From a phage: a DNA stretch of 64,000 nt. Shown here in pieces: positions 1-64,000 of the stretch. The DNA is taken from sequence record PZ445428.1. The stretch is one strand, 5' to 3'. Positions within the stretch are counted from its first letter, which is position 1, and each line of letters opens with the position of its first letter. The notes under the pieces were generated by a model. That model was not told where the DNA came from. It ran no database searches and saw only the letters and a list, made by a program, of their open reading frames with translations. The translations under genes were made by a program, and so were the position numbers.

Positions 1-1317
1 ATGGAAGTCTCAAGACCGTATATTAACACTACGGATATTATTGACTTTGGTATAGACAAGCGATTCTTTCGTCTACCAGTCTCTAGCATCCTAGCCCAAG
101 AGGGGATTATACCTAATGCCCCTCAGGTAGCAATTATTAATGCTCTAGAAGATCCTAGGCATCGTTTCGTAACAGCATGTGTATCACGTCGTGTAGGTAA
201 GTCATTCATAGCATATACACTTGGGTTCTTAAAACTTCTGGAACCCAATGTAAAAGTACTAGTAGTTGCACCTAACTACTCATTGGCCAACATCGGTTGG
301 TCACAGATTCGTGGTCTTATTAAGAAGTATGGATTGCAGACTGAACGTGAGAACGCCAAAGATAAAGAGATTGAGCTGGCAAACGGCTCGCTCTTCAAAC
401 TGGCTTCTGCGGCACAAGCTGACTCCGCGGTTGGACGTTCGTATGATTTCATCATCTTTGACGAAGCAGCGATTTCCGACGTTGGTGGTGCAGCATTTGA
501 CATTCAGCTACGTCCTACTCTAGATAAGCCAAACTCTAAAGCTCTATTTATCTCTACTCCTCGTGGTGGTAACTGGTTTAAAGAGTTCTATGAGAAAGGG
601 TTTAACGAAACGTTACCTGGCTGGGTATCTATTCATGGTACATATCGTGACAACCCACGTGCTGACCTGAACGATATCGAGGAGGCGCGTCGTACTGTTA
701 GTAAAAACTATTTCCGCCAAGAGTATGAGGCTGACTTCTCCGTATTCGAAGGTCAGATCTTTGATACCTTTAATGCTATTGAGCACGTTAAAGATCTCAA
801 GGGTATGCGTCACTTCTTTAAAGATGATGAAGCATTCGAAACGTTACTTGGTATTGACGTTGGTTATCGTGACCCAACAGCTGTTCTTACTATCAAATAT
901 CATTACGATACCGATATCTACTACGTACTGGAAGAGTATCAACAGGCAGAGAAAACTACTGCCCAACATGCTGCTTATATCCAGCACTGTATAGATCGTT
1001 ATAACGTTGACCGTATATTTGTAGACTCCGCTGCTGCTCAGTTCCGTCAGGACTTAGCATACGAACACGAGATCGCTTCTGCACCCGCTAAGAAATCTGT
1101 CCTAGATGGTTTAGCATGCCTGCAAGCACTCTTCCAGCAGGGTAAGATCATCGTAGATGCTTCATGCACCTCATTGATTCACGCACTGGCCAACTACAAA
1201 TGGGACTTCCAAGAAGGTGAAGAAAAATTATCACGTGAAAAACCACGTCATGATGCAAGTTCACACCTTTGTGACGCCCTGCGTTATGGAATTTACTCAA
1301 TTTCCCGTGGGAAATAA
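1..1317 (+). CDS. Terminase large subunit (ATPase/nuclease); N-terminus may be cut by the window edge
   Basis: 438-aa ORF with Walker A-like VSRRVGKSF and acidic Walker B-like FIIFDEAA; sits directly upstream of portal in a head-morphogenesis order. Confidence 0.8.
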   Translation: MEVSRPYINTTDIIDFGIDKRFFRLPVSSILAQEGIIPNAPQVAIINALEDPRHRFVTACVSRRVGKSFIAYTLGFLKLLEPNVKVLVVAPNYSLANIGWSQIRGLIKKYGLQTERENAKDKEIELANGSLFKLASAAQADSAVGRSYDFIIFDEAAISDVGGAAFDIQLRPTLDKPNSKALFISTPRGGNWFKEFYEKGFNETLPGWVSIHGTYRDNPRADLNDIEEARRTVSKNYFRQEYEADFSVFEGQIFDTFNAIEHVKDLKGMRHFFKDDEAFETLLGIDVGYRDPTAVLTIKYHYDTDIYYVLEEYQQAEKTTAQHAAYIQHCIDRYNVDRIFVDSAAAQFRQDLAYEHEIASAPAKKSVLDGLACLQALFQQGKIIVDASCTSLIHALANYKWDFQEGEEKLSREKPRHDASSHLCDALRYGIYSISRGK

Positions 1318-1376
1318 ATAAGTTTAGGATGGGATACTACTCAGTTGGTATCCCATTCCTACATTTTAAAATCCCC

Positions 1377-1405
1377 TTTACAAATTCGACATGATTATGT
1401 ATACT
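1377..1405 (+). promoter_or_regulatory. Candidate sigma70-type promoter upstream of HNH gene
   Basis: TTTACA-17 nt-TATACT. Confidence 0.3.
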
Positions 1406-1431
1406 ATATTCATACAGTTGAGGAGAATACT

Positions 1432-1869
1432 GTGGCGAGTAATGTAAAATACAAACGTGATGCAATATCACTCATGCGAGACGGTATAAAAAGTCAATAT
1501 AAAAAAGCCGCTTGCTGCGAAATCTGTGGTTGTGAAGAAGAATTAGAGCTTCATCATTACCATACAGTGTCTCTACTAGTTAAAAAATTTGCTAAAGAAC
1601 TCCAATTGGATTTCACTGACGAAGAAACAGTCCTCTCAAATAGGACGGCATTCTATGAAAGATATAGGCATGAGCTAGTAGATGACACTGTTACCCTTTG
1701 TGTCCACCATCACCAACTATTACACAAGGTGTACACTAAAGAGCCTCCCCTTTTCTCTGCTAATAAGCAGAAGGCATGGGTTCTTAAACAAAAGGAAAAG
1801 CTACAGAATCCTCACAAAGAGACACAAGTCAAGACTGAAAATAAATCAGGATTCGCAAGGTTCTTATAA
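1432..1869 (+). CDS. HNH endonuclease
   Basis: CCEICGCEE...LELHHYH...CVHHHQLLH motif (Cys pairs plus His-rich HNH core). Start moved to GTG at 1432, which follows GAGGAG (1420-1425); the track ORF begins at TTG 1345 with no SD. Confidence 0.65.
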   Translation: MASNVKYKRDAISLMRDGIKSQYKKAACCEICGCEEELELHHYHTVSLLVKKFAKELQLDFTDEETVLSNRTAFYERYRHELVDDTVTLCVHHHQLLHKVYTKEPPLFSANKQKAWVLKQKEKLQNPHKETQVKTENKSGFARFL

Positions 1870-3086
1870 TGGGTTTAAAAAGCTGGATTACTGAAAAGCT
1901 AAATCCGGGTCAACGTATTATAAGAGACATGGAACCAGTTAGTCATCGTACTAACCGAAAGCCCTATACCACAGGTCAAGCCTACAGTAAGATTGAGATT
2001 CTCAACCGAACTGCTAACATGGTCATTGATAGTGCGGCTGAGTGTTCTTATACTGTCGGAGCAAAATATAATATTGTCACGTATGCTAATGGCGTCAAGG
2101 CAAAGACTCTAGACACTCTCTTAAATGTACGACCTAATCCATTCATGGATATAAGCACATTCCGTAGACTTGTAGTCACTGACCTACTTTTTGAAGGTTG
2201 TGCGTATATCTATTGGGATGGCACAGCACTTTACCATGTCCCGGCTGCTCTTATGCAGGTCGAGGCAGATGCCAATAAGTTTATCAAAAAATTTATATTT
2301 AATAATCAGATAGACTATCGCGTAGATGAGATTATCTTTATAAAGGATAACAGTTACGTGTGTGGCACAAACTCTCAAATTTCTGGACAATCTCGTGTTG
2401 CTACTGTTATTGACTCTCTTGAGAAGCGTTCTAAAATGCTCAACTTTAAAGAGAAGTTCCTCGATAACGGCACCGTGATTGGTCTTATTCTTGAGACGGA
2501 TGAAATCCTGAACAAGAAATTGCGTGAGCGTAAACAAGAAGAATTACAACTCGATTATAATCCTAGTACGGGTCAGTCTACTGTCCTGATTCTAGATGGT
2601 GGTATGAAAGCAAAACCGTACTCCCAAATATCCTCATTTAAAGATCTAGACTTTAAAGACGACATTGAACGTTTCGATAAGAGCGTCTGTCTGGCTTTTG
2701 GTGTTCCGCAAGTTCTGATTGATGGTGGTAATAACGCTAATATTCGACCAAACATCGAATTGTTCTACTACATGACAATCGTTCCTATGCTGAACAAACT
2801 GACTAGTTCTCTTACTTTCTTCTTTGGTTACAAGATTACTCCTGATACTAAGGAAGTAGTTGCGTTAACTCCAGATAAGGAAGCTGAGGCTAAACATTTA
2901 ACCTCTCTGGTTAATAACGGTATCATGACTGGTAACGAAGCTCGACAAGAGCTGAACCTTGAACCTTTAGATGATGAGCAGATGAATAAGATTCGTATTC
3001 CTGCTAACGTTGCTGGTTCTGCTACAGGTGTATCTGGTCAAGAAGGTGGTAGACCGCAAGGTTCCGCCGAAGGGGATGAAGAATGA
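1869..3086 (+). CDS. Portal protein
   Basis: 405-aa ORF between terminase and protease/capsid genes; start overlaps upstream stop (TAATG); size and position typical of siphovirus portal. Confidence 0.75.
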   Translation: MGLKSWITEKLNPGQRIIRDMEPVSHRTNRKPYTTGQAYSKIEILNRTANMVIDSAAECSYTVGAKYNIVTYANGVKAKTLDTLLNVRPNPFMDISTFRRLVVTDLLFEGCAYIYWDGTALYHVPAALMQVEADANKFIKKFIFNNQIDYRVDEIIFIKDNSYVCGTNSQISGQSRVATVIDSLEKRSKMLNFKEKFLDNGTVIGLILETDEILNKKLRERKQEELQLDYNPSTGQSTVLILDGGMKAKPYSQISSFKDLDFKDDIERFDKSVCLAFGVPQVLIDGGNNANIRPNIELFYYMTIVPMLNKLTSSLTFFFGYKITPDTKEVVALTPDKEAEAKHLTSLVNNGIMTGNEARQELNLEPLDDEQMNKIRIPANVAGSATGVSGQEGGRPQGSAEGDEE

Positions 3087-3565
3087 TTGATTATGATGGT
3101 CTGAAGGCCATTTTTGGTGAGAAGTTACCAGAATCTCATATCTTCTTTGCTACGGTTGCAGCACACAAGTTTGTTCCGAACTACACTACTCTACGTAAAG
3201 AGTTCGGAATGACCACTGCACATACCAACCGCAAGGTTTGGAATAAGTTCAAAGAAGCTTACGAAGTTACTGCTCCGGTTGTCCCGGCTCTAGCTTTCAC
3301 GAAGAATCTGGCTAAAACTCTAGCTATTGAAGAAGGCACAGCAATTAATCTAGGTGTTACGGTTACTGGTGGTACTGCACCATATACGTATGCTTGGACT
3401 AAAGATGGTTCTCCACTGAGTGGTGCTACCGGCCCTAACTTCAATAAAGCAACCGCGGCTGCAGGAGATGCAGGTACTTACAAAGTCGTAGTAACGGATA
3501 GTAAATCTACCGCCATTACTTCTAACGAGTGTGTAACTACTGTTAATCCTGCTGCTGGAGGCTAA
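3083..3565 (+). CDS. Capsid decoration protein with C-terminal Ig-like domain
   Basis: 160 aa; C-terminal TVTGGTAPYTYAWTKDGSPL...GTYKVVVTD is an Ig-like fold signature; position between portal and protease matches T5-type decoration protein. Confidence 0.55.
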   Translation: MIDYDGLKAIFGEKLPESHIFFATVAAHKFVPNYTTLRKEFGMTTAHTNRKVWNKFKEAYEVTAPVVPALAFTKNLAKTLAIEEGTAINLGVTVTGGTAPYTYAWTKDGSPLSGATGPNFNKATAAAGDAGTYKVVVTDSKSTAITSNECVTTVNPAAGG

Positions 3566-3568
3566 TAA

Positions 3569-4198
3569 ATGACAAATGCTGCAATTGACTATAACAAGTT
3601 AAAATCAGCACCGGTTCATTTAGACGCTTACGTTAAGTCTATTGATAGCGAGTCCGAAGGTGTAGTTAAGATCCGTGGATTCGCTAATACAATTAGTAAA
3701 GATCGCGCTGGTGATGTGATTCCTGCTTCGGCATGGAAAACATCAAATGCACTTACTAACTACATGAAAAACCCGATTATTCTTTTCGGCCACGACCATC
3801 GTCGTCCAATCGGTAAGTGTATTGATCTTAATCCTACAGAGATGGGGCTTGAGATTGAATGTGAAGTTTATGAAGCTTCCGACCCTGCGATTTTTGCACT
3901 AATTAAAAACGGTGTACTGAAAACTTTTAGTATTGGATTCCGCTGCCTAGATGCAGAATGGGATGAAGCTACTGATATTTTTATTATTAAAGATTTAGAA
4001 CTATACGAAGTCTCGGTAGTTTCTGTACCGTGTAACCAAGACTCTACTTTTAACCTAGCTAAGAGTATGAATGGTCATGATTACACTGAATGGCGTAAAT
4101 CTTTTACTGCAACAAGTTCTAAAGCTGTCCCAGCTCAAGAACGTAATCTTTCTGAACTAGAAAAACTTGCGATAGCTTTAGGCTACGTTAAAGAATAA
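3569..4198 (+). CDS. Prohead maturation protease
   Basis: 209-aa ORF immediately upstream of major capsid gene, preceded by GGAGGC RBS; HK97-like head module order. Confidence 0.6.
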   Translation: MTNAAIDYNKLKSAPVHLDAYVKSIDSESEGVVKIRGFANTISKDRAGDVIPASAWKTSNALTNYMKNPIILFGHDHRRPIGKCIDLNPTEMGLEIECEVYEASDPAIFALIKNGVLKTFSIGFRCLDAEWDEATDIFIIKDLELYEVSVVSVPCNQDSTFNLAKSMNGHDYTEWRKSFTATSSKAVPAQERNLSELEKLAIALGYVKE

Positions 4199-4215
4199 CG
4201 GAGAATTATTTAAAA

Positions 4216-5592
4216 ATGACTATTGATATTAATAAGCTGAAGGAAGAACTTGGTCTGGGTGATCTGGCTAAATCTCTGGAAGGTCTGACTGCTGCTCAGA
4301 AAGCTGCGGAAGCTAAGCGTCTGCGTGAAGAGCAGGAAGAAAAAGAACTGGCTCGTATGAATGACCTGGTTGCTAAAGCTGTTGGCGAAGATCGTCAGAA
4401 AATGCAGGAAGCTCTGGATCTGGTTAAATCTCTGGACGAAAAGTCTAAGAAGAGCGCAGAACTGTTTGCACAGACGGTAGAGAAGCAGCAGGAAACCATC
4501 GTTGGTCTTCAGGACGAAATCAAATCTCTCCTGGCGGCACGTGACGGTCGTTCTTTCGTAGCTGACAACATCTCCAAAGCACTTCGTGGTGATCAGAACG
4601 CTTTCGAGGACGAAGTTGAAAAACTGGTTCTTCTGTCCTATGTAATGGAGAAAGGCGTATTTGATACTGACCATGGTCAGGCTCACCTGAAAGCTGTAAA
4701 CGCTTCATCTTCTGTTGAAGTATCTAGCGAATCTTACGAAACTATCTTCTCCCAGCGTATCATCCGTGATCTGCAGAAAGAACTGGTAGTTGGTGCTCTG
4801 TTCGAAGAACTGCCAATGTCCAGCAAACTTCTGACTATGCTGGTTGAGCCAGATGCTGGTCGCGCTACTTGGGTAGATGCTTCTACTTACGGTACTGATG
4901 CTACTACTGGTAACGAAGTTAAAGGTGCTCTGACTGAAATTCAGTTCAAGACCTACAAACTGGCTGCTAAGTCCTTCATCACTGATGAAACTGAAGAAGA
5001 TGCTATCTTCTCCCTGCTGCCTCTGTTACGTAAGCGTCTGATCGAAGCACACGCTGTTTCTATCGAAGAAGCTTTCATGACTGGTGACGGTTCTGGTAAG
5101 CCTAAAGGTCTGTTGACTCTGGCTTCCGAAGACAGTGCTAAAGTTGTTACCGAAGCTAAAGCTGACGGTTCCGTACTGGTAACTGCTAAGACTATCTCTA
5201 AGCTGCGTCGTAAACTGGGTCGCCACGGTCTGAAGCTTTCCAAGCTGGTACTGATCGTGTCTATGGATGCTTATTACGATCTGCTGGAAGATGAAGAATG
5301 GCAGGACGTTGCTCAGGTTGGTAACGATGCTGTTAAACTGCAGGGTCAGGTTGGTCGTATTTACGGTCTGCCGGTTGTAGTTTCTGAGTACTTCCCAGCT
5401 AAGGCTGCTTCTGCAGAATTCGCAGTAATCGTCTACAAGGACAACTTCGTAATGCCGCGTCAGCGTGCTGTTACTGTTGAACGTGAGCGCCAAGCTGGCA
5501 AACAGCGTGACGCATACTACGTTACTCAGCGTGTTAACCTGCAACGTTACTTCGAGAACGGCGTTGTATCCGGTGCTTACGCTGCATCTTAA
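4216..5592 (+). CDS. Major capsid protein precursor (N-terminal coiled-coil scaffold/delta domain)
   Basis: 458 aa; N-terminal roughly 150 aa strongly coiled-coil and charged; highly biased codon usage (ctg/cgt/gct); followed by a strong hairpin terminator. Confidence 0.85.
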   Translation: MTIDINKLKEELGLGDLAKSLEGLTAAQKAAEAKRLREEQEEKELARMNDLVAKAVGEDRQKMQEALDLVKSLDEKSKKSAELFAQTVEKQQETIVGLQDEIKSLLAARDGRSFVADNISKALRGDQNAFEDEVEKLVLLSYVMEKGVFDTDHGQAHLKAVNASSSVEVSSESYETIFSQRIIRDLQKELVVGALFEELPMSSKLLTMLVEPDAGRATWVDASTYGTDATTGNEVKGALTEIQFKTYKLAAKSFITDETEEDAIFSLLPLLRKRLIEAHAVSIEEAFMTGDGSGKPKGLLTLASEDSAKVVTEAKADGSVLVTAKTISKLRRKLGRHGLKLSKLVLIVSMDAYYDLLEDEEWQDVAQVGNDAVKLQGQVGRIYGLPVVVSEYFPAKAASAEFAVIVYKDNFVMPRQRAVTVERERQAGKQRDAYYVTQRVNLQRYFENGVVSGAYAAS

Positions 5593-5613
5593 TACAGGCT
5601 TTTCAGCCGATAA

Positions 5614-5637
5614 GGAGAGCTTCGGCTCTCCTTTTTT
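5614..5637 (+). terminator. Rho-independent terminator after major capsid gene
   Basis: GGAGAGC-TTCG-GCTCTCC hairpin followed by TTTTTT. Confidence 0.7.
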
Positions 5638-5651
5638 ATTGGGAAAAATAA

Positions 5652-6164
5652 ATGCAAATCATCACTGTTGAAGATTACAGACTATATGCTAACGCAAAAC
5701 GTCCTGAAATTGAAACACAAGTAGATATGATGATTAAAGCTGCCAATACGCTGATTACTAGCCTTCTAGGTATGGACGACGCGGATGCGGTAGATCAATT
5801 AATCACTACTAAACCTAGCCGTAGGAAATACTTTTTGAGTTCTCCTTCTGCTACATCAGTCACAAAGATGACTATTAATGAGAATGAAATAGCCCCGGAA
5901 CAGTATAAACTGTATCCAGATGGTGTTATTCTCCTTAAATTTAATCCACCAGAAGGGTATATGGATGTAGAATATACGCAAGGTGGTTTCAACCCAATGC
6001 CTGAAGATCTCAAGCTGGCTGCATGTCTATTAGTAGATCACTGGCATAAACAAGATTATCGTCAAGCCAAGACTATTGGTGGTGAAACAGTAACGTTTAA
6101 CAATACTAAGTCAGGTATTCCTGAGCATATTCGTACAATCATCGAAGTCTATAGGAGAGTATAA
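5652..6164 (+). CDS. Head completion / head-tail adaptor protein (putative)
   Basis: 170-aa ORF directly after capsid gene terminator; assignment by gene order only. Confidence 0.4.
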   Translation: MQIITVEDYRLYANAKRPEIETQVDMMIKAANTLITSLLGMDDADAVDQLITTKPSRRKYFLSSPSATSVTKMTINENEIAPEQYKLYPDGVILLKFNPPEGYMDVEYTQGGFNPMPEDLKLAACLLVDHWHKQDYRQAKTIGGETVTFNNTKSGIPEHIRTIIEVYRRV

Positions 6165-6931
6165 TGTCTCTTTCTGATCTAGCTAGACAGATTATCAAAG
6201 AGCAGCTAGATACAGCAGGACGATCTGAAAATAATAAGAACACTGTTGTGTATACTGTTGAAACTGGGCTTAAAGATCCGAAAAGGGATGGTACTGTTGC
6301 GCAAGTATCATTCAAGTTCTCTAAACCAGTATCGCAGGACTTATTAAACGTGAGGACAGCCTCTATCTTGAAGGCTGTTTCCGCCAACTTAGATCTTTCT
6401 GGTGACTTAGGCGCTCTGGAAAATCTCATACAAGCCACGGCAGGCAAAAGATCAGCCGTTGGTAAGAAACGCTCAACTGGTAGGGTTCAAGTAAACTTTG
6501 GTGATCCTAGAGATACTGAAGATGGTTATTCAGGTGCAGTTACAGGTGCGGCTGGACGATTCGTTTCAAATAGTAACATGAAGGCTATCTTGGAGATAGT
6601 AGCTAAAGAATATCTTATTAAGGATATGAAGAAAGCAGGAGCGCCACTGAAATTCAGAACTGGACGTTTTGCTAACTCCCTTAAAATCAAAGATGTTATG
6701 TTACGTGATGCTGAAACAAGTCGTGGTGCTCCTGAACTTAATGTGACCTACAATTATATGGTTAGACCTTACTCAGTATTCAACCCCGCAGTATCCACCT
6801 ATCGCAGACTGTCTTTACGTCCTTACCCTGGGGCGAGAAACCCACAAAAACTTATTGGGGAAGCGATAGCTAAAGCTGCAAGAGACCTGATTCACTCTAG
6901 ATATAAAATCAAGGTTAATCAAGGAACCTAA
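6164..6931 (+). CDS. Structural protein, head-tail joining region (hypothetical)
   Basis: 255-aa ORF with AGGAGAG RBS, start overlaps upstream stop; synteny only. Confidence 0.35.
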   Translation: MSLSDLARQIIKEQLDTAGRSENNKNTVVYTVETGLKDPKRDGTVAQVSFKFSKPVSQDLLNVRTASILKAVSANLDLSGDLGALENLIQATAGKRSAVGKKRSTGRVQVNFGDPRDTEDGYSGAVTGAAGRFVSNSNMKAILEIVAKEYLIKDMKKAGAPLKFRTGRFANSLKIKDVMLRDAETSRGAPELNVTYNYMVRPYSVFNPAVSTYRRLSLRPYPGARNPQKLIGEAIAKAARDLIHSRYKIKVNQGT

Positions 6932-6934
6932 TAA

Positions 6935-7420
6935 ATGGATCACAGAACAAGTATTGCACAAGCGCTGGTTGATCGAATCTCCAAGCAAATGGACGGATCT
7001 CAGCCAGATGAGTATTTTAACAACCTTTATGGAAACGTTTCTCGTCAAACTTATAGATTTGAGGAAATCCGAGAATTCCCTTACGTGGCAGTTCATATAG
7101 GAACTGAAACTGGGCAGTATCTTCCTTCAGGTCAACAGTGGATGTTTTTAGAACTTCCAATTCTGGTCTATGACAAAGAAGAAACAGATATTCAAGAGCA
7201 ACTTGAAAAACTCGTAGCTGACATAAAAACCGTCATTGACACAGGTGGAAATTTAGAATATACTGTTAGTAAACCTAATGGATCGACCTTCCCATGTGAG
7301 GCAACTGATATGAGCATCACGTCAGTTAGTACAGATGAGGGTCTACTGGCCCCATATGGTTTAGCGGAAATAAATGTAACAGTGCGCTATATGCCACCTA
7401 AGCGTGCATTACGCAGATAA
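6935..7420 (+). CDS. Tail terminator/completion protein (putative)
   Basis: 161-aa ORF immediately upstream of tail tube gene; synteny only. Confidence 0.35.
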   Translation: MDHRTSIAQALVDRISKQMDGSQPDEYFNNLYGNVSRQTYRFEEIREFPYVAVHIGTETGQYLPSGQQWMFLELPILVYDKEETDIQEQLEKLVADIKTVIDTGGNLEYTVSKPNGSTFPCEATDMSITSVSTDEGLLAPYGLAEINVTVRYMPPKRALRR

Positions 7421-7446
7421 GTTACAGATTAGGAGAATATAAATAA

Positions 7447-8856
7447 ATGTCTTTACAACTATTACGTAATACTCGAATCTTCGTGTCTACGGTTAAGACT
7501 GGTCACACCAAAGAAAACACGCAAGAGATTCTAGTTCAAGATGATATTTCTTGGGGTCAGGACAGTAACTCAACCGATATTACTGTTAACGAAGCTGGTC
7601 CGCGTCCAACTCGTGGTTCAAAACGTTTCAACGACTCCTTGAACGCTGCTGAGTGGAGCTTCTCTACTTACATCCTGCCTTACGCGGATAAAACTACTGG
7701 TAAGCAGATCGTTCCAGACTATATGTTATGGCATGCGCTCTCTAGTGGTAAGCCTATCGATCTCGATGGTGATACTGGAGCTCATACTAACGAAACCAAC
7801 TTCATGGTTAACTTTAAGGATAACGCATATCACGAACTGGCTATGCTGCACATTTATATCCTTACTGATAAAGCCTGGAGTTACATTGATTCCTGTCAGA
7901 TCAACCAAGCCGAAGTAAACGTAGATATCGAAGATATCGGTCGTGTAACTTGGTCGGGTAACGGTAACCAGCTGATTCCTTTGGATTCACAGCCATTTGA
8001 CCCTGATACTGTAGGTATCGATGATGAAACTTACATGACTATCCAGAGTTCTTATATTAAGAACAAATTAACTATCCTGAAGATCAAGGATATGGATACT
8101 GGTAAGGCATATGATATTCCGATCACTGGTGGTAGCTTCACAATCAACAACAACATCACCTACCTGACTCCGAACATCATGTCCCGTGTAAACATTCCAA
8201 TCGGTTCCTTTACTGGTGCATTCGAACTAACTGGTTCTCTGACTGCTTATCTGAACGATAAAGCTCTAGGTTCTATGGATCTGTACAAAGATCTGATTAA
8301 GACCCTGAAAGTAGTTAACCGTTTCGAAATTGCCCTGATTCTTGGTGGTGAATACGATGATGAGCGCCCTGCAGCTGTTCTGGTCGCTAAGCAAGCCCAC
8401 GTTAACATCCCAACTATCGAGACTGACGATGTACTTGGTACTTCTGTTGAGTTCAAGGCTATCCCTACCGATCTGGATACAGGTGATGAAGGTTACCTTG
8501 GTTTCTCTAACAAGTATACCAAAACTACTATCGCTAACCTGATTGCTACAGGTGACGGTGGTCAAGTTGCTCCGGTTCCAGTTACTGGCATTACTGTTAA
8601 GTCTGCTGGTGACGCTACTTCAGTTGAAAACAGCGCAACTCTTCAGATGACTGTAGATGTTCTGCCTGCTGAAGCTACGAACAAGGCTGTAACTTGGTCT
8701 ATCTCTTCTGGTACTGCTGCTACTATTGACGCAACTTCTGGTCTTCTGACTGCTGATGCTTCTAAAACTGGTGCAATTACGGTCAAAGCGGTAGCTAAAG
8801 ACGGTTCTGGTGTAGAAGGTACTAAGAGCATTACAGTTACTGCTTCTGGTGGCTAA
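7447..8856 (+). CDS. Major tail tube protein with C-terminal Ig-like (Big_2-type) domain
   Basis: 469 aa; AGGAGA RBS; C-terminal ITVKSAGDATSVENSATLQMTVDVLPAEATNKAVTWSISSG...ITVKAVAKDGSG resembles bacterial Ig-like domains; position upstream of tape measure. Confidence 0.75.
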   Translation: MSLQLLRNTRIFVSTVKTGHTKENTQEILVQDDISWGQDSNSTDITVNEAGPRPTRGSKRFNDSLNAAEWSFSTYILPYADKTTGKQIVPDYMLWHALSSGKPIDLDGDTGAHTNETNFMVNFKDNAYHELAMLHIYILTDKAWSYIDSCQINQAEVNVDIEDIGRVTWSGNGNQLIPLDSQPFDPDTVGIDDETYMTIQSSYIKNKLTILKIKDMDTGKAYDIPITGGSFTINNNITYLTPNIMSRVNIPIGSFTGAFELTGSLTAYLNDKALGSMDLYKDLIKTLKVVNRFEIALILGGEYDDERPAAVLVAKQAHVNIPTIETDDVLGTSVEFKAIPTDLDTGDEGYLGFSNKYTKTTIANLIATGDGGQVAPVPVTGITVKSAGDATSVENSATLQMTVDVLPAEATNKAVTWSISSGTAATIDATSGLLTADASKTGAITVKAVAKDGSGVEGTKSITVTASGG

Positions 8857-8860
8857 TTAA

Positions 8861-9757
8861 ATGTACTACTCTCTAATGCGAGAGTCGAAAGTTATAGTTG
8901 AGTACGATGGCAGGGCGTATCACTTTGACGCTCTGTCAAACTATGATATCAATACCTCCTACGAGGAATTTAAAACTCTTCGTAGGACTATTCATCGCAG
9001 AACCAACTATGCTGACTCTGTTATTAACGCACAAGCTCCATCATCAATATCGCTGGCTATAAATTTTAGTAATACCCTTACTGAGGCTAACTTCTTTGAA
9101 TGGATGGGCTTTGATAGAGAGGGTACTACCTTCCTACTACCACTTTATAGCACGAATATTGAACCAACAATGTTTAATATCTACATAGTTAATAAAGATA
9201 ATAACTGTGTATATTTTGAAAACTGTTTTGTATCTAACGTTGACTTCTCACTTGATAAGAATGTCCCTGTGCTGAATGTTGGTATTGAGTCTGGTAAGTT
9301 CTCTGAGGTATCCACGTACACTCCTGCTGGTATTGTTCAAGGCGAGGTTATGTCTTACAGCCCTCCTAGAGTAGCTACAAACAGTAATATTTTACCTGCT
9401 CTTTTATCCGCTTCTATGTCCTTCCAGCAGCAATGCTCTTGGAGAGAAGATAAAAGCGTATTTGACATAAACAAAATATATAATAATAAAAGAGCTTATG
9501 TTAATGAGATGAATGCTTCGGCAACAATTGCGTTCTACTACACCAAGCGATTTGCTGGTGATATGTTCTACAATATTGAACCTGAGACTGATATCCCTTT
9601 AACTATACGAAATGAACATATTTCGGTTGATTTCCCTTCAGCACGTATAACAAAACGCCTACAATTCTCGGATCTGTACAGGATTGAGTGGGATGTAATT
9701 CCTACTGCTGATTCTGATCCGGTAAGAATCGACTTCTTTGGAGAAATAAAGAAATGA
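8861..9757 (+). CDS. Minor tail protein (tail-tube-like, putative)
   Basis: 298-aa ORF between tail tube and tape measure genes; synteny only. Confidence 0.4.
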   Translation: MYYSLMRESKVIVEYDGRAYHFDALSNYDINTSYEEFKTLRRTIHRRTNYADSVINAQAPSSISLAINFSNTLTEANFFEWMGFDREGTTFLLPLYSTNIEPTMFNIYIVNKDNNCVYFENCFVSNVDFSLDKNVPVLNVGIESGKFSEVSTYTPAGIVQGEVMSYSPPRVATNSNILPALLSASMSFQQQCSWREDKSVFDINKIYNNKRAYVNEMNASATIAFYYTKRFAGDMFYNIEPETDIPLTIRNEHISVDFPSARITKRLQFSDLYRIEWDVIPTADSDPVRIDFFGEIKK

Positions 9758-10158
9758 TTAACTTAAAAGATATTACCCTAGATACTCGCTCTGTTACGCT
9801 TTCCTACCCTGGTATGCCTAACTTTAAGCTTGAACTGAACTACATGTCTCGTGCTACCTCTAAGCGTGTTATTGCTTCTGCAAAACGTGATGAGTGGGTT
9901 AACGGTACACTGTTACAAGTTCAGGATGATGACAAGTTCATCGAAGCTTTCGTTGACTCTGCTATCAAAGGTTGGACTGGTCTGACTATTGGTGATGTTG
10001 AGAAGCTGATGCTGATTGAAACTGAAGCTGATCCATCTACCGAAGTTCCTTTTAGCCGCGATAATGCTGTGATGCTAATGCAGAACTCTGCTGCGTTTGA
10101 TTCTTGGATCAACCAGACAGTGTTCCACTTAGACACTTTTCGTAGCCCAAAAGCGTAA
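9754..10158 (+). CDS. Tail assembly chaperone candidate
   Basis: 134-aa acidic ORF directly upstream of tape measure region; position typical of chaperone. Confidence 0.35.
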   Translation: MINLKDITLDTRSVTLSYPGMPNFKLELNYMSRATSKRVIASAKRDEWVNGTLLQVQDDDKFIEAFVDSAIKGWTGLTIGDVEKLMLIETEADPSTEVPFSRDNAVMLMQNSAAFDSWINQTVFHLDTFRSPKA

Positions 10159-10163
10159 ACAAC

Positions 10164-10220
10164 TTTTAGATGCCGTTGCCAAATTCGCAGACAAATGCGT
10201 TAAATCTTCGGCATCTAAAA
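10164..10220 (+). promoter_or_regulatory. 12-bp perfect inverted repeat enclosing the start of ORF 10220
   Basis: TTTTAGATGCCG (10164-10175) and CGGCATCTAAAA (10209-10220); right arm ends on the A of the ATG. Confidence 0.5.
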
Positions 10221-10588
10221 TGACTAAAGAACAATACTTAATAATGTGCGAGTCAATGGGTATCGAACCAGATCCTGATGTGATGCCTGTTGAACTCGAA
10301 GATTTTCCACCTATCGTATCTACTAGTATGCAAATTTATAACAGTCTCATTGATTGTTTCATACCGGGTGACTTTCCTATCTTTATAGGCAAAGACAAGG
10401 GTGCATTAGGTGTTTTATTTGATATCTATGGGATTACTGATCCGATAGAGAAAGAGTTCGTTCTACATATCATCAATATATTTGATTCGAAAGCAGTAGA
10501 CGCAGCTCGTAAGAGAGCCGAGAAACATGGGAAACAGAATGGTCGCACTCCGAACATTAAACCTCATGGAAGATCTCGAGCTCAGTAA
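10220..10588 (+). CDS. Hypothetical protein (tail assembly region)
   Basis: 122-aa ORF; ATG has no SD and lies inside a 12-bp inverted repeat; frame is open upstream from 10136. Confidence 0.3.
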   Translation: MTKEQYLIMCESMGIEPDPDVMPVELEDFPPIVSTSMQIYNSLIDCFIPGDFPIFIGKDKGALGVLFDIYGITDPIEKEFVLHIINIFDSKAVDAARKRAEKHGKQNGRTPNIKPHGRSRAQ

Positions 10589-10625
10589 AAGTTTCCTCCA
10601 ATGGGCGTTCCACGATGAGGCTTGG

Positions 10626-10656
10626 CTCTGGGTGATTTGCCCAGAGCCTTTTTTAT
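10626..10656 (+). terminator. Rho-independent terminator upstream of tape measure gene
   Basis: GGCTCTGGG-TGATTTG-CCCAGAGCC hairpin followed by TTTTTT. Confidence 0.65.
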
Positions 10657-10668
10657 TGGGAAAAATAA

Positions 10669-13600
10669 ATGACTGATAAGCTAATACGAGAACTACTGAT
10701 AGACGTAAAGCAGAAAGGGGCAACCCGTACTGCTAAATCTATTGAAAATGTTTCCAATGCGTTAGAGGATGCTGCTGCCGCTTCTGAACTGACTAATGAA
10801 CAGTTAGGAAAGATGCCCAAAACTCTTTATTCCATTGAGAGGGCGGCGGATAGAGCAGCAAAAAGTCTAACGAAGATGCAAGCAAACCGTGGTATGGCTA
10901 GTATAACTACTTCAATAACAAAAATTGGAGATAAGTTAGATGACTTAGCACTAGCAATGCTAGATGTTGCAGATAAAATGGAAAGTGGTTTTGACCACGT
11001 TGGTAAATCTGTAAAGGCTATGGGCAATGACGTAGCTTCTGCAACTGAAAAAGTTCAAGATAGGTTATACGATACAAATAGAGCCTTAGCAGGTACCTCT
11101 AGAGGCTTTAATGATACCACTACGGCAGCAGGACGCGCTAGCCGAGCAATCGGTAATACTTCTGGGTCAGCACGTGGCGCAACTCGTGACTTCGCAGCTA
11201 TGGCTAAAGTAGGAGGTGGTTTACCTCTAATGTATGCTGCAATCGCATCTAACGTGTTCGTTCTGCAATCTGCTTTCGAACAACTGAAGATGGGTGACCA
11301 GTTAAACCGTCTAGAGAAGTTTGGTACTATAGTTGGTACTCAGACGGGTACTCCAGTACAGACGTTGGCTAGATCTCTACAAGAAGCTGCTGGTTATGCA
11401 ATTTCTTTTGAAGAAGCAATGAGACAGGCATCTTCTGCTTCTGCATATGGTTTTGATGCAGAACAACTTAATAAGTTCGGTCTAGTAGCTCGTCGTGCTG
11501 CTGCTGTTCTTGGTGTAGATATGACTGATGCGCTTAACCGTGTAATCAAGGGTGTATCCAAACAAGAAATCGAACTTCTGGATGAGCTTGGTGTTACTAT
11601 TCGTCTTAATGATGCCTTCGCTGATTACGTTAAACAGCTTAATGCTGCTAACACTGGTATTACATATAATATTAATAGCCTTTCTTCCTTCCAGAAGCAA
11701 CAAGCATACGCTAACGCAGTAATCGCTGAATCTACTAAACGTTTCGGCTACCTGGACGACGTGCTTCGTGCAACTCCATGGGAACAGTTTGCTGCTAACG
11801 CTGATGCTGCCTTACGTAAGATTCAACAAGCTGCTGCTAAGTACCTTGGTCCAGTTATTGATTCTATTAACGCAGTATTCTATACTTCTCAAGCTTCTAT
11901 CTCTGCAACTGCGGCTAGGGCACAGGAGCAGACAAACAAATCGATTGATCCTAGTAACGTGGGTGCTGTAGCTCTTGGGCTCGAGGCATCAGAAGCTGGG
12001 TACAATAAGGCTCTCGATATGTATAGAGAATCTCTAGATAAGCGTAATAAGTTAAAGGCTGATCTAGATAAACGTATGCAGCAAGCTGACTTCTTTACCA
12101 CTGGTGCAATCCGCTCTGTGGCTCAAGGAGTTCCTTTAAGTGCTGCTGCATTGGGTGCTTCCGAGGAGAATAAGAAGTTTGTTGCTGATACCGCTGCAAT
12201 GGCATTACAAGTAGAACGTCTTGATAAGGAAGTTGCTGACTCTACAGATAACTTAGGAGCCTGGAAATCTGCGTATCAAGCTGCTGGAGCGGCTGCTGCT
12301 AAGGCAAATCCTGAGTTCCAAAAACAAATTAATCTGCAGAAAGATGCTAATGATCCGAGTGCAGTTTACGACTTCAATTCTGAAACTCTAAAAGGATTAA
12401 CGGAGCAGCAGAAAGCGTACAACCAGACTAAGAAAACTGCTAGTGACTTAGCAAATGATATTCAGAACATTGCTCAAAATACTAACACTGCTGCTAAGAC
12501 AAGTGCATCATTAGCTGATACAATTAAGACTATTGAATCGCTATCAGCTGGTACTGGTAAGAATGCTGATGAGTATGTTAAGAGCCTGAACTTAGGTTAT
12601 AATACTCTAAGTGAAATGAAAACTGCTTCCCAAGCACTTGCTGGGTACGTAAAACTAACTGGTGATGAAACTAAGAATCAGTTAGCTGTTCAGCAGAAGA
12701 TTGCCGAAGTATACAACCAGACTAAGGACAAAGAAAAGGCTCAGGAAGCTGGTAGACGTCTGGAAGTTCAACAGCTAGAAGAACAGGAAGCCGCACTTAA
12801 GCGTGTACTGGAAACTAACCAAGGTAATAAAGCAATTGAAAATGAGATTGCTAAAATCCAGTTAGAGAAGATCAAAATCGCTAACCAGAACATGGAAGCT
12901 CAGAAGAAGGTTAAGGATTATACGGATAAGATCCTTGGTGTCGATCGTGAAATTGCTCTGCTTAACAACCGTACTATGACGGATACTCAATATAAGTTAG
13001 CTCAGTTGAATCTTGAACTGACTATCGAGAAAGAGAAGTATGCGTGGTACTCTAAGCAGGTTGACAAACAGAAGGATGCTGAGCAATCAAGACGTGCTCA
13101 GGCACAGATTGAACGTGAAATCTGGAAGTTCCGTCAAGACCAGCAAATGGAAATGGCCAGTGGGCGCGAGAGAGCCTTAGGGATATCCCAAACCGAACGT
13201 AACGTTACTGGTGAATCTCAGCGTTTAACTGAACAGCAAGCTCTGTACCAAAGTCTACTGGAGATTACAAAAGGAAACGCACAAGCTCAGGAAGAGTATA
13301 AGCGTAAGATCCAAGAAACTTCGGCAGCTCTAGCACAACTCAAGATGCAACGTGATGCTCAAATGCAGCAATCTGTTACTTCTTCTGTTGGTGGCACTTA
13401 TACACCTACTACTGGACTGGAGGGTGATGATAAGGCCAATATGGATATGCAGAATAGAATGGCATCCTATGACCAGGCTATCTCTAAATTATCTGAGCTG
13501 AACTCTGAAGCAGCTGCAGTAGCACAAAGTATGGGTAATCTAACTAATGCTATGATTCAGTTCTCCCAAGGATCTCTGGATACCACATCTTTAGTAGCTG

Positions 13601-14349
13601 CTGGTATGCAAACTGTATCTTCAATGATTCAGTATAGTGTTGGTCAACAGGTAAGTGCGATTGATCAGGCTATTGCGGCAGAACAGAAGCGTGATGGTAA
13701 ATCAGAGGCATCTAAGGCTAAGATCAAGAAGTTAGAAGCTGAAAAGCTTAAGATCCAACAAGATGCAGCTAAGAAGCAAATCATCATCCAAACAGCAGTT
13801 GCAGTTATGCAGGCAGCTACTGCAGTACCTTATCCATTCTCTATCCCATTAATGGTGGCGGCTGGATTGGCAGGTGCTATGGCATTAGCTCAGGCGTCTT
13901 CCGCATCTGGTATGTCTAGTATTGGAGACACGGGTGGAGACACTGCTAGTTATTTAACTCTTGGTGAGCGCCAGAAGAACGTTGATGTTTCTATGTCGGC
14001 TAATGCTGGTGAATTATCCTACGTGCGGGGTGATCAAGGTATCGGCAATGCCAACTCCTTTGTCCCTCGTGCAGAAGGTGGTAATATGTACCCAGGAGTT
14101 AGTTACCAGATGGGTGAACATGGTACCGAGGTAATTACTCCTATGGTTCCCATGAAGGCTACTCCTGCTGATGAAGTTAAAGGCTCAGCTAGAGGATCAT
14201 CTGGTAGACCTATTGTACTGAACATCAATACAATGGATGCGGCGAGCTTCCGAGATTTTGCTTCGAGTAACAGTGCTGCGTTCAGGGATGCCGTGGAACA
14301 GGCTCTTAATGAGAATGGAACCACCCTGAAATCACTTGGTAATTCTTAA
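10669..14349 (+). CDS. Tape measure protein
   Basis: 1226 aa, long alpha-helical/coiled-coil Ala/Gln/Lys-rich body with hydrophobic segment near C-terminus; canonical position. Confidence 0.85.
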   Translation: MTDKLIRELLIDVKQKGATRTAKSIENVSNALEDAAAASELTNEQLGKMPKTLYSIERAADRAAKSLTKMQANRGMASITTSITKIGDKLDDLALAMLDVADKMESGFDHVGKSVKAMGNDVASATEKVQDRLYDTNRALAGTSRGFNDTTTAAGRASRAIGNTSGSARGATRDFAAMAKVGGGLPLMYAAIASNVFVLQSAFEQLKMGDQLNRLEKFGTIVGTQTGTPVQTLARSLQEAAGYAISFEEAMRQASSASAYGFDAEQLNKFGLVARRAAAVLGVDMTDALNRVIKGVSKQEIELLDELGVTIRLNDAFADYVKQLNAANTGITYNINSLSSFQKQQAYANAVIAESTKRFGYLDDVLRATPWEQFAANADAALRKIQQAAAKYLGPVIDSINAVFYTSQASISATAARAQEQTNKSIDPSNVGAVALGLEASEAGYNKALDMYRESLDKRNKLKADLDKRMQQADFFTTGAIRSVAQGVPLSAAALGASEENKKFVADTAAMALQVERLDKEVADSTDNLGAWKSAYQAAGAAAAKANPEFQKQINLQKDANDPSAVYDFNSETLKGLTEQQKAYNQTKKTASDLANDIQNIAQNTNTAAKTSASLADTIKTIESLSAGTGKNADEYVKSLNLGYNTLSEMKTASQALAGYVKLTGDETKNQLAVQQKIAEVYNQTKDKEKAQEAGRRLEVQQLEEQEAALKRVLETNQGNKAIENEIAKIQLEKIKIANQNMEAQKKVKDYTDKILGVDREIALLNNRTMTDTQYKLAQLNLELTIEKEKYAWYSKQVDKQKDAEQSRRAQAQIEREIWKFRQDQQMEMASGRERALGISQTERNVTGESQRLTEQQALYQSLLEITKGNAQAQEEYKRKIQETSAALAQLKMQRDAQMQQSVTSSVGGTYTPTTGLEGDDKANMDMQNRMASYDQAISKLSELNSEAAAVAQSMGNLTNAMIQFSQGSLDTTSLVAAGMQTVSSMIQYSVGQQVSAIDQAIAAEQKRDGKSEASKAKIKKLEAEKLKIQQDAAKKQIIIQTAVAVMQAATAVPYPFSIPLMVAAGLAGAMALAQASSASGMSSIGDTGGDTASYLTLGERQKNVDVSMSANAGELSYVRGDQGIGNANSFVPRAEGGNMYPGVSYQMGEHGTEVITPMVPMKATPADEVKGSARGSSGRPIVLNINTMDAASFRDFASSNSAAFRDAVEQALNENGTTLKSLGNS

Positions 14350-14353
14350 TATT

Positions 14354-14384
14354 GGAGGAGGACTTTATGTCCTCCTTTTCTTTA
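14354..14384 (+). terminator. Rho-independent terminator after tape measure gene
   Basis: GGAGGAC-TTTAT-GTCCTCC hairpin then TTTTCTTT. Confidence 0.6.
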
Positions 14385-14402
14385 TGGAAAAATAAAAATT
14401 TC

Positions 14403-14431
14403 TTGATAAAATTTTCCAATCCTATTATAAT
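14403..14431 (+). promoter_or_regulatory. Sigma70-type promoter upstream of distal tail protein gene
   Basis: TTGATA-17 nt-TATAAT, directly after terminator hairpin. Confidence 0.5.
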
Positions 14432-14457
14432 ATTGTTATTAAGAGGAGAAATTAACT

Positions 14458-15072
14458 ATGAGACTACCAGACCCATACACGAACCCAGAGCTATCAGGGT
14501 TAGGTTTTGAAAGCGTTAACTTAGTAGACAATGACCCTATGATTCGTGATGAATTACCTAATGGTAAAGTTAGGGAGGTTAAGGTGTCTGCTCAATATTG
14601 GGGTATTAATATCTCTTATCCAGAATTATTCCCAGATGAGTTTGCAAAATTAGACTCATTTATACTTGACTATAAAAGAAAGGGTGATTATATTGATGTT
14701 CTACTACCTCAATATGAAGCTTTTAGAGTACGTGGTGATACTAGTGCTGTGAATATTCCAGCAGGTCAAAAAGGTTCCACTGTTATGATGGATACTAAAG
14801 GAACACTACGTGGGCTACCAAAGCCAGGAGATTTATTTAAACTCTCCAATCATCCTAAAGTATATAAAATCACTTCTATCACTACAGCAGGCAACTCATG
14901 GCAACTGAGTATTTATCCTGATCTGTTCATTACTACTACAGGTAGTGAAAAGCCAGTATTCAATGGTATTTTATTCAGAACTAAGCTCATGAATGGGGAT
15001 AGTTTTGGCTCTACGTTAAATAATAACGGTACTTATTCTGGTATTTCACTTTCCTTGAGGGAAAGTCTATGA
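14458..15072 (+). CDS. Distal tail protein
   Basis: 204-aa ORF immediately after tape measure gene, own promoter and AGAGGAG RBS; synteny with T5-type tail tip. Confidence 0.55.
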   Translation: MRLPDPYTNPELSGLGFESVNLVDNDPMIRDELPNGKVREVKVSAQYWGINISYPELFPDEFAKLDSFILDYKRKGDYIDVLLPQYEAFRVRGDTSAVNIPAGQKGSTVMMDTKGTLRGLPKPGDLFKLSNHPKVYKITSITTAGNSWQLSIYPDLFITTTGSEKPVFNGILFRTKLMNGDSFGSTLNNNGTYSGISLSLRESL

Positions 15073-17918
15073 AGAAAATTCTTGACACAGCTAGAGAGTA
15101 TTTAAGATCACACAATAAAATAAAAACAGCGTGTCTTATTACTCTTGAGCTTCCTAGCTCTACTGGATCTAGTGCAGCTTACATATATCTAACTGATTAT
15201 TTCAGAGATGTTATGTATAATGGTATTCTATATACATCTGGTAAAGTTAAGTCTATTGCAACTCACAAACAAAACAGAGATCTTTCCATTGGTAGCCTTT
15301 CTTTTACTATTACGGGTACAGCAGAGGATGAAGTTTTAAAACTCGTTCAAAATGGTGTATCCTTCCTAGATAGATCTATATCTATTCATCAAGCTGTTAT
15401 TGATGAAGATGGTAACATTCTTCCAGTAGATCCAGATACTAATGGTCCTTTATTATACTTCCGTGGTAAGATTACTGGTGGAGGTATTAAAGATAATATT
15501 GGTACTTCAGGCATCAGTACCTCAGTAATTACATGGAATTGTTCAAACCAGTTCTATGACTTCGATAGAGTTAACGGTCGTTTTACTGATGATGCTGACC
15601 ATCGCGGATTAGAAATTGTTGCTGGTCAATTAGTTCCTTCTAATGGTGCTAAGCGTCCAGAGTATCAAGAGGATTATGGTTTCTTCCACGCTAATAAGAG
15701 TATCTCTATTCTTGCTAAGTATCAGGTGCAGGAAGAGAGATATAAACTGCAATCCAAGAAGAAATTATTTGGTCTATCAAGAAGTTATAGTCTTAAGAAG
15801 TATTATGAGACTGTAACTAAAGAAGTTGATCTTGATTTCAACCTTGCAGCTAAATTCCTTCCAGTAGTATATGGAGTTCAGAAAGTTCCTGGTATTCCAG
15901 TGTTTGCAGATACTGAACTACATAATCCAAATATTGTGTATGTAGTATACGCCTTTGCAGAAGGGGAGATTGACGGGTTCCTAGACTTCTACTTTGGCGA
16001 CGTTCCTATGATTTGTGTTGATCCAAATGATAGTAAAAACCGTACATGTTTTGGTACTAAAAAGACTGCTGGTGATACAATCCAACGTATTGCTTCTGGA
16101 TTGCCAGACTCTTCTCCTTCTATTCACGGACAGGAATATAAGTATAACGATGGTAATGGGGATATTAGGGTATGGACATTCCACGGTAAACCAGATCAAA
16201 CCGCAGCAGATGTTTTAGTAAACATTGCTAAAGAAAAAGGTTTCTATCTCCAGAACATGAATGAGAATGGCCCTGAATATTGGGATTCTCGTTATAAACT
16301 TCTAGATACTGCGTATGCTATTGTTCGTTTTACTATTAACGAAAACAGAACAGAAATTCCTGAGGTTAGTGCTGAGCTTCAAGGTAAGAAGATTAAGATC
16401 TACCATTCTGATGGTAAAGTAACTGCTGATCGTACTAGTTTAAACGGTATTTGGCAGACTCTTGACTACCTGACTTCAGATCGTTATGGTGCTAATATTA
16501 CTATTGACCAGTTTCCACTAAAACAACTAATTCAAGAGGCTGCTATTTTAGATATCATTGATGAGTCATATCAAGTATCTTGGCAACCTTATTGGAGATA
16601 CGTTGGATGGACAGATGCAATAGGTGAACATCGTCAGATAGTACAGATGAACACTATTTTAGATACTTCTGAATCTGTGTTTAAAAACGTACAAGGTTTA
16701 TTAGAATCTTTTGGTGGTGCGATAAATAACCTGTCAGGACAGTATCGTATAACTGTTGAAAAGTACTCCAATACTCCATTAGAGATTAACTTTATGGATA
16801 CTTATGGGGACTTAGAGTTGTCTGATACAACTGGTAGGAATAAGTTTAACTCTGTTCAGGCCTCTATCCTAGACCCTGCATTAAGTTGGAAAACCAACTC
16901 TATCACATTCTTTAACTCTATATTTAAAGAGCAGGATAAAGGATTAGATAAAAAGCTGCAACTATCCTTTGCAAACATTACTAACTACTACACTGCACGT
17001 AGTTTTGCTGATAGAGAACTTAAAAAGTCTCGTTACTCTCGAACTCTATCTTTCTCTCTACCATACCATTTCATTGGTATTGAACCTAACGATCCAATAG
17101 CATTTACTTATGACCGTTATGGGTGGAATAAGAAATACTTCCTAGTAGACGAGGTTGAGAACTCAAGAGAAGGCAAGATTAATATTACTCTACAAGAGTA
17201 CGGAGAAGATGTATTTATTAACTCCGAGCAGGTAGATAACAGTGGTAATGATATTCCTGATGTAAGTAATAACGTTCTGCCTCCAAGAGATTTTATTTAT
17301 ACGCCAACTCCTGGCGGTACTGTTGGAGCTATAGGTAAGAATGGTGAGTTATCTTGGCTTCCAAGTCTTACAAATAACGTTGTTTATTATTCTATTGTTC
17401 ATTCTGGCCATGCAGAACCGTATATCGTTCAGCAGTTAGAATCTAATCCAAATCTACGAATGATTCAAGAAATCATAGGAGAACCTGCTGGTTTAGCAGT
17501 ATTTGAGATTAGAGCAGTAGATATAAATGGTAGAAGAAGTTCTCCAGTAACTTTATCTGTAGAGCTTAATTCTGCTAAAAACTTAAGCGTTGTTAGTAAC
17601 TTTAGGGTAACTAATACAGCTTCAGGAGATGCATCGGAATTTGTAGGGCCAGATGTTAAATTGGCCTGGGATAGGATTCCAGAAGAGGACATTATTGATG
17701 GTATCTACTATACTCTCGAAATCTACGATAATCTAGATCGTTTATTAAGAAGTGTACGTATTGAGGATCAATATGTTTATGATTATCTACTGATATACAA
17801 TAAGGCAGACTATGCTTTGCTAAATGAAGATGCTCTTGGTATTAACAGGAAATTACGTTTCCGAATTAGAGCAGAAGGTGATAATGGCGAGCAATCTGTG
17901 GATTGGGCATCTATTTAA
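15069..17918 (+). CDS. Baseplate hub / tail-tip protein
   Basis: 949-aa ORF following distal tail protein; size and order match T5-type hub protein. Confidence 0.65.
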   Translation: MKKILDTAREYLRSHNKIKTACLITLELPSSTGSSAAYIYLTDYFRDVMYNGILYTSGKVKSIATHKQNRDLSIGSLSFTITGTAEDEVLKLVQNGVSFLDRSISIHQAVIDEDGNILPVDPDTNGPLLYFRGKITGGGIKDNIGTSGISTSVITWNCSNQFYDFDRVNGRFTDDADHRGLEIVAGQLVPSNGAKRPEYQEDYGFFHANKSISILAKYQVQEERYKLQSKKKLFGLSRSYSLKKYYETVTKEVDLDFNLAAKFLPVVYGVQKVPGIPVFADTELHNPNIVYVVYAFAEGEIDGFLDFYFGDVPMICVDPNDSKNRTCFGTKKTAGDTIQRIASGLPDSSPSIHGQEYKYNDGNGDIRVWTFHGKPDQTAADVLVNIAKEKGFYLQNMNENGPEYWDSRYKLLDTAYAIVRFTINENRTEIPEVSAELQGKKIKIYHSDGKVTADRTSLNGIWQTLDYLTSDRYGANITIDQFPLKQLIQEAAILDIIDESYQVSWQPYWRYVGWTDAIGEHRQIVQMNTILDTSESVFKNVQGLLESFGGAINNLSGQYRITVEKYSNTPLEINFMDTYGDLELSDTTGRNKFNSVQASILDPALSWKTNSITFFNSIFKEQDKGLDKKLQLSFANITNYYTARSFADRELKKSRYSRTLSFSLPYHFIGIEPNDPIAFTYDRYGWNKKYFLVDEVENSREGKINITLQEYGEDVFINSEQVDNSGNDIPDVSNNVLPPRDFIYTPTPGGTVGAIGKNGELSWLPSLTNNVVYYSIVHSGHAEPYIVQQLESNPNLRMIQEIIGEPAGLAVFEIRAVDINGRRSSPVTLSVELNSAKNLSVVSNFRVTNTASGDASEFVGPDVKLAWDRIPEEDIIDGIYYTLEIYDNLDRLLRSVRIEDQYVYDYLLIYNKADYALLNEDALGINRKLRFRIRAEGDNGEQSVDWASI

Positions 17919-19976
17919 ATGATTTCGAATAATGCACCAGCCAAGATGGTCTTAAATAGTATTATGACTGGATATACAATGGCGTATATCCAGCATTCTA
18001 TCTATACCGACTACGATGTTATCGGTAGATCATTCTGGCTAAAGATTGGGGAAGATATTGACAGACGTGACTATACCGGTGTCGATACTTTCTTTGTTAT
18101 GATTAATAACTTAACTCCCTCTTCCATTTATCAGGTTCAGGGAGCTTTCTATGACTCGATTATAGATGAAGAACTTCTTGAAGCGAAGATTGGTATTAAC
18201 CTCTCTAATGAAACTAATTTTAAAACAAAAGAGAGGCCAGTCATTGTTGCTGCAAGATCAGAATCAGAACCTGTTGACGTGGGTGTTGGTGCTCCAATAG
18301 TTGTTGTAGAAACTACTGGTGAAGCTAGTTACTGCACTATTGAGTTAAGAAGCACTGCATCAGAAGATAGTGAATGGGTTAAGTATTACATAGGTGCAAT
18401 GGGGGCTACTATTAAGTTTGGTGGTGTTCCTATTGGTGACTATAAGATTAGAATATCTGGCCAAGTAACTATGCCAGACGGTGTTACAGTAGACTCTTCA
18501 GGATACTATGAACTCCCTAGTATTCTTACTGTTGCATATAATTTCATTCCACCTACTGCTCCAACTAACATTACTTTCAAAGCTGCTAGAATTGCAGATG
18601 GTAAAGAACGTTATGATGTTAGGATTGAGTGGGATTGGCAAAAGGGTGGTGGTTCTAACGTTCGTGAGTTTCTAGTTACTTATATAGATTCTGCGGAATT
18701 TGCTAGAACTGGATGGGCTAAAGCTCAGAAAATAAACGTAGGTGCTGCGCAGGCTGCAACAATTGTTTCCTTCCCATGGAAAGTTGATCATACCTTCAAG
18801 GTAGCATCAATTGCCTGGGGTCCTGATAAACAAGACATTACAGAATCTGCTCCTGTAACGTTTATACTAAATGAAGATACTCCACTCGATAACAGCTTTG
18901 TTAATGAGACTGGTATCGAAGTTAACTATGCATACATTAAAGGTAAACTTAATGACAATGGTACGTGGAGACAGACTTTCTTAATTGATGCCGCAACTGG
19001 TGCTATTAACATTGGCCTATTAGATGAAGAGGGTAAAGCTCCAATTTCCTTTGACCCAATAAATCACGTTGTTAACGTTGATGGTAAAGTAATTACTAGA
19101 GATATTAATGCTGCAAACTTTATTATGACTAACCTGTCTGGTAAAGATAACCCTGCAATTTACACTCAAGGTAAATCTTGGGGAGATAATAACTCTGGTA
19201 TCTGGATGGGGATGGATAATGCCTCGGCCAAAGCAAAATTAGATATTGGTAACGCCACACAATGGATTCGTTATGACGGTGATGTACTGCGTATCTCTAG
19301 TGGAGTAGTTATTGGAACCCCTAATGGTGACGTTGACATTGGGACAGGTCTGCAAGGTAAGCAAACAGTATTTGTTTATAAGTTAGCAACCTCACTTCCA
19401 GCAAAACCATTAGAGCAAGATTACCCACCTCCCGGTTGGTCGAAAACTCCACCTAACCGTACAGATATGACTCAAAATATCTATGCGACTACAGGTACAC
19501 TTGATCCAGTTACTAATAAACTGCTTGCAGGTACTAGCTGGTCAGACGTGGTTCAATGGAGTGGTACTGAAGGTACCATCGGTCATGATGGTCAGCGTGG
19601 TCCTGGGATGTATTCCTTAGGAATTGCTGGATTGAGTGGGTGGAATGATGCTCAGGCTAACGCTTTCTTCCAAAATAACTTTGGAGGTCCTCCAGTTAAG
19701 TATGATGTATTGACTGAGTTTAATAGTAGTGCTCCACAAACTGCATTTACTCGTCAATGGAATGGCTCTAGTTGGGTTAGTCCTGCAATGGTGTTGCATG
19801 GAGACATGATTGTTAATGGCACGGTAACTGCTAGCAAGATTGTTGCGAATAATGCTTTCTTATCTCAGATTGGTGTTAACATCATTTATGATAGAAATGC
19901 TGCACTATCTGGAAACCCCGAGGCATACTACAAGATGAAGATAGACCTAAATAGTGGGTATATCCATATAAGGTAA
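17919..19976 (+). CDS. Tail-tip (central fibre) protein
   Basis: 685-aa ORF after hub gene; Gly/Thr/Asn-rich beta-like sequence; synteny. Confidence 0.5.
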   Translation: MISNNAPAKMVLNSIMTGYTMAYIQHSIYTDYDVIGRSFWLKIGEDIDRRDYTGVDTFFVMINNLTPSSIYQVQGAFYDSIIDEELLEAKIGINLSNETNFKTKERPVIVAARSESEPVDVGVGAPIVVVETTGEASYCTIELRSTASEDSEWVKYYIGAMGATIKFGGVPIGDYKIRISGQVTMPDGVTVDSSGYYELPSILTVAYNFIPPTAPTNITFKAARIADGKERYDVRIEWDWQKGGGSNVREFLVTYIDSAEFARTGWAKAQKINVGAAQAATIVSFPWKVDHTFKVASIAWGPDKQDITESAPVTFILNEDTPLDNSFVNETGIEVNYAYIKGKLNDNGTWRQTFLIDAATGAINIGLLDEEGKAPISFDPINHVVNVDGKVITRDINAANFIMTNLSGKDNPAIYTQGKSWGDNNSGIWMGMDNASAKAKLDIGNATQWIRYDGDVLRISSGVVIGTPNGDVDIGTGLQGKQTVFVYKLATSLPAKPLEQDYPPPGWSKTPPNRTDMTQNIYATTGTLDPVTNKLLAGTSWSDVVQWSGTEGTIGHDGQRGPGMYSLGIAGLSGWNDAQANAFFQNNFGGPPVKYDVLTEFNSSAPQTAFTRQWNGSSWVSPAMVLHGDMIVNGTVTASKIVANNAFLSQIGVNIIYDRNAALSGNPEAYYKMKIDLNSGYIHIR

Positions 19977-19982
19977 CAAATA

Positions 19983-20405
19983 ATGAGTACAGAAAATAGA
20001 GTTATTGATATTGTTGTTGATGAGAAAGTACCTTATGGTCTTATTATGCAGTTTATGGATGTTGATGATAGTGTCTATCCTCCAACTGAAGTTCCTGTAA
20101 ATTTAGAGGGCTACTCACTTCGTGGAACAATTAAATCTAGCCTTGATGAAAACGCCGAGATTCTAGCAAATTTTAAGGCTCGTGTAGTGGATGCCTCTCA
20201 GGGAGCCGCAGCGATTAGTCTTACTGTTGAAGATGTTACTAACATTGGTAACAAAGCATCTAAAGAACGTGATAAGTATAACCCAAGACAACGTTTCGCT
20301 GGTTATTACGACATTCTAATGACTCGTGATGTTATTGGCTCAGAAGTCAGCTCATTCCGTATCATGGAAGGTAAGATCTACATCAGCGATGGAGTAACTC
20401 AATAA
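19983..20405 (+). CDS. Collar/fibre-attachment protein (putative)
   Basis: 140-aa ORF immediately upstream of long tail fibre gene; synteny only. Confidence 0.4.
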
Positions 20406-23400
20406 TGGCGATCAGAACTAAAATTATTGTACAGCAGATTCTGAACATAGATGACACTACAACTACTGCTAGTAAGTATCCTAAGTATACAGTAGTTTTA
20501 GGTAACTCTATTAGTTCTATTACTGCTGGTGAGCTGACTGCAGCTGTGGAATCATCCGCAGCTTCAGCTGCTGCTGCTAAAGATTCTGAAATTGCAGCAA
20601 AATCATCCGAAACTAATGCTAGAGACTCAGAAAATAGAGCCGCTATCTATGCTGATTCTTCTGAAGCTTCTGCTACTCAATCAGCTACTTCTGCTACAGA
20701 ATCTGAGAGACAGGCTGAATTATCTAAGGCTAGCGCTGAAGAATCCGCTGCATCTGCTACAGAAGCTGGTACACACAAAGATGCGGCTCAGTTAGCTGCT
20801 CAAAATGCTGAGAGAAGTAGAGAACTAGCCGAACAAGCTAAAACTGCTGCTCAACAAGCCCAGGTAGCCGCGGAGACTGCTAAGACGGGAGCTGAAACAG
20901 CTAAAGAAGGAGCAGATGCTGCTGCGACAACGGCTGGAGAACATGCTGCTGCTGCTAAACAATCAGAACTAAATGCTAAAGTTTCCGAAACTAATGCTGC
21001 TGGTTCTGCTACCGAAGCTGGTGATAAAGCTATCGATGCTACTGCTGAGGCAGACCGTGCTAAAGCAGAAGCCGATCGTGCATCCCAGGTTGTTGATGGT
21101 AAACTTGATAAAGTAGACATCTCTGGTTTTATCAAAGTTTATAAGACAAAAGCAGAAGCTGATGCGGATGTTGCAAACCGTGTTCTAGATGAAAAGATCT
21201 TAGTTTGGAATCAAACTGAGTCAAAATATGGTTGGTATAAAGTTGCAGGTACTACTAAAGCTCCTGTCCTAGAGTTAGTAGAAACTGAACAGAAACTTGT
21301 ATCAATCAATAACGTTCACGCTGATGATGCTGGTAACGTACAGATTACACTTCCAGGCGGTAACCCTTCTCTATGGTTAGGTGAAGTTACTTGGTTCCCT
21401 TATGATAAAGATTCTGGTGTTGGCTACCCTGGTGTTCTGCCTGCTGATGGACGTGAAGTACTTCGCGTAGACTATCCAGATACTTGGGAAGCTATCGAAG
21501 CTGGTCTGATCCCCTCTGTTACTGAGACTGAATGGCAGGCGGGTGCAATTCTTTACTTCTCCACTGGTGATGGTTCTACAACGTTCCGTTTACCAGATAT
21601 GATGCAAGGGCAAGCCTTCCGTGCACCAACTAAAGGCGAAGAAGATGCTGGCGTTATTAAAGATCAGATTCCTTATGTTGTGACAGTTAATGGTATCTCT
21701 CCAGATGATATAACTGGTAACGTTGAAATTGATACCTCACTACAAGGTACTGTTAATATTAATCAAGGAGGTACTGGTGCAACAACTAAAGAAGACGCCC
21801 GTATAGCCCTCGAGCTATATAGTACTACGGAAGTTGATTCTGCTTTAGCAGATAAGGCCGATATTGCTACCACGTATACTAAGATGGAAGTTGATTCTGC
21901 TTTAGCAGATAAGGCCGATATTGCTACCACGTATACTAAGATGGAAGTTGATTCTGCTTTAGCAGACGCTAAAACTCAGTCAGATACTAACTACTTATTA
22001 AAAGCAAATAACTTGAGTGATCTCGGAGACCGTACTGCTGCATGGCTTAACGTGCGACCACTTGGCTCTACTCCACTGGCGTCAGACCCTGTAAGTGACT
22101 ATGACGCCACAACTAAGCGCTGGGTGCAGAACTTAATCGGCGCAGGGACTGTAGGCCCGACAATGAACGGGGTCATGAATTATGGTGTTGGGGATTTCCA
22201 CCTACGGGATAGCAGGGCGTATATTCAACCTTATGAGGTATTATCAGACGGTCAATTGCTTAATCGTGCAGCATGGCCTGAATTGTGGGCATATGCTCAG
22301 ATGCTATCCCCTATCAGTGATGCTGAGTGGCTTAGTTCTGCGGAAAAACGTGGGCGTTATTCCACCGGTGATGGGTCAACAACCTTCCGTGTTCCAGACC
22401 GAAACGGTGTGCAGCCTGGGTCAACGACTAGTCTTTTTGGACGAGGGGATGGTGGTACTTCATCAGAGAACGGTAGGGTTTATGAAGCTGCTGCACCTAA
22501 TATATTGGGGACATTTGCAAATGATACCAGCGGAAAGGTGTGGATGCCTGCTCCAAAATCAGTAACGGGATCTTTTGGTTATGCCCCAACAACAGAAATG
22601 ACATTTTTACCTAATGATGGTTCCTTTGTAAAAGTCAATAACAATGCTACTACGACCTTTAATGCGAGATTGAGCGACGAGGTATATGGTAAATACGAAG
22701 TTAAAAATCAGATACTGCCCAAAAGTTTTGTAGGTGTTTGGGTTATTCGCGCATCCGGAGGTTTTACTGCTGCAAATACGTCATGGTCTGTGATCAATGC
22801 GGATGCTGTGGTTCCTGGAGCTAATGTTACTACTTATGGTGGTGATATGTGGTCAACATACCAAGTGGCTGGTGCTGATTATGTCAAATTAGGCTATCGT
22901 GCGAAAGTCACTATTGATGGTGCGTCTACAGGAGAAATCCGTCTAATGGATAGCAGGGTAGGGGGTACTAGCAAAACCTGGGAAATGCCTACTGTCAGTG
23001 GTACGCTTCTTAGTAGTGCGGATATAGGAACTTCAGGAGCTAAAATCCCTTTACTTAACGTTCAGAACATGTGGACAAAAACTCAGGTTTTCCAAGAATC
23101 AGGTGTTGTCACTCAATCGGTGCTGCCATCGGATGCTACTTTAAATGATCACGGCGGTCCTCATTTTGTTTCATATGTTATAACTGATAATCAAATTCGT
23201 TTAGGCGCTAAATTCTTTTCTAGTTTTGATTCTACGAATTTAAGAAGAGCCGTTGTCCAAGTCACAACAGATAACGATGCTTCCGCCCAGATATTTGCAT
23301 TTGATCAGAGAGGGGATATTTCATCTGCGAAAGGTATTGTACAGTGGAGTGGCTCTGATACCCGTATTAAGACTAACTTTGAACCTGTGCAAAGTGGGTC

Positions 23401-23803
23401 GTGGGAGCGTATTTCTAAGATTAGTATCTGTGAATATACCTATAAGGTAAACCCTACTCCTCAGCGTGGGTATCTCGCTCAGCAAATGAGGGAAATAGAC
23501 CCGTTATATGTCTTTGAAGGGGGTAGGTCTATTGATGATAACGGCAAAGAGTTTGAAATACTAAACGTGAACGATAAAGCTGTTACAGCAGATTTAATCA
23601 TAGTTGTGCAGCAAATGCAGGAAAAACTAGCTGTGCTTGAAGAGCATAATAAAAAGATTATCCCCTTAGAGGAAGAAATAGCTACTTTAAAAGATGAAGT
23701 TAATACTCTTAAAAAGTTACTTGTAGAGATTAATCAATCATTAGCTATCACTAGTCGTGTCTCAGCTTTAGAGTCCGAAGTTAATGAATTAAAACGTCCT
23801 TAA
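20405..23803 (+). CDS. Long (L-shaped-type) tail fibre protein with C-terminal intramolecular chaperone-like domain
   Basis: 1132 aa; N-terminal Ala/Ser/Glu-rich helical repeats; in-frame 19-aa tandem repeat; C-terminus has SDTRIKTN...QRGYLAQQ motif followed by coiled coil, resembling peptidase S74-type fibre chaperone domains. Confidence 0.7.
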   Translation: MAIRTKIIVQQILNIDDTTTTASKYPKYTVVLGNSISSITAGELTAAVESSAASAAAAKDSEIAAKSSETNARDSENRAAIYADSSEASATQSATSATESERQAELSKASAEESAASATEAGTHKDAAQLAAQNAERSRELAEQAKTAAQQAQVAAETAKTGAETAKEGADAAATTAGEHAAAAKQSELNAKVSETNAAGSATEAGDKAIDATAEADRAKAEADRASQVVDGKLDKVDISGFIKVYKTKAEADADVANRVLDEKILVWNQTESKYGWYKVAGTTKAPVLELVETEQKLVSINNVHADDAGNVQITLPGGNPSLWLGEVTWFPYDKDSGVGYPGVLPADGREVLRVDYPDTWEAIEAGLIPSVTETEWQAGAILYFSTGDGSTTFRLPDMMQGQAFRAPTKGEEDAGVIKDQIPYVVTVNGISPDDITGNVEIDTSLQGTVNINQGGTGATTKEDARIALELYSTTEVDSALADKADIATTYTKMEVDSALADKADIATTYTKMEVDSALADAKTQSDTNYLLKANNLSDLGDRTAAWLNVRPLGSTPLASDPVSDYDATTKRWVQNLIGAGTVGPTMNGVMNYGVGDFHLRDSRAYIQPYEVLSDGQLLNRAAWPELWAYAQMLSPISDAEWLSSAEKRGRYSTGDGSTTFRVPDRNGVQPGSTTSLFGRGDGGTSSENGRVYEAAAPNILGTFANDTSGKVWMPAPKSVTGSFGYAPTTEMTFLPNDGSFVKVNNNATTTFNARLSDEVYGKYEVKNQILPKSFVGVWVIRASGGFTAANTSWSVINADAVVPGANVTTYGGDMWSTYQVAGADYVKLGYRAKVTIDGASTGEIRLMDSRVGGTSKTWEMPTVSGTLLSSADIGTSGAKIPLLNVQNMWTKTQVFQESGVVTQSVLPSDATLNDHGGPHFVSYVITDNQIRLGAKFFSSFDSTNLRRAVVQVTTDNDASAQIFAFDQRGDISSAKGIVQWSGSDTRIKTNFEPVQSGSWERISKISICEYTYKVNPTPQRGYLAQQMREIDPLYVFEGGRSIDDNGKEFEILNVNDKAVTADLIIVVQQMQEKLAVLEEHNKKIIPLEEEIATLKDEVNTLKKLLVEINQSLAITSRVSALESEVNELKRP
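21830..21966 (+). repeat. In-frame 57-bp direct tandem repeat (about 2.4 copies) inside long tail fibre gene
   Basis: GAAGTTGATTCTGCTTTAGCAGATAAGGCCGATATTGCTACCACGTATACTAAGATG occurs twice perfectly, then a 23-nt partial third copy; encodes EVDSALADKADIATTYTKM. Confidence 0.9.
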
Positions 23804-23819
23804 TAATTATTAGGTAAAT

Positions 23820-23841
23820 ACCTGTGAGATATCTCACAGGT
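23820..23841. repeat. Perfect 22-bp palindrome between the two tail-fibre genes
   Basis: ACCTGTGAGATATCTCACAGGT, self-complementary around GATATC. Confidence 0.85.
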
Positions 23842-23915
23842 ATCCCCTAGTACTAATTTATTAAAAAAGTAAAGAAGATTATAGTATATACTACTAGGTC
23901 TTTCTAGGAAATACT

Positions 23916-25682
23916 ATGTCACGTAATTTAATGCCTAAATCCGGCGCAATGGCGCCTTACGTTGTAGTTAACAGAGATGCTGCGGTTGCTGGTGTTTTCT
24001 CTGTTGATGGAGAGGCTGGTGCTGTTGTACTAACTTCCAAATACCTACAAATTACAAAGTATACTACTGATAAGACAGCTACTGATGCTGCGATCAAGAG
24101 TATTAATGATTCAATTGGTAACATCAATACTGCACTTGGTGGTATCAACACTACTCTAGATACTAAGGCTGCAAAAGGTGCTAATAACGATATTATAGAA
24201 CTAAACGCACTGACTAAGGCTATTACTATTGCTCAGGGAGGTACTGGTGCTACTACCTTACCAGACGCAAAAACAGCTTTACAAGTAGATCGTTTAAGGC
24301 AGCAGGATAATGGTACTTTTGTAACCTCTCCAGATGGGAAGTACTCTTTATTTATCTATAATAGTGGAGATTTTGGACTGATTAATAGTTCTACTGCTGC
24401 AGTCCAAGCTATGAAAGTGCAGTTCGGAGGAACAGGGGCTTATGACGCAAAAACAGCAAGAAAGAACCTAGATGTTCCTGTAGGAGCTACAGCTGTAAAT
24501 ATTCCCCCTAATAGTAACGTTCTTGCATATATTGCTACTATGGGGCAGAGTGGATACTACTCTTCAGGTGAGCTAATCACATTTGGTCCTCCTGTACAAG
24601 AAGGTTGGTGGACTTTTAACTTCCACTGTCATGGTGTAGATATCAATGGTGTTGCACAGTATGGGGTTCTTAAGGCAACCGGGATATCAGGTAGTTCTTG
24701 GATCAATATTCTCAGCGGATCAGGTAATTGGACAGGCTGGCAAGAGCAGTTTAATGTACAGTCTACAATCTCTATTGCTAATGGAGGTACTGGTGGTAAT
24801 ACATATGGTCAAGCTAGAGAGAATCTAGGTATTACACGTTTTGTTCAAGGTTCCTCCTCAACAGTAGTACAGTCTGCTGATGGGTTGCATAGCTTCAGTC
24901 TTGCGGATACCGGAGAATGGGGTGTTACTAAGAAAGGGCAGCCAGGTTGGATTACTTTAGGGATCGCCCAAGGAGGTACTGGTGGGGGAGATATTAATAC
25001 TGCTCGTAACAACCTTAATCTAGGAACTGGTCAGCAGGCAGTATTTGACTCAGTATATTTGCCTAACTATAAGGCTGCTGATTGGTCTTATGGGGTAGGT
25101 TGTAGAATCAATGGTGGTGCATTATCTAGTTGGTCTTCTAGGCCTGTAGCTGTTAGTGTTGATGGTAATACTACTGATGTGGCTGTAGGTATTGCTAAAG
25201 TTACTATTCCAGGAAAAGGATACGCTTGTAACGTTGATGGCATACTTTGGAACGACGGAACCTCTGAGCTAGATATAATGACTGGTGCTTCTAGATTCTA
25301 TTTCCATAGTGATGGTGGTGGTAGAGCATCTAACTGGATTAACGTCTCAGATATTAGAACTAAATCTAATTTAGCTAAGATCGAAAATCCATTAAGTAAG
25401 ATCAATTTACTATGTGGTTATACTTATCAGAAACGAACTAACATTGATGATCCTGAAAGCAAAGATTATTCTATGGAAGCAGGTATTATTGCTCAGGATC
25501 TCCAGAAAGTATTGCCTGAAGCTGTATACCAAGTAAGTCAGGACGGTTACCTTGGTGTTAGTTATGGTGGTGTTTCTGCCCTTCTAGTTAGCGCTGTTAA
25601 TGAGCTTAGTGGGATTGTTGAGCAACAGAAGCAAGAAATTGATGAACTCAAGGAATTGGTAAAACAACTACTTGCTAAGTAA
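23916..25682 (+). CDS. Second tail fibre protein with C-terminal intramolecular chaperone-like domain
   Basis: 588 aa; Gly-rich beta-like body; C-terminal SDIRTKSN...GYTYQKR...coiled coil parallels the C-terminus of the upstream fibre. Confidence 0.6.
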   Translation: MSRNLMPKSGAMAPYVVVNRDAAVAGVFSVDGEAGAVVLTSKYLQITKYTTDKTATDAAIKSINDSIGNINTALGGINTTLDTKAAKGANNDIIELNALTKAITIAQGGTGATTLPDAKTALQVDRLRQQDNGTFVTSPDGKYSLFIYNSGDFGLINSSTAAVQAMKVQFGGTGAYDAKTARKNLDVPVGATAVNIPPNSNVLAYIATMGQSGYYSSGELITFGPPVQEGWWTFNFHCHGVDINGVAQYGVLKATGISGSSWINILSGSGNWTGWQEQFNVQSTISIANGGTGGNTYGQARENLGITRFVQGSSSTVVQSADGLHSFSLADTGEWGVTKKGQPGWITLGIAQGGTGGGDINTARNNLNLGTGQQAVFDSVYLPNYKAADWSYGVGCRINGGALSSWSSRPVAVSVDGNTTDVAVGIAKVTIPGKGYACNVDGILWNDGTSELDIMTGASRFYFHSDGGGRASNWINVSDIRTKSNLAKIENPLSKINLLCGYTYQKRTNIDDPESKDYSMEAGIIAQDLQKVLPEAVYQVSQDGYLGVSYGGVSALLVSAVNELSGIVEQQKQEIDELKELVKQLLAK

Positions 25683-25688
25683 AAGAAA

Positions 25689-25716
25689 ACCCCAGTGGAT
25701 TGTCCACTGGGGTTTA
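25689..25716. terminator. Bidirectional terminator between convergent late (+) and early (-) modules
   Basis: AACCCCAGTGGA-TTGT-CCACTGGGGTT hairpin flanked by A-run on one side and T-rich run on the other. Confidence 0.65.
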
Positions 25717-25719
25717 TTA

Positions 25720-25989
25720 TTATCTACTTCCGGTAATAATACCTAAGTTAAATACTGCTAACATAGCTCTGAGAGTAGGATCTTCGGACTTGCTACATAA
25801 TTCGACAAAAGCATCTTCGTCCCAATAAATTACATTACCTTCTCGATCTACTTTAAGAACTACATTATTCAGGTTAGGTTCAGCAACTGCAACATGATAA
25901 GTATTTGACTGCTCAAAATTACCTACCATATTAGGATCTGAATAGTTATAATTATTTACTTCCTGAGCTTCCAAATCCACCTTCTCCAC
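25720..25989 (-). CDS. Hypothetical protein
   Basis: 89-aa ORF, GTG start, overlaps end of dUTPase gene; weak. Confidence 0.25.
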   Translation of the reverse strand: MEKVDLEAQEVNNYNYSDPNMVGNFEQSNTYHVAVAEPNLNNVVLKVDREGNVIYWDEDAFVELCSKSEDPTLRAMLAVFNLGIITGSR

Positions 25990-26398
25990 GTACAGTCTCC
26001 TCTAATTCGTCGACGATTTCAAAATGATGAGTTGAATAGTGTGGTAGTACCACTAGCTGGCAAAGTCTCTCGAAATTCTCCAGTGTTTGAATTTCAGAAC
26101 CGTAGTTAAACAGATTCATCTTAATAGTCCCACGATAGTCTGAGTCGATCACACCTGAGGTGTTTGCGATCATCAGATGACGCTTACCTAAAGAGCTACG
26201 AGGAACTACTAAACCGAACCAACCTTGCGGAATTTCCACCGCAACACCGGTATCAATCATAAGGGCTTTGCCCGGTGCAATAGCTTTTAAATCTGCATTT
26301 GGGTTAGTACCGAAGAATGCGCGCAGATCCATTCCTGCGGCATCTTCAGATCCAATCTTCGGCATGCAATCTGGGTGAGTTAGTTTAATTTTAATCAT
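25952..26398 (-). CDS. dut: dUTPase
   Basis: 148 aa with dUTPase motifs AGMDL, PRSSL, GVIDSDYRG, RGEGGFGSSG. Confidence 0.85.
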   Translation of the reverse strand: MIKIKLTHPDCMPKIGSEDAAGMDLRAFFGTNPNADLKAIAPGKALMIDTGVAVEIPQGWFGLVVPRSSLGKRHLMIANTSGVIDSDYRGTIKMNLFNYGSEIQTLENFERLCQLVVLPHYSTHHFEIVDELEETVRGEGGFGSSGSK

Positions 26399-27270
26399 TG
26401 TCCAGCAATCTCCAAAATATCTTTCGTAAACTTATCAAGTACGTCTTGACCAACCGCAGCAATAGCATCTATACAGTAAGTCGGTAAATCAACCAGAATC
26501 AGATTTCGGAAAAGCAACTCCTCCGATGCGTTCAGATTCTGTATATATTTTTGTTTCCCAGGCAAAGGAAGTTGGTCAATAATATCCAGAACGTTTCCAA
26601 ATTCACGGATAATATTATAGCCACGTTTTGCACCAATCCCTTCAACACCACGGATGTTATCACCAAGATCTCCCATGATTGCTTTTAAAGAGATAAACTG
26701 GTCAACATCATCAACGTTGTGGTGCTCATACATATCACGAAGATGATACTCACGACGTGTGGTAAATGAGAAGCGAGAAACTCGATCTGTTAAGAGAGTA
26801 TCCCAGTCACCATCGGTAGAGATTAACCAAACGTGATCATAATAATGACCAATGAGCTTAACAATATAAGCTGCCATGTCATCTGCTTCTACACCACGGA
26901 TAGTGAAGGTCGGGAATGTAGTTTCACACAACTCGAAAGCATCACGCAGATACTCGAAGAACTGCTCGTCTAGAGCTTTCTCTTCTTCTGTACGTTGTGC
27001 ATACTTTTCATCCCGGTTGCCCTTATAATCTGGAAGATGTTCAAGACGGAATACAGACTTCCCTTTATCACCAAGAACAATCGTAGTTCTAGCAGAATAA
27101 GATTTCGCCAAAGATTGAATCGTCGATACATAACTAGAAGCAAAAGGTTTCTTACTATTATTATGTTTAAAGCGGAAGCCTAAGTTAGTTCCGTCAACAA
27201 TCATAAGATTACGACGAGAAGCCAGCTCAGCTTCTTCCTCTTCAATAAATTTTCCCCAGGATTTACTCAT
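26395..27270 (-). CDS. Flap endonuclease / 5'-3' exonuclease (T5 D15-type)
   Basis: 291 aa; acidic clusters typical of FEN family (MIVDGTNL, GDKGKSVFR, EADDMAAY, STDGDWD) and C-terminal helix-hairpin-helix-like GIGAKRG. Confidence 0.8.
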   Translation of the reverse strand: MSKSWGKFIEEEEAELASRRNLMIVDGTNLGFRFKHNNSKKPFASSYVSTIQSLAKSYSARTTIVLGDKGKSVFRLEHLPDYKGNRDEKYAQRTEEEKALDEQFFEYLRDAFELCETTFPTFTIRGVEADDMAAYIVKLIGHYYDHVWLISTDGDWDTLLTDRVSRFSFTTRREYHLRDMYEHHNVDDVDQFISLKAIMGDLGDNIRGVEGIGAKRGYNIIREFGNVLDIIDQLPLPGKQKYIQNLNASEELLFRNLILVDLPTYCIDAIAAVGQDVLDKFTKDILEIAGQ

Positions 27271-27752
27271 TATTTAATTAAGTCCTCAACAGATAAGTGA
27301 TGTAACCACGGCTCAAATAAACCGATTACGATTTCCATGTCTTTCTTATTTAGCACCATATGGGTACGACTCATTAAGTTGTCAACCATCGGGTCTGAGC
27401 TATCCAATGCAACTAACCACTGTCCTCTGTCTTTCTTGAATATCAATGCTGGTTTGGAGTTCATCTGCTCACCTTCACGGGAACATTGCTGCCACCACTT
27501 CTCTAGAGTGGATTCACCAACATTGAATAAATTACTTGAAATATTATCATCTTTATACCACTTAACTTCGAAGCAGTATTTACTAATGTGTCCGCTTTGT
27601 GGTGGGAGGTAGATGTCACCCTTTAGTCCATGGCTCTGGCCAAAAGCACCAGAGCCTGGAACACGTTCCCACTCAAGACCTGTACGTTCACGCAGTATAT
27701 CTCTTACCTGATATTCACCACGTTTACCTTTCTCTCTACTATCTACGGCCAT
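27270..27752 (-). CDS. Hypothetical protein (possible nuclease-fold)
   Basis: 160-aa ORF between SbcC-like and FEN genes; E...D...EVK spacing vaguely like PD-(D/E)xK; not confirmed. Confidence 0.3.
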   Translation of the reverse strand: MAVDSREKGKRGEYQVRDILRERTGLEWERVPGSGAFGQSHGLKGDIYLPPQSGHISKYCFEVKWYKDDNISSNLFNVGESTLEKWWQQCSREGEQMNSKPALIFKKDRGQWLVALDSSDPMVDNLMSRTHMVLNKKDMEIVIGLFEPWLHHLSVEDLIK

Positions 27753-27756
27753 GTTT

Positions 27757-29595
27757 TTATTCTAAGTAGGAAAATCCTTCTGCATCTTTTTTGACAGTAA
27801 TCTTATGGGCTAATGGATGCGTATGCCCATGAGAAACAATGATAGAGTTCAGACTATCTTCCTCATTTAATAATTCAACGAGAGTGTCAAGCCCTTTCGT
27901 ATCAATAAAGCTAATCACTTCATCAAGGAACAGAAGATTAATGTTAACTTTACTAATAGATGTTAACAGCATACGAATCGCTAACAGTGTTGCTAGGTTA
28001 ATTCGACTTTGCTGACCAGTAGAGCAGTTCTCCATACTGGTTCTATTTCCATCATTGAAGATTACTACCTGTAATTTCGTTTCATCAAGCTCAAATCCAA
28101 GTGCGAACTTACCAGCAGTCATAATAGAAAGATATTTATTAATTAATTCTTCAAACACTTTCACACTATGCTCTAGTTTATATCCTACCAGATTTTTCAA
28201 AGCAGCAATCAGAATATCAAGATCAGCTACAGCTTCGGCTACTCCATCAAGTTTGGAAGTAATCTCAGTCATTTCTGCTTCTGCTTTCTCTATCTGTTCT
28301 AGCTTTGCTTTATACCTTGCATTGGCAACTTCAACATTTGAGTTATGCTCTTTAGCCCTTGCAACTTTGGAACGGCCATCCGCTATTTCCTGTTCAAGCT
28401 GTAGGATTTGCACCTGTAGGATTTGCACATTGAGTTCTTCAAAAGAGGAATCACTCATTGAATTTTTGAACTCGTCTCTAGCTGCTACTGCCTTATCCAA
28501 AGCATCTTTAGCTCTAGTGTACGCAGTGTACTCGAGTTGTTCTTTCTTTAATACTTCCAGTTGCGCTTCGAGTGTCTGCTTCTCTTTAAATAGAGGATCA
28601 TATTCCACTCGTGCCATATCCATAGCTTTTTGTGCAGCCGTTGTATCCAGATGAGTTCCGCAGGTAGGACATTCAGTTGCTGAAGCCTCATGCTTGAACT
28701 TCTGATAACGTTTCTTGACTTCGCCCGCACGTGAGGTAACAATCGTTAGGTCACGCGTAACATTCGAGATATCGTCGTTTTTGCACATGGGCGCGGGAAG
28801 ATTTTGATAAGGCTCGAAAGATTTTTCGGCAACTTGTACAGCTTTGTCCAAATTACGTAACTTAGTAATATTAGCTTCTTGTGCTTTAGCTAATGCCGCC
28901 TTGACTTTCGACTCAGTCAACTCTTGTGACAGTGGTTCTTCATCAAACTCAGGAACTTCAACTGGCTCCTGCAAACTTCCGAGATTGTCTTTACTATTGA
29001 GAATCTTCGTAATTACAGCCATTTGGCCTTGCAGATTACTTAATGTAGCTGCCACTTCTTTACGATCAGTCTTAATAGTTTCAGACATTTCTTTATATTG
29101 CTCTTGATTAAACAAGTTAACAAGAAATGCTTTACGTGTTGCATCAGTAGCTTTGAGGAAGTCTAGATTTGAACCAACAGATTGATAGATCAATTTGGTG
29201 AACGTTTGGAAATCTCCACCCATAATCTCTTCGATCATCTTGTACGTTTGAGTTGCTGTGTGTCCACTGACATCTTCTCCGTTCTTAATCAGTGTAACTT
29301 TAGCAGTTGATTTAACAACTTTATGCAGCTCGTACTCATCTTCATCTTTCGAGAAGTAAGCGTGCATTTCGTACTCTTTCTTCGGAGCGCTCCATGAGAA
29401 GAGGGCGTCCTTCTTGATACCACGTGAGTTCTTATTATAAAAGAGTTCCTCAAGAACAGTAGCAATAGTGGACTTCCCTAAACCATTTTCTCCGATTAAC
29501 TGAGTAACTGGGTTCTTATCGAAATGAATCACGATATCCTTACCGTAAGACATAACGTTGCTGAATTTTAGTGTCTTAATTATAATCTTTGACAT
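27757..29595 (-). CDS. SbcC/Rad50-like recombination ATPase
   Basis: Walker A ENGLGKST, long central coiled coil with CPTCG zinc-hook-like motif, C-terminal LLFLDEV Walker B. Start set to ATG at 29595 (MSKIII); track ORF begins at TTG 29625. Confidence 0.75.
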   Translation of the reverse strand: MSKIIIKTLKFSNVMSYGKDIVIHFDKNPVTQLIGENGLGKSTIATVLEELFYNKNSRGIKKDALFSWSAPKKEYEMHAYFSKDEDEYELHKVVKSTAKVTLIKNGEDVSGHTATQTYKMIEEIMGGDFQTFTKLIYQSVGSNLDFLKATDATRKAFLVNLFNQEQYKEMSETIKTDRKEVAATLSNLQGQMAVITKILNSKDNLGSLQEPVEVPEFDEEPLSQELTESKVKAALAKAQEANITKLRNLDKAVQVAEKSFEPYQNLPAPMCKNDDISNVTRDLTIVTSRAGEVKKRYQKFKHEASATECPTCGTHLDTTAAQKAMDMARVEYDPLFKEKQTLEAQLEVLKKEQLEYTAYTRAKDALDKAVAARDEFKNSMSDSSFEELNVQILQVQILQLEQEIADGRSKVARAKEHNSNVEVANARYKAKLEQIEKAEAEMTEITSKLDGVAEAVADLDILIAALKNLVGYKLEHSVKVFEELINKYLSIMTAGKFALGFELDETKLQVVIFNDGNRTSMENCSTGQQSRINLATLLAIRMLLTSISKVNINLLFLDEVISFIDTKGLDTLVELLNEEDSLNSIIVSHGHTHPLAHKITVKKDAEGFSYLE

Positions 29596-30553
29596 ATTTA
29601 GCAGCTCTAGCCAAAATTCGATCAATATCGTCTTGGGTCAGCTTTTCAACTTCACGGAAGTAAAGTTCTAGCTCGCCTAACATATCAAGATCGACAAGAT
29701 TTAATTTAGCATCTTTAGTAACTCGATGGTTAATCTTTTTATCTAAGAGATCGGAGTTCTTAACAGACTTCAACTGAACAACGTCACCAGTGACTTCATA
29801 GATTACACGGTCATAATCACTTGGTTCCATTTCTTCGCCAACCTCGATTGTCCTACGAATCAATTGAGGTAAATCACCAAGTTCAATCCATTCTACTTTT
29901 AATGTGTCGGTATCGATGATGAAACAACCATTCGTACCTTTTGTGCGTTCTCTATGGAACGATGTAGTTAACGGAGATCCTGGATAAAGAAGTTTAGTAG
30001 AACCAATAGTTTGACTATTAGTATAAGAATGTAAATCGCCAGCAATTACAGTGTCATAACAGTTATACCTCGTTAGATCAATCTCTGGTTTTACATGTGG
30101 AGGGATTTCACCACGAACATGCGTGAAACATAGTTTTGATTCAGATGGTTTCCACTTCGGTTTGTGGATTTCAGCGTAGGGAACTATATCATATTCTGGT
30201 GAACGATAGGGCTTAGTAACAACATCCCATTTTCCATTAGTTACCTTATGGATAACTCCAGCATAGTGATACAAACATGAAATTGTTTTGGTTAACATTT
30301 CATGGTTTCCGGTGAAGATCTTACCGGGATGATCAAGTCTTGACATGAATTGTTCAAGAAGTTCTACTTCTTCCGACGACGGGTCGGAATGGTCAAATAA
30401 ATCACCACCAATAATATGAAGATCACAGTTATGATTATGGAATACATCATTTAAACGGCCCCCCAACATTAAGAATCTCTTCTTTTGCCATTCTTTGGGG
30501 ATTTTGTCCTGTCCAAGTTTTATATGATGATCTGCGCTAAAGAGTATTTTCAT
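29576..30553 (-). CDS. SbcD/Mre11-like nuclease (calcineurin-type phosphoesterase)
   Basis: LFSADHH, GGDLFDH, GNHE, HVRG metallophosphatase motifs; adjacent to SbcC-like gene. Confidence 0.8.
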   Translation of the reverse strand: MKILFSADHHIKLGQDKIPKEWQKKRFLMLGGRLNDVFHNHNCDLHIIGGDLFDHSDPSSEEVELLEQFMSRLDHPGKIFTGNHEMLTKTISCLYHYAGVIHKVTNGKWDVVTKPYRSPEYDIVPYAEIHKPKWKPSESKLCFTHVRGEIPPHVKPEIDLTRYNCYDTVIAGDLHSYTNSQTIGSTKLLYPGSPLTTSFHRERTKGTNGCFIIDTDTLKVEWIELGDLPQLIRRTIEVGEEMEPSDYDRVIYEVTGDVVQLKSVKNSDLLDKKINHRVTKDAKLNLVDLDMLGELELYFREVEKLTQDDIDRILARAAKYVKDYN

Positions 30554-31074
30554 CTTTGTGCATACTTTCGCTTTATCTCTTGAATATCTATTCCTTGTTT
30601 CAGTTCACTCAAAACCTGGACTAAGATGCCCTCGAGATCTTTTCGTTCTTTACTAGCCATTATATGGTAGTGTTTTTTTTTTTTTTTATTATAATACAAA
30701 CGTAGAGTATATGTACTTGATTTGACATTGTAGCTTATATTTCCAGAATAATTTTCTATATTCTGCATGTTAGATCGGTGATCACCGTTTTTGAGGTTGT
30801 CCCATCTATTATCGTGTCGTATGCGATTATCATGGTCAATTTCTTCTGGCATCTCCCCGGTTTGCATTAACCAAATAAGTCTGTGCAACCTATATTTAGT
30901 TCCAAATACCATAGCATCTAAATATCCAGACTGCTTAGAGGGAGTTCCTACAGGTTTTCCTACACAATCTTTAGGAAGTCCATTTGACCATACTTTATAG
31001 GTTACAATACCTGTATCTGGATCATATGAGAATCTACGATGACATTCATTGTACAACTTAACTAAATCATCCAT
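30550..31074 (-). CDS. HNH homing endonuclease (HNH_3-like)
   Basis: GKPVG...GY...YRLHRL...IDHDNR...DNRWDNL motif set; paralogous to ORF 57161-57679; contains an A15 run (KKKKK). Confidence 0.6.
   Translation of the reverse strand: MDDLVKLYNECHRRFSYDPDTGIVTYKVWSNGLPKDCVGKPVGTPSKQSGYLDAMVFGTKYRLHRLIWLMQTGEMPEEIDHDNRIRHDNRWDNLKNGDHRSNMQNIENYSGNISYNVKSSTYTLRLYYNKKKKKHYHIMASKERKDLEGILVQVLSELKQGIDIQEIKRKYAQR
30673..30687 (-). repeat. Homopolymer run (T15 on plus strand, A15 on coding strand) inside HNH ORF
   Basis: 15 consecutive T at 30673-30687; encodes KKKKK in the minus-strand ORF. Confidence 0.9.
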
Positions 31075-31080
31075 AAGTTA

Positions 31081-31106
31081 AAAATAAAGGGGCATGAAGC
31101 CCCTTT
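31081..31106 (-). terminator. Rho-independent terminator
   Basis: Minus strand GGGGC-TTCAT-GCCCC hairpin followed by TTTATTTTT. Confidence 0.6.
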
Positions 31107-31111
31107 GGTTA

Positions 31112-31885
31112 TTAGTCGTCCAGATCGCTAGCAGCTTCTGCATCGATACCTTTCTGGGAACCAGCTTCGGAACCACCCTTAGCATCGCCACCTTCCTGCT
31201 TCTCACGTCCTTCCATGAAGGCATCTACTGCTTCTTTCTGTTCTTCGTAAGACGGAACCGGATAGGTTTCTTCCAGAGAAGGAACTTTCTCGAACTTCAG
31301 GAAATCGCCATTTTCATCGCTCAGTGCTTCACCGAGGATATCTACATCAGCAGCGTGTAACTTAGACTCAGCACTGTTAGGATCTTTCAGTTTCATCTGG
31401 AACTGCATTGCTGCAATCTGTTGTACATCGTACTCAGTTTCGAAGCCTTTACCTTTCTTCTCGATAGAGATATCGATATCGAACGGATCGGATAGTTCAA
31501 GCTGTTTCATGATAGACTTGATGCCTTTCAGGATAGTAGCTTTAACTTCCATTACTTTCAGTTTGTTATCAGAACGGTCGATAACGAAAGCGATGTAGTT
31601 CTTCTTAGGTTTCAGCGGAACACGATTACCCTCTTTGTCCAGATCTTTCTCGAAGAAGCCCATTTCATGGATCGGGTCAGCTTTACCACGAACAAAGCTC
31701 TCTTTAGTACGGTTGAAACGCAGGCACTCAAACGGAGCTGCATTACCATCTTTGTTAGTCAGCCAGTAGACATAACGCGGAAGAACACCAGAAACGATAC
31801 GAACACGAGTGATACCGTTGTTGAATTTCAGGAAGTCGATTTTATCGTTAGAACCGCCAGTAGTTTCGCCCCAAGACTTAGCCAT
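31112..31885 (-). CDS. Hypothetical protein with acidic C-terminal tail
   Basis: 257 aa, GAGGAA RBS, C-terminus ...GGDAKGGSEAGSQKGIDAEAASDLDD; an ssDNA-binding role is speculation. Confidence 0.3.
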   Translation of the reverse strand: MAKSWGETTGGSNDKIDFLKFNNGITRVRIVSGVLPRYVYWLTNKDGNAAPFECLRFNRTKESFVRGKADPIHEMGFFEKDLDKEGNRVPLKPKKNYIAFVIDRSDNKLKVMEVKATILKGIKSIMKQLELSDPFDIDISIEKKGKGFETEYDVQQIAAMQFQMKLKDPNSAESKLHAADVDILGEALSDENGDFLKFEKVPSLEETYPVPSYEEQKEAVDAFMEGREKQEGGDAKGGSEAGSQKGIDAEAASDLDD

Positions 31886-32162
31886 ATTTTATTTCCTCAA
31901 TAAATGTTAATTTCGATTTGTTAATTGCGATTAGTGGGTTAGTGTCGATTACAGAACGTGGTATCCATATCGGAACATATTGCATGTCCAAACTCGGATC
32001 GTTTGTAAACTTGTATTCGGCATAATTTCGTAGACTTAAAATTCCTAGATATTCTGCCAGTTGTCTATTAGACAGTTTGCGTGGATTATCAACTATCGTT
32101 GATTCATTCAAAATGAATGAGGAGCCGACCAGCAATTGGTGAGCATCAGGCTCTGCAAGCAT
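31878..32162 (-). CDS. Hypothetical protein
   Basis: 94-aa ORF; no SD at ATG; weak. Confidence 0.25.
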   Translation of the reverse strand: MLAEPDAHQLLVGSSFILNESTIVDNPRKLSNRQLAEYLGILSLRNYAEYKFTNDPSLDMQYVPIWIPRSVIDTNPLIAINKSKLTFIEEIKYG

Positions 32163-32269
32163 TCTATTAAATAACTTAACAATCAGGTCGGAATTTCCTC
32201 TAGCTAGTAAGTATAGCTTTTCATAGTCGAAGAATTTAATTTTTGTTTTCTCCTCGAATTTATGTATAT

Positions 32270-32299
32270 ATTATACTAGATTTCGAGAGAATTTAGCAA
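32270..32299 (-). promoter_or_regulatory. Early promoter cassette (copy B of a tandem pair)
   Basis: Minus strand TTGCTA-18 nt-TATAAT then ATATACATAAATTCGAGGAG. Confidence 0.45.
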
Positions 32300-32370
32300 G
32301 TACAATTTTTATTTTTCTGCTTCGGACTTTCTTATCAATCCGAAACTTTCTCTCTCAAATTTATGTATAT

Positions 32371-32399
32371 ATTATACAATAATTATGAACTGTTGCCAA
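32371..32399 (-). promoter_or_regulatory. Early promoter cassette (copy A of a tandem pair)
   Basis: Minus strand TATAAT then ATATACATAAATTTGAGAGAG; -35 region weak (TTGGCA) and inside the 3' end of the helicase gene. Confidence 0.35.
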
Positions 32400-33735
32400 A
32401 TGCAATTTTAGCTAACTGTACTGCTTTCTCCGGAGTCATAGTAATAGTTTTCCATGCATTATTGCGATACACGGCCATACGTCCGGAAGCCTGTCTTAAA
32501 CCAGTGCCACCTTTCATAATTAGGTCTACTACTATCGGATCTAACTTCCCATCAACTATACGTTGTACACGACCTGCTAACTGTTCTATTAACGATTCGT
32601 TATTAATGAGACTTCCCATTATTAAACAAGACAGCTCGTTAAGAGAAATACCTTCGGAGAAGATACTTTGTGCAGCAGCAAGACAACATGGACCACCTTC
32701 TGCTACTTCCTTCTGGATTCGCAGACGATCATCGAGTGGAGTTGCACCAATAATCTCGTAGGTTGTAACACCTCGCTGAGACAGTGCTTCTAGTATCGTT
32801 TGTATTAGTTCTGTCCTGTCACTCACAAACAGAACCTTATGTCCCATGTTCACATACAGATGCGCCAGATTAATAATAGTCTGACGATATTCAGGGTTAG
32901 AATACACATCATTAGCACGTAAAGCCCACGGAACGTTCTGGTTTCCAGACAATTCAACCGGTACGGAGTACCTGTGGATTGTAGGAGCGACAGTATTATT
33001 AACCGGAGGGCTAAAGATCTTATATCCAAAGAAATCTTTGAACATAACCTGCAAACCATCCTTACGTTTTAACGTACCGGATAGCCCAATCTTGTAGCGG
33101 GCACAGGAAATTTCCAAGAAATTAGTAAATGTAGTTGCAACACAATGGTGAACTTCATCCACAATAACTGTTCCAAACACTTTGGACAGCTGATTAGCGT
33201 GTTTATTTACTGTTTGTATATTACTAACCACAATAGGTGGGTCAATATTATACTTTCCTGAACCAATAACTCCAGGTTCAAACCCAAACCATTTACGAAC
33301 TTCGGCCATCCACATTTCACGGATGGAAGTATTCGTACAGATTACCAGAGTTTTCTGTCCAAACTTATACGCAAGTGCTAATGCTAGGATAGTTTTACCA
33401 AATCCTGGCTTACCATTGATAATGCAGGTATCATCACACTCTTCATAAATAGGTAACTGATCTTCTTCACGCAGTTTAAAAGATGGTTCTGGAATATAAA
33501 CCGGAGCCAATGTGCGTTTATCAACCAGTTCGTACTTCACTCCCTTAGCATCTAGTAAATCCAGACGTGTAATGGGAATCCACTTAATCTCTTTAGCAAC
33601 AACACCGCTATTCTTATACATAATAGGGTATTTACTTGTCATTGTCTCGACATGGTAAGTGGTTTGCTTACTACAATAATCCCAAAGTTCATCATCGGGC
33701 TTGAAATAGGCTTTATTAGATATAACAACCTTCAT
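32383..33735 (-). CDS. SF2 DExH-box helicase
   Basis: Walker A GKPGFGKT, DEVHH box, downstream helicase C-terminal motifs; located between polymerase and SbcCD genes. Confidence 0.75.
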   Translation of the reverse strand: MKVVISNKAYFKPDDELWDYCSKQTTYHVETMTSKYPIMYKNSGVVAKEIKWIPITRLDLLDAKGVKYELVDKRTLAPVYIPEPSFKLREEDQLPIYEECDDTCIINGKPGFGKTILALALAYKFGQKTLVICTNTSIREMWMAEVRKWFGFEPGVIGSGKYNIDPPIVVSNIQTVNKHANQLSKVFGTVIVDEVHHCVATTFTNFLEISCARYKIGLSGTLKRKDGLQVMFKDFFGYKIFSPPVNNTVAPTIHRYSVPVELSGNQNVPWALRANDVYSNPEYRQTIINLAHLYVNMGHKVLFVSDRTELIQTILEALSQRGVTTYEIIGATPLDDRLRIQKEVAEGGPCCLAAAQSIFSEGISLNELSCLIMGSLINNESLIEQLAGRVQRIVDGKLDPIVVDLIMKGGTGLRQASGRMAVYRNNAWKTITMTPEKAVQLAKIAFGNSS

Positions 33736-34229
33736 AATTTTATTCTAAGTCTAGGAATTTCAGGCTCCTCTTGATGGACTTGATAAATAACAGGGCTATT
33801 ATTTACCAGAATATAGCTTATATAAGCTGGTACACTAGAAAGCACGAATGGATACGGAACCTTCGCTACGTAACATTGATACTTTCCATTATAAATTCTT
33901 GCAGAATGCAGAACTTTCGCAGTCACAACATCATAGAACGTAGTTTTCTTCCAGTTAATAAGATTTCCATCAGAATCTATAAACTGGGTACGTTTCGATC
34001 CCACTAACTGGGACAGCATTGATATTCTACCACGAATAGGATAGAGTTTGTAAGGTAATTCCTTTCGTTCCTCGTATAGAACAAGCCTACGTTGAGAAAA
34101 TGTGCCAGGCAACTTCCTGTTATCCAGCACATATTTGTTATATCTTGTAGTTATTACGGAATAATCACCTTCTTGCTCAATTCTTTCAAAAGCCCGCAGT
34201 GCGTATACGGGCAGTTTGAAATTAAGCAC
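33732..34229 (-). CDS. Hypothetical protein
   Basis: 165-aa ORF coupled between polymerase and helicase genes; GTG start per track. Confidence 0.3.
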   Translation of the reverse strand: MLNFKLPVYALRAFERIEQEGDYSVITTRYNKYVLDNRKLPGTFSQRRLVLYEERKELPYKLYPIRGRISMLSQLVGSKRTQFIDSDGNLINWKKTTFYDVVTAKVLHSARIYNGKYQCYVAKVPYPFVLSSVPAYISYILVNNSPVIYQVHQEEPEIPRLRIKL

Positions 34230-36789
34230 CGAGAATCCTTTTCACGTTATCCAGATCTTTACATACAGCGATAAACTTATCATCCTTGTACTTGCTGTGG
34301 TCTGGATGCTCTTTATCCATAGCTGCTAACTTCTTGTATTCGAAGTCTGCGTCTAATAATACACCCTTAACATAACGAGTATATTCATCATCATCGATAC
34401 ACGCAATAGACGGGTGCTGTTTCTTCATCTTACCGCAGGAGTAGTCACGAGAACCCCCAGCTTCGGAGTCAGAATCAATACCGATTGGGCAATCAGGAAT
34501 ACTGATACCACGGTCTTTCTGAATGTTACGAATCAGAATCTGGTTATACTGCTCAATCAGATCTTCACGTACAATGGCAACCACGGAGTCGTGAACCAAC
34601 ATGACGATCTTCATCTCCTTTCCTAGACCCAGGGACAGGATTTCTTCATCAGCATCAATAGCACCTAATAGGAGACTGTCAGAAGATGCAGACTGAATGA
34701 TTGCGTTAAATCCAGAACGGATTTCTTCACCCTGAACACCACGATCTTCGGAGTGGATGTTGTGAAGACGACGTTTACGACCAAAGTGACTATAGATGAA
34801 TCCAAAGTTCTTGATCTGATCGTGGCACTTATCAATCCAACGCTTAAGCTGAGGGAACTGACCGAAGTAAGTTTCGATGTAATCTTTCGCATCTGCAACA
34901 GTACATTCAGTGAACGGTTCACCAGTTTTAGCTGCTTGCTCAAGCAATGCTTCGTTAACAGAATGAGCTACCTTAGCTGGGCCAGAACCATACAGAATAC
35001 CGAAGGTAATTGCCTTAGCTGCCTGACGCAGGGCTGGGAACAGTTTCTTAACATCACGTGGTTCACAGGATAACTTAAATACCATGTGGGCGATGTTAGA
35101 GTGGAAGTCAGGATACTTATCCGGCTCATTTTTCATGTTGATGAATACTTGTTGCATGTTTCTGTCACCAGACAGTACAGCAGCATAGTAAACTTCAGCA
35201 GTTGTTAAGTCCCATGCGATTACACGATATCCAGGTGGTGCAACTACACAACCCTTGATAATAGATTCATCACGAGGTAACTGTTGCAAGTTCAGTTTAC
35301 CAGAAGAACTCAGACGACCAGAAGTAGTCATGTGTTCGTGGAAACCTGTACGGATGCAACCATCGGCATCGATACTCAGAAGAATCTTCTCAACATAAGT
35401 AGAGATCAGCTTAGTCAGCTTACGAATCTCTAGCAGAGTCTTAGCAATCGGATGTTGAGTTGCTAATTCATTCAGAGCTTCTGCGTTCGTAGAATCTGCA
35501 CCAGTATCCGTCAACTTACCAGTTGGAGCCAAACCAACATAATCGAACAGAAGAACACGGAGCTGCTTAACAGAGTTCGGGTTAAACGCTTCATTCTGAT
35601 CCTGTTCTAGTTGCTTAACTTCTGGATAAGTATACAGATGCTCACGAGCCTTATTCAGACGATGAGTCAATTGATACTGAGCTTCTTTCAGACGATCTAC
35701 GGAAATAGGTACACCACGATCTTCAACACGTTGCAGGAATACACAACCGGGCATCAGAACTTCGTAATACAGATCACGCAGTTTCTCGTTCTTCTCAATC
35801 TTCGGTAAGAAGAAATTGTGCAGACGCAGAGTCGCATCGGTATCCTTCGCAGCATATGGCCACATAATATCAAATGGAATCAGATCATAGCTGAAATCCT
35901 CTTTCTTGATCTTATGCGCTTTGCAATAATCGTCCTTGAACTTATCGAGTTCAAAGTCGTAGTCACCCATGTCAGTATACTTCATAGCCAAAGATTTCAG
36001 GCCGTGAGTACCACGACGTTCATCGAGAACATAGTGCTGTAACATGGTATCATGAAGTCTACGCTCTTTACTTGCTTTCTCGAAGGAAAGTCCTAGATGG
36101 TAGGAGTAAAAGTGCATATCGAACTTCAAGTTATGGAAAACAATGTCATGCTTCTCACTGTCCAGGATCTTCTGGAGATAATGGACTGTCACTTCCGTAA
36201 GCACATCGGCATCAATATAAACACCCTGATACTCTTGGTGAGAAATGGAAACACCAAGCAGATAACCATCACGGCAATACAGAGCCGAGGTTTCGGAGTC
36301 AAATGCGATCGGGCCGATAACCATGGTATACACCATCTTGATGTATTCTTCGGCTTCATCAGGATCTGTAATCGGGCGATAATCACCAGCTTTAGCAATT
36401 TTCTCCCGACCATTAATAATGTCATGAATGCTTTCAACAGTTGCTTCAAAGACTGGTTTCATTTCAGGTTTAAAGTGTAACTGGGCTGGACTAATACTTG
36501 CAATCCAGTTCGCATAGCCATTATGCTCTACACGTTTACCGGTATAATCACCAATACCTTTCTTGCCTGCAAAATACAGGAAAGGTTCAGCACCAACTAG
36601 TACAACAAAATCGTAATCATTCGGATCGAATGGATTCTCTGGAGTTCCAATGGTAATATGCTTTTTCAGCAAACGCCCAGATAACTTCTCGTTACACATA
36701 TGGAATACATCAACTTCCTCACCGTAAAGCTGGAAGTGTTTATCATAACGAGTATTATTTAGAGCTTTATCAACTACTGCAATTTTCAA
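34222..36789 (-). CDS. DNA polymerase, family A, with 3'-5' exonuclease domain
   Basis: 855 aa; exo-like N-terminal region, motif B RQAAKAITFGILYGSG, motif C LVHDSVV; TTG start with AAAGGAG RBS. Confidence 0.9.
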   Translation of the reverse strand: MKIAVVDKALNNTRYDKHFQLYGEEVDVFHMCNEKLSGRLLKKHITIGTPENPFDPNDYDFVVLVGAEPFLYFAGKKGIGDYTGKRVEHNGYANWIASISPAQLHFKPEMKPVFEATVESIHDIINGREKIAKAGDYRPITDPDEAEEYIKMVYTMVIGPIAFDSETSALYCRDGYLLGVSISHQEYQGVYIDADVLTEVTVHYLQKILDSEKHDIVFHNLKFDMHFYSYHLGLSFEKASKERRLHDTMLQHYVLDERRGTHGLKSLAMKYTDMGDYDFELDKFKDDYCKAHKIKKEDFSYDLIPFDIMWPYAAKDTDATLRLHNFFLPKIEKNEKLRDLYYEVLMPGCVFLQRVEDRGVPISVDRLKEAQYQLTHRLNKAREHLYTYPEVKQLEQDQNEAFNPNSVKQLRVLLFDYVGLAPTGKLTDTGADSTNAEALNELATQHPIAKTLLEIRKLTKLISTYVEKILLSIDADGCIRTGFHEHMTTSGRLSSSGKLNLQQLPRDESIIKGCVVAPPGYRVIAWDLTTAEVYYAAVLSGDRNMQQVFINMKNEPDKYPDFHSNIAHMVFKLSCEPRDVKKLFPALRQAAKAITFGILYGSGPAKVAHSVNEALLEQAAKTGEPFTECTVADAKDYIETYFGQFPQLKRWIDKCHDQIKNFGFIYSHFGRKRRLHNIHSEDRGVQGEEIRSGFNAIIQSASSDSLLLGAIDADEEILSLGLGKEMKIVMLVHDSVVAIVREDLIEQYNQILIRNIQKDRGISIPDCPIGIDSDSEAGGSRDYSCGKMKKQHPSIACIDDDEYTRYVKGVLLDADFEYKKLAAMDKEHPDHSKYKDDKFIAVCKDLDNVKRILGA

Positions 36790-36802
36790 ATTTAGTCTCC
36801 TT

Positions 36803-36848
36803 TTGGTAAGTAAGTATAACTTCAGTGTTTCTTCTCTAACTTACCAAT
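36803..36848 (-). promoter_or_regulatory. 9-bp inverted repeat in the 5' leader of the DNA polymerase gene
   Basis: Plus-strand arms TTGGTAAGT (36803-36811) and ACTTACCAA (36840-36848) between the candidate -10 and the RBS. Confidence 0.4.
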
Positions 36849-36850
36849 AT

Positions 36851-36880
36851 ATTATACCAAATCTTTAAGCGATTCAGCAA
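36851..36880 (-). promoter_or_regulatory. Candidate promoter for DNA polymerase gene
   Basis: Minus strand TTGCTG-18 nt-TATAAT; lies in the 3' end of the primase gene. Confidence 0.35.
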
Positions 36881-37742
36881 CTAAAATTTCAATACGTTGT
36901 GCTAACGTATCGATCTCTTCTTTATTAAGATCACCTGGGTCTTTTCCTTCAGGAAGAAGGAAGTTACCAACTACAGGTGTTAAACGTGTTTTTGTACGGA
37001 TTAATTTAGCCAATGCTTGGGCAGCTTTATTACCCGAAGCATCGTTATCTAGTAAGATAACTACTACTCTAACTCCAGCAATAATATATGGGCTGAACTT
37101 ATCTGCAATGTTATCAGAAGTAAACTGATGTGTACCAAAGCAACAAGAGGCATAGTTTATCCCATTATCTTCTAGGTTCAACATATCAAAGATGCCTTCA
37201 ACTAGAACGAGAACTGGAGTATTATATCGTACAGGAAAAATCGGGGGTGAAACTTGTTTAGGTTTTACTAAGTATTTAGGAGGGGCAGAACTGTTTATAG
37301 AACGACCCAGGAATAGGATATTACGTCCAACAGCATCTGTTATTGGGAACACGATTCTGCCTTCCCAGTCTGCTTGATGTTGGAAAGCAAAATATTTCTT
37401 CAAGGTCTTAGAACTGATACCTCGGAAATCACCTTCGAAAAGGTAAGCAGATTCAGGAATTGCAAGATTCGTAGATCCATTCCTGATCTCTGAAATCTTT
37501 TTACGTACTTGTGACAATCTTGGTGACTGTCTGTACTGAGTCTCATTAAAATAATGGTAAATGCTCGGTATACCTTTACCGAAGCCGCAACTCAAGCAAT
37601 GCATAACTCCTGATTCAGGATCAATACGTAAACTTGGGTGCTTATCATCATGATCTGGGTTGAGACAACAGATGAGGATGTCCCCACCTGTGTCTTTGTA
37701 TTCAATGCCTTTCAGATCAAGTAGTTCTGTTATCCTACTCAT
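36852..37742 (-). CDS. DNA primase (DnaG-like, zinc finger plus TOPRIM)
   Basis: CLNPDHDDKHPSLRI...HCLSCG zinc-binding motif and VEGIFDM TOPRIM-like motif. Confidence 0.7.
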   Translation of the reverse strand: MSRITELLDLKGIEYKDTGGDILICCLNPDHDDKHPSLRIDPESGVMHCLSCGFGKGIPSIYHYFNETQYRQSPRLSQVRKKISEIRNGSTNLAIPESAYLFEGDFRGISSKTLKKYFAFQHQADWEGRIVFPITDAVGRNILFLGRSINSSAPPKYLVKPKQVSPPIFPVRYNTPVLVLVEGIFDMLNLEDNGINYASCCFGTHQFTSDNIADKFSPYIIAGVRVVVILLDNDASGNKAAQALAKLIRTKTRLTPVVGNFLLPEGKDPGDLNKEEIDTLAQRIEILVAESLKDLV

Positions 37743-39211
37743 ATATCTTTGGCCTCTTCACCTGAGGAATTTTCTGGTTTTTCTTTCTTAGCACGTTTAG
37801 GTTGGGCTGGTTTATCCTTCTCGATCGGAATAACAAATTCAGCTTCCATTTGAGTGATATCTTCCATTGCCAAGTTAGTAGTGTTATCCATTCGTAGAGT
37901 TTCCCAGTTCATCTTAGGCATAAACTTCACACTATCAGAGGAACGAGTCTTAACGAAGTCAAACATAATAGCACCCTGACCATTATCAGCTTTAGCAGCA
38001 TTAAGGTTGGCAGCCATGTCTGCGGAATCAAGGATACCTTTAGACATACGAGTTCTACCGTCTTGATCAATCTGGTAAGGAGCTACACCAGCAACATTAT
38101 GTTTCTGGCATATAGATTTGAAAGATGAACTTACAACCATCTGCTCTTTCCAGTCATACATGTCAATGGTTTTGGAATCTGGAAGTCTAGTCTGGTTAAT
38201 GTAGTCCAGTAGAGCTACAGTAACTTTATCACCATACTTAGCAACTAGTTTGTTTAGTTCTACGTCTACTGTAGTAATGGAGAGTTCGGGATCATACACA
38301 ACGATCATTGGAGTATGTAACTCATGACTTTCTAACAGCTTACTTTCCATATCATAGAAGTCGCTCATTCTAGCCATTGTGTACTGCTTAACGAAGTTAT
38401 CGAAAAGTTCTTCACCACCATTAAACATTCTAGCCCTAGTTCTTGCTAATCTCAAAAGAGGAGCGCCATCAAGGGTGTTGTTACGCATTGCCAGTGCAGA
38501 TACACCAGCTAACATTGCTAAATTACGCCTAAACACTTCGTGCTCTTTCATCTCAATTGAGAAATATGGAGCAATGTCTCCATTCAAATATTGCTGAACC
38601 TGTATGTTTGAACAGATAATGGATTTACCAGTACCACGCCAACCACCAAGCAGTAACGTTTCTGTACGAGCTAAACCAATTTGCGCGTCGAACTCATTAC
38701 AAATACCAAGAGCAATCATGTTAAGTTTGGTATCTTCTTCTCTCTGGAAAATACGCATTGTGTCTGCGTTGAATACCTTTCCAGTATTCGTTACTTTCTC
38801 TTCTAATTTTAAGTGAAGGGAGGCAACCCTGTTGAGAATTTCTCCCTGATCCAGCATTGTTAAATCTTGAAGCACGTCTGTTTCTAGAAGTTTCAGGAAT
38901 AGATCCTGTGTATATTCAGCTTCTAGGACTTCAAGTGCCTGTTCCATGCTCACTTCTGGAATTTGAGTGTTAGCTAAGACGACTAGAGCTTGAGAAAGGC
39001 GGGCGTTCCTGTTGGCCTCAAGCATAAGTGCGTCAATGGACGGCATTGCGTTATATTTTTTATAATAATTCTGGACGGCTTGGTAAATTGAGGAGAAAGC
39101 GTCATTAAAATGATCTTTATGCAGTTTTGAGAATGTTTCCAATGCTATTTGTTTCTGTTCAGAAGCCAGAAGCATCTTCAACACTACAGCTTGCACGTTA
39201 AACAAGGTCAT
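37739..39211 (-). CDS. DnaB-like replicative helicase
   Basis: Walker A LLGGWRGTGKS in C-terminal RecA-like domain. Start set to ATG 39211 after AAGGAGAA; track ORF begins at 39262. Confidence 0.65.
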   Translation of the reverse strand: MTLFNVQAVVLKMLLASEQKQIALETFSKLHKDHFNDAFSSIYQAVQNYYKKYNAMPSIDALMLEANRNARLSQALVVLANTQIPEVSMEQALEVLEAEYTQDLFLKLLETDVLQDLTMLDQGEILNRVASLHLKLEEKVTNTGKVFNADTMRIFQREEDTKLNMIALGICNEFDAQIGLARTETLLLGGWRGTGKSIICSNIQVQQYLNGDIAPYFSIEMKEHEVFRRNLAMLAGVSALAMRNNTLDGAPLLRLARTRARMFNGGEELFDNFVKQYTMARMSDFYDMESKLLESHELHTPMIVVYDPELSITTVDVELNKLVAKYGDKVTVALLDYINQTRLPDSKTIDMYDWKEQMVVSSSFKSICQKHNVAGVAPYQIDQDGRTRMSKGILDSADMAANLNAAKADNGQGAIMFDFVKTRSSDSVKFMPKMNWETLRMDNTTNLAMEDITQMEAEFVIPIEKDKPAQPKRAKKEKPENSSGEEAKDI

Positions 39212-39216
39212 TCTCC

Positions 39217-39262
39217 TTTGCACGCTTTCGTGCCTTCTAAATGCAAAAAGGGGAAGGAGCAT
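39217..39262 (-). terminator. Terminator-like GC-rich hairpins after DNA-binding repeat protein gene
   Basis: Minus strand GGGGAGGGGG...CCTTCCCC then TTTTT, and GCACGAAAGCGTGC (GAAA loop) just before the next RBS. Confidence 0.4.
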
Positions 39263-39293
39263 AGCCCCCTCCCCTTAGGTTTAATTTACCAGA

Positions 39294-40061
39294 TTATTCA
39301 GCAGCCGCAGCTTTTGCATCCAGTTTAGCACGCTTAGCAGCACCATCATAGTCCTTAGCAACCAGACCACGACGAGACAGCATAGATTTAACACCGCGCT
39401 CAGACTTACCAGTTTTCTCAGCGATATCAGCAACAGTCATGTTAGCCAGATCCAGACCTTCTAACAGATCTTCGCGAGTTTTAGCGCTTGAAGTTTCCTG
39501 TACCGGCATTGCAGCGATACGACCTTCACGAAGCAGGCTCAGAGCTTTACCACGGATCTGCTTGATATTGCGACCGAAGTGAGCAGCGATAGCTTCAATA
39601 GTTGCACCAGCAACAACCTGATTAACGAAATCAGTTTCTTCGTCAGGAGTGAAGGAACGAACGGCAGCAGCTTTTTCAGTTGGCTTAACAGCAGCAGTCA
39701 TTTCCAGACTCAGAATCTTACCCTGTACCTGCTTAGCACCGAACTGACCACCAGCTACAGCAGCAGCGATTTCAGCGTAGGTATACTGACCAGCATGAGA
39801 GTTCAGGAAATCAACCAGTTCAGCTTCCTGCTCAGGAGTCCACGGGGATTTCTGTACTTCGTTAGCTTTCTGTACTTCGAAGCCTTCTTTACGCAGCTTA
39901 GAACCAACAGAGCGGGCGGTTACGTCCTTGCCAGTTTCAGCAGCCAGTTCTACAGCGATAGCAGCAACTTGTTCTTGAGAGATTACAGCTACACCCAGAG
40001 CAACGGCTTTAGCTTTCAGAGACTCGGTTACACCTTCTACGTTCCAGTTCAGTTTAGACAT
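39294..40061 (-). CDS. DNA-binding protein with four internal HTH-like repeats
   Basis: 255 aa; four repeats of about 50 aa each ending in an HTH-like segment (e.g. TVADIAEKTGKSERGVKSMLSRRGL); strongly biased codon usage. Confidence 0.5.
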   Translation of the reverse strand: MSKLNWNVEGVTESLKAKAVALGVAVISQEQVAAIAVELAAETGKDVTARSVGSKLRKEGFEVQKANEVQKSPWTPEQEAELVDFLNSHAGQYTYAEIAAAVAGGQFGAKQVQGKILSLEMTAAVKPTEKAAAVRSFTPDEETDFVNQVVAGATIEAIAAHFGRNIKQIRGKALSLLREGRIAAMPVQETSSAKTREDLLEGLDLANMTVADIAEKTGKSERGVKSMLSRRGLVAKDYDGAAKRAKLDAKAAAAE

Positions 40062-40063
40062 TA

Positions 40064-40834
40064 TTATTTTTTCTCCAATAGTTCTTTAATCGACAGGATT
40101 TCTATCCCATTCGTTTCGGCTTTCTTATAAGATGAGGAAGAACGCTTTGATTCATCCTCACAGATGAGGTAGTTTACGTCTTTGGTAACGGACTTCTTAA
40201 CCGTATATCCTAGACTTTCTAAGTAGTTTGTTGCATCCGTTCTATTTGCAAAATCTTGCAAAGAACCGGTAATACATACCACGATTCCGTTCGGTTGAGC
40301 AACTAAATCATCGATAAAGATGATATCAGCTTTTGTGCCCCGAATACCAGAACTAAATTTCCATGGTAGTTCGATAACATCCTTGCCTTGTGGGGAATTT
40401 AGCCAGGCTTTATAATTTTCTCCAGCTTTGCCGTCAGCCTTAACATCATTAAAACTAATGCAACCCTGGGATAGCTTTTTAGCAGCAACCTCTCCAATCA
40501 GAGGGATTCCTAAAGAACCGAGAACTGAACCAAAGTCAATGTCTCCGCGAACCTTAGTATTTAACTCGCTAATTAACTTAGCGGCAACCTTACTTCCCAC
40601 AGCTCCGACCAAATCTTCTTCGGTCAGGTAAAACAGTTCTGAGATCTTAGTCAGTTCCAGCTTTTCAATTGTTTTCGGGCCAAAGCCCTTTAACTTCATC
40701 TTTGTGCAGAAGTTCTCAATTAACTTACTTGACTGAGCTGGACAGTTGGACTTATTCCGACAGAATAATTGTCCGTTGACAAGATCTAGCTTAGAACCAC
40801 AAGAGGGACATTGTGTTGGAATTTCGATTTTCAT
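40064..40834 (-). CDS. ligB: NAD-dependent DNA ligase, C-terminal part (zinc finger/HhH/BRCT-like)
   Basis: Begins CPSCGSKLDLVNGQLFCRNKSNCPAQ (LigA-type Cys4 zinc finger) then HhH-like GFGPKTIEKL. ATG at 40834 after AAGGAAG. Confidence 0.7.
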   Translation of the reverse strand: MKIEIPTQCPSCGSKLDLVNGQLFCRNKSNCPAQSSKLIENFCTKMKLKGFGPKTIEKLELTKISELFYLTEEDLVGAVGSKVAAKLISELNTKVRGDIDFGSVLGSLGIPLIGEVAAKKLSQGCISFNDVKADGKAGENYKAWLNSPQGKDVIELPWKFSSGIRGTKADIIFIDDLVAQPNGIVVCITGSLQDFANRTDATNYLESLGYTVKKSVTKDVNYLICEDESKRSSSSYKKAETNGIEILSIKELLEKK

Positions 40835-40866
40835 CAAATTTCTTCCTTATCAATTTATATAACTAT

Positions 40867-40895
40867 TATAGCAAGTATTTAAGCATTTAGCAACT
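40867..40895 (-). promoter_or_regulatory. Early promoter cassette inside the ligA-ligB spacer
   Basis: Minus strand TTGCTA-17 nt-TATAAT then AGTTATATAAATTGATAAGGAAG and ATG 40834. Confidence 0.5.
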
Positions 40896-41040
40896 ACAAT
40901 TTTAACTAACTTTGCTTACCCTCGCCATAACTTTCTATCCCTCAACTGAATGATAATAGTATATACCTAAGCGGCGAAAATGTCAATAACCACTTTATAA
41001 TTCCGACATGGGAAACGGGTAGCAAAGGGTTATGAATTAC

Positions 41041-42012
41041 TTAATCTACTCGCTCTACAATACATGGGATTACACCACCAGCACGAATCACTCGAATCTG
41101 GCAACCGATCTCTAAATCGAGAGCGTTAATGTAATCAACGTTATTGAGAGTTGCTTTAATAATCTTGGCATCGTCAATAATTACCGGTTCGAAATATCCA
41201 ACAGGAGTTACTTTACCAGAAGCCCCTACCTGCCACTCAACTTTGAGAAGAGTTGTAATTTCGCCTTCTTCATCTTGTTTAATTGCATAAGCACCACGAG
41301 GATGTTTATTTGTCCAACCTTCACGGAAGAATTTGTTGTTGTCATTAATACGAACAACTTTACCATCCATTGGATACCAGTTGAAGTAGTTTTTAATATT
41401 CAGTACAGTGATGAAATCTTCGTTAGCTAACCAAGACATATCATCTAAGTAAGAGCCTGTAATACCTACAGAATCTTCGGAACACTGAATACCATAAGCT
41501 ACAAAGATCAATCCACCTTCCGCAATACGTTCGATGAAGTCATCTTCTTCTTTTAAGTTAATAGCACCAGAAGCGTAGTTACGTTTGTTTTCTACTTCTT
41601 TAGTGATAAGAACTTCACCAGTGATTTGAGTTGGTACTTTCTGAGAAATCTTTTTCGGAATGTTCAGCAATCTAACGTTGCTTGTGACATCATTTCCTAG
41701 AATACCATTACCACGAGTTAACGCTTGAACAAACGTTCCGTCGATATACAACAGAGAAATTGCGCAACCGTCTAGCTTATCAGTTTCTACATCATCAAGA
41801 GTAGTGAATGGAGCTTTATCACCCCGATCGAAGTAAACTTTCTGCAAAGAATACATACGATACAGATGTGGGATATCACCTTTCGGACCGATGGCATCTT
41901 CCGCTGTTGGGAAACGTTTAAGCAGACGATCATACTCAGCATCAGAGATAATACTATAACCCTGATAATACGCTTCTTGACAACGTTGGATAAACTCTTT
42001 TACATTATTCAT
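41041..42012 (-). CDS. ligA: NAD-dependent DNA ligase, N-terminal adenylation/OB part
   Basis: KLDGCAIS (KxDG adenylation motif), N-terminal AYYQGYSIISDAEYDRL NAD-binding-like segment. Start set to ATG 42012 (MNNVKEF); track begins at TTG 42054. Confidence 0.75.
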   Translation of the reverse strand: MNNVKEFIQRCQEAYYQGYSIISDAEYDRLLKRFPTAEDAIGPKGDIPHLYRMYSLQKVYFDRGDKAPFTTLDDVETDKLDGCAISLLYIDGTFVQALTRGNGILGNDVTSNVRLLNIPKKISQKVPTQITGEVLITKEVENKRNYASGAINLKEEDDFIERIAEGGLIFVAYGIQCSEDSVGITGSYLDDMSWLANEDFITVLNIKNYFNWYPMDGKVVRINDNNKFFREGWTNKHPRGAYAIKQDEEGEITTLLKVEWQVGASGKVTPVGYFEPVIIDDAKIIKATLNNVDYINALDLEIGCQIRVIRAGGVIPCIVERVD

Positions 42013-42205
42013 CGTCGGCGATTTCCATCTTGAGTTCTTTATTATACTGCGCAACCATACCAGCTAAATCAGCAGATTCTTTCAGAAACGCATCTCTGTA
42101 CGCTTTTTGATTTACTGTGCCGATACTATCTTGATATTTAATGCGAGCCATTGAAAGCAAATTAAGTTTTGCTTGAATTTTGGGAAGTGTTACTGTCATT
42201 GCCAT
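42005..42205 (-). CDS. Hypothetical small protein
   Basis: 66 aa from ATG 42205, which follows the conserved GAGAGGA cassette RBS; stop overlaps ligA start. Confidence 0.35.
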   Translation of the reverse strand: MAMTVTLPKIQAKLNLLSMARIKYQDSIGTVNQKAYRDAFLKESADLAGMVAQYNKELKMEIADDE

Positions 42206-42234
42206 AATTGATCCTCTCATCAATTTATATAAAT

Positions 42235-42263
42235 ATTATATATTAAAATTGAGCTGAAAGCAA
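42235..42263 (-). promoter_or_regulatory. Early promoter cassette
   Basis: Minus strand TTGCTT-17 nt-TATAAT then ATTTATATAAATTGATGAGAGGA and ATG 42205. Confidence 0.5.
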
Positions 42264-42269
42264 GTACAT

Positions 42270-42308
42270 TTATAAAGAAAAAGCCAAGAACTATTCAGTC
42301 TTGGCTTT
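42270..42308 (-). terminator. Rho-independent terminator
   Basis: Minus strand AAAGCCAAGA...TCTTGGCTTT hairpin then TTTTTCTTT; overlaps stop codon of the 42291 gene. Confidence 0.55.
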
Positions 42309-42599
42309 GAGTTCCTCAGCTCTTTTCTGAACTTCGGCAAGAACCTCAGATTCACTAAGGATTTGCGTAAAAGCATAGAATAGCTGTGAAGTAGTTTCTA
42401 GAGTGTACGGAAAAGAGAAGCCGGATTTCGTTGGAAACCATTCTCCAGTAATATCCTGGAGCCAATATCTAATTCCCATGTATAGATTCCCACGAAATTC
42501 AGATACTGTCAATCTTACTTGTTCACCTTCCTTTTCCCATAGAAGGATTGACTGATCATCAATGTGTCCTTCATAGTTTTGGTTTACCTGATCGCTCAT
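42291..42599 (-). CDS. Hypothetical protein
   Basis: 102-aa ORF bounded by hairpin terminators. Confidence 0.35.
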   Translation of the reverse strand: MSDQVNQNYEGHIDDQSILLWEKEGEQVRLTVSEFRGNLYMGIRYWLQDITGEWFPTKSGFSFPYTLETTSQLFYAFTQILSESEVLAEVQKRAEELKAKTE

Positions 42600-42610
42600 T
42601 TACGTTTCTC

Positions 42611-42640
42611 AAATAGACAAAAAGCCCCATATAGGGGCTA
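42611..42640 (-). terminator. Rho-independent terminator
   Basis: Minus strand AGCCCC-TATAT-GGGGCT hairpin followed by TTTTTGTCTATTT. Confidence 0.6.
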
Positions 42641-42649
42641 ATTGCTTTC

Positions 42650-42946
42650 TTATCGGCCTACTGGAGAAGCACGATCTAACTCTGACTGAAGGCTCGTAAT
42701 GCGACGAACTTTCGCAACAGGAATGAAACGGAAGCTATCGTTAGTACGGGAGAAAACGAGGATCTCGTCGTCTTTATCCTTACGAATACGTTCACGTTTA
42801 ATGCGCTCTGCTAGGTATTTATCCTGAGCAGGATCAAACTCCATCGTACCCTGAAGATACGTGGTTCCTTTCTGACGCAGTTTCTCATAATGGAGATAAA
42901 ACTCACCAAATTTGTTGCATTGTGCAATGATTTCAGCTTTATTCAT
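42650..42946 (-). CDS. Hypothetical protein
   Basis: 98-aa ORF with AAGGAAA RBS. Confidence 0.35.
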   Translation of the reverse strand: MNKAEIIAQCNKFGEFYLHYEKLRQKGTTYLQGTMEFDPAQDKYLAERIKRERIRKDKDDEILVFSRTNDSFRFIPVAKVRRITSLQSELDRASPVGR

Positions 42947-42983
42947 AACTGTATTTCCTTGTGTGGTGGATTTATCTTGAGAA

Positions 42984-43394
42984 TTATTTAGTGATAGCTC
43001 GGACAGCTTCTGCCAGATGAGCAGCTGCTTTACCAGTCAGCTTGTCGATAATCGCTGAATCCAGGAAGTCTGGAGCCAGACCTGCATCAGAGAATGCAGA
43101 CAGAAGATCGGCATGAGCCTGAGCTTTAGAAGTACGAGAACCGCCAGAAGCTTTTTCTCCAGTAGATGCAGTTGATTTGGAAGCAGAGCCAGCAGCTTTC
43201 TTGATATACAGACCCGCTTTAGTCAACTTCATACGGAAGCCGTTCGGAGTTACACCGTTTTCCTGAGCGATTTCGCTAACAATTTCCATGCTAACGCCCG
43301 GACGCTCATCTTCTGGGAATTGCTCCATACGAGCAACGTAATCGGAAGACATTTTTTCGAACAGTTCATCAGTCCACTGAGTTGGAGTAGTCAT
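42984..43394 (-). CDS. Hypothetical protein
   Basis: 136-aa ORF with biased codon usage, own promoter. Confidence 0.4.
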   Translation of the reverse strand: MTTPTQWTDELFEKMSSDYVARMEQFPEDERPGVSMEIVSEIAQENGVTPNGFRMKLTKAGLYIKKAAGSASKSTASTGEKASGGSRTSKAQAHADLLSAFSDAGLAPDFLDSAIIDKLTGKAAAHLAEAVRAITK

Positions 43395-43452
43395 ATTTTT
43401 GAATTTCCTTAATTAAGAATTAAACAGAATAGTTCTTTCAAACTATGAGAAT

Positions 43453-43481
43453 ATTATATCAAGAATTACAGGATTAAGCAA
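43453..43481 (-). promoter_or_regulatory. Early promoter
   Basis: Minus strand TTGCTT-17 nt-TATAAT; -35 overlaps a short palindrome ACTGAAA..TTTCAGT. Confidence 0.5.
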
Positions 43482-43731
43482 CTGAAATTTTTCAGTAACT
43501 GCTACACATCAAGCTCAACGATCTCCCAATCATCGGCCAGTGCTTCTTCTAGGGTCAGCTCACACACTTCGTCACTAGGCATTAGTGACGTATCGGAGGG
43601 CATCCACACGTACTGGCGTACGGTGTTGCTATCTACGAAGAATTTCAGGATTACTGTGTAATCCTTGTTGTTTTCCCAACTAGTCCGCTGGAGATATTTT
43701 TACGTCTCTAGCTTTTAACAGATCAGTTAAT

Positions 43732-44436
43732 TTACTCGCTGCGTCTTCCTTTTTCTTTATCAAGTTTCAGGGCAGCCTTAACAGCTTCATTAACTAACGT
43801 GATTACTTCTTCACGAGTATATTTGAAACCTAAAGCCTTAACATCGACTCCCAGCTCTTGCAGATGTTTTACAGAAGCTAATTCGTAGTTCATATAATGA
43901 ACGTTCTGTTGTTTACCCTCGCTTAACAACCAAACACGATAAGCTCCTACCGGATTAGTCAATGCTTTCTTAACTTCACCGATACACTGATAGCCAGGAA
44001 CCCAAACAAGCTCACCAACTTCAAATTCTTCTGCCATTGCATCATCTGGAACCAGCGGTGGATTCAACGGATCAACGATATCATTGATACGAAGCAGAGC
44101 ACCATAACGTTCAAGGACAGATTTAACCATAGCTACAGAACGATAGTTACGATCGGCAATTTCTTCGAAAGAATCACCAGATAAATACTGTTCAATTACG
44201 TTTGCGAGCTCAACACCTTGAATTAGTGTGCCACGCTTCTTTTTCTTCATTTCCGCGACTTGAACTTGGCGATCCTGCCATTCTTCAATCATTCGTTCCA
44301 TCGTCGGGTTAGAAGAAACTCCCAGCATTTCACAAGCAGCTTTCTTCGTTCCACCGTTCTCTAGATGTTCAATAACCTTCTTGAATACATCATCGGAGAT
44401 TTCGTGGATTTGCTTTTTTCTACGAGAACCAGCCAT
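43732..44436 (-). CDS. Putative transcription regulator (HTH; sigma-70 region-4-like segment)
   Basis: 234 aa; N-terminal KKAACEMLGVSSNPTMERMIEEW HTH-like; SFEEIADRNYRSVAMVKSVLERYGAL resembles sigma region 4.2. Confidence 0.4.
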   Translation of the reverse strand: MAGSRRKKQIHEISDDVFKKVIEHLENGGTKKAACEMLGVSSNPTMERMIEEWQDRQVQVAEMKKKKRGTLIQGVELANVIEQYLSGDSFEEIADRNYRSVAMVKSVLERYGALLRINDIVDPLNPPLVPDDAMAEEFEVGELVWVPGYQCIGEVKKALTNPVGAYRVWLLSEGKQQNVHYMNYELASVKHLQELGVDVKALGFKYTREEVITLVNEAVKAALKLDKEKGRRSE

Positions 44437-44467
44437 TTAAATACTCCTCTCTCAAATTTATGAATCT

Positions 44468-44496
44468 ATTATACAGAAAATTTTTGCAAGATGCAA
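44468..44496 (-). promoter_or_regulatory. Early promoter cassette
   Basis: Minus strand TTGCAT-17 nt-TATAAT then AGATTCATAAATTTGAGAGAGGAG and ATG 44436. Confidence 0.5.
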
Positions 44497-44504
44497 ATAA
44501 ATTT

Positions 44505-44738
44505 TTACGATTCCTTGAGCAAAGAAGCCAGCTCAGCATAAACTTTATCTAACTCAAATCCAACGCGAAGGGACACACGAGTCTTCCGTTGTTTCAGAAG
44601 CCATATAGATACGTTAGGGATACCAGCGAGACGAGGTGGTACAACCCTACATAACTTTTCCGCAGTGTCATATCCGGAACGTTTACTCTCTTTTACGGGG
44701 AACTTCCTTGTTTCCCATTTTTTATTCTTCGCTGTCAT
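44505..44738 (-). CDS. Hypothetical small protein
   Basis: Start moved to internal ATG 44738 (MTAKNKK) after GGGAG; track ORF begins at 44789. Confidence 0.25.
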   Translation of the reverse strand: MTAKNKKWETRKFPVKESKRSGYDTAEKLCRVVPPRLAGIPNVSIWLLKQRKTRVSLRVGFELDKVYAELASLLKES

Positions 44739-47577
44739 TTCTAGCTCCCAGTTCTGCCAAAGCCTCTTCATGCATCTGACGTTCTTCATCAGTCATGAAC
44801 TTAACTGGAATCGGCATACACTCGATCTTACAGTAAGTTCTGTACCAGTCCACAATCTTTTCTGTATCCAAATCCTTTCCGATACCCATCATTCCCAAGT
44901 ACATACGAGCATACTTTGGGTTTGCACTCTGACCTGTTTTAAGGAAGAAATCTTTCTTCTTACCTTTCAGAGCTTCGATAAATGGTTTGATTGTGACATT
45001 TGAACACTTCTTAATATCTTCCCAGAACATCTCGTGCATCTTATGGAAGAATGCAGCCCGATCGTTTGGTTTATCCTTGATATACTGTTCAACATGTTCA
45101 ACTGTTACATCTTTAATAGAATCAAGATGATAGTAACGAACTAGCAGAAGTTTTGCTTCATAAGCATCAGCATGACGTGGTGCACAATAATCAGGAGTTG
45201 AGTGCAGGATAGCTTTAATTCGCTCTTCTGTGTACTCTTTGTTTGCACCTTCGATAGTCCCCCAGCTTTCACTGAAGATATCAATAGTCGCACCCTGATC
45301 AAGCAGATAATAGCGTAGAGTACTAGTATAATTCCTAGACTCCAGCTCACGACGACGTGCATAAAGTTGCTGTGCTAACTCAATCCAACCTTCGTCAATA
45401 TTATACTGCTCGGAACCCGCAGAAAATCCACTTGTAGACTTATCAATAAAGTAATAGATATTCTGAGCACCACGGTCGCGCCTGATTGCTTGAAAACGCA
45501 TGTTTGGCGCTTGGTTACTGGTTCGAGTAATAACGAATACGTTATCGAAATAGTTAAAGTCAACCCCACTCGTTACAGAGGGACTACATAATAAACAATC
45601 AATCTGCTGATCAATTAGCTCATTAGTTGTGTAATCCAGAATACGACGAATATCCACATCTGATGTGGAATTTGAGTGAATTTCTTTAACTAACGCACCA
45701 GTATTACGACGTAACGCCATACCTTTTTCGTTCAGTTCATCCGGACCACAGTCAGATACTAGGATAGATTTCTCACCCATCTCTAGAGATGTTTGTAAGG
45801 CAACCCAAATGCTGGATTCATCAGGGAACTCATAAGCATGAGCTTTTGCCAGCATTTTACGGTGATGATTATAGAACGCTACCGGTTTATCAAAGTCGAT
45901 CAGAGAGCCATAGGCTTCAATCGTTTCAGCACTAATATCACCATCAGACAGAATAACTGTTTTAGCTGTCATGAGAATATCACGAAGAACCTGAATACAT
46001 TCACGACGGTTCTTAACAACTGGAGCAAACAACAGGTCATTCATTACCGCGTCACATTCATCGATAAAGATTGTATCAATCTGACCAACAAAACTCTTGA
46101 ATTTATGGATTGAGTGAATCGTAGTTGACATACGATCAATCGCACCACGCTTGAAGTTCAGCATATCTACAGACTTATCATACTGACCAGCACTAAATTT
46201 CTTTGCGTTTGAAGATACCAGAGCACGAGTGTTTGTTACCGCGATGAAATTCCCAGGAAGAACGCCAGCATCCAGCCACTTCGTTACCGCCGTAGTTTTA
46301 CCTGTACCAAGACTTGCCTTAACAAATGTTAGGTGATCTTTTGGAGGTACAATGTTAATCTTCAGATATGGGACTTCCGCTGGAGAATCCGTATTTAACT
46401 GTTTTAGAGGAACACCTTTCAAGTTTTGTGGAATATCTCTACGACTATTGTTAACAAACGCTTTTAACGCCTGTTTACGACCGTTATTGAAGTAATCCTG
46501 AATATTACGACTATTATCTTTAGTTGCAATGTATTCAGACAAGGCAGGTTTAATCTCACGTTCTAACCACGCAAAATCAACACCATCCTCTAACGCTCGG
46601 TGATATAGTTTTGGAATAATACGCAGGTACACTCCATCCTCAGCTTCTTCTAATTCGCTGATGGTTTCCTCTACTTTTTCAGAAGCAGCCTTCTTACCTT
46701 TGATTTGATCGAGTAAAGAGTAGAACTCTTCTTTGAACTCACCCCTAGTTGTTTCATAGTCAACTAGGTTGTTTGGCAGATTTACTTTCGAACCCTTAAC
46801 ATACACAAGGCGTGGCTTATTCTCCGCTTTAAACGGATCAACTATACCATCGCTAAATAAAGGGTCGGCAAAATAGTGAAGCTGTACAGAAGAATAATAA
46901 GCTAAGTCAGCAATATCAAAACCATACTTTTGCTTACTACTATCGTTGATAGACGTAAATAAGAACTTTAACTGTCCCTGCGTCACCTTAACATTAGATT
47001 CCAGCATTAAGTGCATTCGGATACCTGATTTTAATCCAGCCGAAGACGATGCATGAGCAATAAACCCTGCATCAAGAGGAAACATATCCTCACTAATACT
47101 ATGTAACATCTTAATGATATGACGTGCCATGCCAACAAGATTAAACTTGTCGTAACCACCAGTATCCTGAATACCATCCACGTCCATTGCAATAATGTGA
47201 CTAGGATTAGAAACGTTAAAGTTTCCACGAGTACGACGGACATTATCCTTTGGAGCCAAACATTTACCACGAATAGCCACAATATGAGGATCTTGGGTTA
47301 GCCTACGCATAATAGGCAGCATTTCAGCAAGGCTTTGCGGGTCAAGCTCTTCAAGTACATCAAATTTGAAGGGCATGGAAGCTGGTTTACCTTCCGGATG
47401 CTCTTTCGAGAATCGCTTAGCAAAGGTGTAATCTTCCACTTTAATTTCTTTCCAGATGCCTGTTGCTTTATCTCTGGAAAATCCTGCATGACCTTGTAGG
47501 ATTGAGAACACAACAATACTCCTATGCTGGTTATTCGAATACTTTTCTTTAGGACTATTCAAAAAAGAATAGAACAA
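44722..47577 (-). CDS. Replication initiator-like protein (N-terminal primase-polymerase-like region plus P-loop NTPase/helicase)
   Basis: 951 aa; Walker A LGTGKTTAV and Walker B IFIDECDAV in C-terminal half; N-terminal IAMDVDGI acidic motif; start codon uncertain (TTG, no clear SD). Confidence 0.55.
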   Translation of the reverse strand: MFYSFLNSPKEKYSNNQHRSIVVFSILQGHAGFSRDKATGIWKEIKVEDYTFAKRFSKEHPEGKPASMPFKFDVLEELDPQSLAEMLPIMRRLTQDPHIVAIRGKCLAPKDNVRRTRGNFNVSNPSHIIAMDVDGIQDTGGYDKFNLVGMARHIIKMLHSISEDMFPLDAGFIAHASSSAGLKSGIRMHLMLESNVKVTQGQLKFLFTSINDSSKQKYGFDIADLAYYSSVQLHYFADPLFSDGIVDPFKAENKPRLVYVKGSKVNLPNNLVDYETTRGEFKEEFYSLLDQIKGKKAASEKVEETISELEEAEDGVYLRIIPKLYHRALEDGVDFAWLEREIKPALSEYIATKDNSRNIQDYFNNGRKQALKAFVNNSRRDIPQNLKGVPLKQLNTDSPAEVPYLKINIVPPKDHLTFVKASLGTGKTTAVTKWLDAGVLPGNFIAVTNTRALVSSNAKKFSAGQYDKSVDMLNFKRGAIDRMSTTIHSIHKFKSFVGQIDTIFIDECDAVMNDLLFAPVVKNRRECIQVLRDILMTAKTVILSDGDISAETIEAYGSLIDFDKPVAFYNHHRKMLAKAHAYEFPDESSIWVALQTSLEMGEKSILVSDCGPDELNEKGMALRRNTGALVKEIHSNSTSDVDIRRILDYTTNELIDQQIDCLLCSPSVTSGVDFNYFDNVFVITRTSNQAPNMRFQAIRRDRGAQNIYYFIDKSTSGFSAGSEQYNIDEGWIELAQQLYARRRELESRNYTSTLRYYLLDQGATIDIFSESWGTIEGANKEYTEERIKAILHSTPDYCAPRHADAYEAKLLLVRYYHLDSIKDVTVEHVEQYIKDKPNDRAAFFHKMHEMFWEDIKKCSNVTIKPFIEALKGKKKDFFLKTGQSANPKYARMYLGMMGIGKDLDTEKIVDWYRTYCKIECMPIPVKFMTDEERQMHEEALAELGARNDSEE

Positions 47578-48010
47578 CTATTACTAACGTCAACACAAAT
47601 ATTAATCATCATCAAGCAGTATGGATAAGTTACCATACCTCAGTGCTGTGCTCTCTATACTCATATCCAGAATAGAAATTAGGTCTATCGGCCGCTAAGC
47701 CATTTCTATTTGTCCTCACTATCCTATTGGTAGGTGACTACTGGACGTGTTACCATTCGCAGCTCTTTTCGTTCGCACCCCCATAAAAGCCTCTCCCTAT
47801 CTAACGAAGCTAATATGCACGGTTTGGATTTACCTTTCCGAATTCAGGGTACACAGATCACTTAATTGACAACCAACTAATATCGTATAAACATTAGTAA
47901 TAGTTAAAACAACCTTTAATGGGGCAGCCGAACTGTTCCGTATTGCGGATTGTAAACAAGAAAAATTAGTAAAATCAATTTTTACTAATGTCTCTCAATT
48001 CAATATAAAT

Positions 48011-48039
48011 ATTATATCAACTTTTGGAGCATCCTGCAA
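48011..48039 (-). promoter_or_regulatory. Early promoter cassette at the distal end of the 550-bp ORF-free region
   Basis: Minus strand TTGCAG-17 nt-TATAAT then ATTTATATTGAATTGAGAGA. Confidence 0.45.
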
Positions 48040-48130
48040 GTAAAATTTTCCCGACGGTGCTATCAGTGGCCTTGAGTACGGAGAAAACCGAGCCAAAGTG
48101 ACTCGGTAATCAGGATTGTGCTAAGGAAAA

Positions 48131-48538
48131 TCAATCATCATTTAGACCTGGAACATAGATTCCAATACGGTTTAATTGATGTTTGGCTTCTTCGAGAATA
48201 TCTGGAGTGTACTCCCAAATATCATCTTCCACAAATAACAAATAAGGGGACTCACCTGTTTCGGGGTCACGTGTAATGGCGTAACCGCGTGGGTGGAACA
48301 GGGAGAAGTTTAGGGCAACAATAAGACCCATACGAGATAGCTCATTCCAGTGCATCTCAAAATCTACAGGAACATCATTTTGATCTCTACTGGTAACAAA
48401 GATTCCTAGACAAGGATCTGTCGGGTCAGTAAAGGGGAAAGTTACACTAACCTTTTCAACCCCCAACCAACGTGCAAGGAGCCCTTCAGCCCGCTCCACT
48501 AAACTAGGATCAATAAGACGCCAAGATACTTGTTCCAT
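48131..48538 (-). CDS. Hypothetical protein (paralogue of 48549-48977)
   Basis: 135 aa, strong AAAGGAGG RBS; shares C-terminal motifs with neighbour. Confidence 0.4.
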   Translation of the reverse strand: MEQVSWRLIDPSLVERAEGLLARWLGVEKVSVTFPFTDPTDPCLGIFVTSRDQNDVPVDFEMHWNELSRMGLIVALNFSLFHPRGYAITRDPETGESPYLLFVEDDIWEYTPDILEEAKHQLNRIGIYVPGLNDD

Positions 48539-48548
48539 TCTGCCTCCT

Positions 48549-48977
48549 TTAAGCAGTTAAACCAGGGATCTGATAGCCGAAATGACGCAGCTTCTGGATA
48601 CCCTCATTTATTTCTTCGGGCGAATAATGCCAGCCCTCACGTTCATTTACCTGGAAAGCCGGAGCCTCCCCATTACGATAGTTTACTATCAAACGATGTT
48701 TAATAGGCATGAACAGTTTGTAGTTCAATGCAAAAACCAATCCCATGTAGTCCAGTTCTTTCCAGTCTACAATCTCTTCTACCCCATCTTCCAACATTAC
48801 ACTGATACCAATGCAGCTAGCTTCATCAGAGTCTGAAGTAAACGCGAAAGCAATCTCATTATTCTCACACCAAATCTTGAGAGTATTAATGGCTTCCTCA
48901 AACAGATTATCCGGCAGAGAACGCCAGAAGTTGATAAGAAGTGGATTGATATTGGTTTCAAATAGGTTATTAAACAT
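48549..48977 (-). CDS. Hypothetical protein (paralogue of 48131-48538)
   Basis: 142 aa; shares MGLxxALNxxLFxP and VPGL/IPGL motifs with neighbour. Confidence 0.4.
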   Translation of the reverse strand: MFNNLFETNINPLLINFWRSLPDNLFEEAINTLKIWCENNEIAFAFTSDSDEASCIGISVMLEDGVEEIVDWKELDYMGLVFALNYKLFMPIKHRLIVNYRNGEAPAFQVNEREGWHYSPEEINEGIQKLRHFGYQIPGLTA

Positions 48978-48979
48978 AG

Positions 48980-49519
48980 CTATACCTTTAAGTTTTGAAG
49001 GGCTTTACACATTGCAAGATCAGGACTAAACTCCAGCATATAGCTGATAGCATTCAGATCCTGCATATTTATTCCAGTTCTACCATTGACAATAACTGTT
49101 GGATACTGGTACATCATAGCTCCAGCATCATCTAGGACACACCAGTGCTTGAGTTTGTACTTTTCCACAAACCGAAGAACAGAATTGCCTCTAGATAATC
49201 CACCACCAGTAAAATCAGTAGTACCAAGAAAACGATCAACCAGACCTAACGCGGTCATGATCTCAACATTCTCCACCTCGTTACGTACTGTAAACCATGA
49301 TGAAACCCCAACAATCATTATACCGGATGGTTTTAAGAAGTTCTGGAAAGCCTGTAGTAAAGGTTTGAAAACCCAGTCTCCACCAAAGAAGATCTTCTCT
49401 TCATCTGGAGCATGGTGGTGAGAGATGCTCGAATTGAGCACCCCATCAATATCCAGAAAAATAATTGGAGTATTACTTAGATCCACCGGATTTGTCCCAT
49501 TGCAGAGTTTTAGCTTCAT
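48980..49519 (-). CDS. HAD-superfamily phosphatase-like protein
   Basis: 179 aa; IIFLDIDGVLN (HAD motif I DxDG) and later VLDD. Confidence 0.5.
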   Translation of the reverse strand: MKLKLCNGTNPVDLSNTPIIFLDIDGVLNSSISHHHAPDEEKIFFGGDWVFKPLLQAFQNFLKPSGIMIVGVSSWFTVRNEVENVEIMTALGLVDRFLGTTDFTGGGLSRGNSVLRFVEKYKLKHWCVLDDAGAMMYQYPTVIVNGRTGINMQDLNAISYMLEFSPDLAMCKALQNLKV

Positions 49520-49798
49520 CGGAGAAAGGAATATGGTAGTCTACCTTACCCTTACCAAACATAGCCGCCAAAAATACAGTATAGATAGTAATCATACCAA
49601 TCAGGTTTACAGTCCACACCAATACTTTCCAGATACCCTTAAAAATCTTCTTCACCATATTCTTCCTCCTTAATCAGGAATTCTTTCCATTCTGCTGTAT
49701 CCTCATAGATAACGCAGAAATCATCACTCTTGCACGAGAAATCATCAGTAGCATATTCAAAACGGTAGCACCAACTACCATCTGGCCATACTAAAAGA

Positions 49799-50575
49799 TC
49801 ACACATGCTTTTGCGGTGCATAAATAGTTCCTTCCATAAAAGCCCCTACTTGGCCAATAAAGTGTTTGTTACCAAAAACTTCGGCAGCCCCAGCACGCCA
49901 TACAGTAACACCACGTTTCTCATACAAGGACTGTTCTAAGTAGTTGATAGTTGGGTTAACAACCATCATCTTAGTACCCCGTGCCACCGCAGGAAATAGT
50001 TCCCAGTTGAAGTTGATAACTTGGTTACTGCACCCAACCACGATAACCATATCATTAGCCGTAAGACTATCGAAAGTAGCGTTCATCAAAGCGTATTCAG
50101 GGGCTACTTCACCGAAGAATACAACGTTAGGCTTAGCCCAATAAAACTCATCAGGATCTATGGCAGTATAACCCACATCTAGGATATACTCTTTTCGATC
50201 TGGCAATTCCTTAATACGAACTTCTGGTAAATAACCATGAACGTGTAGAACTTCACTTTTTGGCACACCAGCCCTTTCCAGTAGATCATCCACGTTAGTA
50301 GTGATGTTCAGTACAGTCTCTGGATATCGTTGGAACCACTCCCCAATGCGGAGATGCGCAATGTTAGGTTCAACAGTCTGCAATTCCTGACGACGCTTGT
50401 TGTAGAACTCGTGGGTTTTCCAGTAGAACTGTCCACGGAAAGCATGAATATCACATACTTCTTCCAGATCGTATTCATCCCACATTGCCTTGCCACTAGC
50501 AGTATCTGTACGGAATGCACGGATACCACTATCAACACTTAAACCTGCACCACTAACAATAATTAGTCTACGCAT
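49799..50575 (-). CDS. Sir2-like (sirtuin-fold) NAD-binding protein, no zinc-ribbon cysteines
   Basis: 258 aa; GAGLSVDSGIRAFR (sirtuin GAGxSxxSGIPxFR-type), HVHG, VVFFGE, VVVGCS; the CxxC...CxxC zinc motif is absent. Confidence 0.65.
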   Translation of the reverse strand: MRRLIIVSGAGLSVDSGIRAFRTDTASGKAMWDEYDLEEVCDIHAFRGQFYWKTHEFYNKRRQELQTVEPNIAHLRIGEWFQRYPETVLNITTNVDDLLERAGVPKSEVLHVHGYLPEVRIKELPDRKEYILDVGYTAIDPDEFYWAKPNVVFFGEVAPEYALMNATFDSLTANDMVIVVGCSNQVINFNWELFPAVARGTKMMVVNPTINYLEQSLYEKRGVTVWRAGAAEVFGNKHFIGQVGAFMEGTIYAPQKHV

Positions 50576-50813
50576 TTTTCACCTGCTCTCGGAAATTTTG
50601 ACCAATACTATCTAATAGCTCAGCTAATTCTTTATTACCTTTTTCTACTAAGGTATTAGCAATAACTTCCAGCATAGTAGCACAAGATTCAACACCATCT
50701 TTGTAACCAGTTTCCCAGTGTTTCATTAAAACACCCTGAAACTCTTCATTGAGCTTGTTTAGGTCAATGAGGCTAACATTTTCACTTGGTAGCTTCTGAC
50801 TCGAGAATGCCAT
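50568..50813 (-). CDS. Hypothetical small protein
   Basis: Start set to ATG 50813 after GGAGGA; track ORF begins at 50945 but its N-terminal 44 aa look non-coding. Confidence 0.35.
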   Translation of the reverse strand: MAFSSQKLPSENVSLIDLNKLNEEFQGVLMKHWETGYKDGVESCATMLEVIANTLVEKGNKELAELLDSIGQNFREQVKNA

Positions 50814-50985
50814 ACAGTTTGTCCTCCAGTTCCATAATACGATTTTCATAGGAAGCACGCAGCTTCTCGATGGATAAAGCACGAACCGTAACCTCATCTG
50901 AGTTAATCGCCAGTTGAGCGAGGTCTTCCGTTTCCATGCGGCCATTGTAAATTAAGCGATATTTAAGATGTTTTACGTTTTTCAT
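50782..50985 (-). CDS. Hypothetical small protein
   Basis: 67-aa ORF with AAGGAAG RBS; overlaps the next gene by about 32 nt. Confidence 0.35.
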   Translation of the reverse strand: MKNVKHLKYRLIYNGRMETEDLAQLAINSDEVTVRALSIEKLRASYENRIMELEDKLYGILESEATK

Positions 50986-50994
50986 TCTTCTTCC

Positions 50995-51276
50995 TTAGTT
51001 CTGTACTGTAAATGCGTTTTTATCGGCATGAGCATTATAAGGATCATTCATGCGATAGATTTTCACAGCTTTAGTAGACCCTTTTGATTCTTCATAATCA
51101 ATCCAGAGCCACTTGTCTTTGCCTACATAATGTACCCGAAATTTCTTAACTTTCTTATCGTTCCACGTTGCTACAACTCTACGATAATCAAAGCCACCTA
51201 ACCAATCAAGAGCCTTACGTTCTTCACTAGGCTCTCCCAAATGTGAAACGTCCACTTTAGGAAGCAATTCGCTCAT
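50995..51276 (-). CDS. Hypothetical protein
   Basis: 93-aa ORF directly downstream of a conserved promoter/RBS cassette. Confidence 0.4.
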   Translation of the reverse strand: MSELLPKVDVSHLGEPSEERKALDWLGGFDYRRVVATWNDKKVKKFRVHYVGKDKWLWIDYEESKGSTKAVKIYRMNDPYNAHADKNAFTVQN

Positions 51277-51304
51277 AGCTTTCTCCTCTCAAATTTATAA
51301 ATCT

Positions 51305-51333
51305 ATTATACACAAATTTTTAGCTGAAAGCAA
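51305..51333 (-). promoter_or_regulatory. Early promoter cassette
   Basis: Minus strand TTGCTT-17 nt-TATAAT then AGATTTATAAATTTGAGAGGAG and ATG. Confidence 0.55.
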
Positions 51334-51367
51334 ATAAAATAAAAGCCAGGTCGACTAGCAACCTGGC
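51334..51367 (-). terminator. Rho-independent terminator after nrdD
   Basis: Minus strand GCCAGGT...ACCTGGC hairpin followed by TTTTATTTTATTT. Confidence 0.6.
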
Positions 51368-51375
51368 TGATTCAC

Positions 51376-53250
51376 TTATTTAGCGCGAACGTCTCTATGT
51401 TTCACTCGACCCATAACCTCATGTTGTTTACCAGGGTTAAAAGGACGTGCTCCTGGGTTCCCAAGATAACCACAAACTCGACGAGTTACCTCTAAAGTTT
51501 CAGGATCATGGTTTCCACAGATAGGACATTTGAATCCATCCTCAGAAGCGATAGTCTCACCCAAGAATCCACACTCACCACAGGAATCTACGGGGGTATT
51601 AATACCGAAGTAATGAACCTTACTTGCAGCATAATTAATAACCCATTCCAATGCATCAGGGAATTTCTTCATATCAGGTAATTCCACATAGGAAATGCAC
51701 CCACCAGAAGCAATTGGGGTAAAGTTAGACTCATAATCAAACTTCACGTTTGGAGCAACCTTACGTTCCACATCAAGGTGATGTGAGTTAGTATAGTATC
51801 CTTTACCAAGAATATCTTCATGCTCTGGGAAATATTCACGGTCTAGACGACAGAAGCGATCACATAGGGATTCAGAAGGCGTTGCATACAAACTGTACCC
51901 TAACTGAGTTTCTTCCTTCTTCTGATCTGCACGATCACGCATATATTGTAAAACACGCTGTACAAACTTAATGCAGGTGTCAGACATTGTATCTACATCC
52001 TTACCAAACATAAACTGTAACATTTCATGGCAGCCAATGTACCCTAGTGATACAGAAGCACGCTTGTAGAAATGATCAAACACATATTCATCGGGCCCCA
52101 GACGTAATCCAAAGGCTCCTGACATATAGAGGATGGGCGCAGCTTTAGCTTGAATGTATTTTAAGCGATCAACCCTCCACTCCAATGCTTTAAGTGCAGT
52201 ATCAACACGCAGCTCAAGCAGATCGAAAAACAGATCAATATCTCCATCGGCTTCGATAGCGATTCGAGGAAGGTTTACAGAAACGACACCTAAGTTATTA
52301 CGACCTGATGTTTCTCCATCTTCCGCAGCAGCTAAGAATGAGCGGCAGCCCATAGAAACTTTGTAGTCTCCAGTAACTTCAACTACCTTATCATAGCTGA
52401 TATAGTCAGGATACATACGTTCGGCAGTACACTTCATAGCTAACTTCTTGATATCGTAGTTTACATCACCAGGTTTCATATTAACGCCATCACGAAGTAC
52501 AAATACCAGTTTAGGGAAGATTGCAGTACGTTTATTGATACCCAGACCATCCATACGTACTTCTAGGATTGCTTTCTGTACAAGACGAGCTTCCCAAGAA
52601 GTTCCTAAACCAAAGCCAAAGGTGATAAAAGGACTCTGACCATTAGAGTTGAACATCGTATTGATCTCATACTCTAGACCCTGACAGGCGTCGTAAACTT
52701 CTTTCTCAGTCATTTCCGTAGCCATTACAGATGCTTTGGCTTCGTCCTTAGTCCAACGCTTAGCGAACGCATGGTTCTTATCATAAGATTTACGAACGTA
52801 AGGGGCTAATACTTCATCAAGACGGTCAACAGAAGTACCGCCATATTGATGGGAGCTAACCTGAGTAATAATCTGAGCTGTAATAGCAGCCGCAGTAGTG
52901 ATAGAATTTGGCGTACTGATTTCAGCATTACCAACCTTCATACCATTCTTCAACATATCTTCCAAAGCAACGAGGCAACAGTTAGTCATACCTAAAGCTG
53001 CATAGTCAGCATCGTGGAAGTGAATATCACCAATCATATGAGCATTTCGAATCTGAATCGGCATTTCTTCTAGAATCAGATACTTACTCAACTCACCTGC
53101 TAGCATATCCCTTTGAGTAGGGAAGCGTTCTGAAGGTTTATTGGCGTTATTAAACAGCAGCTCTTCATCTGCTGAACCTTCGATAATTTCCTTGCAGTTT
53201 GTAATTAAAGACTGCATTCTTTTAATCTTCATCTGATCATTGTGATTCAT
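51376..53250 (-). CDS. nrdD: Anaerobic ribonucleoside-triphosphate reductase (class III)
   Basis: 624 aa; C-terminal CPICGNHD zinc site and RVCGYLG glycyl-radical motif; GAGAAGGAG RBS. Confidence 0.85.
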   Translation of the reverse strand: MNHNDQMKIKRMQSLITNCKEIIEGSADEELLFNNANKPSERFPTQRDMLAGELSKYLILEEMPIQIRNAHMIGDIHFHDADYAALGMTNCCLVALEDMLKNGMKVGNAEISTPNSITTAAAITAQIITQVSSHQYGGTSVDRLDEVLAPYVRKSYDKNHAFAKRWTKDEAKASVMATEMTEKEVYDACQGLEYEINTMFNSNGQSPFITFGFGLGTSWEARLVQKAILEVRMDGLGINKRTAIFPKLVFVLRDGVNMKPGDVNYDIKKLAMKCTAERMYPDYISYDKVVEVTGDYKVSMGCRSFLAAAEDGETSGRNNLGVVSVNLPRIAIEADGDIDLFFDLLELRVDTALKALEWRVDRLKYIQAKAAPILYMSGAFGLRLGPDEYVFDHFYKRASVSLGYIGCHEMLQFMFGKDVDTMSDTCIKFVQRVLQYMRDRADQKKEETQLGYSLYATPSESLCDRFCRLDREYFPEHEDILGKGYYTNSHHLDVERKVAPNVKFDYESNFTPIASGGCISYVELPDMKKFPDALEWVINYAASKVHYFGINTPVDSCGECGFLGETIASEDGFKCPICGNHDPETLEVTRRVCGYLGNPGARPFNPGKQHEVMGRVKHRDVRAK

Positions 53251-53279
53251 TATATTCTCCTTCTCTAACTAAGACTACT

Positions 53280-53308
53280 ATTATAGCTCATTTGAAGGCG
53301 TATGTCAA
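53280..53308 (-). promoter_or_regulatory. Sigma70-type promoter for nrdD (divergent from phoH promoters)
   Basis: Minus strand TTGACA-17 nt-TATAAT then GAGAAGGAG RBS. Confidence 0.55.
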
Positions 53309-53366
53309 TATAAATTTTCTAAAGAGCTAAGTAACTTGATCTGGCTCAATTTTTGGAAAATTGTTG

Positions 53367-53396
53367 TTGACACCTTACCCTATTTTATACTATAAT
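53367..53396 (+). promoter_or_regulatory. Sigma70-type promoter (phoH operon, distal)
   Basis: TTGACA-18 nt-TATAAT. Confidence 0.5.
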
Positions 53397-53508
53397 CCCG
53401 CGCCCATGTACGCGATATAAAATGATTATCTAGTATCATACATCTCCCTCTATAAGCAAGCAAATTTTTTATTTAACTGCAATGTCATAGGCTTATTTAA
53501 AATTGTAG

Positions 53509-53537
53509 TTGCTTTTTACTGTAGATATTGGTATAAT
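53509..53537 (+). promoter_or_regulatory. Sigma70-type promoter with extended -10 (phoH operon, proximal)
   Basis: TTGCTT-17 nt-TATAAT preceded by TGG (TGn-type extended -10). Confidence 0.45.
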
Positions 53538-53610
53538 ATATTTGTAAGTTGATAAACAAGATCTTTTTGTTGATCCTCTGTTAGCGAAGTACACTATAGG
53601 AGTGTTATTT

Positions 53611-54360
53611 ATGGGAAAACTGCGTCAGAAAAGAGAAACCCGTAACGGGTCAAGAAAGCGTAACAGCAACTACGAAGATAACATTATTCAGGGAAACTTC
53701 TCTGATTTTGCTATTCCCGTTGCTAAGTCCCTAGAAGGTAAAAACAAAGAGCAAAAATCATATATCAATATGATCAAGAACAACACCATTACCGTTGGTA
53801 TTGGTGAACCAGGTACGGGTAAGACTTTTATCCCTTCCGTTCTTGCTGCTCAGGAACTTACTAATCCTCGCTCTAATATTGAGCAAGTGATTTTAGTGCG
53901 TCCTAACGAACCTCTAGGCAAATCTCTTGGGATGCTACCGGGTGACCTGGCTGAGAAGCTAGAACCTTGGCTGGAACCGATTGCAGATGGCATGAAATGG
54001 GCTATAGGTGATCAGGCATATAAAGGGTATGTAGAACGTCAGAAAGTTAAATTCCTGGCTATCGAGCATGCTCGTGGACGAACTTTCAACAACTCCTATG
54101 TGATTGTCGATGAAGCTCAGAATATCTCAGTCGAAGCAATGATCTGTCTCCTAACTCGTGTAGGACAAGATTGTCGCTTAGTCATTTGCGGAGATATCGC
54201 TCAGAAAGACATTAAGGGTGACTCAGGCTTAGCACTTCTAATGGAAGTGTATAAGAGGTATGATTACTCTCCATTCTCAATGATTGAACTTATTGAGAAC
54301 GTACGTTCCCGAGAATCTAAAGCATTCTATGACATCTTTAAAGAGATGGGGCTGGTGTAA
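53611..54360 (+). CDS. phoH: PhoH-like ATPase
   Basis: Walker A GEPGTGKTF, Walker B VIVDEAQN; ATG 53611 after TAGGAG (track begins at GTG 53602). Confidence 0.85.
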   Translation: MGKLRQKRETRNGSRKRNSNYEDNIIQGNFSDFAIPVAKSLEGKNKEQKSYINMIKNNTITVGIGEPGTGKTFIPSVLAAQELTNPRSNIEQVILVRPNEPLGKSLGMLPGDLAEKLEPWLEPIADGMKWAIGDQAYKGYVERQKVKFLAIEHARGRTFNNSYVIVDEAQNISVEAMICLLTRVGQDCRLVICGDIAQKDIKGDSGLALLMEVYKRYDYSPFSMIELIENVRSRESKAFYDIFKEMGLV

Positions 54361-54361
54361 T

Positions 54362-54604
54362 ATGGGAAATGTCGTACATCTACATCGCAAAACTAAAATT
54401 CACCGCACTTCGCTGAGTGCTGCAAACATGATTACCCGTAAAGAGGGTGAAGAAAGTCCTAAGACTTCTCTAGCATGGAAAATTGTAGCCTCTAATCCAA
54501 ATCGACCGTTCAACTATAATGAATTGAATACTTCCGTAGATATTTTAATGGCTAAGGAAATACGAGAGAAATTAAGAGATATGGCCGATAAAATTAAACG
54601 GTAA
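54362..54604 (+). CDS. Hypothetical small protein
   Basis: About 80 aa from ATG 54362 overlapping phoH stop; followed by hairpin terminator. Confidence 0.3.
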   Translation: MGNVVHLHRKTKIHRTSLSAANMITRKEGEESPKTSLAWKIVASNPNRPFNYNELNTSVDILMAKEIREKLRDMADKIKR

Positions 54605-54611
54605 GACAGAT

Positions 54612-54646
54612 GAGCCTGGGTATGAAAATATCCGGGCTCTTTTTAT
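54612..54646 (+). terminator. Terminator-like hairpin upstream of nrdA
   Basis: GAGCCTGGG...CCGGGCTC imperfect hairpin followed by TTTTTAT. Confidence 0.45.
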
Positions 54647-54660
54647 CTGTAAAATTGTAC

Positions 54661-54689
54661 TTGCATAATGACTCAAAACAAAGTAGAAT
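54661..54689 (+). promoter_or_regulatory. Candidate promoter for nrdA
   Basis: TTGCAT-17 nt-TAGAAT, about 40 nt upstream of the nrdA ATG. Confidence 0.4.
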
Positions 54690-54727
54690 ATTTCCTAAAT
54701 CCTGAGAACTACAAAAAGGAAACTGCA

Positions 54728-57061
54728 ATGGACTTTCGAATCACAAAAGTAATTAAACGCGACGGTACGATCCAGGACTTTGCTCCTGAAAAACTCAACG
54801 ACTGGGCTGCGTGGGCATGTAAGAATGCTAACGTTAGCTGGTCTGCCGTAGTTATGGCTGCACTGAAAAATCTACCTAAAGGGGTTGTAGATTCCGATAC
54901 ACTTCAAGATGTATTAATCAAAGCAGCAGAAGGTTTGATCAAAGATAACCCTGCGTATGATGAAGTAGCGAAGGAATTACGTCTTGCACAGATGCGTAAA
55001 CGCCTGTATGATTCCTATGAACCACCTTCTTTACGTTTCTTCCATGACCACATGGTTAAAGTTGGGGCTTGGGAAGATATGAGTGCATGGATTTCCGATG
55101 AACAGTTTGACGCTTTGAATGGTGTTATTGATCATGAACGTGATCGTCTCTTCACTAGCGGTGGTCTGAAACAGTTCTTCGATAAGTATTCCCGTCGTAA
55201 TATCGCAACTGGCGAAATTTACGAAACCCCGCAATTTGCCTACATGGGTATGGCAATGGCGATGTTATCTCAACCTAACTGGACAATTCTGGATGCAATC
55301 GACCTCTACAATGCAATGTCGCTCCATAAAATCAACGTTCCTACTCCGCCACTGGTTGGTCTGCGCTCTAGTGACCGTGGATTTGCTAGTTGCTGCCTCG
55401 TGGATTCCACGGACACGCTGGATTCAATCGACACAGCCGAGCACATCGTTTTCAAAATGGTCGCAGCCAGAGCGGGAATCGGGTATCATCTTGAAAGCCG
55501 ATCAATTGCTGATCCGGTGCGAAATGGGGCGTTCCCGCATTCCGGAAAACTGCCATATTATAGACACATCGACCGTTCAGTAAAAGCGAACACTCAGCAA
55601 ACCCGTGGTGGTTCTGCTACTGTATCTTATCCGTACTTCGATCCTGAAATCATTCAGTTGATGCAGGTTAAACAGCAACGTGCTACAGACGAGAACAAAA
55701 TCGATAAGATGGACTACTCTCTGAGCTTTAACAACCTTCTATTGAAACGTTATCTGAAAAACGAAGATATTACGCTCATGTCTTACTTCTATGCACCAGA
55801 AGTCCACGAAGCGTTTTATGGGGAAGATGAGGCTAAGTTTGAAGAAATCTATGTGGCAGCGGAGAAACGTGTGGCATCTCTTACAAAGATCGACCACGAA
55901 GGAAAAACAATTCCAGCAGCTCCTAAAATCCCTGCAAAAGAAATCCTAGATACTTGGTTACGTATCCGTATGGAAACAGGTCGTATGTACGCTCATCACA
56001 TTGGGGAATCTAACCGTCATGGTAACTTCCTTGACCCGATTCGTATGACCAACCTTTGTGTAGAGATTACCCAGCCAACTCGTCCATTCCAGCACATTAC
56101 GGAACTGTACAAAACTCCAGATCAACTGGATGATATGCGTCCAGAAGATATTGGTGAAGTATCTCTGTGTAACCTGGGTGGTGTTGTTCTAGGCCGTATG
56201 AGTTCTCTGGCAGAATGGGAGAAAACTTGCTACATCCTTCTGAAATTCGTTGATACTATCATTGAAATTCAGGACTATCCGTTCCCAACTATGGAATACA
56301 CGGCTAAGAAGCGTCGTAACGTAGGTATTGGTCTGATGAATGCAGCAGGTGCAATGGCAGCAGAAGGTCTGGCTTACGAAGGTGAAGAAGCTCGTAACTG
56401 GATTCACCGTGAAGCTGAGAAGCTCTCTTACTTCCTGCATAAAGCCTCTGTACGTCTGGCAAAAGAACAAGGTGCATGTGATTGGTTTAACCGTACCAAA
56501 CCTTCTCAAGGAACTCTGGTAATCGACACCTATAAGAAAACTGTTGATGAACTGGTATCCGTAGGTCTAGAAATGGATTGGGAATCTCTGCGTGCAGATA
56601 TCCTGAAATACGGTATGCGTAACTCTGTTCTGACAGCTCAGATGCCTGGTGAAAGTTCTTCTGTACTGTTAGGTGTTACCAACTCAATTGAGCCACCTCG
56701 TAAGATTGTATCTATCAAGGGTAGTGCAGTGAACAAAGTAATTGCAATTGCTCCAGGTGCAACTGATTGGGATACTCTCATGAGCTATAAACTAGCCTAT
56801 GATGTAGATCGCATTGAGTGGATCAAGTGGGTAGCAACTATGCAGAAATTCTTCAGCCAGTCTATTAGTACGAACATGTACTATGACTACACCAAGTTTG
56901 AGAATGAAATCATTCCTGGCCCAGTAGTAGTTCGTGATTTCATGACTGCTGTTAAGTACGGATGGAAGACTTGGTACTACGCTAACTTCAACACTGAAAA
57001 CGGTGGTGGAGCAGGTGAAGAAGCCGCAGCTGGTTGTGCATCAGGTGGTTGCCAACTTTAA
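54728..57061 (+). CDS. nrdA: Ribonucleotide reductase large subunit (class I alpha)
   Basis: N-terminal ATP-cone-like MDFRITKVIKRDGT; C-terminal tail ...AAGCASGGCQL with Cys pair; start set to ATG 54728 after AAAAAGGA (track start 54668 overlaps the promoter). Confidence 0.9.
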   Translation: MDFRITKVIKRDGTIQDFAPEKLNDWAAWACKNANVSWSAVVMAALKNLPKGVVDSDTLQDVLIKAAEGLIKDNPAYDEVAKELRLAQMRKRLYDSYEPPSLRFFHDHMVKVGAWEDMSAWISDEQFDALNGVIDHERDRLFTSGGLKQFFDKYSRRNIATGEIYETPQFAYMGMAMAMLSQPNWTILDAIDLYNAMSLHKINVPTPPLVGLRSSDRGFASCCLVDSTDTLDSIDTAEHIVFKMVAARAGIGYHLESRSIADPVRNGAFPHSGKLPYYRHIDRSVKANTQQTRGGSATVSYPYFDPEIIQLMQVKQQRATDENKIDKMDYSLSFNNLLLKRYLKNEDITLMSYFYAPEVHEAFYGEDEAKFEEIYVAAEKRVASLTKIDHEGKTIPAAPKIPAKEILDTWLRIRMETGRMYAHHIGESNRHGNFLDPIRMTNLCVEITQPTRPFQHITELYKTPDQLDDMRPEDIGEVSLCNLGGVVLGRMSSLAEWEKTCYILLKFVDTIIEIQDYPFPTMEYTAKKRRNVGIGLMNAAGAMAAEGLAYEGEEARNWIHREAEKLSYFLHKASVRLAKEQGACDWFNRTKPSQGTLVIDTYKKTVDELVSVGLEMDWESLRADILKYGMRNSVLTAQMPGESSSVLLGVTNSIEPPRKIVSIKGSAVNKVIAIAPGATDWDTLMSYKLAYDVDRIEWIKWVATMQKFFSQSISTNMYYDYTKFENEIIPGPVVVRDFMTAVKYGWKTWYYANFNTENGGGAGEEAAAGCASGGCQL

Positions 57062-57070
57062 TAAAACTAA

Positions 57071-57097
57071 GGAGATCTTCGGGTCTCCTTTTTCTTT
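57071..57097 (+). terminator. Rho-independent terminator after nrdA
   Basis: GGAGATC-TTCG-GGTCTCC hairpin followed by TTTTTCTTT. Confidence 0.65.
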
Positions 57098-57107
57098 GAA
57101 ATTTTAC

Positions 57108-57136
57108 TTGCTAATCGCGACCTGATTTGCTATAAT
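57108..57136 (+). promoter_or_regulatory. Sigma70-type promoter upstream of HNH gene
   Basis: TTGCTA-17 nt-TATAAT followed by AAGGAGA RBS. Confidence 0.55.
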
Positions 57137-57160
57137 ATCTCTATATTAAGGAGATATACT

Positions 57161-57679
57161 GTGAAACCTCAATTAACAAAAGAATTTCTAGAGAAATACC
57201 TAGAACTCAGAGAAGATACACTCTATTGGAAGCCAAGAGAAACTAACAAGGGTGGATTTAACACTAGATTTGCTGGAAAACCTGTAGGAGCCGTCAATGG
57301 AAATGGCTACCTATGCTTCCGACTTAATGTGGAAGGTTATAGATGGGAGTTAAGAAATCATGTAGTAATCTTCTGTCTCTATTATGGATATTACCCTACT
57401 AAGACAGTAGATCATAAAGATACAAATAAACTTAATAACCACCCTTTAAGTCTAAGGGAATCAACCGATGCTGGTAACGCCCAAAATAGAGGAGCTGGTA
57501 AAAACAATACTCATGGGCATAAAAACCTAGAGCCTCTTAGTTCAGGAAACTGGAGGGTTAGGATAACACACAACGGTACTGTTTATAGATCTTCCGCAAT
57601 GCCTTTAGAAAAAGCTCTAGAACATAGAGATATTAAACTTAAAGAATTTCATGGTGAATACGCTAATAATGGAGAATAA
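57161..57679 (+). CDS. HNH homing endonuclease (HNH_3-like), free-standing between nrdA and nrdB
   Basis: GKPVGAVNGNGY...YRWELRNHV...VDHKDTNKLNNHPLSLRE motif set; GTG start after AAGGAGA; own promoter and terminator. Confidence 0.7.
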   Translation: MKPQLTKEFLEKYLELREDTLYWKPRETNKGGFNTRFAGKPVGAVNGNGYLCFRLNVEGYRWELRNHVVIFCLYYGYYPTKTVDHKDTNKLNNHPLSLRESTDAGNAQNRGAGKNNTHGHKNLEPLSSGNWRVRITHNGTVYRSSAMPLEKALEHRDIKLKEFHGEYANNGE

Positions 57680-57682
57680 TTA

Positions 57683-58828
57683 ATGACAACCTTACTAAAT
57701 CTGAACTGGAATCCTGATTCTGAAGAGCTATTTCTGGGTGATGCTTTGGGAGTAGCAGACTATGTTCGTGTTGCTCATCCAGAGCTAGAACGACTTGCAC
57801 TATTGCAGAGGAGCCAGTTTTGGACTGAAACAGAAATCAGTCTAGAAAGTGACAAAAAGCAATGGCCTAATCTCCCAAGAGAAATACAAGAAATCACTCT
57901 GCTGAATTTAGCTTGGCAGGTTCAAACAGATTCATTTATTAGTAGAGCACCAGAAGCCGCAGTACTTCCTTTGGTTAGTCGCCCTGAGTTAGAGGGAATG
58001 CTAAAGCAGTGGAGCTACTTCGAAGATCTGCACAGCCGTGCTTATAGCAACATTATCCGTAACGTTCTGACTGATCCAGCAGAATTTATCGATTCTGTTA
58101 CAAAAAACCAAGAAGCATTCGCACGTATCGCTGATTCCGTAGAACTGTTCGATGAACTGTATCAATTAGGTCAGTATTTCATCGCAGTACGTGACCATCG
58201 TGGTGACAATACTTATCCAGAAACCGAGTTTCCTGAAGTTAAACGTGAAACTCAGGCTAAACTGTTAGATGCCTATTTTGCAATCTATGGTCTGGAAGCA
58301 ATGCAGTTCTACGCATCTTTTGCTTGTACCTTTGCTCTAGCAGAAAACGATATTCTGCAAGGTATTGCTAAGAACCTGCAATTGATTGCTAAAGATGAAG
58401 CTCTGCATACTCAAATGTCCAAAGCAGTTATCCAGATCATGTTCCAGCAGTTCGACCAAGATCTGATTGATGAAGCTCTGGCTAAAGCACCAGCGCAGCT
58501 TTTGAAAACTCTGCAAACTGAAATCAACTGGGGCCACTTTATCTTTAAAGGCCGTAGTCTGATTGGTCTGAACGCAGAACTTCTGGAAGAATACCTTTAC
58601 TTTGTAGGACGTAACGCATTTATGCATATTGGCGTAGAATGGCCGAGCAATCTGCCAGTAATTACTAAGAACCCAATTCCGTGGATCATGAACTGGCTGG
58701 ATACTACCTCTTTACAACCTGCTCCACAGGAAATCCAGATTGGTGCAGCTTATCGTGTAGGTCAGGTAACTGAGACTTCAACTGATACCTTGAAAGACCT
58801 GGGTAATGAATTTGAGGGCATGTTCTAA
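57683..58828 (+). CDS. nrdB: Ribonucleotide reductase small subunit (class I beta)
   Basis: 381 aa; di-iron ligand-like ExxH segments (EDLHSRAYS, DEALHTQ); adjacent to nrdA. Confidence 0.85.
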   Translation: MTTLLNLNWNPDSEELFLGDALGVADYVRVAHPELERLALLQRSQFWTETEISLESDKKQWPNLPREIQEITLLNLAWQVQTDSFISRAPEAAVLPLVSRPELEGMLKQWSYFEDLHSRAYSNIIRNVLTDPAEFIDSVTKNQEAFARIADSVELFDELYQLGQYFIAVRDHRGDNTYPETEFPEVKRETQAKLLDAYFAIYGLEAMQFYASFACTFALAENDILQGIAKNLQLIAKDEALHTQMSKAVIQIMFQQFDQDLIDEALAKAPAQLLKTLQTEINWGHFIFKGRSLIGLNAELLEEYLYFVGRNAFMHIGVEWPSNLPVITKNPIPWIMNWLDTTSLQPAPQEIQIGAAYRVGQVTETSTDTLKDLGNEFEGMF

Positions 58829-59364
58829 TGATAGCAGCAATCTATGCAACTGGGCCGAAAGGGGAGTTCGGCCTCAATGGTAGACTCCCTTGGGGTTCCT
58901 TCAAAGAGGAACTAGATATATTTTATGCCACACTAGATTCTCTAGCACCTGATAACATCATCATTGGTGCAGGTACGTGGTTGGGCTTTCCTGAAACGCT
59001 TCAAAAGCGGATTTTAGGGGATTCTGATCTGTTTATTTATGCCAATGCCCACAAGCCTTTACCAGAAACTATTGGGTGCCCTACTCGAATTACTAGCATT
59101 GGGTATACTTTGCCTGAATTCTTTAAGGAAGAAGTAACAGTAGTATTGGGCGGAGCAGCTTTGCTCCTAGAGATGTATGCTAAAAATCACTTAGACATGG
59201 CATATGTTTCGACAATCGCATCAGCAACACCATTATCAGCTGATGTACACTTGCATCCACATATTACTATGACTAACTCGATGGCAACCAGAATGGAGTA
59301 TGCATCAGGGGAGAATGCGGATAAAACCCTTTCCTTCCTACAGGAGCTGGTAACGTTTAAATGA
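58828..59364 (+). CDS. Dihydrofolate reductase
   Basis: 178 aa; [23 protein letters not shown] matches DHFR N-terminal substrate-binding signature; immediately upstream of thyA. Confidence 0.7.
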
Positions 59365-60215
59365 AACAATATATTGAAACAGGAAAACGTATTCTCGAAG
59401 AAGGTCAGTGGGTAACTAATCCTAGAACAGGTGTACGTTGCCTCACTATTATTGATGCAGATTTCACTTTTAATGTGGGGGCTAATGAATTTCCTCTTAT
59501 TACTACTCGTAAGGCATTTGCAAAACAAGCAATAATGGAAATGATTGGCTATCTACGTGGTTATGACTCCGCAGCACAATTCCGCGATATCGGGGTTAAT
59601 ACGTGGAACGCTAATGCAAATGAAAACCTTGCATGGTTGGATAATCCATATCGTAAAGGCGAGGATGATATGGGACGGGTCTATGGTGTTCAAGGACGTC
59701 ATTGGACAAACTCTGATGGTCTTATGTTTGACCAATTATCCAAGATCTATCGTAACCTGAAAAGAGGGATTGATGATCGTGGGGAAATTCTAACTTTCTG
59801 GAATCCGGGGGAGTTCTCAAAGGGCTGCTTGCGTCCTTGTATGCACACCCATCAGTTCTCTATTCTAGGTGATACCTTATATCTGAATTCATTTCAGAGG
59901 TCTAATGACTTCCTGCTAGGCCAGGTATTTAACATGGTTCAATGCTACGCTTTGCTTGCAATCATGGCTCAAATCACTGGATATAAACCTGGGATCGCTC
60001 GCCAAAAGATCGTGAATCTTCACATCTATGAGAATCAGTATGAAGTTCTAATGGAACACAAACAGTTTGATCGTGAACCTTTTGAGCCGCCTCATCTGAT
60101 TATTAATCCAGATATTCGAACTTTGGATGATGTATTAACTTGGGTAAGTAAGGATGATTTTACTGTTCGTGGCTATGAACATCATCCTGCTATTGCATAT
60201 CCATTTACGGTGTAA
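59361..60215 (+). CDS. thyA: Thymidylate synthase
   Basis: 284 aa; [17 protein letters not shown], catalytic-Cys region [25 protein letters not shown]. Confidence 0.9.
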
Positions 60216-60218
60216 CAT

Positions 60219-60572
60219 ATGTTAATTATACTATTATTTGTAATATTCTTTCTAAAACATTTTATGGCCGATTATCCTCTCCAAACACCATATATGCTAA
60301 GAAAGACTCATAAAATAGGGTGGAAACTTCCATTATTAACCCATTCTCTAGTACATGCTGTATTAACATTTGCAATTCTAATTCTATTCACATCACTAGG
60401 GATGGCTATAGCTTTAGCTATTATGGAATTAATTTTACACTTTATTATAGATTATTGGAAAGCACAACGCTGTAAGTACGCTATAAGCGATGCTAAGTTT
60501 TGGATAGCTTTAGGATTTGATCAGTTACTGCACTATCTGACATACGCCTTAATAATCTTGATTATAATCTAA
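60219..60572 (+). CDS. Small integral membrane protein (hypothetical)
   Basis: 117 aa with about three hydrophobic helices (LIILLFVIFFL, AVLTFAILILFTSLGMAIALAIM, ALIILIII). Confidence 0.4.
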   Translation: MLIILLFVIFFLKHFMADYPLQTPYMLRKTHKIGWKLPLLTHSLVHAVLTFAILILFTSLGMAIALAIMELILHFIIDYWKAQRCKYAISDAKFWIALGFDQLLHYLTYALIILIII

Positions 60573-60577
60573 CTCAA

Positions 60578-60603
60578 ATAGCCCTTCGGGGCTATTATAT
60601 TTA
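60578..60603 (+). terminator. Terminator-like hairpin after membrane protein gene
   Basis: ATAGCCC-TTCG-GGGCTAT hairpin followed by T-rich TATATTT. Confidence 0.5.
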
Positions 60604-60611
60604 AATTTCAT

Positions 60612-60640
60612 TTGCTTACTGAGTGAAATTCAAATATAAT
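60612..60640 (+). promoter_or_regulatory. Sigma70-type promoter
   Basis: TTGCTT-17 nt-TATAAT then GGAG RBS and ATG 60665. Confidence 0.55.
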
Positions 60641-60664
60641 ATATTTTATAAATTGGAGACACCT

Positions 60665-60919
60665 ATGGGACTCTTTAAAAAGAAAGTTTATTTAACACAA
60701 AGTCAAGAACGCAGGTTCTTAACTCTGTCTCAGTATTATCACTTACCTTTCGATCATTTCGTAGAACGGGCGATAGAACAATTCCTAGAAAAGGAACTAA
60801 GGGCAATAAGACCCGAACCGCCAAGAGTACCCAATGATGCACAGAGAGGCCACCCACGTATTCCTCCTATGCCGCCAATTCCTCAGGCGACTAGGGTCAT
60901 TGTAGAGGGCGAAAAATAA
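60665..60919 (+). CDS. Hypothetical protein, Pro-rich C-terminus
   Basis: ATG 60665 after GGAG (track start 60623 lies inside the promoter). Confidence 0.3.
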   Translation: MGLFKKKVYLTQSQERRFLTLSQYYHLPFDHFVERAIEQFLEKELRAIRPEPPRVPNDAQRGHPRIPPMPPIPQATRVIVEGEK

Positions 60920-61188
60920 TGTCTATTCTTTTATCTGCTTTAGAAGCAAAACAAAATACTATTGCTGTTATTAAACAGGAAGTAATTGACCTAGAATCAC
61001 TTATTGCCGTAGAGATTGATAAAGCAATCAAAGAAAAAGAATTTAACTGCCATATTCAGGGATTAACTGAATATTCAGAAAACGCCAGAAACAGCGTTAT
61101 GCAACGACTTACTAAACTAGGCTATATCGTAGAGGCTAAGTATGAGCAGCGTGAAGGTTTTTGGCTTGAAATTGACTGGAGCAAATAA
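60919..61188 (+). CDS. Hypothetical protein
   Basis: 89-aa ORF, start overlaps upstream stop. Confidence 0.3.
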   Translation: MSILLSALEAKQNTIAVIKQEVIDLESLIAVEIDKAIKEKEFNCHIQGLTEYSENARNSVMQRLTKLGYIVEAKYEQREGFWLEIDWSK

Positions 61189-61664
61189 TGTCGGTTTTCC
61201 ACATATATACAGATGGTGCATGTAAAGGTAATCCTGGGTTAGGCGCTTGGGGTTTTGTAGTATATGATCCTACTGATGAACGTTTAGGTTCTAAATCCGG
61301 TTTTAATCCAAAAACCACAAATAATGAGATGGAACTCACAGCTATTGTTGAAGTTCTACGTTGGGCTACTAAAAATGATAAGCGCCCAGCTATGATCTAC
61401 ACTGACTCTACATACTGTAAAAATGGCATGGAAAGCTGGGTTTTCTCCTGGCAGAAAAAAGGCTGGAAGAAAGCCGATGGAGAAGCCCCTCTTAACCTAG
61501 AGTTGTGGAAAGAAGCATTCTCATTACTACAAAAATACATAAACTTCCACGACACCACACCGACCTTCGTTAAAGTCAAGGGGCACTCAGGTGGTCCTAG
61601 AAATGACGAAGTAGACGCTCTATGTAATACAGTTATAACAGAGCAAGAGTTAGCTGAGATGTAA
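61188..61664 (+). CDS. Ribonuclease H
   Basis: HIYTDGACKGNPG, TNNEMELTAIVE, IYTDSTYC, VKGHSGGPRNDEVDALCN (RNase HI DEDD catalytic pattern). Confidence 0.8.
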   Translation: MSVFHIYTDGACKGNPGLGAWGFVVYDPTDERLGSKSGFNPKTTNNEMELTAIVEVLRWATKNDKRPAMIYTDSTYCKNGMESWVFSWQKKGWKKADGEAPLNLELWKEAFSLLQKYINFHDTTPTFVKVKGHSGGPRNDEVDALCNTVITEQELAEM

Positions 61665-61684
61665 TAAATAAATTAAAAATTCAG

Positions 61685-61713
61685 TTGCTTAAAGCCCTCG
61701 ATTTTAGTATAAT
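61685..61713 (+). promoter_or_regulatory. Sigma70-type promoter
   Basis: TTGCTT-17 nt-TATAAT; 9-bp inverted repeat AAAGCCCTC/GAGGGCTTT brackets the -10 and the RBS. Confidence 0.5.
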
Positions 61714-61740
61714 ATTCATATTGAAAGTGAGGAGGGCTTT

Positions 61741-62019
61741 ATGCGAATTTATAACTCAAATTCATTAGGTTTCAAACCATTGAGAAAACGTGCACAATCT
61801 CCGCGTCAGATCAGAAAGGCTAATATCGGAGAACCAGAAACGCGTCTTCCGCCACCTCCTGAACAACGTTTAGTTTATCTAGACGAGGAATTGGCAGAAC
61901 GTGAACGTAAAGCTCAAGAAGAAATTGAGCGTAAGAAGATGTGTACTGCTCCGGCATATAATAAAGGTGCATATCAATACGTTTCTGATGAAGAACAAGC
62001 TAAGATGGTCGGCAGATAA
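61741..62019 (+). CDS. Hypothetical protein
   Basis: 92-aa ORF with GAGGAGG RBS and own promoter. Confidence 0.3.
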   Translation: MRIYNSNSLGFKPLRKRAQSPRQIRKANIGEPETRLPPPPEQRLVYLDEELAERERKAQEEIERKKMCTAPAYNKGAYQYVSDEEQAKMVGR

Positions 62020-62035
62020 TTTTTAAAAAATTCAT

Positions 62036-62064
62036 TTGCTAAACGCTTCAAAATCTCGTATAAT
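62036..62064 (+). promoter_or_regulatory. Sigma70-type promoter for basic protein gene
   Basis: TTGCTA-17 nt-TATAAT. Confidence 0.55.
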
Positions 62065-62102
62065 ATACTTCATAAATTGATCAACAAAAAGGAAAATAAA
62101 TA

Positions 62103-62618
62103 ATGGCTAAGCAGAAAAACGCAAAAACTCAGGCAGCTCCAGCAGTTAAGACTTTCCCGCAGACCGAAGCTAATCGTAAGGCTCGTCTGGAACGTCATCT
62201 GCGTAAGCATCCTGAAGATGTTCAGGCTGCACAAGCTCTGGGTCGTCCGGCTCCTGTTCGTCAGAAACCGAAGGCTAAAAACTCAACCCGAGCTGTAGCT
62301 AAACAGGTTGTGTTCATCAAAGGTGAAGGCCACAAGTCTGTACCTGTAACCCTGGGCTTCAACGGTGGAGCTGAAATGTTCTCCCGTAAGGACATGTCCC
62401 CGAAAGAGTACGAAAAAGCAGTTAATCAGAAACGTAAGCCAATGGCCGACGTATTCCGTGAAACTCGCGGCCAGTTCGGCTCTGTTAAACCGAATATCTT
62501 CGGTGTAGAGTATAGCCGTGACAACGTTCGCGCTCTGTGCTACGGCATTGGCATCAAGTTCACTGGTGCTTCTGATCGTAAATCCGCTAAACCGGCTCGT
62601 AAGCGTAAAGCGAAGTAA
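62103..62618 (+). CDS. Highly basic protein, codon-optimised (putative abundant nucleic-acid-binding protein)
   Basis: 171 aa, Lys/Arg-rich termini (…KPARKRKAK), codon usage like capsid gene; strong promoter upstream, hairpin downstream. Confidence 0.4.
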   Translation: MAKQKNAKTQAAPAVKTFPQTEANRKARLERHLRKHPEDVQAAQALGRPAPVRQKPKAKNSTRAVAKQVVFIKGEGHKSVPVTLGFNGGAEMFSRKDMSPKEYEKAVNQKRKPMADVFRETRGQFGSVKPNIFGVEYSRDNVRALCYGIGIKFTGASDRKSAKPARKRKAK

Positions 62619-62626
62619 TGATTGAT

Positions 62627-62640
62627 GGGGCGAAAGCCCC
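62627..62640 (+). terminator. GC hairpin with GAAA tetraloop (terminator or RNA processing site)
   Basis: GGGGC-GAAA-GCCCC; no clean U-run. Confidence 0.35.
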
Positions 62641-62676
62641 ATATACTAACTCTCTTTCTAACTAAGGATATTTTTT

Positions 62677-62892
62677 ATGTTCTCTAAGAAACCACGTTCC
62701 GTTACTGAAATCGTTGCTTCCTTTACCACAATTACTGACGAACTTCAAGCTCGTATTGATGCTGATCAGAAAACCGCTGCTGAAATTCAGAAACAGCAGG
62801 AAGAACTTGCTCTGAAATTGGCTGAAACCAATAAGAGCGAAAAATCTGCTCAAACTATTAAGGAAAACATCCTTAAACTGCTGGGTAAGTAA
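62677..62892 (+). CDS. Hypothetical small helical protein
   Basis: 71-aa ORF with AAGGATA RBS, biased codons. Confidence 0.3.
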   Translation: MFSKKPRSVTEIVASFTTITDELQARIDADQKTAAEIQKQQEELALKLAETNKSEKSAQTIKENILKLLGK

Positions 62893-62893
62893 T

Positions 62894-63154
62894 ATGAGAC
62901 ATAATAACTCACGTATTATGTCTGGTATGCTTCAACGACTATTTAACGATGGAGCGGTGAGGGCTTATCGGACAGACATTACCAATATTTGGAAACTAGA
63001 GTTTAGGTTATCAGATGATTCCGAAGCCATAAACAACCGTACCTTTACTTGGTATGAATTTGAAGATGAAGTTCAGCAGTTTAGCGAGGGTTACTTTGTA
63101 ACACCTGGAGAAGCTCAGGCTGCCCTAGAGCACTACTGTAGGACTTATCTCTGA
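62894..63154 (+). CDS. Hypothetical protein
   Basis: 86-aa ORF. Confidence 0.3.
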   Translation: MRHNNSRIMSGMLQRLFNDGAVRAYRTDITNIWKLEFRLSDDSEAINNRTFTWYEFEDEVQQFSEGYFVTPGEAQAALEHYCRTYL

Positions 63155-63161
63155 TATACTA

Positions 63162-63177
63162 GGGGGCGAAAGCCCCT
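63162..63177 (+). terminator. Second copy of GAAA-tetraloop hairpin
   Basis: GGGGGC-GAAA-GCCCC(T); same element as at 62627. Confidence 0.35.
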
Positions 63178-63193
63178 CTCATTTGGAGAAACT

Positions 63194-63409
63194 ATGCGTA
63201 ACTTCGTTGCAAAGAATGATTTTAACCGTGCTAGCACTCATAAGTCTGCTAGAGATTATACTCGTCTTTCTAAACATGAGCTTCTAGAAGAAATCATGGA
63301 AGAAAACTGGGATGTTAATGAAAATGGAACAGACCTGTTTGAAGAAGAAGAAATTCCCTTGAAAGACCCCAAGCAGTGGGAGTCTAACAAAGAGACCACT
63401 CTTTGTTAG
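63194..63409 (+). CDS. Hypothetical acidic protein
   Basis: 71-aa ORF after GGAGAA RBS. Confidence 0.3.
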   Translation: MRNFVAKNDFNRASTHKSARDYTRLSKHELLEEIMEENWDVNENGTDLFEEEEIPLKDPKQWESNKETTLC

Positions 63410-63433
63410 TTTTCTACACAATAAGGATAAGTT

Positions 63434-64000
63434 ATGAAAGTAAAACCATTTGGTATGCTGGACATTGAATCCCTAGGGACTCCAGATAACTGTGGAACAA
63501 CCCATATCGCAATGCCGTCTTTCGCTTTCGTAGCCATGCACGGAATTGATACAGACCCTGACCTGATCTTCGTAACCCTAGACGTTCAAGATCAACTTAA
63601 TGCAGGTGCTAAAGTTACTGCATCTACATTTGCTTTCTGGATGGATCAGGCTAAAAATAGCCCATCTGCCCTCCACATTATGGAAGCTTTACAAAGCAAA
63701 GGTGCAAAACTCATTGCATTCCGTGATGGTAAACACCAGTGCACTAATGAACTAGGTTCAAACTATGGAGCTTACCTCATGGCTAAGAACATGATGGAAA
63801 TCTTCCTAGACGAAAATGCACTGTACTACGGCAATGGCCCAGAATTTGATATGACTATCTACTCTGCTAATACGTTCCATGCTGGAACTAATGAAGCAGT
63901 CGTTCCATGGAAATTCTGGAATCTGGGTAACGTTCGTTCTTTCCGTAATCTGTGGATGCAAGCAGGTTATAATTACAAAGAACTGGAAGCCGAAGGTGCT
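63434..64000 (+). CDS. DnaQ-like 3'-5' exonuclease candidate, 3' end cut by the window
   Basis: Open frame from ATG 63434 (AAGGATAA RBS) to window end with no stop; FGMLDIESLG resembles the exonuclease D-x-E motif; not in the ORF track because it is unterminated. Confidence 0.3.
   Translation, partial: MKVKPFGMLDIESLGTPDNCGTTHIAMPSFAFVAMHGIDTDPDLIFVTLDVQDQLNAGAKVTASTFAFWMDQAKNSPSALHIMEALQSKGAKLIAFRDGKHQCTNELGSNYGAYLMAKNMMEIFLDENALYYGNGPEFDMTIYSANTFHAGTNEAVVPWKFWNLGNVRSFRNLWMQAGYNYKELEAEGA

Follow-up and report, generated by a model that had tools for sequence, protein, structure and literature searches.

A Free-Standing HNH_3 Endonuclease Gene Between nrdA and nrdB of a T5-Like Phage Is Co-Inherited With the 5' End of nrdB and Probably Spreads by Homing

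Introduction

In the phage DNA studied here, a gene of the HNH endonuclease type stands between nrdA and nrdB, the genes for the large and the small subunits of ribonucleotide reductase (RNR). This arrangement raises the question of whether the gene is a mobile element, and which of the expression signals in its surroundings belong to it. The window, i.e., the whole stretch of DNA that was analyzed, comprises 64,000 nucleotides (sequence record PZ445428.1).

The presence or absence of HNH endonuclease genes makes up much of the genome difference among T5-like phages (PMC10644984; PMC3326045). Niu et al. (2012) drew a parallel between mobE and the gene located between nrdA and nrdB in T5 and AKFV33, and described this position as a hotspot in T5-like and T-even phages (PMC3326045). 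In phage T4, the HNH gene mobE lies between nrdA and nrdB and is promoterless; MobE nicks nrdB of phage T2 at nucleotides 122-126, and the recombination point is situated inside the first 189 nt of nrdB (PMC2790892). The corresponding T5 gene, hegH (P-TflVIII), has been annotated since the publication of the T5 genome. The gene under study belongs to a group of closely related alleles that we designate lineage A; our literature search found no paper on this lineage or on its copy in phage Bas27, nor on its activity, cut site, or biased inheritance.

Results

The Open Reading Frame Between nrdA and nrdB Is a Genuine Gene

The nrdA-nrdB stretch of the window (positions 54668-58828) is 100% identical to that of Escherichia phage TrudiGerster (Bas27, MZ501108.1), a T5-like phage of the family Demerecviridae and the genus Epseptimavirus. 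In this region, a window coordinate equals the MZ501108.1 record coordinate minus 480. All three genes are read from the plus strand. The gene for the large subunit of a class Ia RNR, nrdA (54668-57061; Pfam Ribonuc_red_lgC, E 4e-120), is followed by the free-standing endonuclease gene bas27_0060 (57161-57679), which starts with GTG and encodes a protein of 172 amino acids, and by the gene for the small RNR subunit, nrdB (57683-58828; Pfam Ribonuc_red_sm, E 2.6e-34). The stop codon of the endonuclease gene (57677-57679) lies 3 nt ahead of the nrdB ATG at 57683. GenBank already labels bas27_0060 as a "putative homing endonuclease."

Six of the six lineage-A alleles that we compared are intact at nucleotide identities of 85-100%, with dN/dS ratios (omega) of 0.01-0.04 and dS values of up to about 1.1. 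Since all six alleles are intact and omega is this low, the open reading frame at 57161-57679 represents a real gene and not a chance open reading frame. An intact lineage-A gene that lacks a GenBank annotation is present in Salmonella phage EH7 (locus L034, positions 3001-3548); it shares 85% nucleotide and about 94% protein identity with the copy in the window. A scan of positions 56500-58300 against Rfam at E-values of up to 1 returned no RNA family.

The Predicted Protein Combines an HNH_3 Active Site With an AP2-Like C-Terminal Domain

An HNH_3-type reading frame had been predicted at this position, and this assignment holds: the protein matches Pfam HNH_3 (PF13392) with 33.8 bits against a cutoff of 24.8 (E 2.7e-8), and PHROG 99, "HNH endonuclease," with an E-value of 3.9e-38. 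PF01844, the classical HNH family to which T4 MobE belongs, was not matched; HNH_3 was the only hit of a Pfam scan at E-values of up to 0.1. While a search with the single sequence in a set of 5.8 billion proteins yielded just two clusters, a profile built from eight spacer endonucleases retrieved 124 relatives.

The active site can be aligned without gaps to that of I-HmuI (PDB 1U3E), placing D84 and H85 on D74 and H75, S97 on N87, and N106 on N96 of I-HmuI. By this alignment, the codons for D84 and H85 (57410-57415, plus strand) specify the putative metal ligand and general base. Both residues are present in 66 of 66 family members, and N106 in 65 of them.

An AlphaFold model computed from the 66-sequence alignment (pLDDT 93.4, pTM 0.82) has I-HmuI 1U3E as its top Foldseek match in the PDB (E 2.4e-4, probability 1.0, 168 columns). 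In this model, the C-terminal segment of about 55 residues folds into three strands and a helix, for which Foldseek reports matches to the AP2 domains of Arabidopsis TEM1 and ERF96 with rmsd values of 1.7-2.8 Å, probabilities of 0.66-1.0, and E-values of 0.15-1.7. When the isolated C-terminal and N-terminal parts were scanned against Pfam at E-values of up to 10, no AP2 (PF00847), NUMOD, or other domain was found, so that the AP2 resemblance rests on the model and on the homologs, 30 of 120 of which combine Pfam AP2 (PF00847) with HNH_3. Members of the HNH_3 group are known to combine with AP2 domains (PMC5714182). As modeled, the protein is a putative endonuclease of the HNH_3 type (I-HmuI-like, His-Me finger) whose C-terminal domain is AP2-like and would bind DNA.

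The Terminator and the Promoter Upstream of the Endonuclease Gene Belong to the Resident Genes

Our scan of the plus strand detected an intrinsic terminator at 57069-57097, a 9-bp hairpin of the form AAGGAGATC-TTCG-GGTCTCCTT with a T-tract, and a promoter at 57108-57136, TTGCTA-N17-TATAAT with a TG-extended -10 region. Both had been ascribed to the endonuclease gene as its own, but gene-less relatives possess both elements in practically identical sequence. In the empty-site Salmonella phage vB_SenS-AKM_ECS, the terminator and the promoter match those of the window at every base up to TATAATAT, and a spacer alignment revealed essentially the same two elements in all 16 empty alleles. The promoter is conserved across the entire set of empty, A, B, C, and D alleles (the letters denote the endonuclease lineages described below), and the element equivalent to it in T5 is annotated as "promoter" upstream of hegH. 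The terminator is likewise identical in alleles that carry other endonuclease lineages, save for those with lineages C and C', which possess a hairpin of their own. Since both elements are present in gene-less relatives, they represent the terminator of nrdA and the promoter of nrdB, both resident at this locus. It also follows that the insertion did not split a single transcription unit, as the proposed interruption of an RNR operon would have it, because nrdA and nrdB are already separated by this terminator and this promoter in the empty alleles.

What the endonuclease gene does possess, as had been predicted, is a ribosome-binding site. The allele in the window departs from the empty allele at position 57139: after the shared TATAATAT, the empty allele continues with TCCTGAAATAG and the allele studied here with CTCTATATTAAGGAG. 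The leader that begins at this left junction (57139-57160, plus strand) contains the Shine-Dalgarno sequence AAGGAG (57148-57153), which stands 8 nt before the GTG of the endonuclease gene.

The native 29-nt leader of nrdB (TCCTGAAATAGTGAGAAAGAGGAAAATCA) has been replaced by the endonuclease gene in this phage, and the native leader sequence GAGAAAGAGGAAAATCA is gone in lineages A, B, and D alike. The genes of these three lineages all end in GGAGAA-containing sequences located 6-9 nt before the nrdB ATG; in the window, the GGAG at 57671-57674 (plus strand), embedded in the last codons of the endonuclease gene, is the candidate replacement for the nrdB ribosome-binding site.

A different arrangement of the 5' end was noted for lineage B. 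In STWB21 (locus L002, positions 2950-2965), and also in loci L003, L022, and L025, the ATG of the endonuclease gene is positioned only 6 nt past the -10 box TATAAT of the nrdB promoter, so that the transcript probably has little or no leader.

Empty Sites Are Common, and at Least Five Endonuclease Lineages Share the Spacer

Alignment of the nrdA-nrdB junctions of related phages reveals that alleles free of an insertion exist and are common. In an even sample of 60 records taken down the ranking of 446 T5-like records, of which 59 were informative, the uninterrupted 106-nt spacer was found in 33 (about 56%), and the spacers of the remainder were about 465-520 nt longer. Likewise, 16 of the 27 IMG/VR loci fetched with NrdB were empty. 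By megablast, lineage A is present in 34 of the 461 T5-like records that match the region, at nucleotide identities of 85-100%.

The occupied loci carry lineages A, B, C, C', and D, i.e., at least five HNH_3 lineages, and within the 106-nt spacer these use two different sub-sites. A, B, and D share a single insertion point, which lies past the -10 box of the nrdB promoter. Lineage B was found in 29 records and its protein is 35% identical to that of lineage A; lineage D corresponds to hegH ("P-TflVIII") of T5. Lineages C and C' occupy the second sub-site between the nrdA stop codon and the -35 box, where their own hairpin takes the place of the resident terminator; their genes run right up to the -35 box of the nrdB promoter (L009, L030, L031, and L026).

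We considered a packaging-associated HNH protein and a T5 nicking enzyme as identities for the gene product and rejected both, since the gene is absent from most relatives and other lineages substitute for it.

A Cassette of the Endonuclease Gene and About 240 nt at the nrdB 5' End Conflicts in Relatedness With Its Flanks

To assess the relatedness of carriers and non-carriers along the locus, we compared sequence identities segment by segment. TrudiGerster and an empty-site phage share 93.4% identity in nrdA and 91.9% in nrdB beyond nucleotide 240, but only 75.4% in nrdB nucleotides 1-240. Comparison of TrudiGerster with the other carriers gives the opposite picture: 90.5-92.4% in nrdA, 95.8% in the endonuclease gene, 96.2% in nrdB nucleotides 1-240, and 87-88% beyond nucleotide 240. 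Carriers thus agree at 95.8-96.2% within the cassette, against only 87-92% in their nrdA and distal nrdB sequences, and nrdB nucleotides 1-240 of the carriers have about 73-75% identity to those of the empty alleles. The carrier IrmaTschudi shows this discordance as well: over the last 900 nt of nrdA, it matches one empty-site phage at 100%, but over nrdB nucleotides 1-240 at only 72.9%.

The nrdB segment concerned (57683-57921, plus strand) can also be recognized from individual positions. Thirty-two of 32 diagnostic sites, defined as being common to five carriers and absent in 16 empty alleles, are situated in nrdB nucleotides 6-239 (57688-57921), and they are densest at nucleotides 28-42, where six consecutive codons are changed. 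On the upstream side, we found no endonuclease-linked excess divergence in the last 900 nt of nrdA, as computed on a MAFFT alignment that accommodates a 3-nt indel near the nrdA 3' end. Lineages A, B, and D are each accompanied by a distinct, divergent form of the nrdB 5' end, which extends over the first 150-240 nt. Since the endonuclease gene and the nrdB tract are inherited together, we place the mobile unit at about 57139-57921.

This is the pattern expected of homing with a one-sided co-conversion tract, and it makes nrdB the probable target gene, with its 5' end as the likely target region. The same tract is a candidate immunity region; it could instead represent ancestral sequence that hitch-hikes with the endonuclease gene. 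Because the genomes of T5-like phages are mosaic, ordinary recombination could also yield some of the discordance between the cassette and its flanks. Taken together, the common empty sites, the restriction of the gene to 34 of 461 records, the other lineages in the same spacer, and a cassette whose relatedness conflicts with that of its flanks bear out the prediction that this gene is likely a mobile element.

These comparisons also bear on whether the gene might have been inherited vertically, without being mobile, and was repeatedly deleted in the phages that lack it. Such a history would accord with the finding that the 34 carriers recovered by megablast are all phages of Salmonella, Escherichia, or Citrobacter that hold the gene always in the same place, and with the classification of the carriers inspected as Epseptimavirus or as unclassified Caudoviricetes. 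However, the nrdA gene of TrudiGerster is nearer to that of an empty-site phage (93.4%) and to that of a lineage-B phage (91.7%) than to that of the carrier SH9 (90.5%). Moreover, the empty alleles display an invariant native leader free of deletion scars, and the boundaries of the cassette are sharp and identical in every carrier. We therefore regard vertical inheritance with repeated deletion as very improbable.

Salmonella phage SP01 presents a composite arrangement (locus L030, about 2960-3240). It carries a lineage-C gene at the upstream sub-site and a native, empty-type nrdB leader, and the 5' end of its nrdB gene has the haplotype that elsewhere accompanies lineage D (T5 hegH). An allele that lacks the lineage-D gene and is nevertheless marked by it is as expected after loss of the endonuclease gene or after recombination within the tract.

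A Second HNH_3 Gene Is Inserted at the D12 Start Codon

The window contains a second HNH_3 gene on the minus strand (30550-31074; Pfam HNH_3, E 6.6e-11), which had been described as a paralog of the gene at nrdB. A second HNH_3 reading frame does exist there, but the term paralog overstates its relationship to the first: the two proteins are 28% identical over 79 amino acids (pairwise E 0.003), and the second gene is a distant family member. We rejected a recent duplication within the window on account of this low identity. No third HNH_3 copy was found among the window's open reading frames of at least 60 amino acids with an HMM built from the spacer endonucleases, which matched both known genes.

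The second gene follows the D11 terminator and is inserted precisely at the D12 (sbcD-like) start codon; the TGA of the endonuclease gene overlaps the D12 ATG (ATGA). In the empty alleles (e.g., rokbiter, L039; compare window positions 31075-31111), D12 begins directly after the D11 terminator, with TTTTTAACTT running straight into the ATG; D12 has no recognizable Shine-Dalgarno sequence in these alleles, and the inserted endonuclease gene takes over the exact start position of D12.

The second gene is present in 9 of 448 records. Its site is empty in about 87% of the sampled relatives, and a few hold another endonuclease gene, e.g., that of the HildyBeyeler type. Between TrudiGerster and phage Baret, which represent different genera, identity amounts to 97-98% across the gene plus the initial 150 nt of D12, and to 80-89% in the flanks; the co-inherited D12 segment (30404-30553, minus strand) by itself is 98% identical to that of Baret. 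Judged from these sequence comparisons, the second gene is an independent element that appears to follow the same cassette behavior as the one at nrdB.

A homopolymeric run distinguishes the TrudiGerster copy of the second gene from its relatives. In the sense of the gene, the window contains a run of 15 A residues (30673-30687, minus strand; T15 on the plus strand), which is the only run of at least nine in the window. The GenBank record MZ501108.1 has A13 at this place and Baret, by alignment, A6; the six other records with the second gene exhibit the same 515-nt span as Baret and appear to possess A6 as well. The A13 run shifts the reading frame, which explains the truncated coding sequence of 139 amino acids in GenBank, and the two additional A residues of the window restore it. 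Runs as long as A15 are prone to slippage.

The TrudiGerster Copy Carries a Private Substitution in the Active Site

The central asparagine of the motif is a structural residue in other HNH enzymes. At this position of the H-N-N motif, equivalent to N87 of I-HmuI, the copy in the window encodes Ser97 (codon AGT, 57449-57451, plus strand). Twenty-three nucleotides separate the TrudiGerster allele from the common allele of lineage A; 22 of these differences are synonymous, and N97S is the sole replacement. Of 66 family members, 65 have an asparagine at position 97, among them the five other lineage-A alleles, so that the central structural residue is characteristic of lineage A and absent in this one copy. 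The exact S97 allele had no match in IMG/VR.

These data raise the question of whether the lineage homes while the TrudiGerster copy has become an attenuated or inactive passenger that is inherited together with nrdB, N97S having removed the asparagine that positions the beta-hairpin and the general base. That the only amino-acid change among 23 nucleotide differences affects a residue so widely conserved speaks for this reading, as does the finding that the second endonuclease gene of TrudiGerster also bears a private lesion, the expansion from A6 to A13 or A15. Variants of other HNH enzymes differ in their behavior: nicking is lost in GVE2 N109A (PMC5304195), whereas I-CreII N161A retains wild-type cleavage kinetics with DNA binding that is at least 25-fold weaker (PMC2761285). 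Against an inactive passenger stand the otherwise intact TrudiGerster reading frame and the 22 synonymous changes, which imply constraint along most of the branch. Serine, moreover, is still able to donate and accept hydrogen bonds, and N97S could be recent or could stem from laboratory passage. On balance, the endonuclease copy of TrudiGerster may be weakened by N97S, but we consider it rather unlikely that it is a mere passenger.

Discussion

The explanation that we consider quite probable is that bas27_0060 is a free-standing HNH_3 homing endonuclease gene that was inserted into the interval between the nrdB promoter and nrdB, and that spreads by homing with co-conversion of the nrdB 5' end. 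As read from the sequence, the nrdB promoter would drive the endonuclease gene as the first cistron of an endonuclease-nrdB mRNA; translation of the endonuclease would rely on the AAGGAG in front of it and on a weak GTG start, and that of nrdB on the GGAG in the last codons of the endonuclease gene. The comparative data suggest that, when a carrier and a gene-less relative infect the same cell, the enzyme would nick or cut the genome of the latter near the nrdB 5' end, and that recombinational repair from the genome of the carrier would copy the gene together with up to about 240 nt of nrdB. The carriers themselves would be shielded by the replaced leader and by the carrier-specific substitutions in nrdB nucleotides 6-239.

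The closest known systems fit this scheme in different respects. T5 hegH (T5.095, "putative H-N-H-endonuclease P-TflVIII") occupies the same spacer and the same sub-site, from the nrdB promoter to the nrdB start, and resembles the lineage-A gene in the GGAG that its 3' end provides for nrdB, in the layout of an HNH_3 and a C-terminal domain, in its non-ATG start, and in a similar leader (ATCTCcATTAGTTAAGGAGAT). However, protein identity amounts to only about 30%, hegH is associated with another nrdB 5' haplotype, and its product is likewise a putative enzyme.

T4 MobE resides in the same intergenic niche in an unrelated phage family, and the approximately 190 nt of nrdB within which its nick site and recombination point fall match the co-inherited tract of about 240 nt found here. 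In the classification of His-Me finger enzymes, MobE is placed into group 1 (classical HNH) and I-HmuI, with HNH_3, into group 2 (PMC5714182). Since the HNH groups differ, the likeness between MobE and lineage A reflects convergent occupancy and not orthology.

I-HmuI of the Bacillus phage SPO1 (PDB 1U3E) is the best match in sequence and fold; the spacing of its D-H...N...N residues is identical, and in both proteins the DNA-binding region at the N terminus contains a beta-sheet. I-HmuI is encoded within an intron, and its C-terminal domain is of the helix-turn-helix type, in contrast to the free-standing gene, the AP2-like C-terminal domain, and the serine in place of the central asparagine found in the present case. 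I-HmuI cleaves one strand only (PMC2761285). F-TflIV is also a free-standing HNH endonuclease of T5-like phages, but it is located at a different locus and belongs to HNH group 1.

The selective regime under which lineage A evolves invites the question of whether the gene is instead retained for a benefit to the phage, either because it damages the nrdB region of co-infecting competitors or because it tunes RNR by binding near the nrdB start. Purifying selection on the gene is very strong and long-lasting (omega 0.01-0.04, dS of about 1.1), which is unusual for a pure parasite that is expected to decay after its fixation. Located behind the nrdB promoter and ahead of nrdB, the gene supplies the nrdB ribosome-binding site, and for a phage intron endonuclease a role in the competition of co-infecting phages has been demonstrated (PMC11620839). 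Homing that continues among so many empty sites would, however, account for the purifying selection by itself, and the gene is dispensable because it is absent from about 56% of the relatives and unrelated lineages substitute for it in others. A benefit to the phage as the reason for its retention seems improbable to us.

We hold a more far-reaching scenario to be similarly doubtful. It depicts the spacer as an arena of at least five mutually displacing HNH_3 lineages, whose 150-240-nt versions of the nrdB 5' end would act as "immunity" haplotypes, and views the two lesions of TrudiGerster not as chance events but as selected attenuation or phase variation, or as steps in the domestication of a DNA-binding protein at the nrdB start.

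We conclude that bas27_0060 is an ordinary selfish gene of a known kind, already annotated and located in a known hotspot. For the annotation of this locus, our analysis means that the promoter belongs to nrdB and the terminator to nrdA, and neither of them to the endonuclease gene; the mobile unit is now delimited to about 57139-57921. The BASEL collection offers a trio of phages that grow on one host and carry the S97 allele (Bas27), the N97 allele (Bas28, IrmaTschudi), or empty sites (e.g., GreteKellenberger), and this trio can be used for measuring homing and the role of the central asparagine of the motif.

What the first reader, a model, noticed from the sequence alone, without database searches (positions are those of the whole stretch)
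62103..62640. Highly basic, codon-optimised early protein flanked by a strong promoter and a repeated GAAA-tetraloop hairpin
The 171-aa protein is Lys/Arg-rich at both ends and uses highly-expressed-gene codons. It has a near-consensus promoter (62036-62064), and the hairpin GGGGC-GAAA-GCCCC follows it at 62627 and recurs at 63162. The hairpin lacks a U-run, so it looks like an RNA processing or stability element rather than a simple terminator. The protein could be a histone-like or nucleoid-remodelling factor.
Basis: partly seen in the sequence, partly recalled or inferred. Interest (0 to 1): 0.4.

Follow-up and report, generated by a model that had tools for sequence, protein, structure and literature searches.

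The report
Strongly expressed basic T5-family early protein
This is a conserved early gene of T5-like phages, driven by the classic strong promoter P-H207 and closed by a conserved RNA hairpin; it makes an abundant, very basic protein of unknown function whose only detectable resemblance is to the RNA-binding loop of ribosomal protein S15.

Summary
The window is Escherichia phage TrudiGerster (Bas27, a T5-like Epseptimavirus). ORF 62103-62618 is the orthologue of T5.089 (Pfam DUF7022). It has pI 10.8, net charge +26, and the 4th highest codon-adaptation score of 65 ORFs. Its promoter is the orthologue of the T5 promoter P-H207.

Published RNA-seq of the related phage Bas33 gives the orthologue about 7,700 TPM. 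That is 10-fold above the upstream gene and about 70-fold above the gene just after the hairpin.

The hairpin is a conserved structure. Distant relatives keep a GC stem with compensatory changes and different loops (GAAA, UUCG, CUUG) at the same place. It is therefore a 3'-end-forming element, either a terminator or a stabiliser.

The second copy is not a dispersed repeat. The two copies bracket a two-gene cassette that T5 lacks, and T5 keeps a single hairpin.

Nothing supports a histone-like protein. The only recurring, sub-threshold similarity is between the conserved N-terminal module and the helix-loop-helix of ribosomal protein uS15 that carries the H-x3-H-x2-D signature. That favours RNA binding, but it is unproven.

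Overall this is an ordinary high-expression cassette around a protein of unknown function, with one new lead.

The parts
62020..62035 (+). A/T-rich block (TTTTTAAAAAATTCAT) upstream of the -35 hexamer; inferred to act like an UP element
   Evidence: Read directly from the sequence. It is identical in T5 P-H207. A similar A-rich block is present in Kpn13-P1, KKP_3711, L213 and L215.
62036..62064 (+). Sigma-70 promoter TTGCTA-17-TATAAT, orthologue of T5 promoter P-H207. The start site is inferred at about 62071-62072.
   Evidence: Promoter scan. T5 reference annotation 'promoter P-H 207' directly upstream of T5.089. In the alignment the only difference within the promoter core is one spacer base. 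RNA steps up 10-fold at the orthologous place in Bas33.
62072..62102 (+). Short A-rich, unstructured leader with a Shine-Dalgarno sequence (AAGGA, 62090-62094)
   Evidence: Read directly from the sequence. The 'AAAAGGAAAAyAAATAATG' stretch is conserved across relatives.
62103..62618 (+). Gene for the 171-aa basic protein (bas27_0069; T5.089 orthologue; Pfam DUF7022). It has an N-terminal conserved module (~aa 18-60), a variable middle (~aa 65-115) and a C-terminal conserved module (~aa 120-158).
   Evidence: The AF2 model of the N-module has pLDDT 90-95 for aa 20-50.
62625..62642 (+). Hairpin HP1: AUGGGGC-GAAA-GCCCCAU, 7 bp, with no U-run
   Evidence: centroid -13.8 kcal/mol. Structure is conserved with compensatory changes in relatives.
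62677..62892 (+). Cassette gene 1: a 71-aa coiled-coil-like protein (phrog_2380) with CAI 0.55. It is absent from T5.
   Evidence: T5 lacks it.
62894..63154 (+). Cassette gene 2: an 86-aa protein (phrog_28965) with CAI 0.20. It is absent from T5.
63162..63177 (+). Hairpin HP2: GGGGGC-GAAA-GCCCCU, followed by CUCAUUUGGAG. It corresponds to the single hairpin of T5.
63194..63409 (+). Next conserved gene (71 aa; DUF7230; T5.088 orthologue)
   Evidence: Synteny is seen.

Best explanation
This is a conserved high-output early expression cassette of T5-like phages.

Shown:
- A strong sigma-70 promoter, the orthologue of the experimentally known T5 promoter P-H207, sits upstream of the gene.
- The gene has a short A-rich leader with a Shine-Dalgarno sequence and uses highly-expressed-gene codons.
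- The product is a very basic, largely non-globular protein (DUF7022, T5.089 family).
- In the related phage Bas33 the mRNA is among the most abundant phage transcripts.
- Directly after the stop codon lies a short GC-clamped tetraloop hairpin. Its structure, not its sequence, is conserved over wide phage distances. In Bas33 it marks a ~70-fold fall in RNA level.

Inferred:
- The hairpin forms the 3' end of the abundant transcript. It does this by termination where a U-rich tail is present (T5, Bas33, HP2). Where the tail is absent (HP1 in this window) it acts as a barrier to 3'-exonucleases after read-through and cleavage.
- This uncouples the very high output of this gene from its neighbours.
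- The second copy is the same kind of hairpin placed after a two-gene cassette. T5 and some relatives lack the cassette and keep one hairpin, most simply by deletion between the two copies.
- The protein binds nucleic acid through its basic tails and a conserved helix-loop-helix (R-x2-R-L-x2-H-L-x2-H-P-x-D). This is the only part with any detectable relative, and it matches the segment of ribosomal protein uS15 that carries the H-x3-H-x2-D loop. I therefore favour structured RNA over DNA as the ligand.

My confidence differs by part: about 0.85 for the expression architecture, about 0.6 that the protein binds nucleic acid at all, and about 0.4 that the ligand is RNA bound in an S15-like way.
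For: Identity and promoter:
- The region is 100% identical to TrudiGerster, and the gene is bas27_0069.
- It matches DUF7022 at 262 bits.
- The T5 orthologue T5.089 sits directly behind the annotated promoter P-H 207. The two promoters are nearly identical.
- Ph207 is used as a strong T5 core promoter in PMC6146998.

Expression (Bas33 RNA-seq, PMC13250531 Dataset S1):
- bas33_0071, 80% identical to the window protein, has 7677/6658 TPM.
- The upstream gene 0070 has 734/810 TPM. Gene 0072, just after the hairpin, has 102/92 TPM. The major capsid gene has 5136/3009 TPM.
- CAI is rank 4 of 65.

Hairpin:
- There are 2 copies against 0.01 expected.
- Equivalent hairpins with GAAA, UUCG, CUUG, AAAA or GUCAU loops lie at the same site in 10 phages. 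They are absent only where the next gene overlaps the stop codon.
- 92% of cells are paired, 4 of 7 pairs show changes on both sides, and 0 of 500 shuffles reach the covariation score.

Indel:
- T5, Bas33, Bas34 and JLBYU43 have one hairpin and no cassette.
- The cassette gene is present in 374 phage records of both genera.
- There is no other copy of the hairpin in the genome.

Protein:
- pI is 10.8.
- The full-length AF2 model has pTM 0.25, but the N-module is confident.
- The N-module alone is conserved in more than 100 small basic proteins.

S15 similarity:
- 25 of 114 N-module relatives hit Pfam Ribosomal_S15 below threshold. This is by far the commonest non-self family.
- 4 of 6 PDB profile hits are uS15.
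- About 15 of 21 Foldseek hits are uS15.
- hhalign against 62 real S15 sequences gives P = 0.02, aligning H32/H36/D39 with S15 H42/H46/D49. Only 5 of 200 column-shuffled controls reach this score.
- 29% of family members score at least 5 bits against an S15 HMM, compared with 0.6% of shuffled sequences.

Neighbourhood: RNase H upstream and an Rv2179c-like 3'-5' exoribonuclease domain downstream, conserved in distant relatives.
Against: - No S15 match is significant on its own. The E-values are 0.6-9, the hhalign probability is 2%, and the window protein itself scores only 3 bits.
- The family members are related to each other, so the many weak hits amount to one event.
- RNA-seq levels cannot separate termination from processing plus differential decay.
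- The gene after bas33_0072 is high again (3569 TPM). This needs either an unannotated promoter or processing.
- The RNA-seq is from a Tequintavirus that lacks the cassette, not from this phage.
- Several GenBank and UniRef records call the protein 'virion structural protein'.
- No binding data exist for any member.
Confidence: 0.6

Rival explanations
1. The protein is a histone-like or DNA-coating factor that compacts or protects replicating phage DNA.
For: - The protein has extreme basic charge and disordered Lys/Arg-rich tails.
- The gene lies among DNA-metabolism genes: nrdAB, frd, thy and RNase H.
- Labels such as 'virion structural protein' could reflect co-purification with DNA. The D5 DNA-binding protein does this in phiR2-01 particles (PMC8624392).
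Against: - There is no similarity to any known nucleoid-protein family in Pfam, NCBIfam or the PDB.
- The only recurring similarity is to an RNA-binding segment of uS15.
- The phage already encodes a more highly expressed HTH protein. This is window ORF 39294-40061, whose Bas33 orthologue has 22,868 TPM.
Confidence: 0.25
2. The S15 resemblance is a chance or convergent short motif. The protein has an unrelated role, for example binding a host protein, with the basic tails incidental.
For: - All matches are below threshold and cover 32 residues or fewer.
- A C2H2 zinc-finger linker and a Leishmania microtubule protein give comparable matches to the same H-x3-H motif.
Against: - uS15 is the single recurring family by four methods.
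- The match is always in the same register, onto the invariant residues of both families.
- Shuffled and reversed controls lose the signal.
Confidence: 0.3
3. The hairpins are purely RNA stability or processing elements. Transcription reads through them, and they only block 3'-exonucleases after endonucleolytic cleavage.
For: - HP1 has no U-run. Several relatives (L213, L214, My1) have none either.
- The T5 annotation shows no promoter between T5.089 and T5.087.
- The gene two places downstream is well expressed in Bas33 (3569 TPM). This needs read-through unless there is an unannotated promoter.
Against: - T5, Bas33, KKP_3711 and L215 carry U-rich tails (CAUAUUUU, UAUCUUUU, UCCUUUUG) of the intrinsic-terminator type.
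- The ~70-fold drop directly after the hairpin fits efficient termination.
Confidence: 0.3
4. The protein is a virion component, for example an internal DNA-associated protein.
For: - It is called 'virion structural protein' in OSYSP, phiLLS, LmqsSP1, ESCO30, JLBYU40/43 and in UniRef.
- In daunorubicin-treated Bas33 infections, one unnamed 'hypothetical protein' was detected alongside particle proteins.
Against: - The gene has an early-type promoter and sits in the early DNA-metabolism block.
- The source of the label could not be traced.
- AKFV33 proteomics found only four structural proteins.
- phiR2-01 'particle-associated' proteomics lists 88 proteins, including the non-structural D5.
Confidence: 0.07

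Closest known systems
T5.089 / Pfam DUF7022 (PF22887), phrog_4516
   Same: It is an orthologue: 81% identity to T5.089, a full-length HMM match, and the same position between RNase H and the T5.088/T5.087 homologues.
   Different: Nothing of substance differs. The family has no assigned function, and no paper in the searched library mentions T5.089 or DUF7022.
Bacteriophage T5 promoter P-H207 (Gentz and Bujard 1985 and Deuschle et al. 1986, both cited from memory)
   Same: The position is the same and the sequence nearly identical, including the A-rich upstream block and the transcribed ATAAATTGAT block.
   Different: One spacer base differs. Activity was measured for T5, not for this phage.
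Ribosomal protein uS15 (Pfam PF00312), helix 2-loop-helix 3
   Same: The R/L/H-x3-H-x2-D signature is shared in the same register, as a helix-loop-helix in a basic protein. uS15 binds the 16S rRNA h20-h22 junction and a U-G/C-G motif (PMC10931766). Phage-encoded uS15 genes are known (PMC6375957).
   Different: This is not a four-helix S15. Helices 1 and 4 and the HHSRRGLL continuation are missing, the C-terminal module is unrelated, and all matches are below threshold.
Intrinsic terminators and 3'-protective tetraloop hairpins of phage and bacterial mRNAs (for example the CUUCGG hairpins of T4 intercistronic regions and the rpsO t1 hairpin, both from memory)
   Same: It is a short GC stem with an extra-stable GNRA/UNCG/CUUG loop on the sense strand, directly after the stop codon of a highly expressed gene. 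RNA falls after it.
   Different: The U-tract is weak or absent in this window. Termination versus stabilisation has not been measured.
PeSL (promoter-early stem-loop) cassettes that flank shuffled ORFs in T4-type phages (Arbiol et al. 2010, from memory)
   Same: Identical stem-loops bracket a small-gene cassette that is present or absent among relatives.
   Different: Only the stem-loop is repeated, with no promoter in the repeat. There are only two copies in the genome.

Membership tests
DUF7022 (PF22887) | Full-length match above the Pfam gathering score | tested here: met
   262.2 bits against a cut-off of 27, covering residues 1-169 of the protein and positions 1-166 of the 166-position model.
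DUF7022 (PF22887) | Conserved synteny in Demerecviridae (RNase H ... DUF7022 ... DUF7230 ... Rv2179c-like exonuclease) | tested here: met
T5 promoter P-H207 | Orthologous sequence and position upstream of the T5.089 gene | tested here: met
   The alignment shows 97% column identity. The -35 and -10 hexamers are identical.
T5 promoter P-H207 | High in vivo promoter activity | not testable with these tools
   Only indirect evidence is available: a 10-fold RNA step-up at the orthologous site in Bas33.
Ribosomal protein uS15 (PF00312) | Match to the family model at the curated threshold | tested here: not met
   The window protein has no S15 hit at E<=1. 25 of 114 relatives have sub-threshold hits, the best at E = 6.7e-4.
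Ribosomal protein uS15 (PF00312) | Four-helix S15 fold over ~85 residues | tested here: not met
Ribosomal protein uS15 (PF00312) | Conserved H-x3-H-x2-D loop between helices 2 and 3 | tested here: met
   H32, H36 and D39 are invariant in the family and align with the invariant S15 residues H42, H46 and D49.
Ribosomal protein uS15 (PF00312) | Binding to 16S rRNA h20-h22 or to a U-G/C-G motif | not testable with these tools
   This needs a binding assay or a structure.
Intrinsic (rho-independent) terminator | GC-rich stem-loop | tested here: met
Intrinsic (rho-independent) terminator | U-rich tract directly after the stem | tested here: not met
   HP1 is followed by AUAUACUAAC and HP2 by CUCAUUUGG. 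Neither was called by the terminator scan. The orthologous T5/Bas33 hairpin does have CAUAUUUU.
Intrinsic (rho-independent) terminator | Transcripts end at the site | tested here: inconclusive
   There is a ~70-fold TPM drop across the orthologous hairpin in Bas33. However, this is not 3'-end mapping and it is not this phage.
Bacterial or phage histone-like proteins (HU/IHF, H-NS, Fis, TF1) | Sequence or fold match to any of these families | tested here: not met
   There were no such hits in Pfam, NCBIfam, PDB sequence search or Foldseek.
PeSL-type mobile regulatory cassettes | Repeat unit containing an early promoter plus a stem-loop, in many copies | tested here: not met
   The repeat is the 14-nt hairpin only, with two copies in the genome.

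The most novel reading that the evidence does not exclude
The DUF7022 N-terminal module is a stripped-down mimic or derivative of the uS15 RNA-recognition hairpin. Under this reading the abundant early protein docks on host RNA, such as the 16S rRNA platform at h20-h22, the rpsO leader, or another helix bearing a U-G/C-G motif. It would thereby retune translation or RNA stability for the phage. This would be a new class of phage-encoded ribosomal-protein mimic, widespread in T5-like phages.
Probability: 0.12. Interest if true: 0.75.

Novelty: new member of a known kind. Interest (0 to 1): 0.35.

Why it matters
P-H207 is one of the classic very strong E. coli-recognised promoters, yet the gene it naturally drives has no known function. 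This analysis adds four things:
- It shows that the gene product is one of the most heavily expressed early products of T5-like phages.
- It defines a conserved promoter-gene-hairpin module that could be reused as an insulated expression unit.
- It explains the duplicated hairpin as the scar of a cassette indel.
- It gives the first testable functional lead, an S15-like RNA-binding motif, for a protein family found in hundreds of therapeutic-candidate phages.

Tried and rejected
- The scan of viral contigs for the 14-mer was uninformative. It returned at least 120 unrelated contigs, about what chance gives for a 14-mer in that much sequence.
- Rfam gave nothing relevant in 61500-64000.
- PDB sequence search with the full-family profile gave no hit.
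- The full-length AF2 model had low confidence (pTM 0.25), so its Foldseek list is not trustworthy as a fold assignment.
- NCBIfam and PADLOC gave nothing.
- Literature searches for 'T5.089' and 'DUF7022' returned zero papers. Two broader searches were too loose to help.
- The C-terminal module did not align with S15 helix 4, although it looked similar by eye. I therefore rejected the idea that the whole protein is an S15 with insertions.
- Two large proteins among the profile hits (P0044, P0073) are repeat or zinc-finger false positives and were excluded.
- The origin of the 'virion structural protein' label could not be traced.
- The Bas33 proteome table is not in the stored part of the supplement.

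Full report
**Source and observation**

The 1.8 kb around the finding is 100% identical to Escherichia phage TrudiGerster (Bas27, Demerecviridae, Epseptimavirus). Window coordinates equal record coordinates minus 480.

ORF 62103-62618 is bas27_0069, annotated as hypothetical. It encodes 171 aa with pI 10.8, 40 Lys+Arg against 14 Asp+Glu, and the basic residues concentrated at both ends.

The window mean is 0.32, which puts it 4th of 65 ORFs, next to the major capsid gene.

TTGCTA-17-TATAAT lies at 62036-62064. GGGGCGAAAGCCCC occurs at 62627 and 63163, which is 2 copies against 0.01 expected. All elements of the observation are therefore real.

**Promoter**

In the T5 reference genome the orthologous gene T5.089 (81% identical) sits directly behind a feature annotated 'promoter P-H 207'. 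The window sequence differs from it by one spacer base across the promoter core.

P-H207 is one of the strong T5 promoters characterised by Bujard's laboratory (my own knowledge). It is still used as a strong core promoter (PMC6146998).

Relatives as distant as 30-50% protein identity keep the following features in front of the gene:
- the same TTGC(T/A)N-17-TATAAT arrangement;
- an A-rich upstream block;
- a conserved initial transcribed region;
- the AAGGAAA ribosome-binding site.

**Expression data**

A 2026 PNAS paper (PMC13250531) reports RNA-seq of the Tequintavirus Bas33 (HildyBeyeler, MZ501074) at 20 min after infection. Its gene bas33_0071 has exactly the coordinates of the orthologue, which is 80% identical to the window protein.

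| Gene | Position relative to the orthologue | TPM (two replicates) |
|---|---|---|
| bas33_0070 | upstream | 734 / 810 |
| bas33_0071 | the orthologue | 7677 / 6658 |
| bas33_0072 | first gene after the hairpin | 102 / 92 |
| bas33_0073 | next gene downstream | 3569 / 3043 |
| bas33_0007 | major capsid gene | 5136 / 3009 |

Among the Bas33 genes listed in the two parts of the table that I read, only five have more RNA. The orthologues of the other high-CAI window ORFs are among them. This also validates the CAI calculation.

**Hairpin**

The hairpin sequence is invariant in T5, JLBYU43, Bas33, RN29 and UTK0009. More distant relatives have different hairpins at the same place, between the stop codon and the next ribosome-binding site:

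| Phage or locus | Hairpin |
|---|---|
| Enterobacter phage KKP_3711 | GGGAGGC-UUCG-GCCUCCU |
| L213 | AUGGGGC-UUCG-GCCCCAU |
| L215 | GGGGC-UUCG-GCCCC |
| L210 | UGGGAGC-CUUG-GCUCCCA |
| L214 | AAGGGGGC-AAAA-GCCCCCUU |
| My1 | AUGGGGGC-GUCAU-GCCCCCAU |

The hairpin is missing only where the next gene overlaps the stop codon (Kpn13-P1, L212, L217).

On an 11-sequence alignment, 92% of cells pair and 4 of 7 pairs change on both sides. No shuffle out of 500 reaches the covariation score. The alignment was hand-anchored on the stems, so it leans towards the structure.

Most of the loops belong to the three extra-stable RNA tetraloop classes, read on the sense strand. This points to selection on the transcript rather than on the DNA.

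The tail after the stem varies. It is U-rich in T5/Bas33 (CAUAUUUU), KKP_3711 and L215. It is not U-rich after HP1 of this window, L214 or My1.

The hairpin is thus a conserved 3'-boundary element. Whether it terminates transcription, protects a processed end, or does both cannot be decided from steady-state RNA levels.

**Why the hairpin recurs**

T5, Bas33, Bas34 and JLBYU43 have one hairpin, followed at once by the T5.088 homologue. In the window the two copies bracket two extra small genes, 62677-62892 and 62894-63154.

The first of these genes is present in 374 phage records, including Tequintaviruses such as EC104 and SCF. The cassette is therefore widespread. The T5 state is most simply a deletion between the two hairpin copies.

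The hairpin occurs nowhere else in the 114-kb genome. It is not a dispersed signal.

**Protein**

An alignment of 24 homologues shows three regions:
- an invariant N-terminal module (T21 E22 A23 N24 R25 ... R28 ... H32 ... H36 ... D39 ... Q41);
- a variable middle, which is deleted in Klebsiella phages;
- a conserved C-terminal module (FGxVKPNIFGxEYSxxNVRALCYGxGIKFTG).

A profile search of 1.8 billion representative proteins found 128 hits. Most are small basic proteins of 60-170 aa that share only the N-module. One of them sits in the same T5-like synteny.

The full-length AF2 model is poor (pTM 0.25). The N-module alone is confident, with pLDDT 90-95 for residues 20-50: helix 19-35, an HPxD loop, then helix 40-45.

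**The S15 lead**

Five approaches converge on one family and one register.

1. Foldseek with the full-length model lists several uS15 chains with 26-residue, 0.6 Å matches. With the N-module model, about 15 of 21 hits are uS15 from bacteria, archaea and eukaryotes.
2. A profile of the N-module proteins searched against PDB sequences gives six hits at E<=10. Four of them are uS15, for example archaeal 'RALRIRKHLEEHPKD'.
3. Pfam Ribosomal_S15 is hit below threshold by 25 of 114 N-module proteins. The next family is hit by 5.
4. hhalign against 62 real bacterial S15 sequences fetched for this purpose gives P = 0.02. It aligns H32/H36/D39 with the invariant S15 residues H42/H46/D49. Only 5 of 200 column-shuffled controls do as well.
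5. 29% of family members score at least 5 bits against an S15 HMM. This compares with 0.6% of shuffled sequences and none of the reversed sequences.

Against this:
- Every individual match is below threshold.
- Only 17-32 residues align.
- The C-terminal module does not align.
- The window protein itself scores only 3 bits.

I treat this as a motif-level resemblance to the helix 2-loop-helix 3 segment of uS15, not as family membership. uS15 binds the 16S rRNA h20-h22 junction and a U-G/C-G motif (PMC10931766). Bona fide uS15 genes do occur in phages (PMC6375957).

**Context**

The gene always lies between RNase H and a small DUF7230 gene, which is followed by an exonuclease with an Rv2179c-like 3'-5' exoribonuclease domain.

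The phage also has a more highly expressed HTH protein. This is window ORF 39294-40061, whose Bas33 orthologue has 22,868 TPM. A further general DNA-coating protein is therefore less needed.

No nucleoid-protein family matches the protein.

Labels such as 'virion structural protein' and 'swarming motility protein' appear in some records. I could not trace them to data. One proteomic study of a T5-like phage proteins 'particle-associated', including the non-structural D5.

**Verdict**

The expression architecture is ordinary and largely known: a classic strong early promoter, a codon-optimised gene, and a conserved 3' hairpin. The duplicated hairpin is an indel scar. The histone-like idea has no support.

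Two things are new. One is the documentation that this function-unknown protein is among the most expressed early products. The other is the recurring but unproven S15-like RNA-binding motif.

Noticed in passing
window 63384-63409 (+): A terminator-like hairpin, CTAACAAAGAG-ACCA-CTCTTTGTTAG followed by TTTTCT, overlaps the stop codon of ORF 63194-63409, just before the Rv2179c-like exonuclease gene. In Bas33 the gene before this site has ~100 TPM and the gene after it ~3500 TPM. The start of the downstream transcript is therefore unexplained.
   Followed up: partly
window 63148-63189 (+): In the minimum-energy fold, UCUCUGA (the end of ORF 62894-63154, including its stop codon) pairs with UUGGAGA (the Shine-Dalgarno sequence of ORF 63194), enclosing HP2. 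This could couple translation of the two genes.
   Followed up: no
window 5612-5633 and 60577-60596 (+): These are the only other perfect GNRA/UNCG tetraloop hairpins in the 64-kb window. Both have UUCG loops, both are on the sense strand, and both lie directly after stop codons. The first follows the major capsid gene and has a U-run.
   Followed up: partly
window 39294-40061 (-), 31112-31885 (-), 42984-43394 (-): These three further ORFs have CAI 0.61-0.71. Their Bas33 counterparts, matched by gene length and position, are bas33_0040, 0032 and 0046, which are among the most abundant transcripts. The 255-aa ORF has HTH/sigma-70 region 4 matches. The other two have no Pfam match.
   Followed up: partly
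window 62677-62892 (+): This 71-aa coiled-coil-like ORF is labelled 'tail length tape-measure protein' or 'baseplate wedge subunit' in many GenBank records. It is an early-region gene of 71 aa, so the label looks like a propagated mis-annotation.
   Followed up: partly
window 62641-62648 and 63155-63162: The octamer ATATACTA directly follows HP1 and directly precedes HP2. It is partly conserved in RN29 and UTK0009. It may be chance or may relate to the cassette junctions.
   Followed up: no
L001 1462-1980 (record 57641-58159; window about 57161-57679): A putative homing endonuclease gene lies between the ribonucleotide reductase alpha and beta subunit genes. The AKFV33 paper describes the same insertion hotspot in that T5-like phage and in T-even phages.
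   Followed up: no
window 60219-60572 (+): This is a very hydrophobic 117-aa ORF with the lowest CAI in the neighbourhood (0.12). It is followed by a UUCG hairpin.
   Followed up: no

Follow-up and report, generated by a model that had tools for sequence, protein, structure and literature searches.

In the DEDDh (DnaQ-like) 3'-5' exonucleases, four carboxylates bind two divalent cations and a histidine activates water. Within the Rv2179c-like or DexA-like family of these enzymes, the founding member of the Pfam family PF16473 (Rv2179c-like 3'-5' exoribonuclease domain) is Rv2179c of Mycobacterium tuberculosis (PDB 4HEC), which is described as an exoribonuclease, while the only characterised phage member is exonuclease A (DexA; PDB 8KEL) of phage T4. 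As a 3'-5' exonuclease, DexA favors single-stranded DNA; it is dimeric or tetrameric, with Trp152 of one subunit reaching into the active site of the neighboring subunit, and it has a part in the scavenging of host DNA or in intron homing (PMC12153337). For the T5-like phages, our literature search found no published work or biochemical data on the T5 protein T5.087 or on bas27_0073, the gene described below, and the literature on Rv2179c mentions phage only incidentally.

Results

An open frame at the window end is an intact phage gene

The window, i.e., the whole stretch of phage DNA that was analysed (64,000 nucleotides, one strand of record PZ445428.1), ends inside a coding frame. Positions 63434 to 64000 of the plus strand form 189 stop-free codons, the translation of which begins MKVKPFGMLDIESLG. 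A first-pass annotation of the sequence had pointed to this frame as one that starts at an ATG with a Shine-Dalgarno sequence, runs without a stop to position 64000, and is missing from the ORF track. All of this is confirmed, and the ORF list lacks the frame because it omits ORFs running off the source. The two features are as follows.

63434..64000, plus strand: exonuclease gene, codons 1 to 189 of 233 (open frame; identity to MZ501108.1; PF16473; PHROG 255; 87% identity to T5.087)
63423..63427, plus strand: Shine-Dalgarno sequence AAGGA, 6 nt 5' of the ATG at 63434, read from the sequence

The stretch AAGGATAAGTTATG around the Shine-Dalgarno sequence is common to phages T5, S124, IrisVonRoten, AZ23, and AKFV33. 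With the base composition of the window, the probability of a stop is 0.061 per codon, and 189 open codons would arise by chance with a probability of ∼6e-6. Scored against the window's own codon usage, the frame reaches -3.85 log P per codon versus -4.62 and -4.97 for the two other frames, a value that equals the mean of the 42 long ORFs of the window (-3.88 ± 0.11), and its ENC of 39.5 lies inside the range of 31.7 to 58.9 found among those ORFs. The gene uses the normal codons of the phage and is a normal gene of this genome, and the earlier description of its codons as highly biased was overstated. Two reverse-strand ORFs, at 63406-63537 (43 aa) and 63806-63961 (51 aa), were rejected as chance frames inside the conserved coding region.

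The last 6567 nt of the window are identical to the genome of Escherichia phage TrudiGerster (Bas27 of the BASEL collection; MZ501108.1), a T5-like Epseptimavirus of the Demerecviridae that also gave a 100% match in a translated search of a phage collection. Positions in MZ501108.1 equal window positions plus 480. In that record, the part inside the window is the first 81% of bas27_0073, a full CDS of 233 aa (63914-64615) labelled "putative metallopeptidase," and the remaining 44 codons and the TAA correspond to window-equivalent positions 64001-64135. Downstream extension, which had been suggested as a check of the frame, reveals no frameshift or early stop, the frame continuing to the TAA at window-equivalent 64133-64135. 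The length of 233 aa is also that of T5.087, homologues in general are 224 to 237 aa long, and the C-termini align.

The sole point in favor of a pseudogene, or of a chance open frame that is broken just past the window, is that the frame is unterminated inside the window. This explanation has practically no chance of being correct, given that the identical public record contains an intact 233-aa CDS that ends where its homologues end, that such an open frame would so rarely arise by chance, and that more than 560 phage genomes have kept the gene. As far as can be read from the sequence, bas27_0073 is an intact early gene and the ortholog of T5.087. It is already catalogued in a published phage genome and belongs to a known enzyme family, and RefSeq names its T5 ortholog an exonuclease.

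Genomic context and distribution

The exonuclease gene closes an early cluster of nucleotide-metabolism and replication genes (window 57683-62618, plus strand). The genes upstream of it include the following.

57683-58828, plus strand: nrdB
58828-59364, plus strand: DHFR gene
59361-60215, plus strand: thymidylate synthase gene
60219-60572, plus strand: small membrane-like ORF
61188-61664, plus strand: RNase H gene
62103-62618, plus strand: DUF7022 gene (Pfam E 3e-78)
63194..63409, plus strand: DUF7230 gene bas27_0072, 71 aa, homolog of T5.088 (Pfam PF23876, E 3e-6)

Two small ORFs lie between the DUF7022 and DUF7230 genes. The order DUF7022-DUF7230-exonuclease is kept in T5 (T5.089, T5.088, and T5.087) and in metagenomic T5-like contigs, and the DUF7022 gene was syntenic with the exonuclease gene in every T5-like locus examined.

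Searches of phage records returned 560 homologues with the fragment inside the window as the query and 643 with the full protein. Nearly all of them come from T5-like phages (Demerecviridae) infecting Salmonella, Escherichia, Klebsiella, Yersinia, Erwinia, Pectobacterium, and Serratia, and more distant relatives are found in jumbo phages and others. A profile search run exhaustively against 1.84 billion representatives gave 12 clusters at an E value of ≤1e-30, 37 at ≤1e-10, and 1045 at ≤1e-3. As delimited by these searches, the proteins are a small, tight T5-like subfamily within the large Rv2179c/DexA family.

A DEDDh nuclease encoded by a phage might also act in counter-defence, by destroying cyclic or linear oligonucleotide signals, retron msDNA, or guide RNAs. 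We consider such a role very unlikely for this gene, which is core-like and sits syntenically in a replication and nucleotide-metabolism cluster across the Demerecviridae rather than in a variable accessory island. The exonuclease had no match in PADLOC, and our literature search found no link of the gene to defence.

Elsewhere in MZ501108.1, outside the window, we observed an unannotated tRNA-like element at 68005-68078 on the plus strand (L001 10092-10165). It is called both by Rfam (36.2 bits, with a cut-off of 29) and by ARAGORN, as a "tRNA-Ser" with the anticodon ACT at an unusual position. The element lies opposite the hypothetical CDS bas27_0082 and ∼550 nt upstream of the annotated tRNA-Arg. 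The T5 annotation designates the region beside tRNA-Arg as a stable "RNAX."

A hairpin and a DUF7230 gene precede the exonuclease gene

A terminator scan located one element at the junction of the DUF7230 and exonuclease genes.

63384..63413, plus strand: perfect 11-bp hairpin CTAACAAAGAG-ACCA-CTCTTTGTTAG followed by TTTT

The hairpin itself (63384-63409) shares bases with the stop codon of the DUF7230 gene, and 24 nt separate its end from the exonuclease ATG. Its fold energy is -21.2 kcal/mol (z, -4.5), a value that none of 200 shuffled sequences reached. Conservation of the hairpin extends across T5-like phages, its Epseptimavirus and Tequintavirus versions differing by two compensatory pair changes, and Pectobacterium phage My1 carries a different 9-bp hairpin with a T-run in the same place. 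The AKFV33 record lists the hairpin as a TransTerm terminator, whereas the T5 and TrudiGerster records are without such an annotation. Its sequence and conservation make it a likely intrinsic terminator or attenuator, which would set the amount of transcription reading into the exonuclease gene. Since the scan showed no promoter-like site between the hairpin and the ATG, the exonuclease gene is probably transcribed by read-through. Rfam gave no RNA family in or beside the exonuclease gene.

In Klebsiella Sugarlandvirus phages, DUF7230 and the exonuclease are joined in one protein, with DUF7230 N-terminal and in frame. The fusion is found in a 334-aa CDS of phiKp_27, in the proteins P0015 and P0018, and in three independent syntenic metagenome contigs, with fusion loci at L011 128-1132 and L005 6001-7005. 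The profile of PHROG 255 also spans the DUF7230 ORF. T5, Epseptimavirus, and My1-type phages encode the two separately, with a hairpin between the genes. A read-through or frameshift joining the DUF7230 ORF to the exonuclease was considered for the present genome and rejected: the two share the same frame, but TAG, TAA, and TAA intervene.

The fusion suggests that DUF7230 and the exonuclease may work together. That the DUF7230 protein is dedicated to the exonuclease, as its partner or its regulator, goes a step further, and we regard it as a speculative and rather unlikely proposal. If it were true, T5-like phages would carry a so far undescribed two-part nuclease module. The small subunit and transcriptional read-through would then determine the target of this module (DNA ends, RNA, or a host factor) and its stoichiometry, and its role might not be that of T4 DexA. 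In the predicted structure of the P0018 fusion, the N-terminal 83 residues are modelled at a pLDDT below 50 (residues 1-25 and 44-83), with a weak helix at residues 27-42. PADLOC holds no defence-system family that matches the DUF7230 ORF.

Family, catalytic motifs, and predicted structure

The profile search proposed by the first-pass annotation bears out the exonuclease homology. Pfam PF16473 matches the fragment with 34.8 bits and the full protein with 34.1 bits, both above the curated gathering threshold of 27 bits, and PHROG 255 "exonuclease" matches at an E value of 9e-43. A precomputed PF16473 match is present in 25 of 28 homologues. T4 DexA itself belongs to PF16473 (E 2.4e-22), and the T5-like family profile aligns to DexA with an hhalign probability of 82% (E 1e-5). 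No family for the exonuclease was found in NCBIfam. Three conserved motifs lie inside the window.

63455..63478, plus strand: Exo motif I, M-L-D-I-E-S-L-G (aa 8-15), with the invariant D10 (63461-63463) and E12 (63467-63469)
63827..63862, plus strand: Exo motif II, Y-G-N-G-P-E-F-D-M-T-I-Y (aa 132-143), with D139 at 63848-63850
63905..63937, plus strand: P-W-K-F-W-N-L-G-N-V-R (aa 158-168), with P158, W162, and R168 invariant; shared with T4 DexA

In an alignment of 24 homologues reaching down to 36% identity, Asp10, Glu12, Asp139, His211, and Asp216 are invariant, and the invariant residues of motif II are Gly133, Asn134, Gly135, Phe138, and Asp139. The suggestion that FGMLDIESLG represents motif I of a DEDD exonuclease thus receives support, both from the invariance of Asp10 and Glu12 and from a MAFFT alignment in which Asp10, Glu12, and Asp139 fall on Asp7, Glu9, and Asp119 of DexA. 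Motif III, K-H211-D-P-A-F-D216-A-L (H-x4-D), lies outside the window, in the part of the protein comprising aa 190-233, for which the identical public record was used; across the family the motif has the form K-H-D-P-x-F-D-A-L. By alignment, the five invariant residues are those of the DEDDh pattern. The T5-like family and DexA further share the motif P-x-K-F-W-N-x2-[DN]-[IV]-R, which reads P-C-K-F-W-N-Q-R-D-I-R in DexA.

The AlphaFold2 model of the protein (pLDDT, 90.1; pTM, 0.90) has the RNase H-like α/β fold. Foldseek searches against the predicted viral structures of BFVD returned phage exonucleases, one DexA among them. In the structural comparison, DexA was the best match, and scores for the others were 13.5 for ERI1/3'hExo, 12.8 for REXO2, 12.7 for both Cap18 and RNase T, 12.3 for DNA polymerase III epsilon, and 11.5 for Rv2179c (4hec). 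As queries in sequence searches of the PDB, the single protein and the 24-sequence profile retrieved only designed armadillo repeats and PCNA at E values of 6.5e-4 to 1.5, which we set aside as chance matches; no stretch was individually significant save one that was marginal.

Gene intactness, family membership, conservation of the catalytic residues, and fit to the fold are established here. By analogy with its relatives, bas27_0073 would very probably encode an active DEDDh (DnaQ-like) 3'-5' exonuclease of the Rv2179c-like/DexA-like family. Judged by homology to DEDDh enzymes of solved structure, Asp10, Glu12, Asp139, and Asp216 are predicted to hold two divalent metal ions and His211 to be the general base activating the attacking water, with the enzyme then freeing 5'-mononucleotides singly from the free 3' end of a single-stranded nucleic acid.

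Origin of the metallopeptidase label

Most T5-like GenBank records present the protein as a metallopeptidase, i.e., as a zinc peptidase: the first 25 records listed comprise 14 with this label, 4 with exonuclease, 5 with hypothetical protein, and 2 without annotation. The T5 RefSeq note for T5.087 gives a match to InterPro IPR000834, the entry for peptidase M14 (carboxypeptidase A). The corresponding stretch of the protein is presumably the following one, which fits the zinc-carboxypeptidase signature-2 pattern.

63878-63910, plus strand: HAGTNEAVVPW (aa 149-159), HAGTNEEIVPW in T5

That the protein is in fact a zinc metallopeptidase is hardly credible. No peptidase family was matched in Pfam at E values up to 1 or in NCBIfam, HExxH and carboxypeptidase signature 1 are absent, and all fold matches are to nucleases. 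Of 24 homologues, only 15 have His149 and only 9 fit the signature-2 pattern, and we take the match as due to chance because His149 is not conserved. RefSeq now names T5.087 "exonuclease," while the AKFV33 record still cites T5 YP_006915.1 as a "putative metallopeptidase." The label is probably a chance match of a short pattern in the 2005 annotation that was spread by similarity. The practical value of these results is an annotation fix, as the mislabelled T5-like records include phages of phage-therapy and biocontrol studies.

Discussion

Substrate and role of the predicted exonuclease

If bas27_0073 is a DEDDh exonuclease, it could act on DNA or on RNA, and we lean towards DNA as its main substrate. 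DexA, a DNA exonuclease, gives the best match in structure, no other phage enzyme of the family has been characterised, and the KFWN motif is shared specifically with DexA. The same fold and chemistry could also serve an enzyme acting on RNA, an exoribonuclease or nanoRNase comparable to Rv2179c, oligoribonuclease/REXO2, or RNase T. Such an enzyme would degrade short RNAs, for instance mRNA decay products or the primer fragments that the neighboring RNase H releases, and the resulting NMPs could supply the phage ribonucleotide reductase. The naming of the Pfam family for an exoribonuclease, the similarity to REXO2 and RNase T, and the presence of RNase H and ribonucleotide reductase genes in the neighborhood are in favor of RNA. 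No sequence feature discriminates 2'-OH recognition. Weighed against the likeness to DexA, we hold an RNA substrate to be a tenable but less probable option.

The tryptophan of the KFWN motif, which DexA also has, points to a possible homodimer whose subunits contribute to each other's active sites. By analogy, the protein is most likely a 3'-5' exonuclease of single-stranded DNA or oligonucleotides that acts as a dimer. In the early phase of infection, such an enzyme might, in the manner of T4 DexA, shorten 3' ends or remove fragments while RNase H, ribonucleotide reductase, DHFR, and thymidylate synthase are at work. T5 degrades host DNA by pre-early functions and is not known to reuse the host nucleotides, which weakens the case for a scavenging role in the style of DexA.

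Comparison with known enzymes

The identity of the T5-like protein to T4 DexA is only ∼16 to 20%. Of the two DexA residues of 5hmC recognition, Trp152 aligns with the invariant Trp162, while Asp169 belongs to an unaligned region and has no clear equivalent. T5-like proteins differ from DexA in an extra β-hairpin at approximately aa 91-107 and in a longer helical segment before motif III. DexA discriminates 5hmC-containing DNA and undergoes a temperature-driven switch between dimer and tetramer (PMC12153337). Neither property has an obvious counterpart in the T5-like protein. For 5hmC discrimination, this is in keeping with the nature of T5 DNA, which is not known to be modified.

Two points of residue numbering in DexA were observed along the way. 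T4 DexA (dexA, L004 8225-8908, minus strand) contains two overlapping H-x4-D patterns, His186...Asp191 and His190...Asp195; His211 and Asp216 of the T5-like protein align on His190 and Asp195 (H-D-x-A-x-D-x-L), and the published labels are His186 and Asp191 (PMC12153337). A figure legend of the same paper gives "E12" where the DexA sequence has Glu9. This may be a matter of numbering and leaves the conclusion unaffected.

Rv2179c is shorter than the phage protein, with a chain of 155 residues. By comparison, insertions are present in the phage protein, its C-terminal helical region is longer, and its Pfam match covers only positions 4 to 150 of the 177 in the profile. The other DEDDh enzymes compared (ERI1/3'hExo, REXO2/oligoribonuclease, RNase T, DNA polymerase III epsilon, TREX1, and Exo X) are 9 to 14% identical to the phage protein, belong to different Pfam families (among them RNase_T, PF00929, which the phage protein does not match), and have different cellular roles.

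The closest counterpart is T5.087 (YP_006915.1; NC_005859 44449-45150, minus strand), which is 87% identical to bas27_0073 over all 233 aa without a gap, the two proteins differing by point substitutions only. Its neighbors are also the same, with DUF7022 (T5.089) and DUF7230 (T5.088) on one side and T5.086 and T5.085 on the other, and the upstream hairpin and Shine-Dalgarno sequence are likewise present in T5, where the stem differs by the two compensatory pairs.
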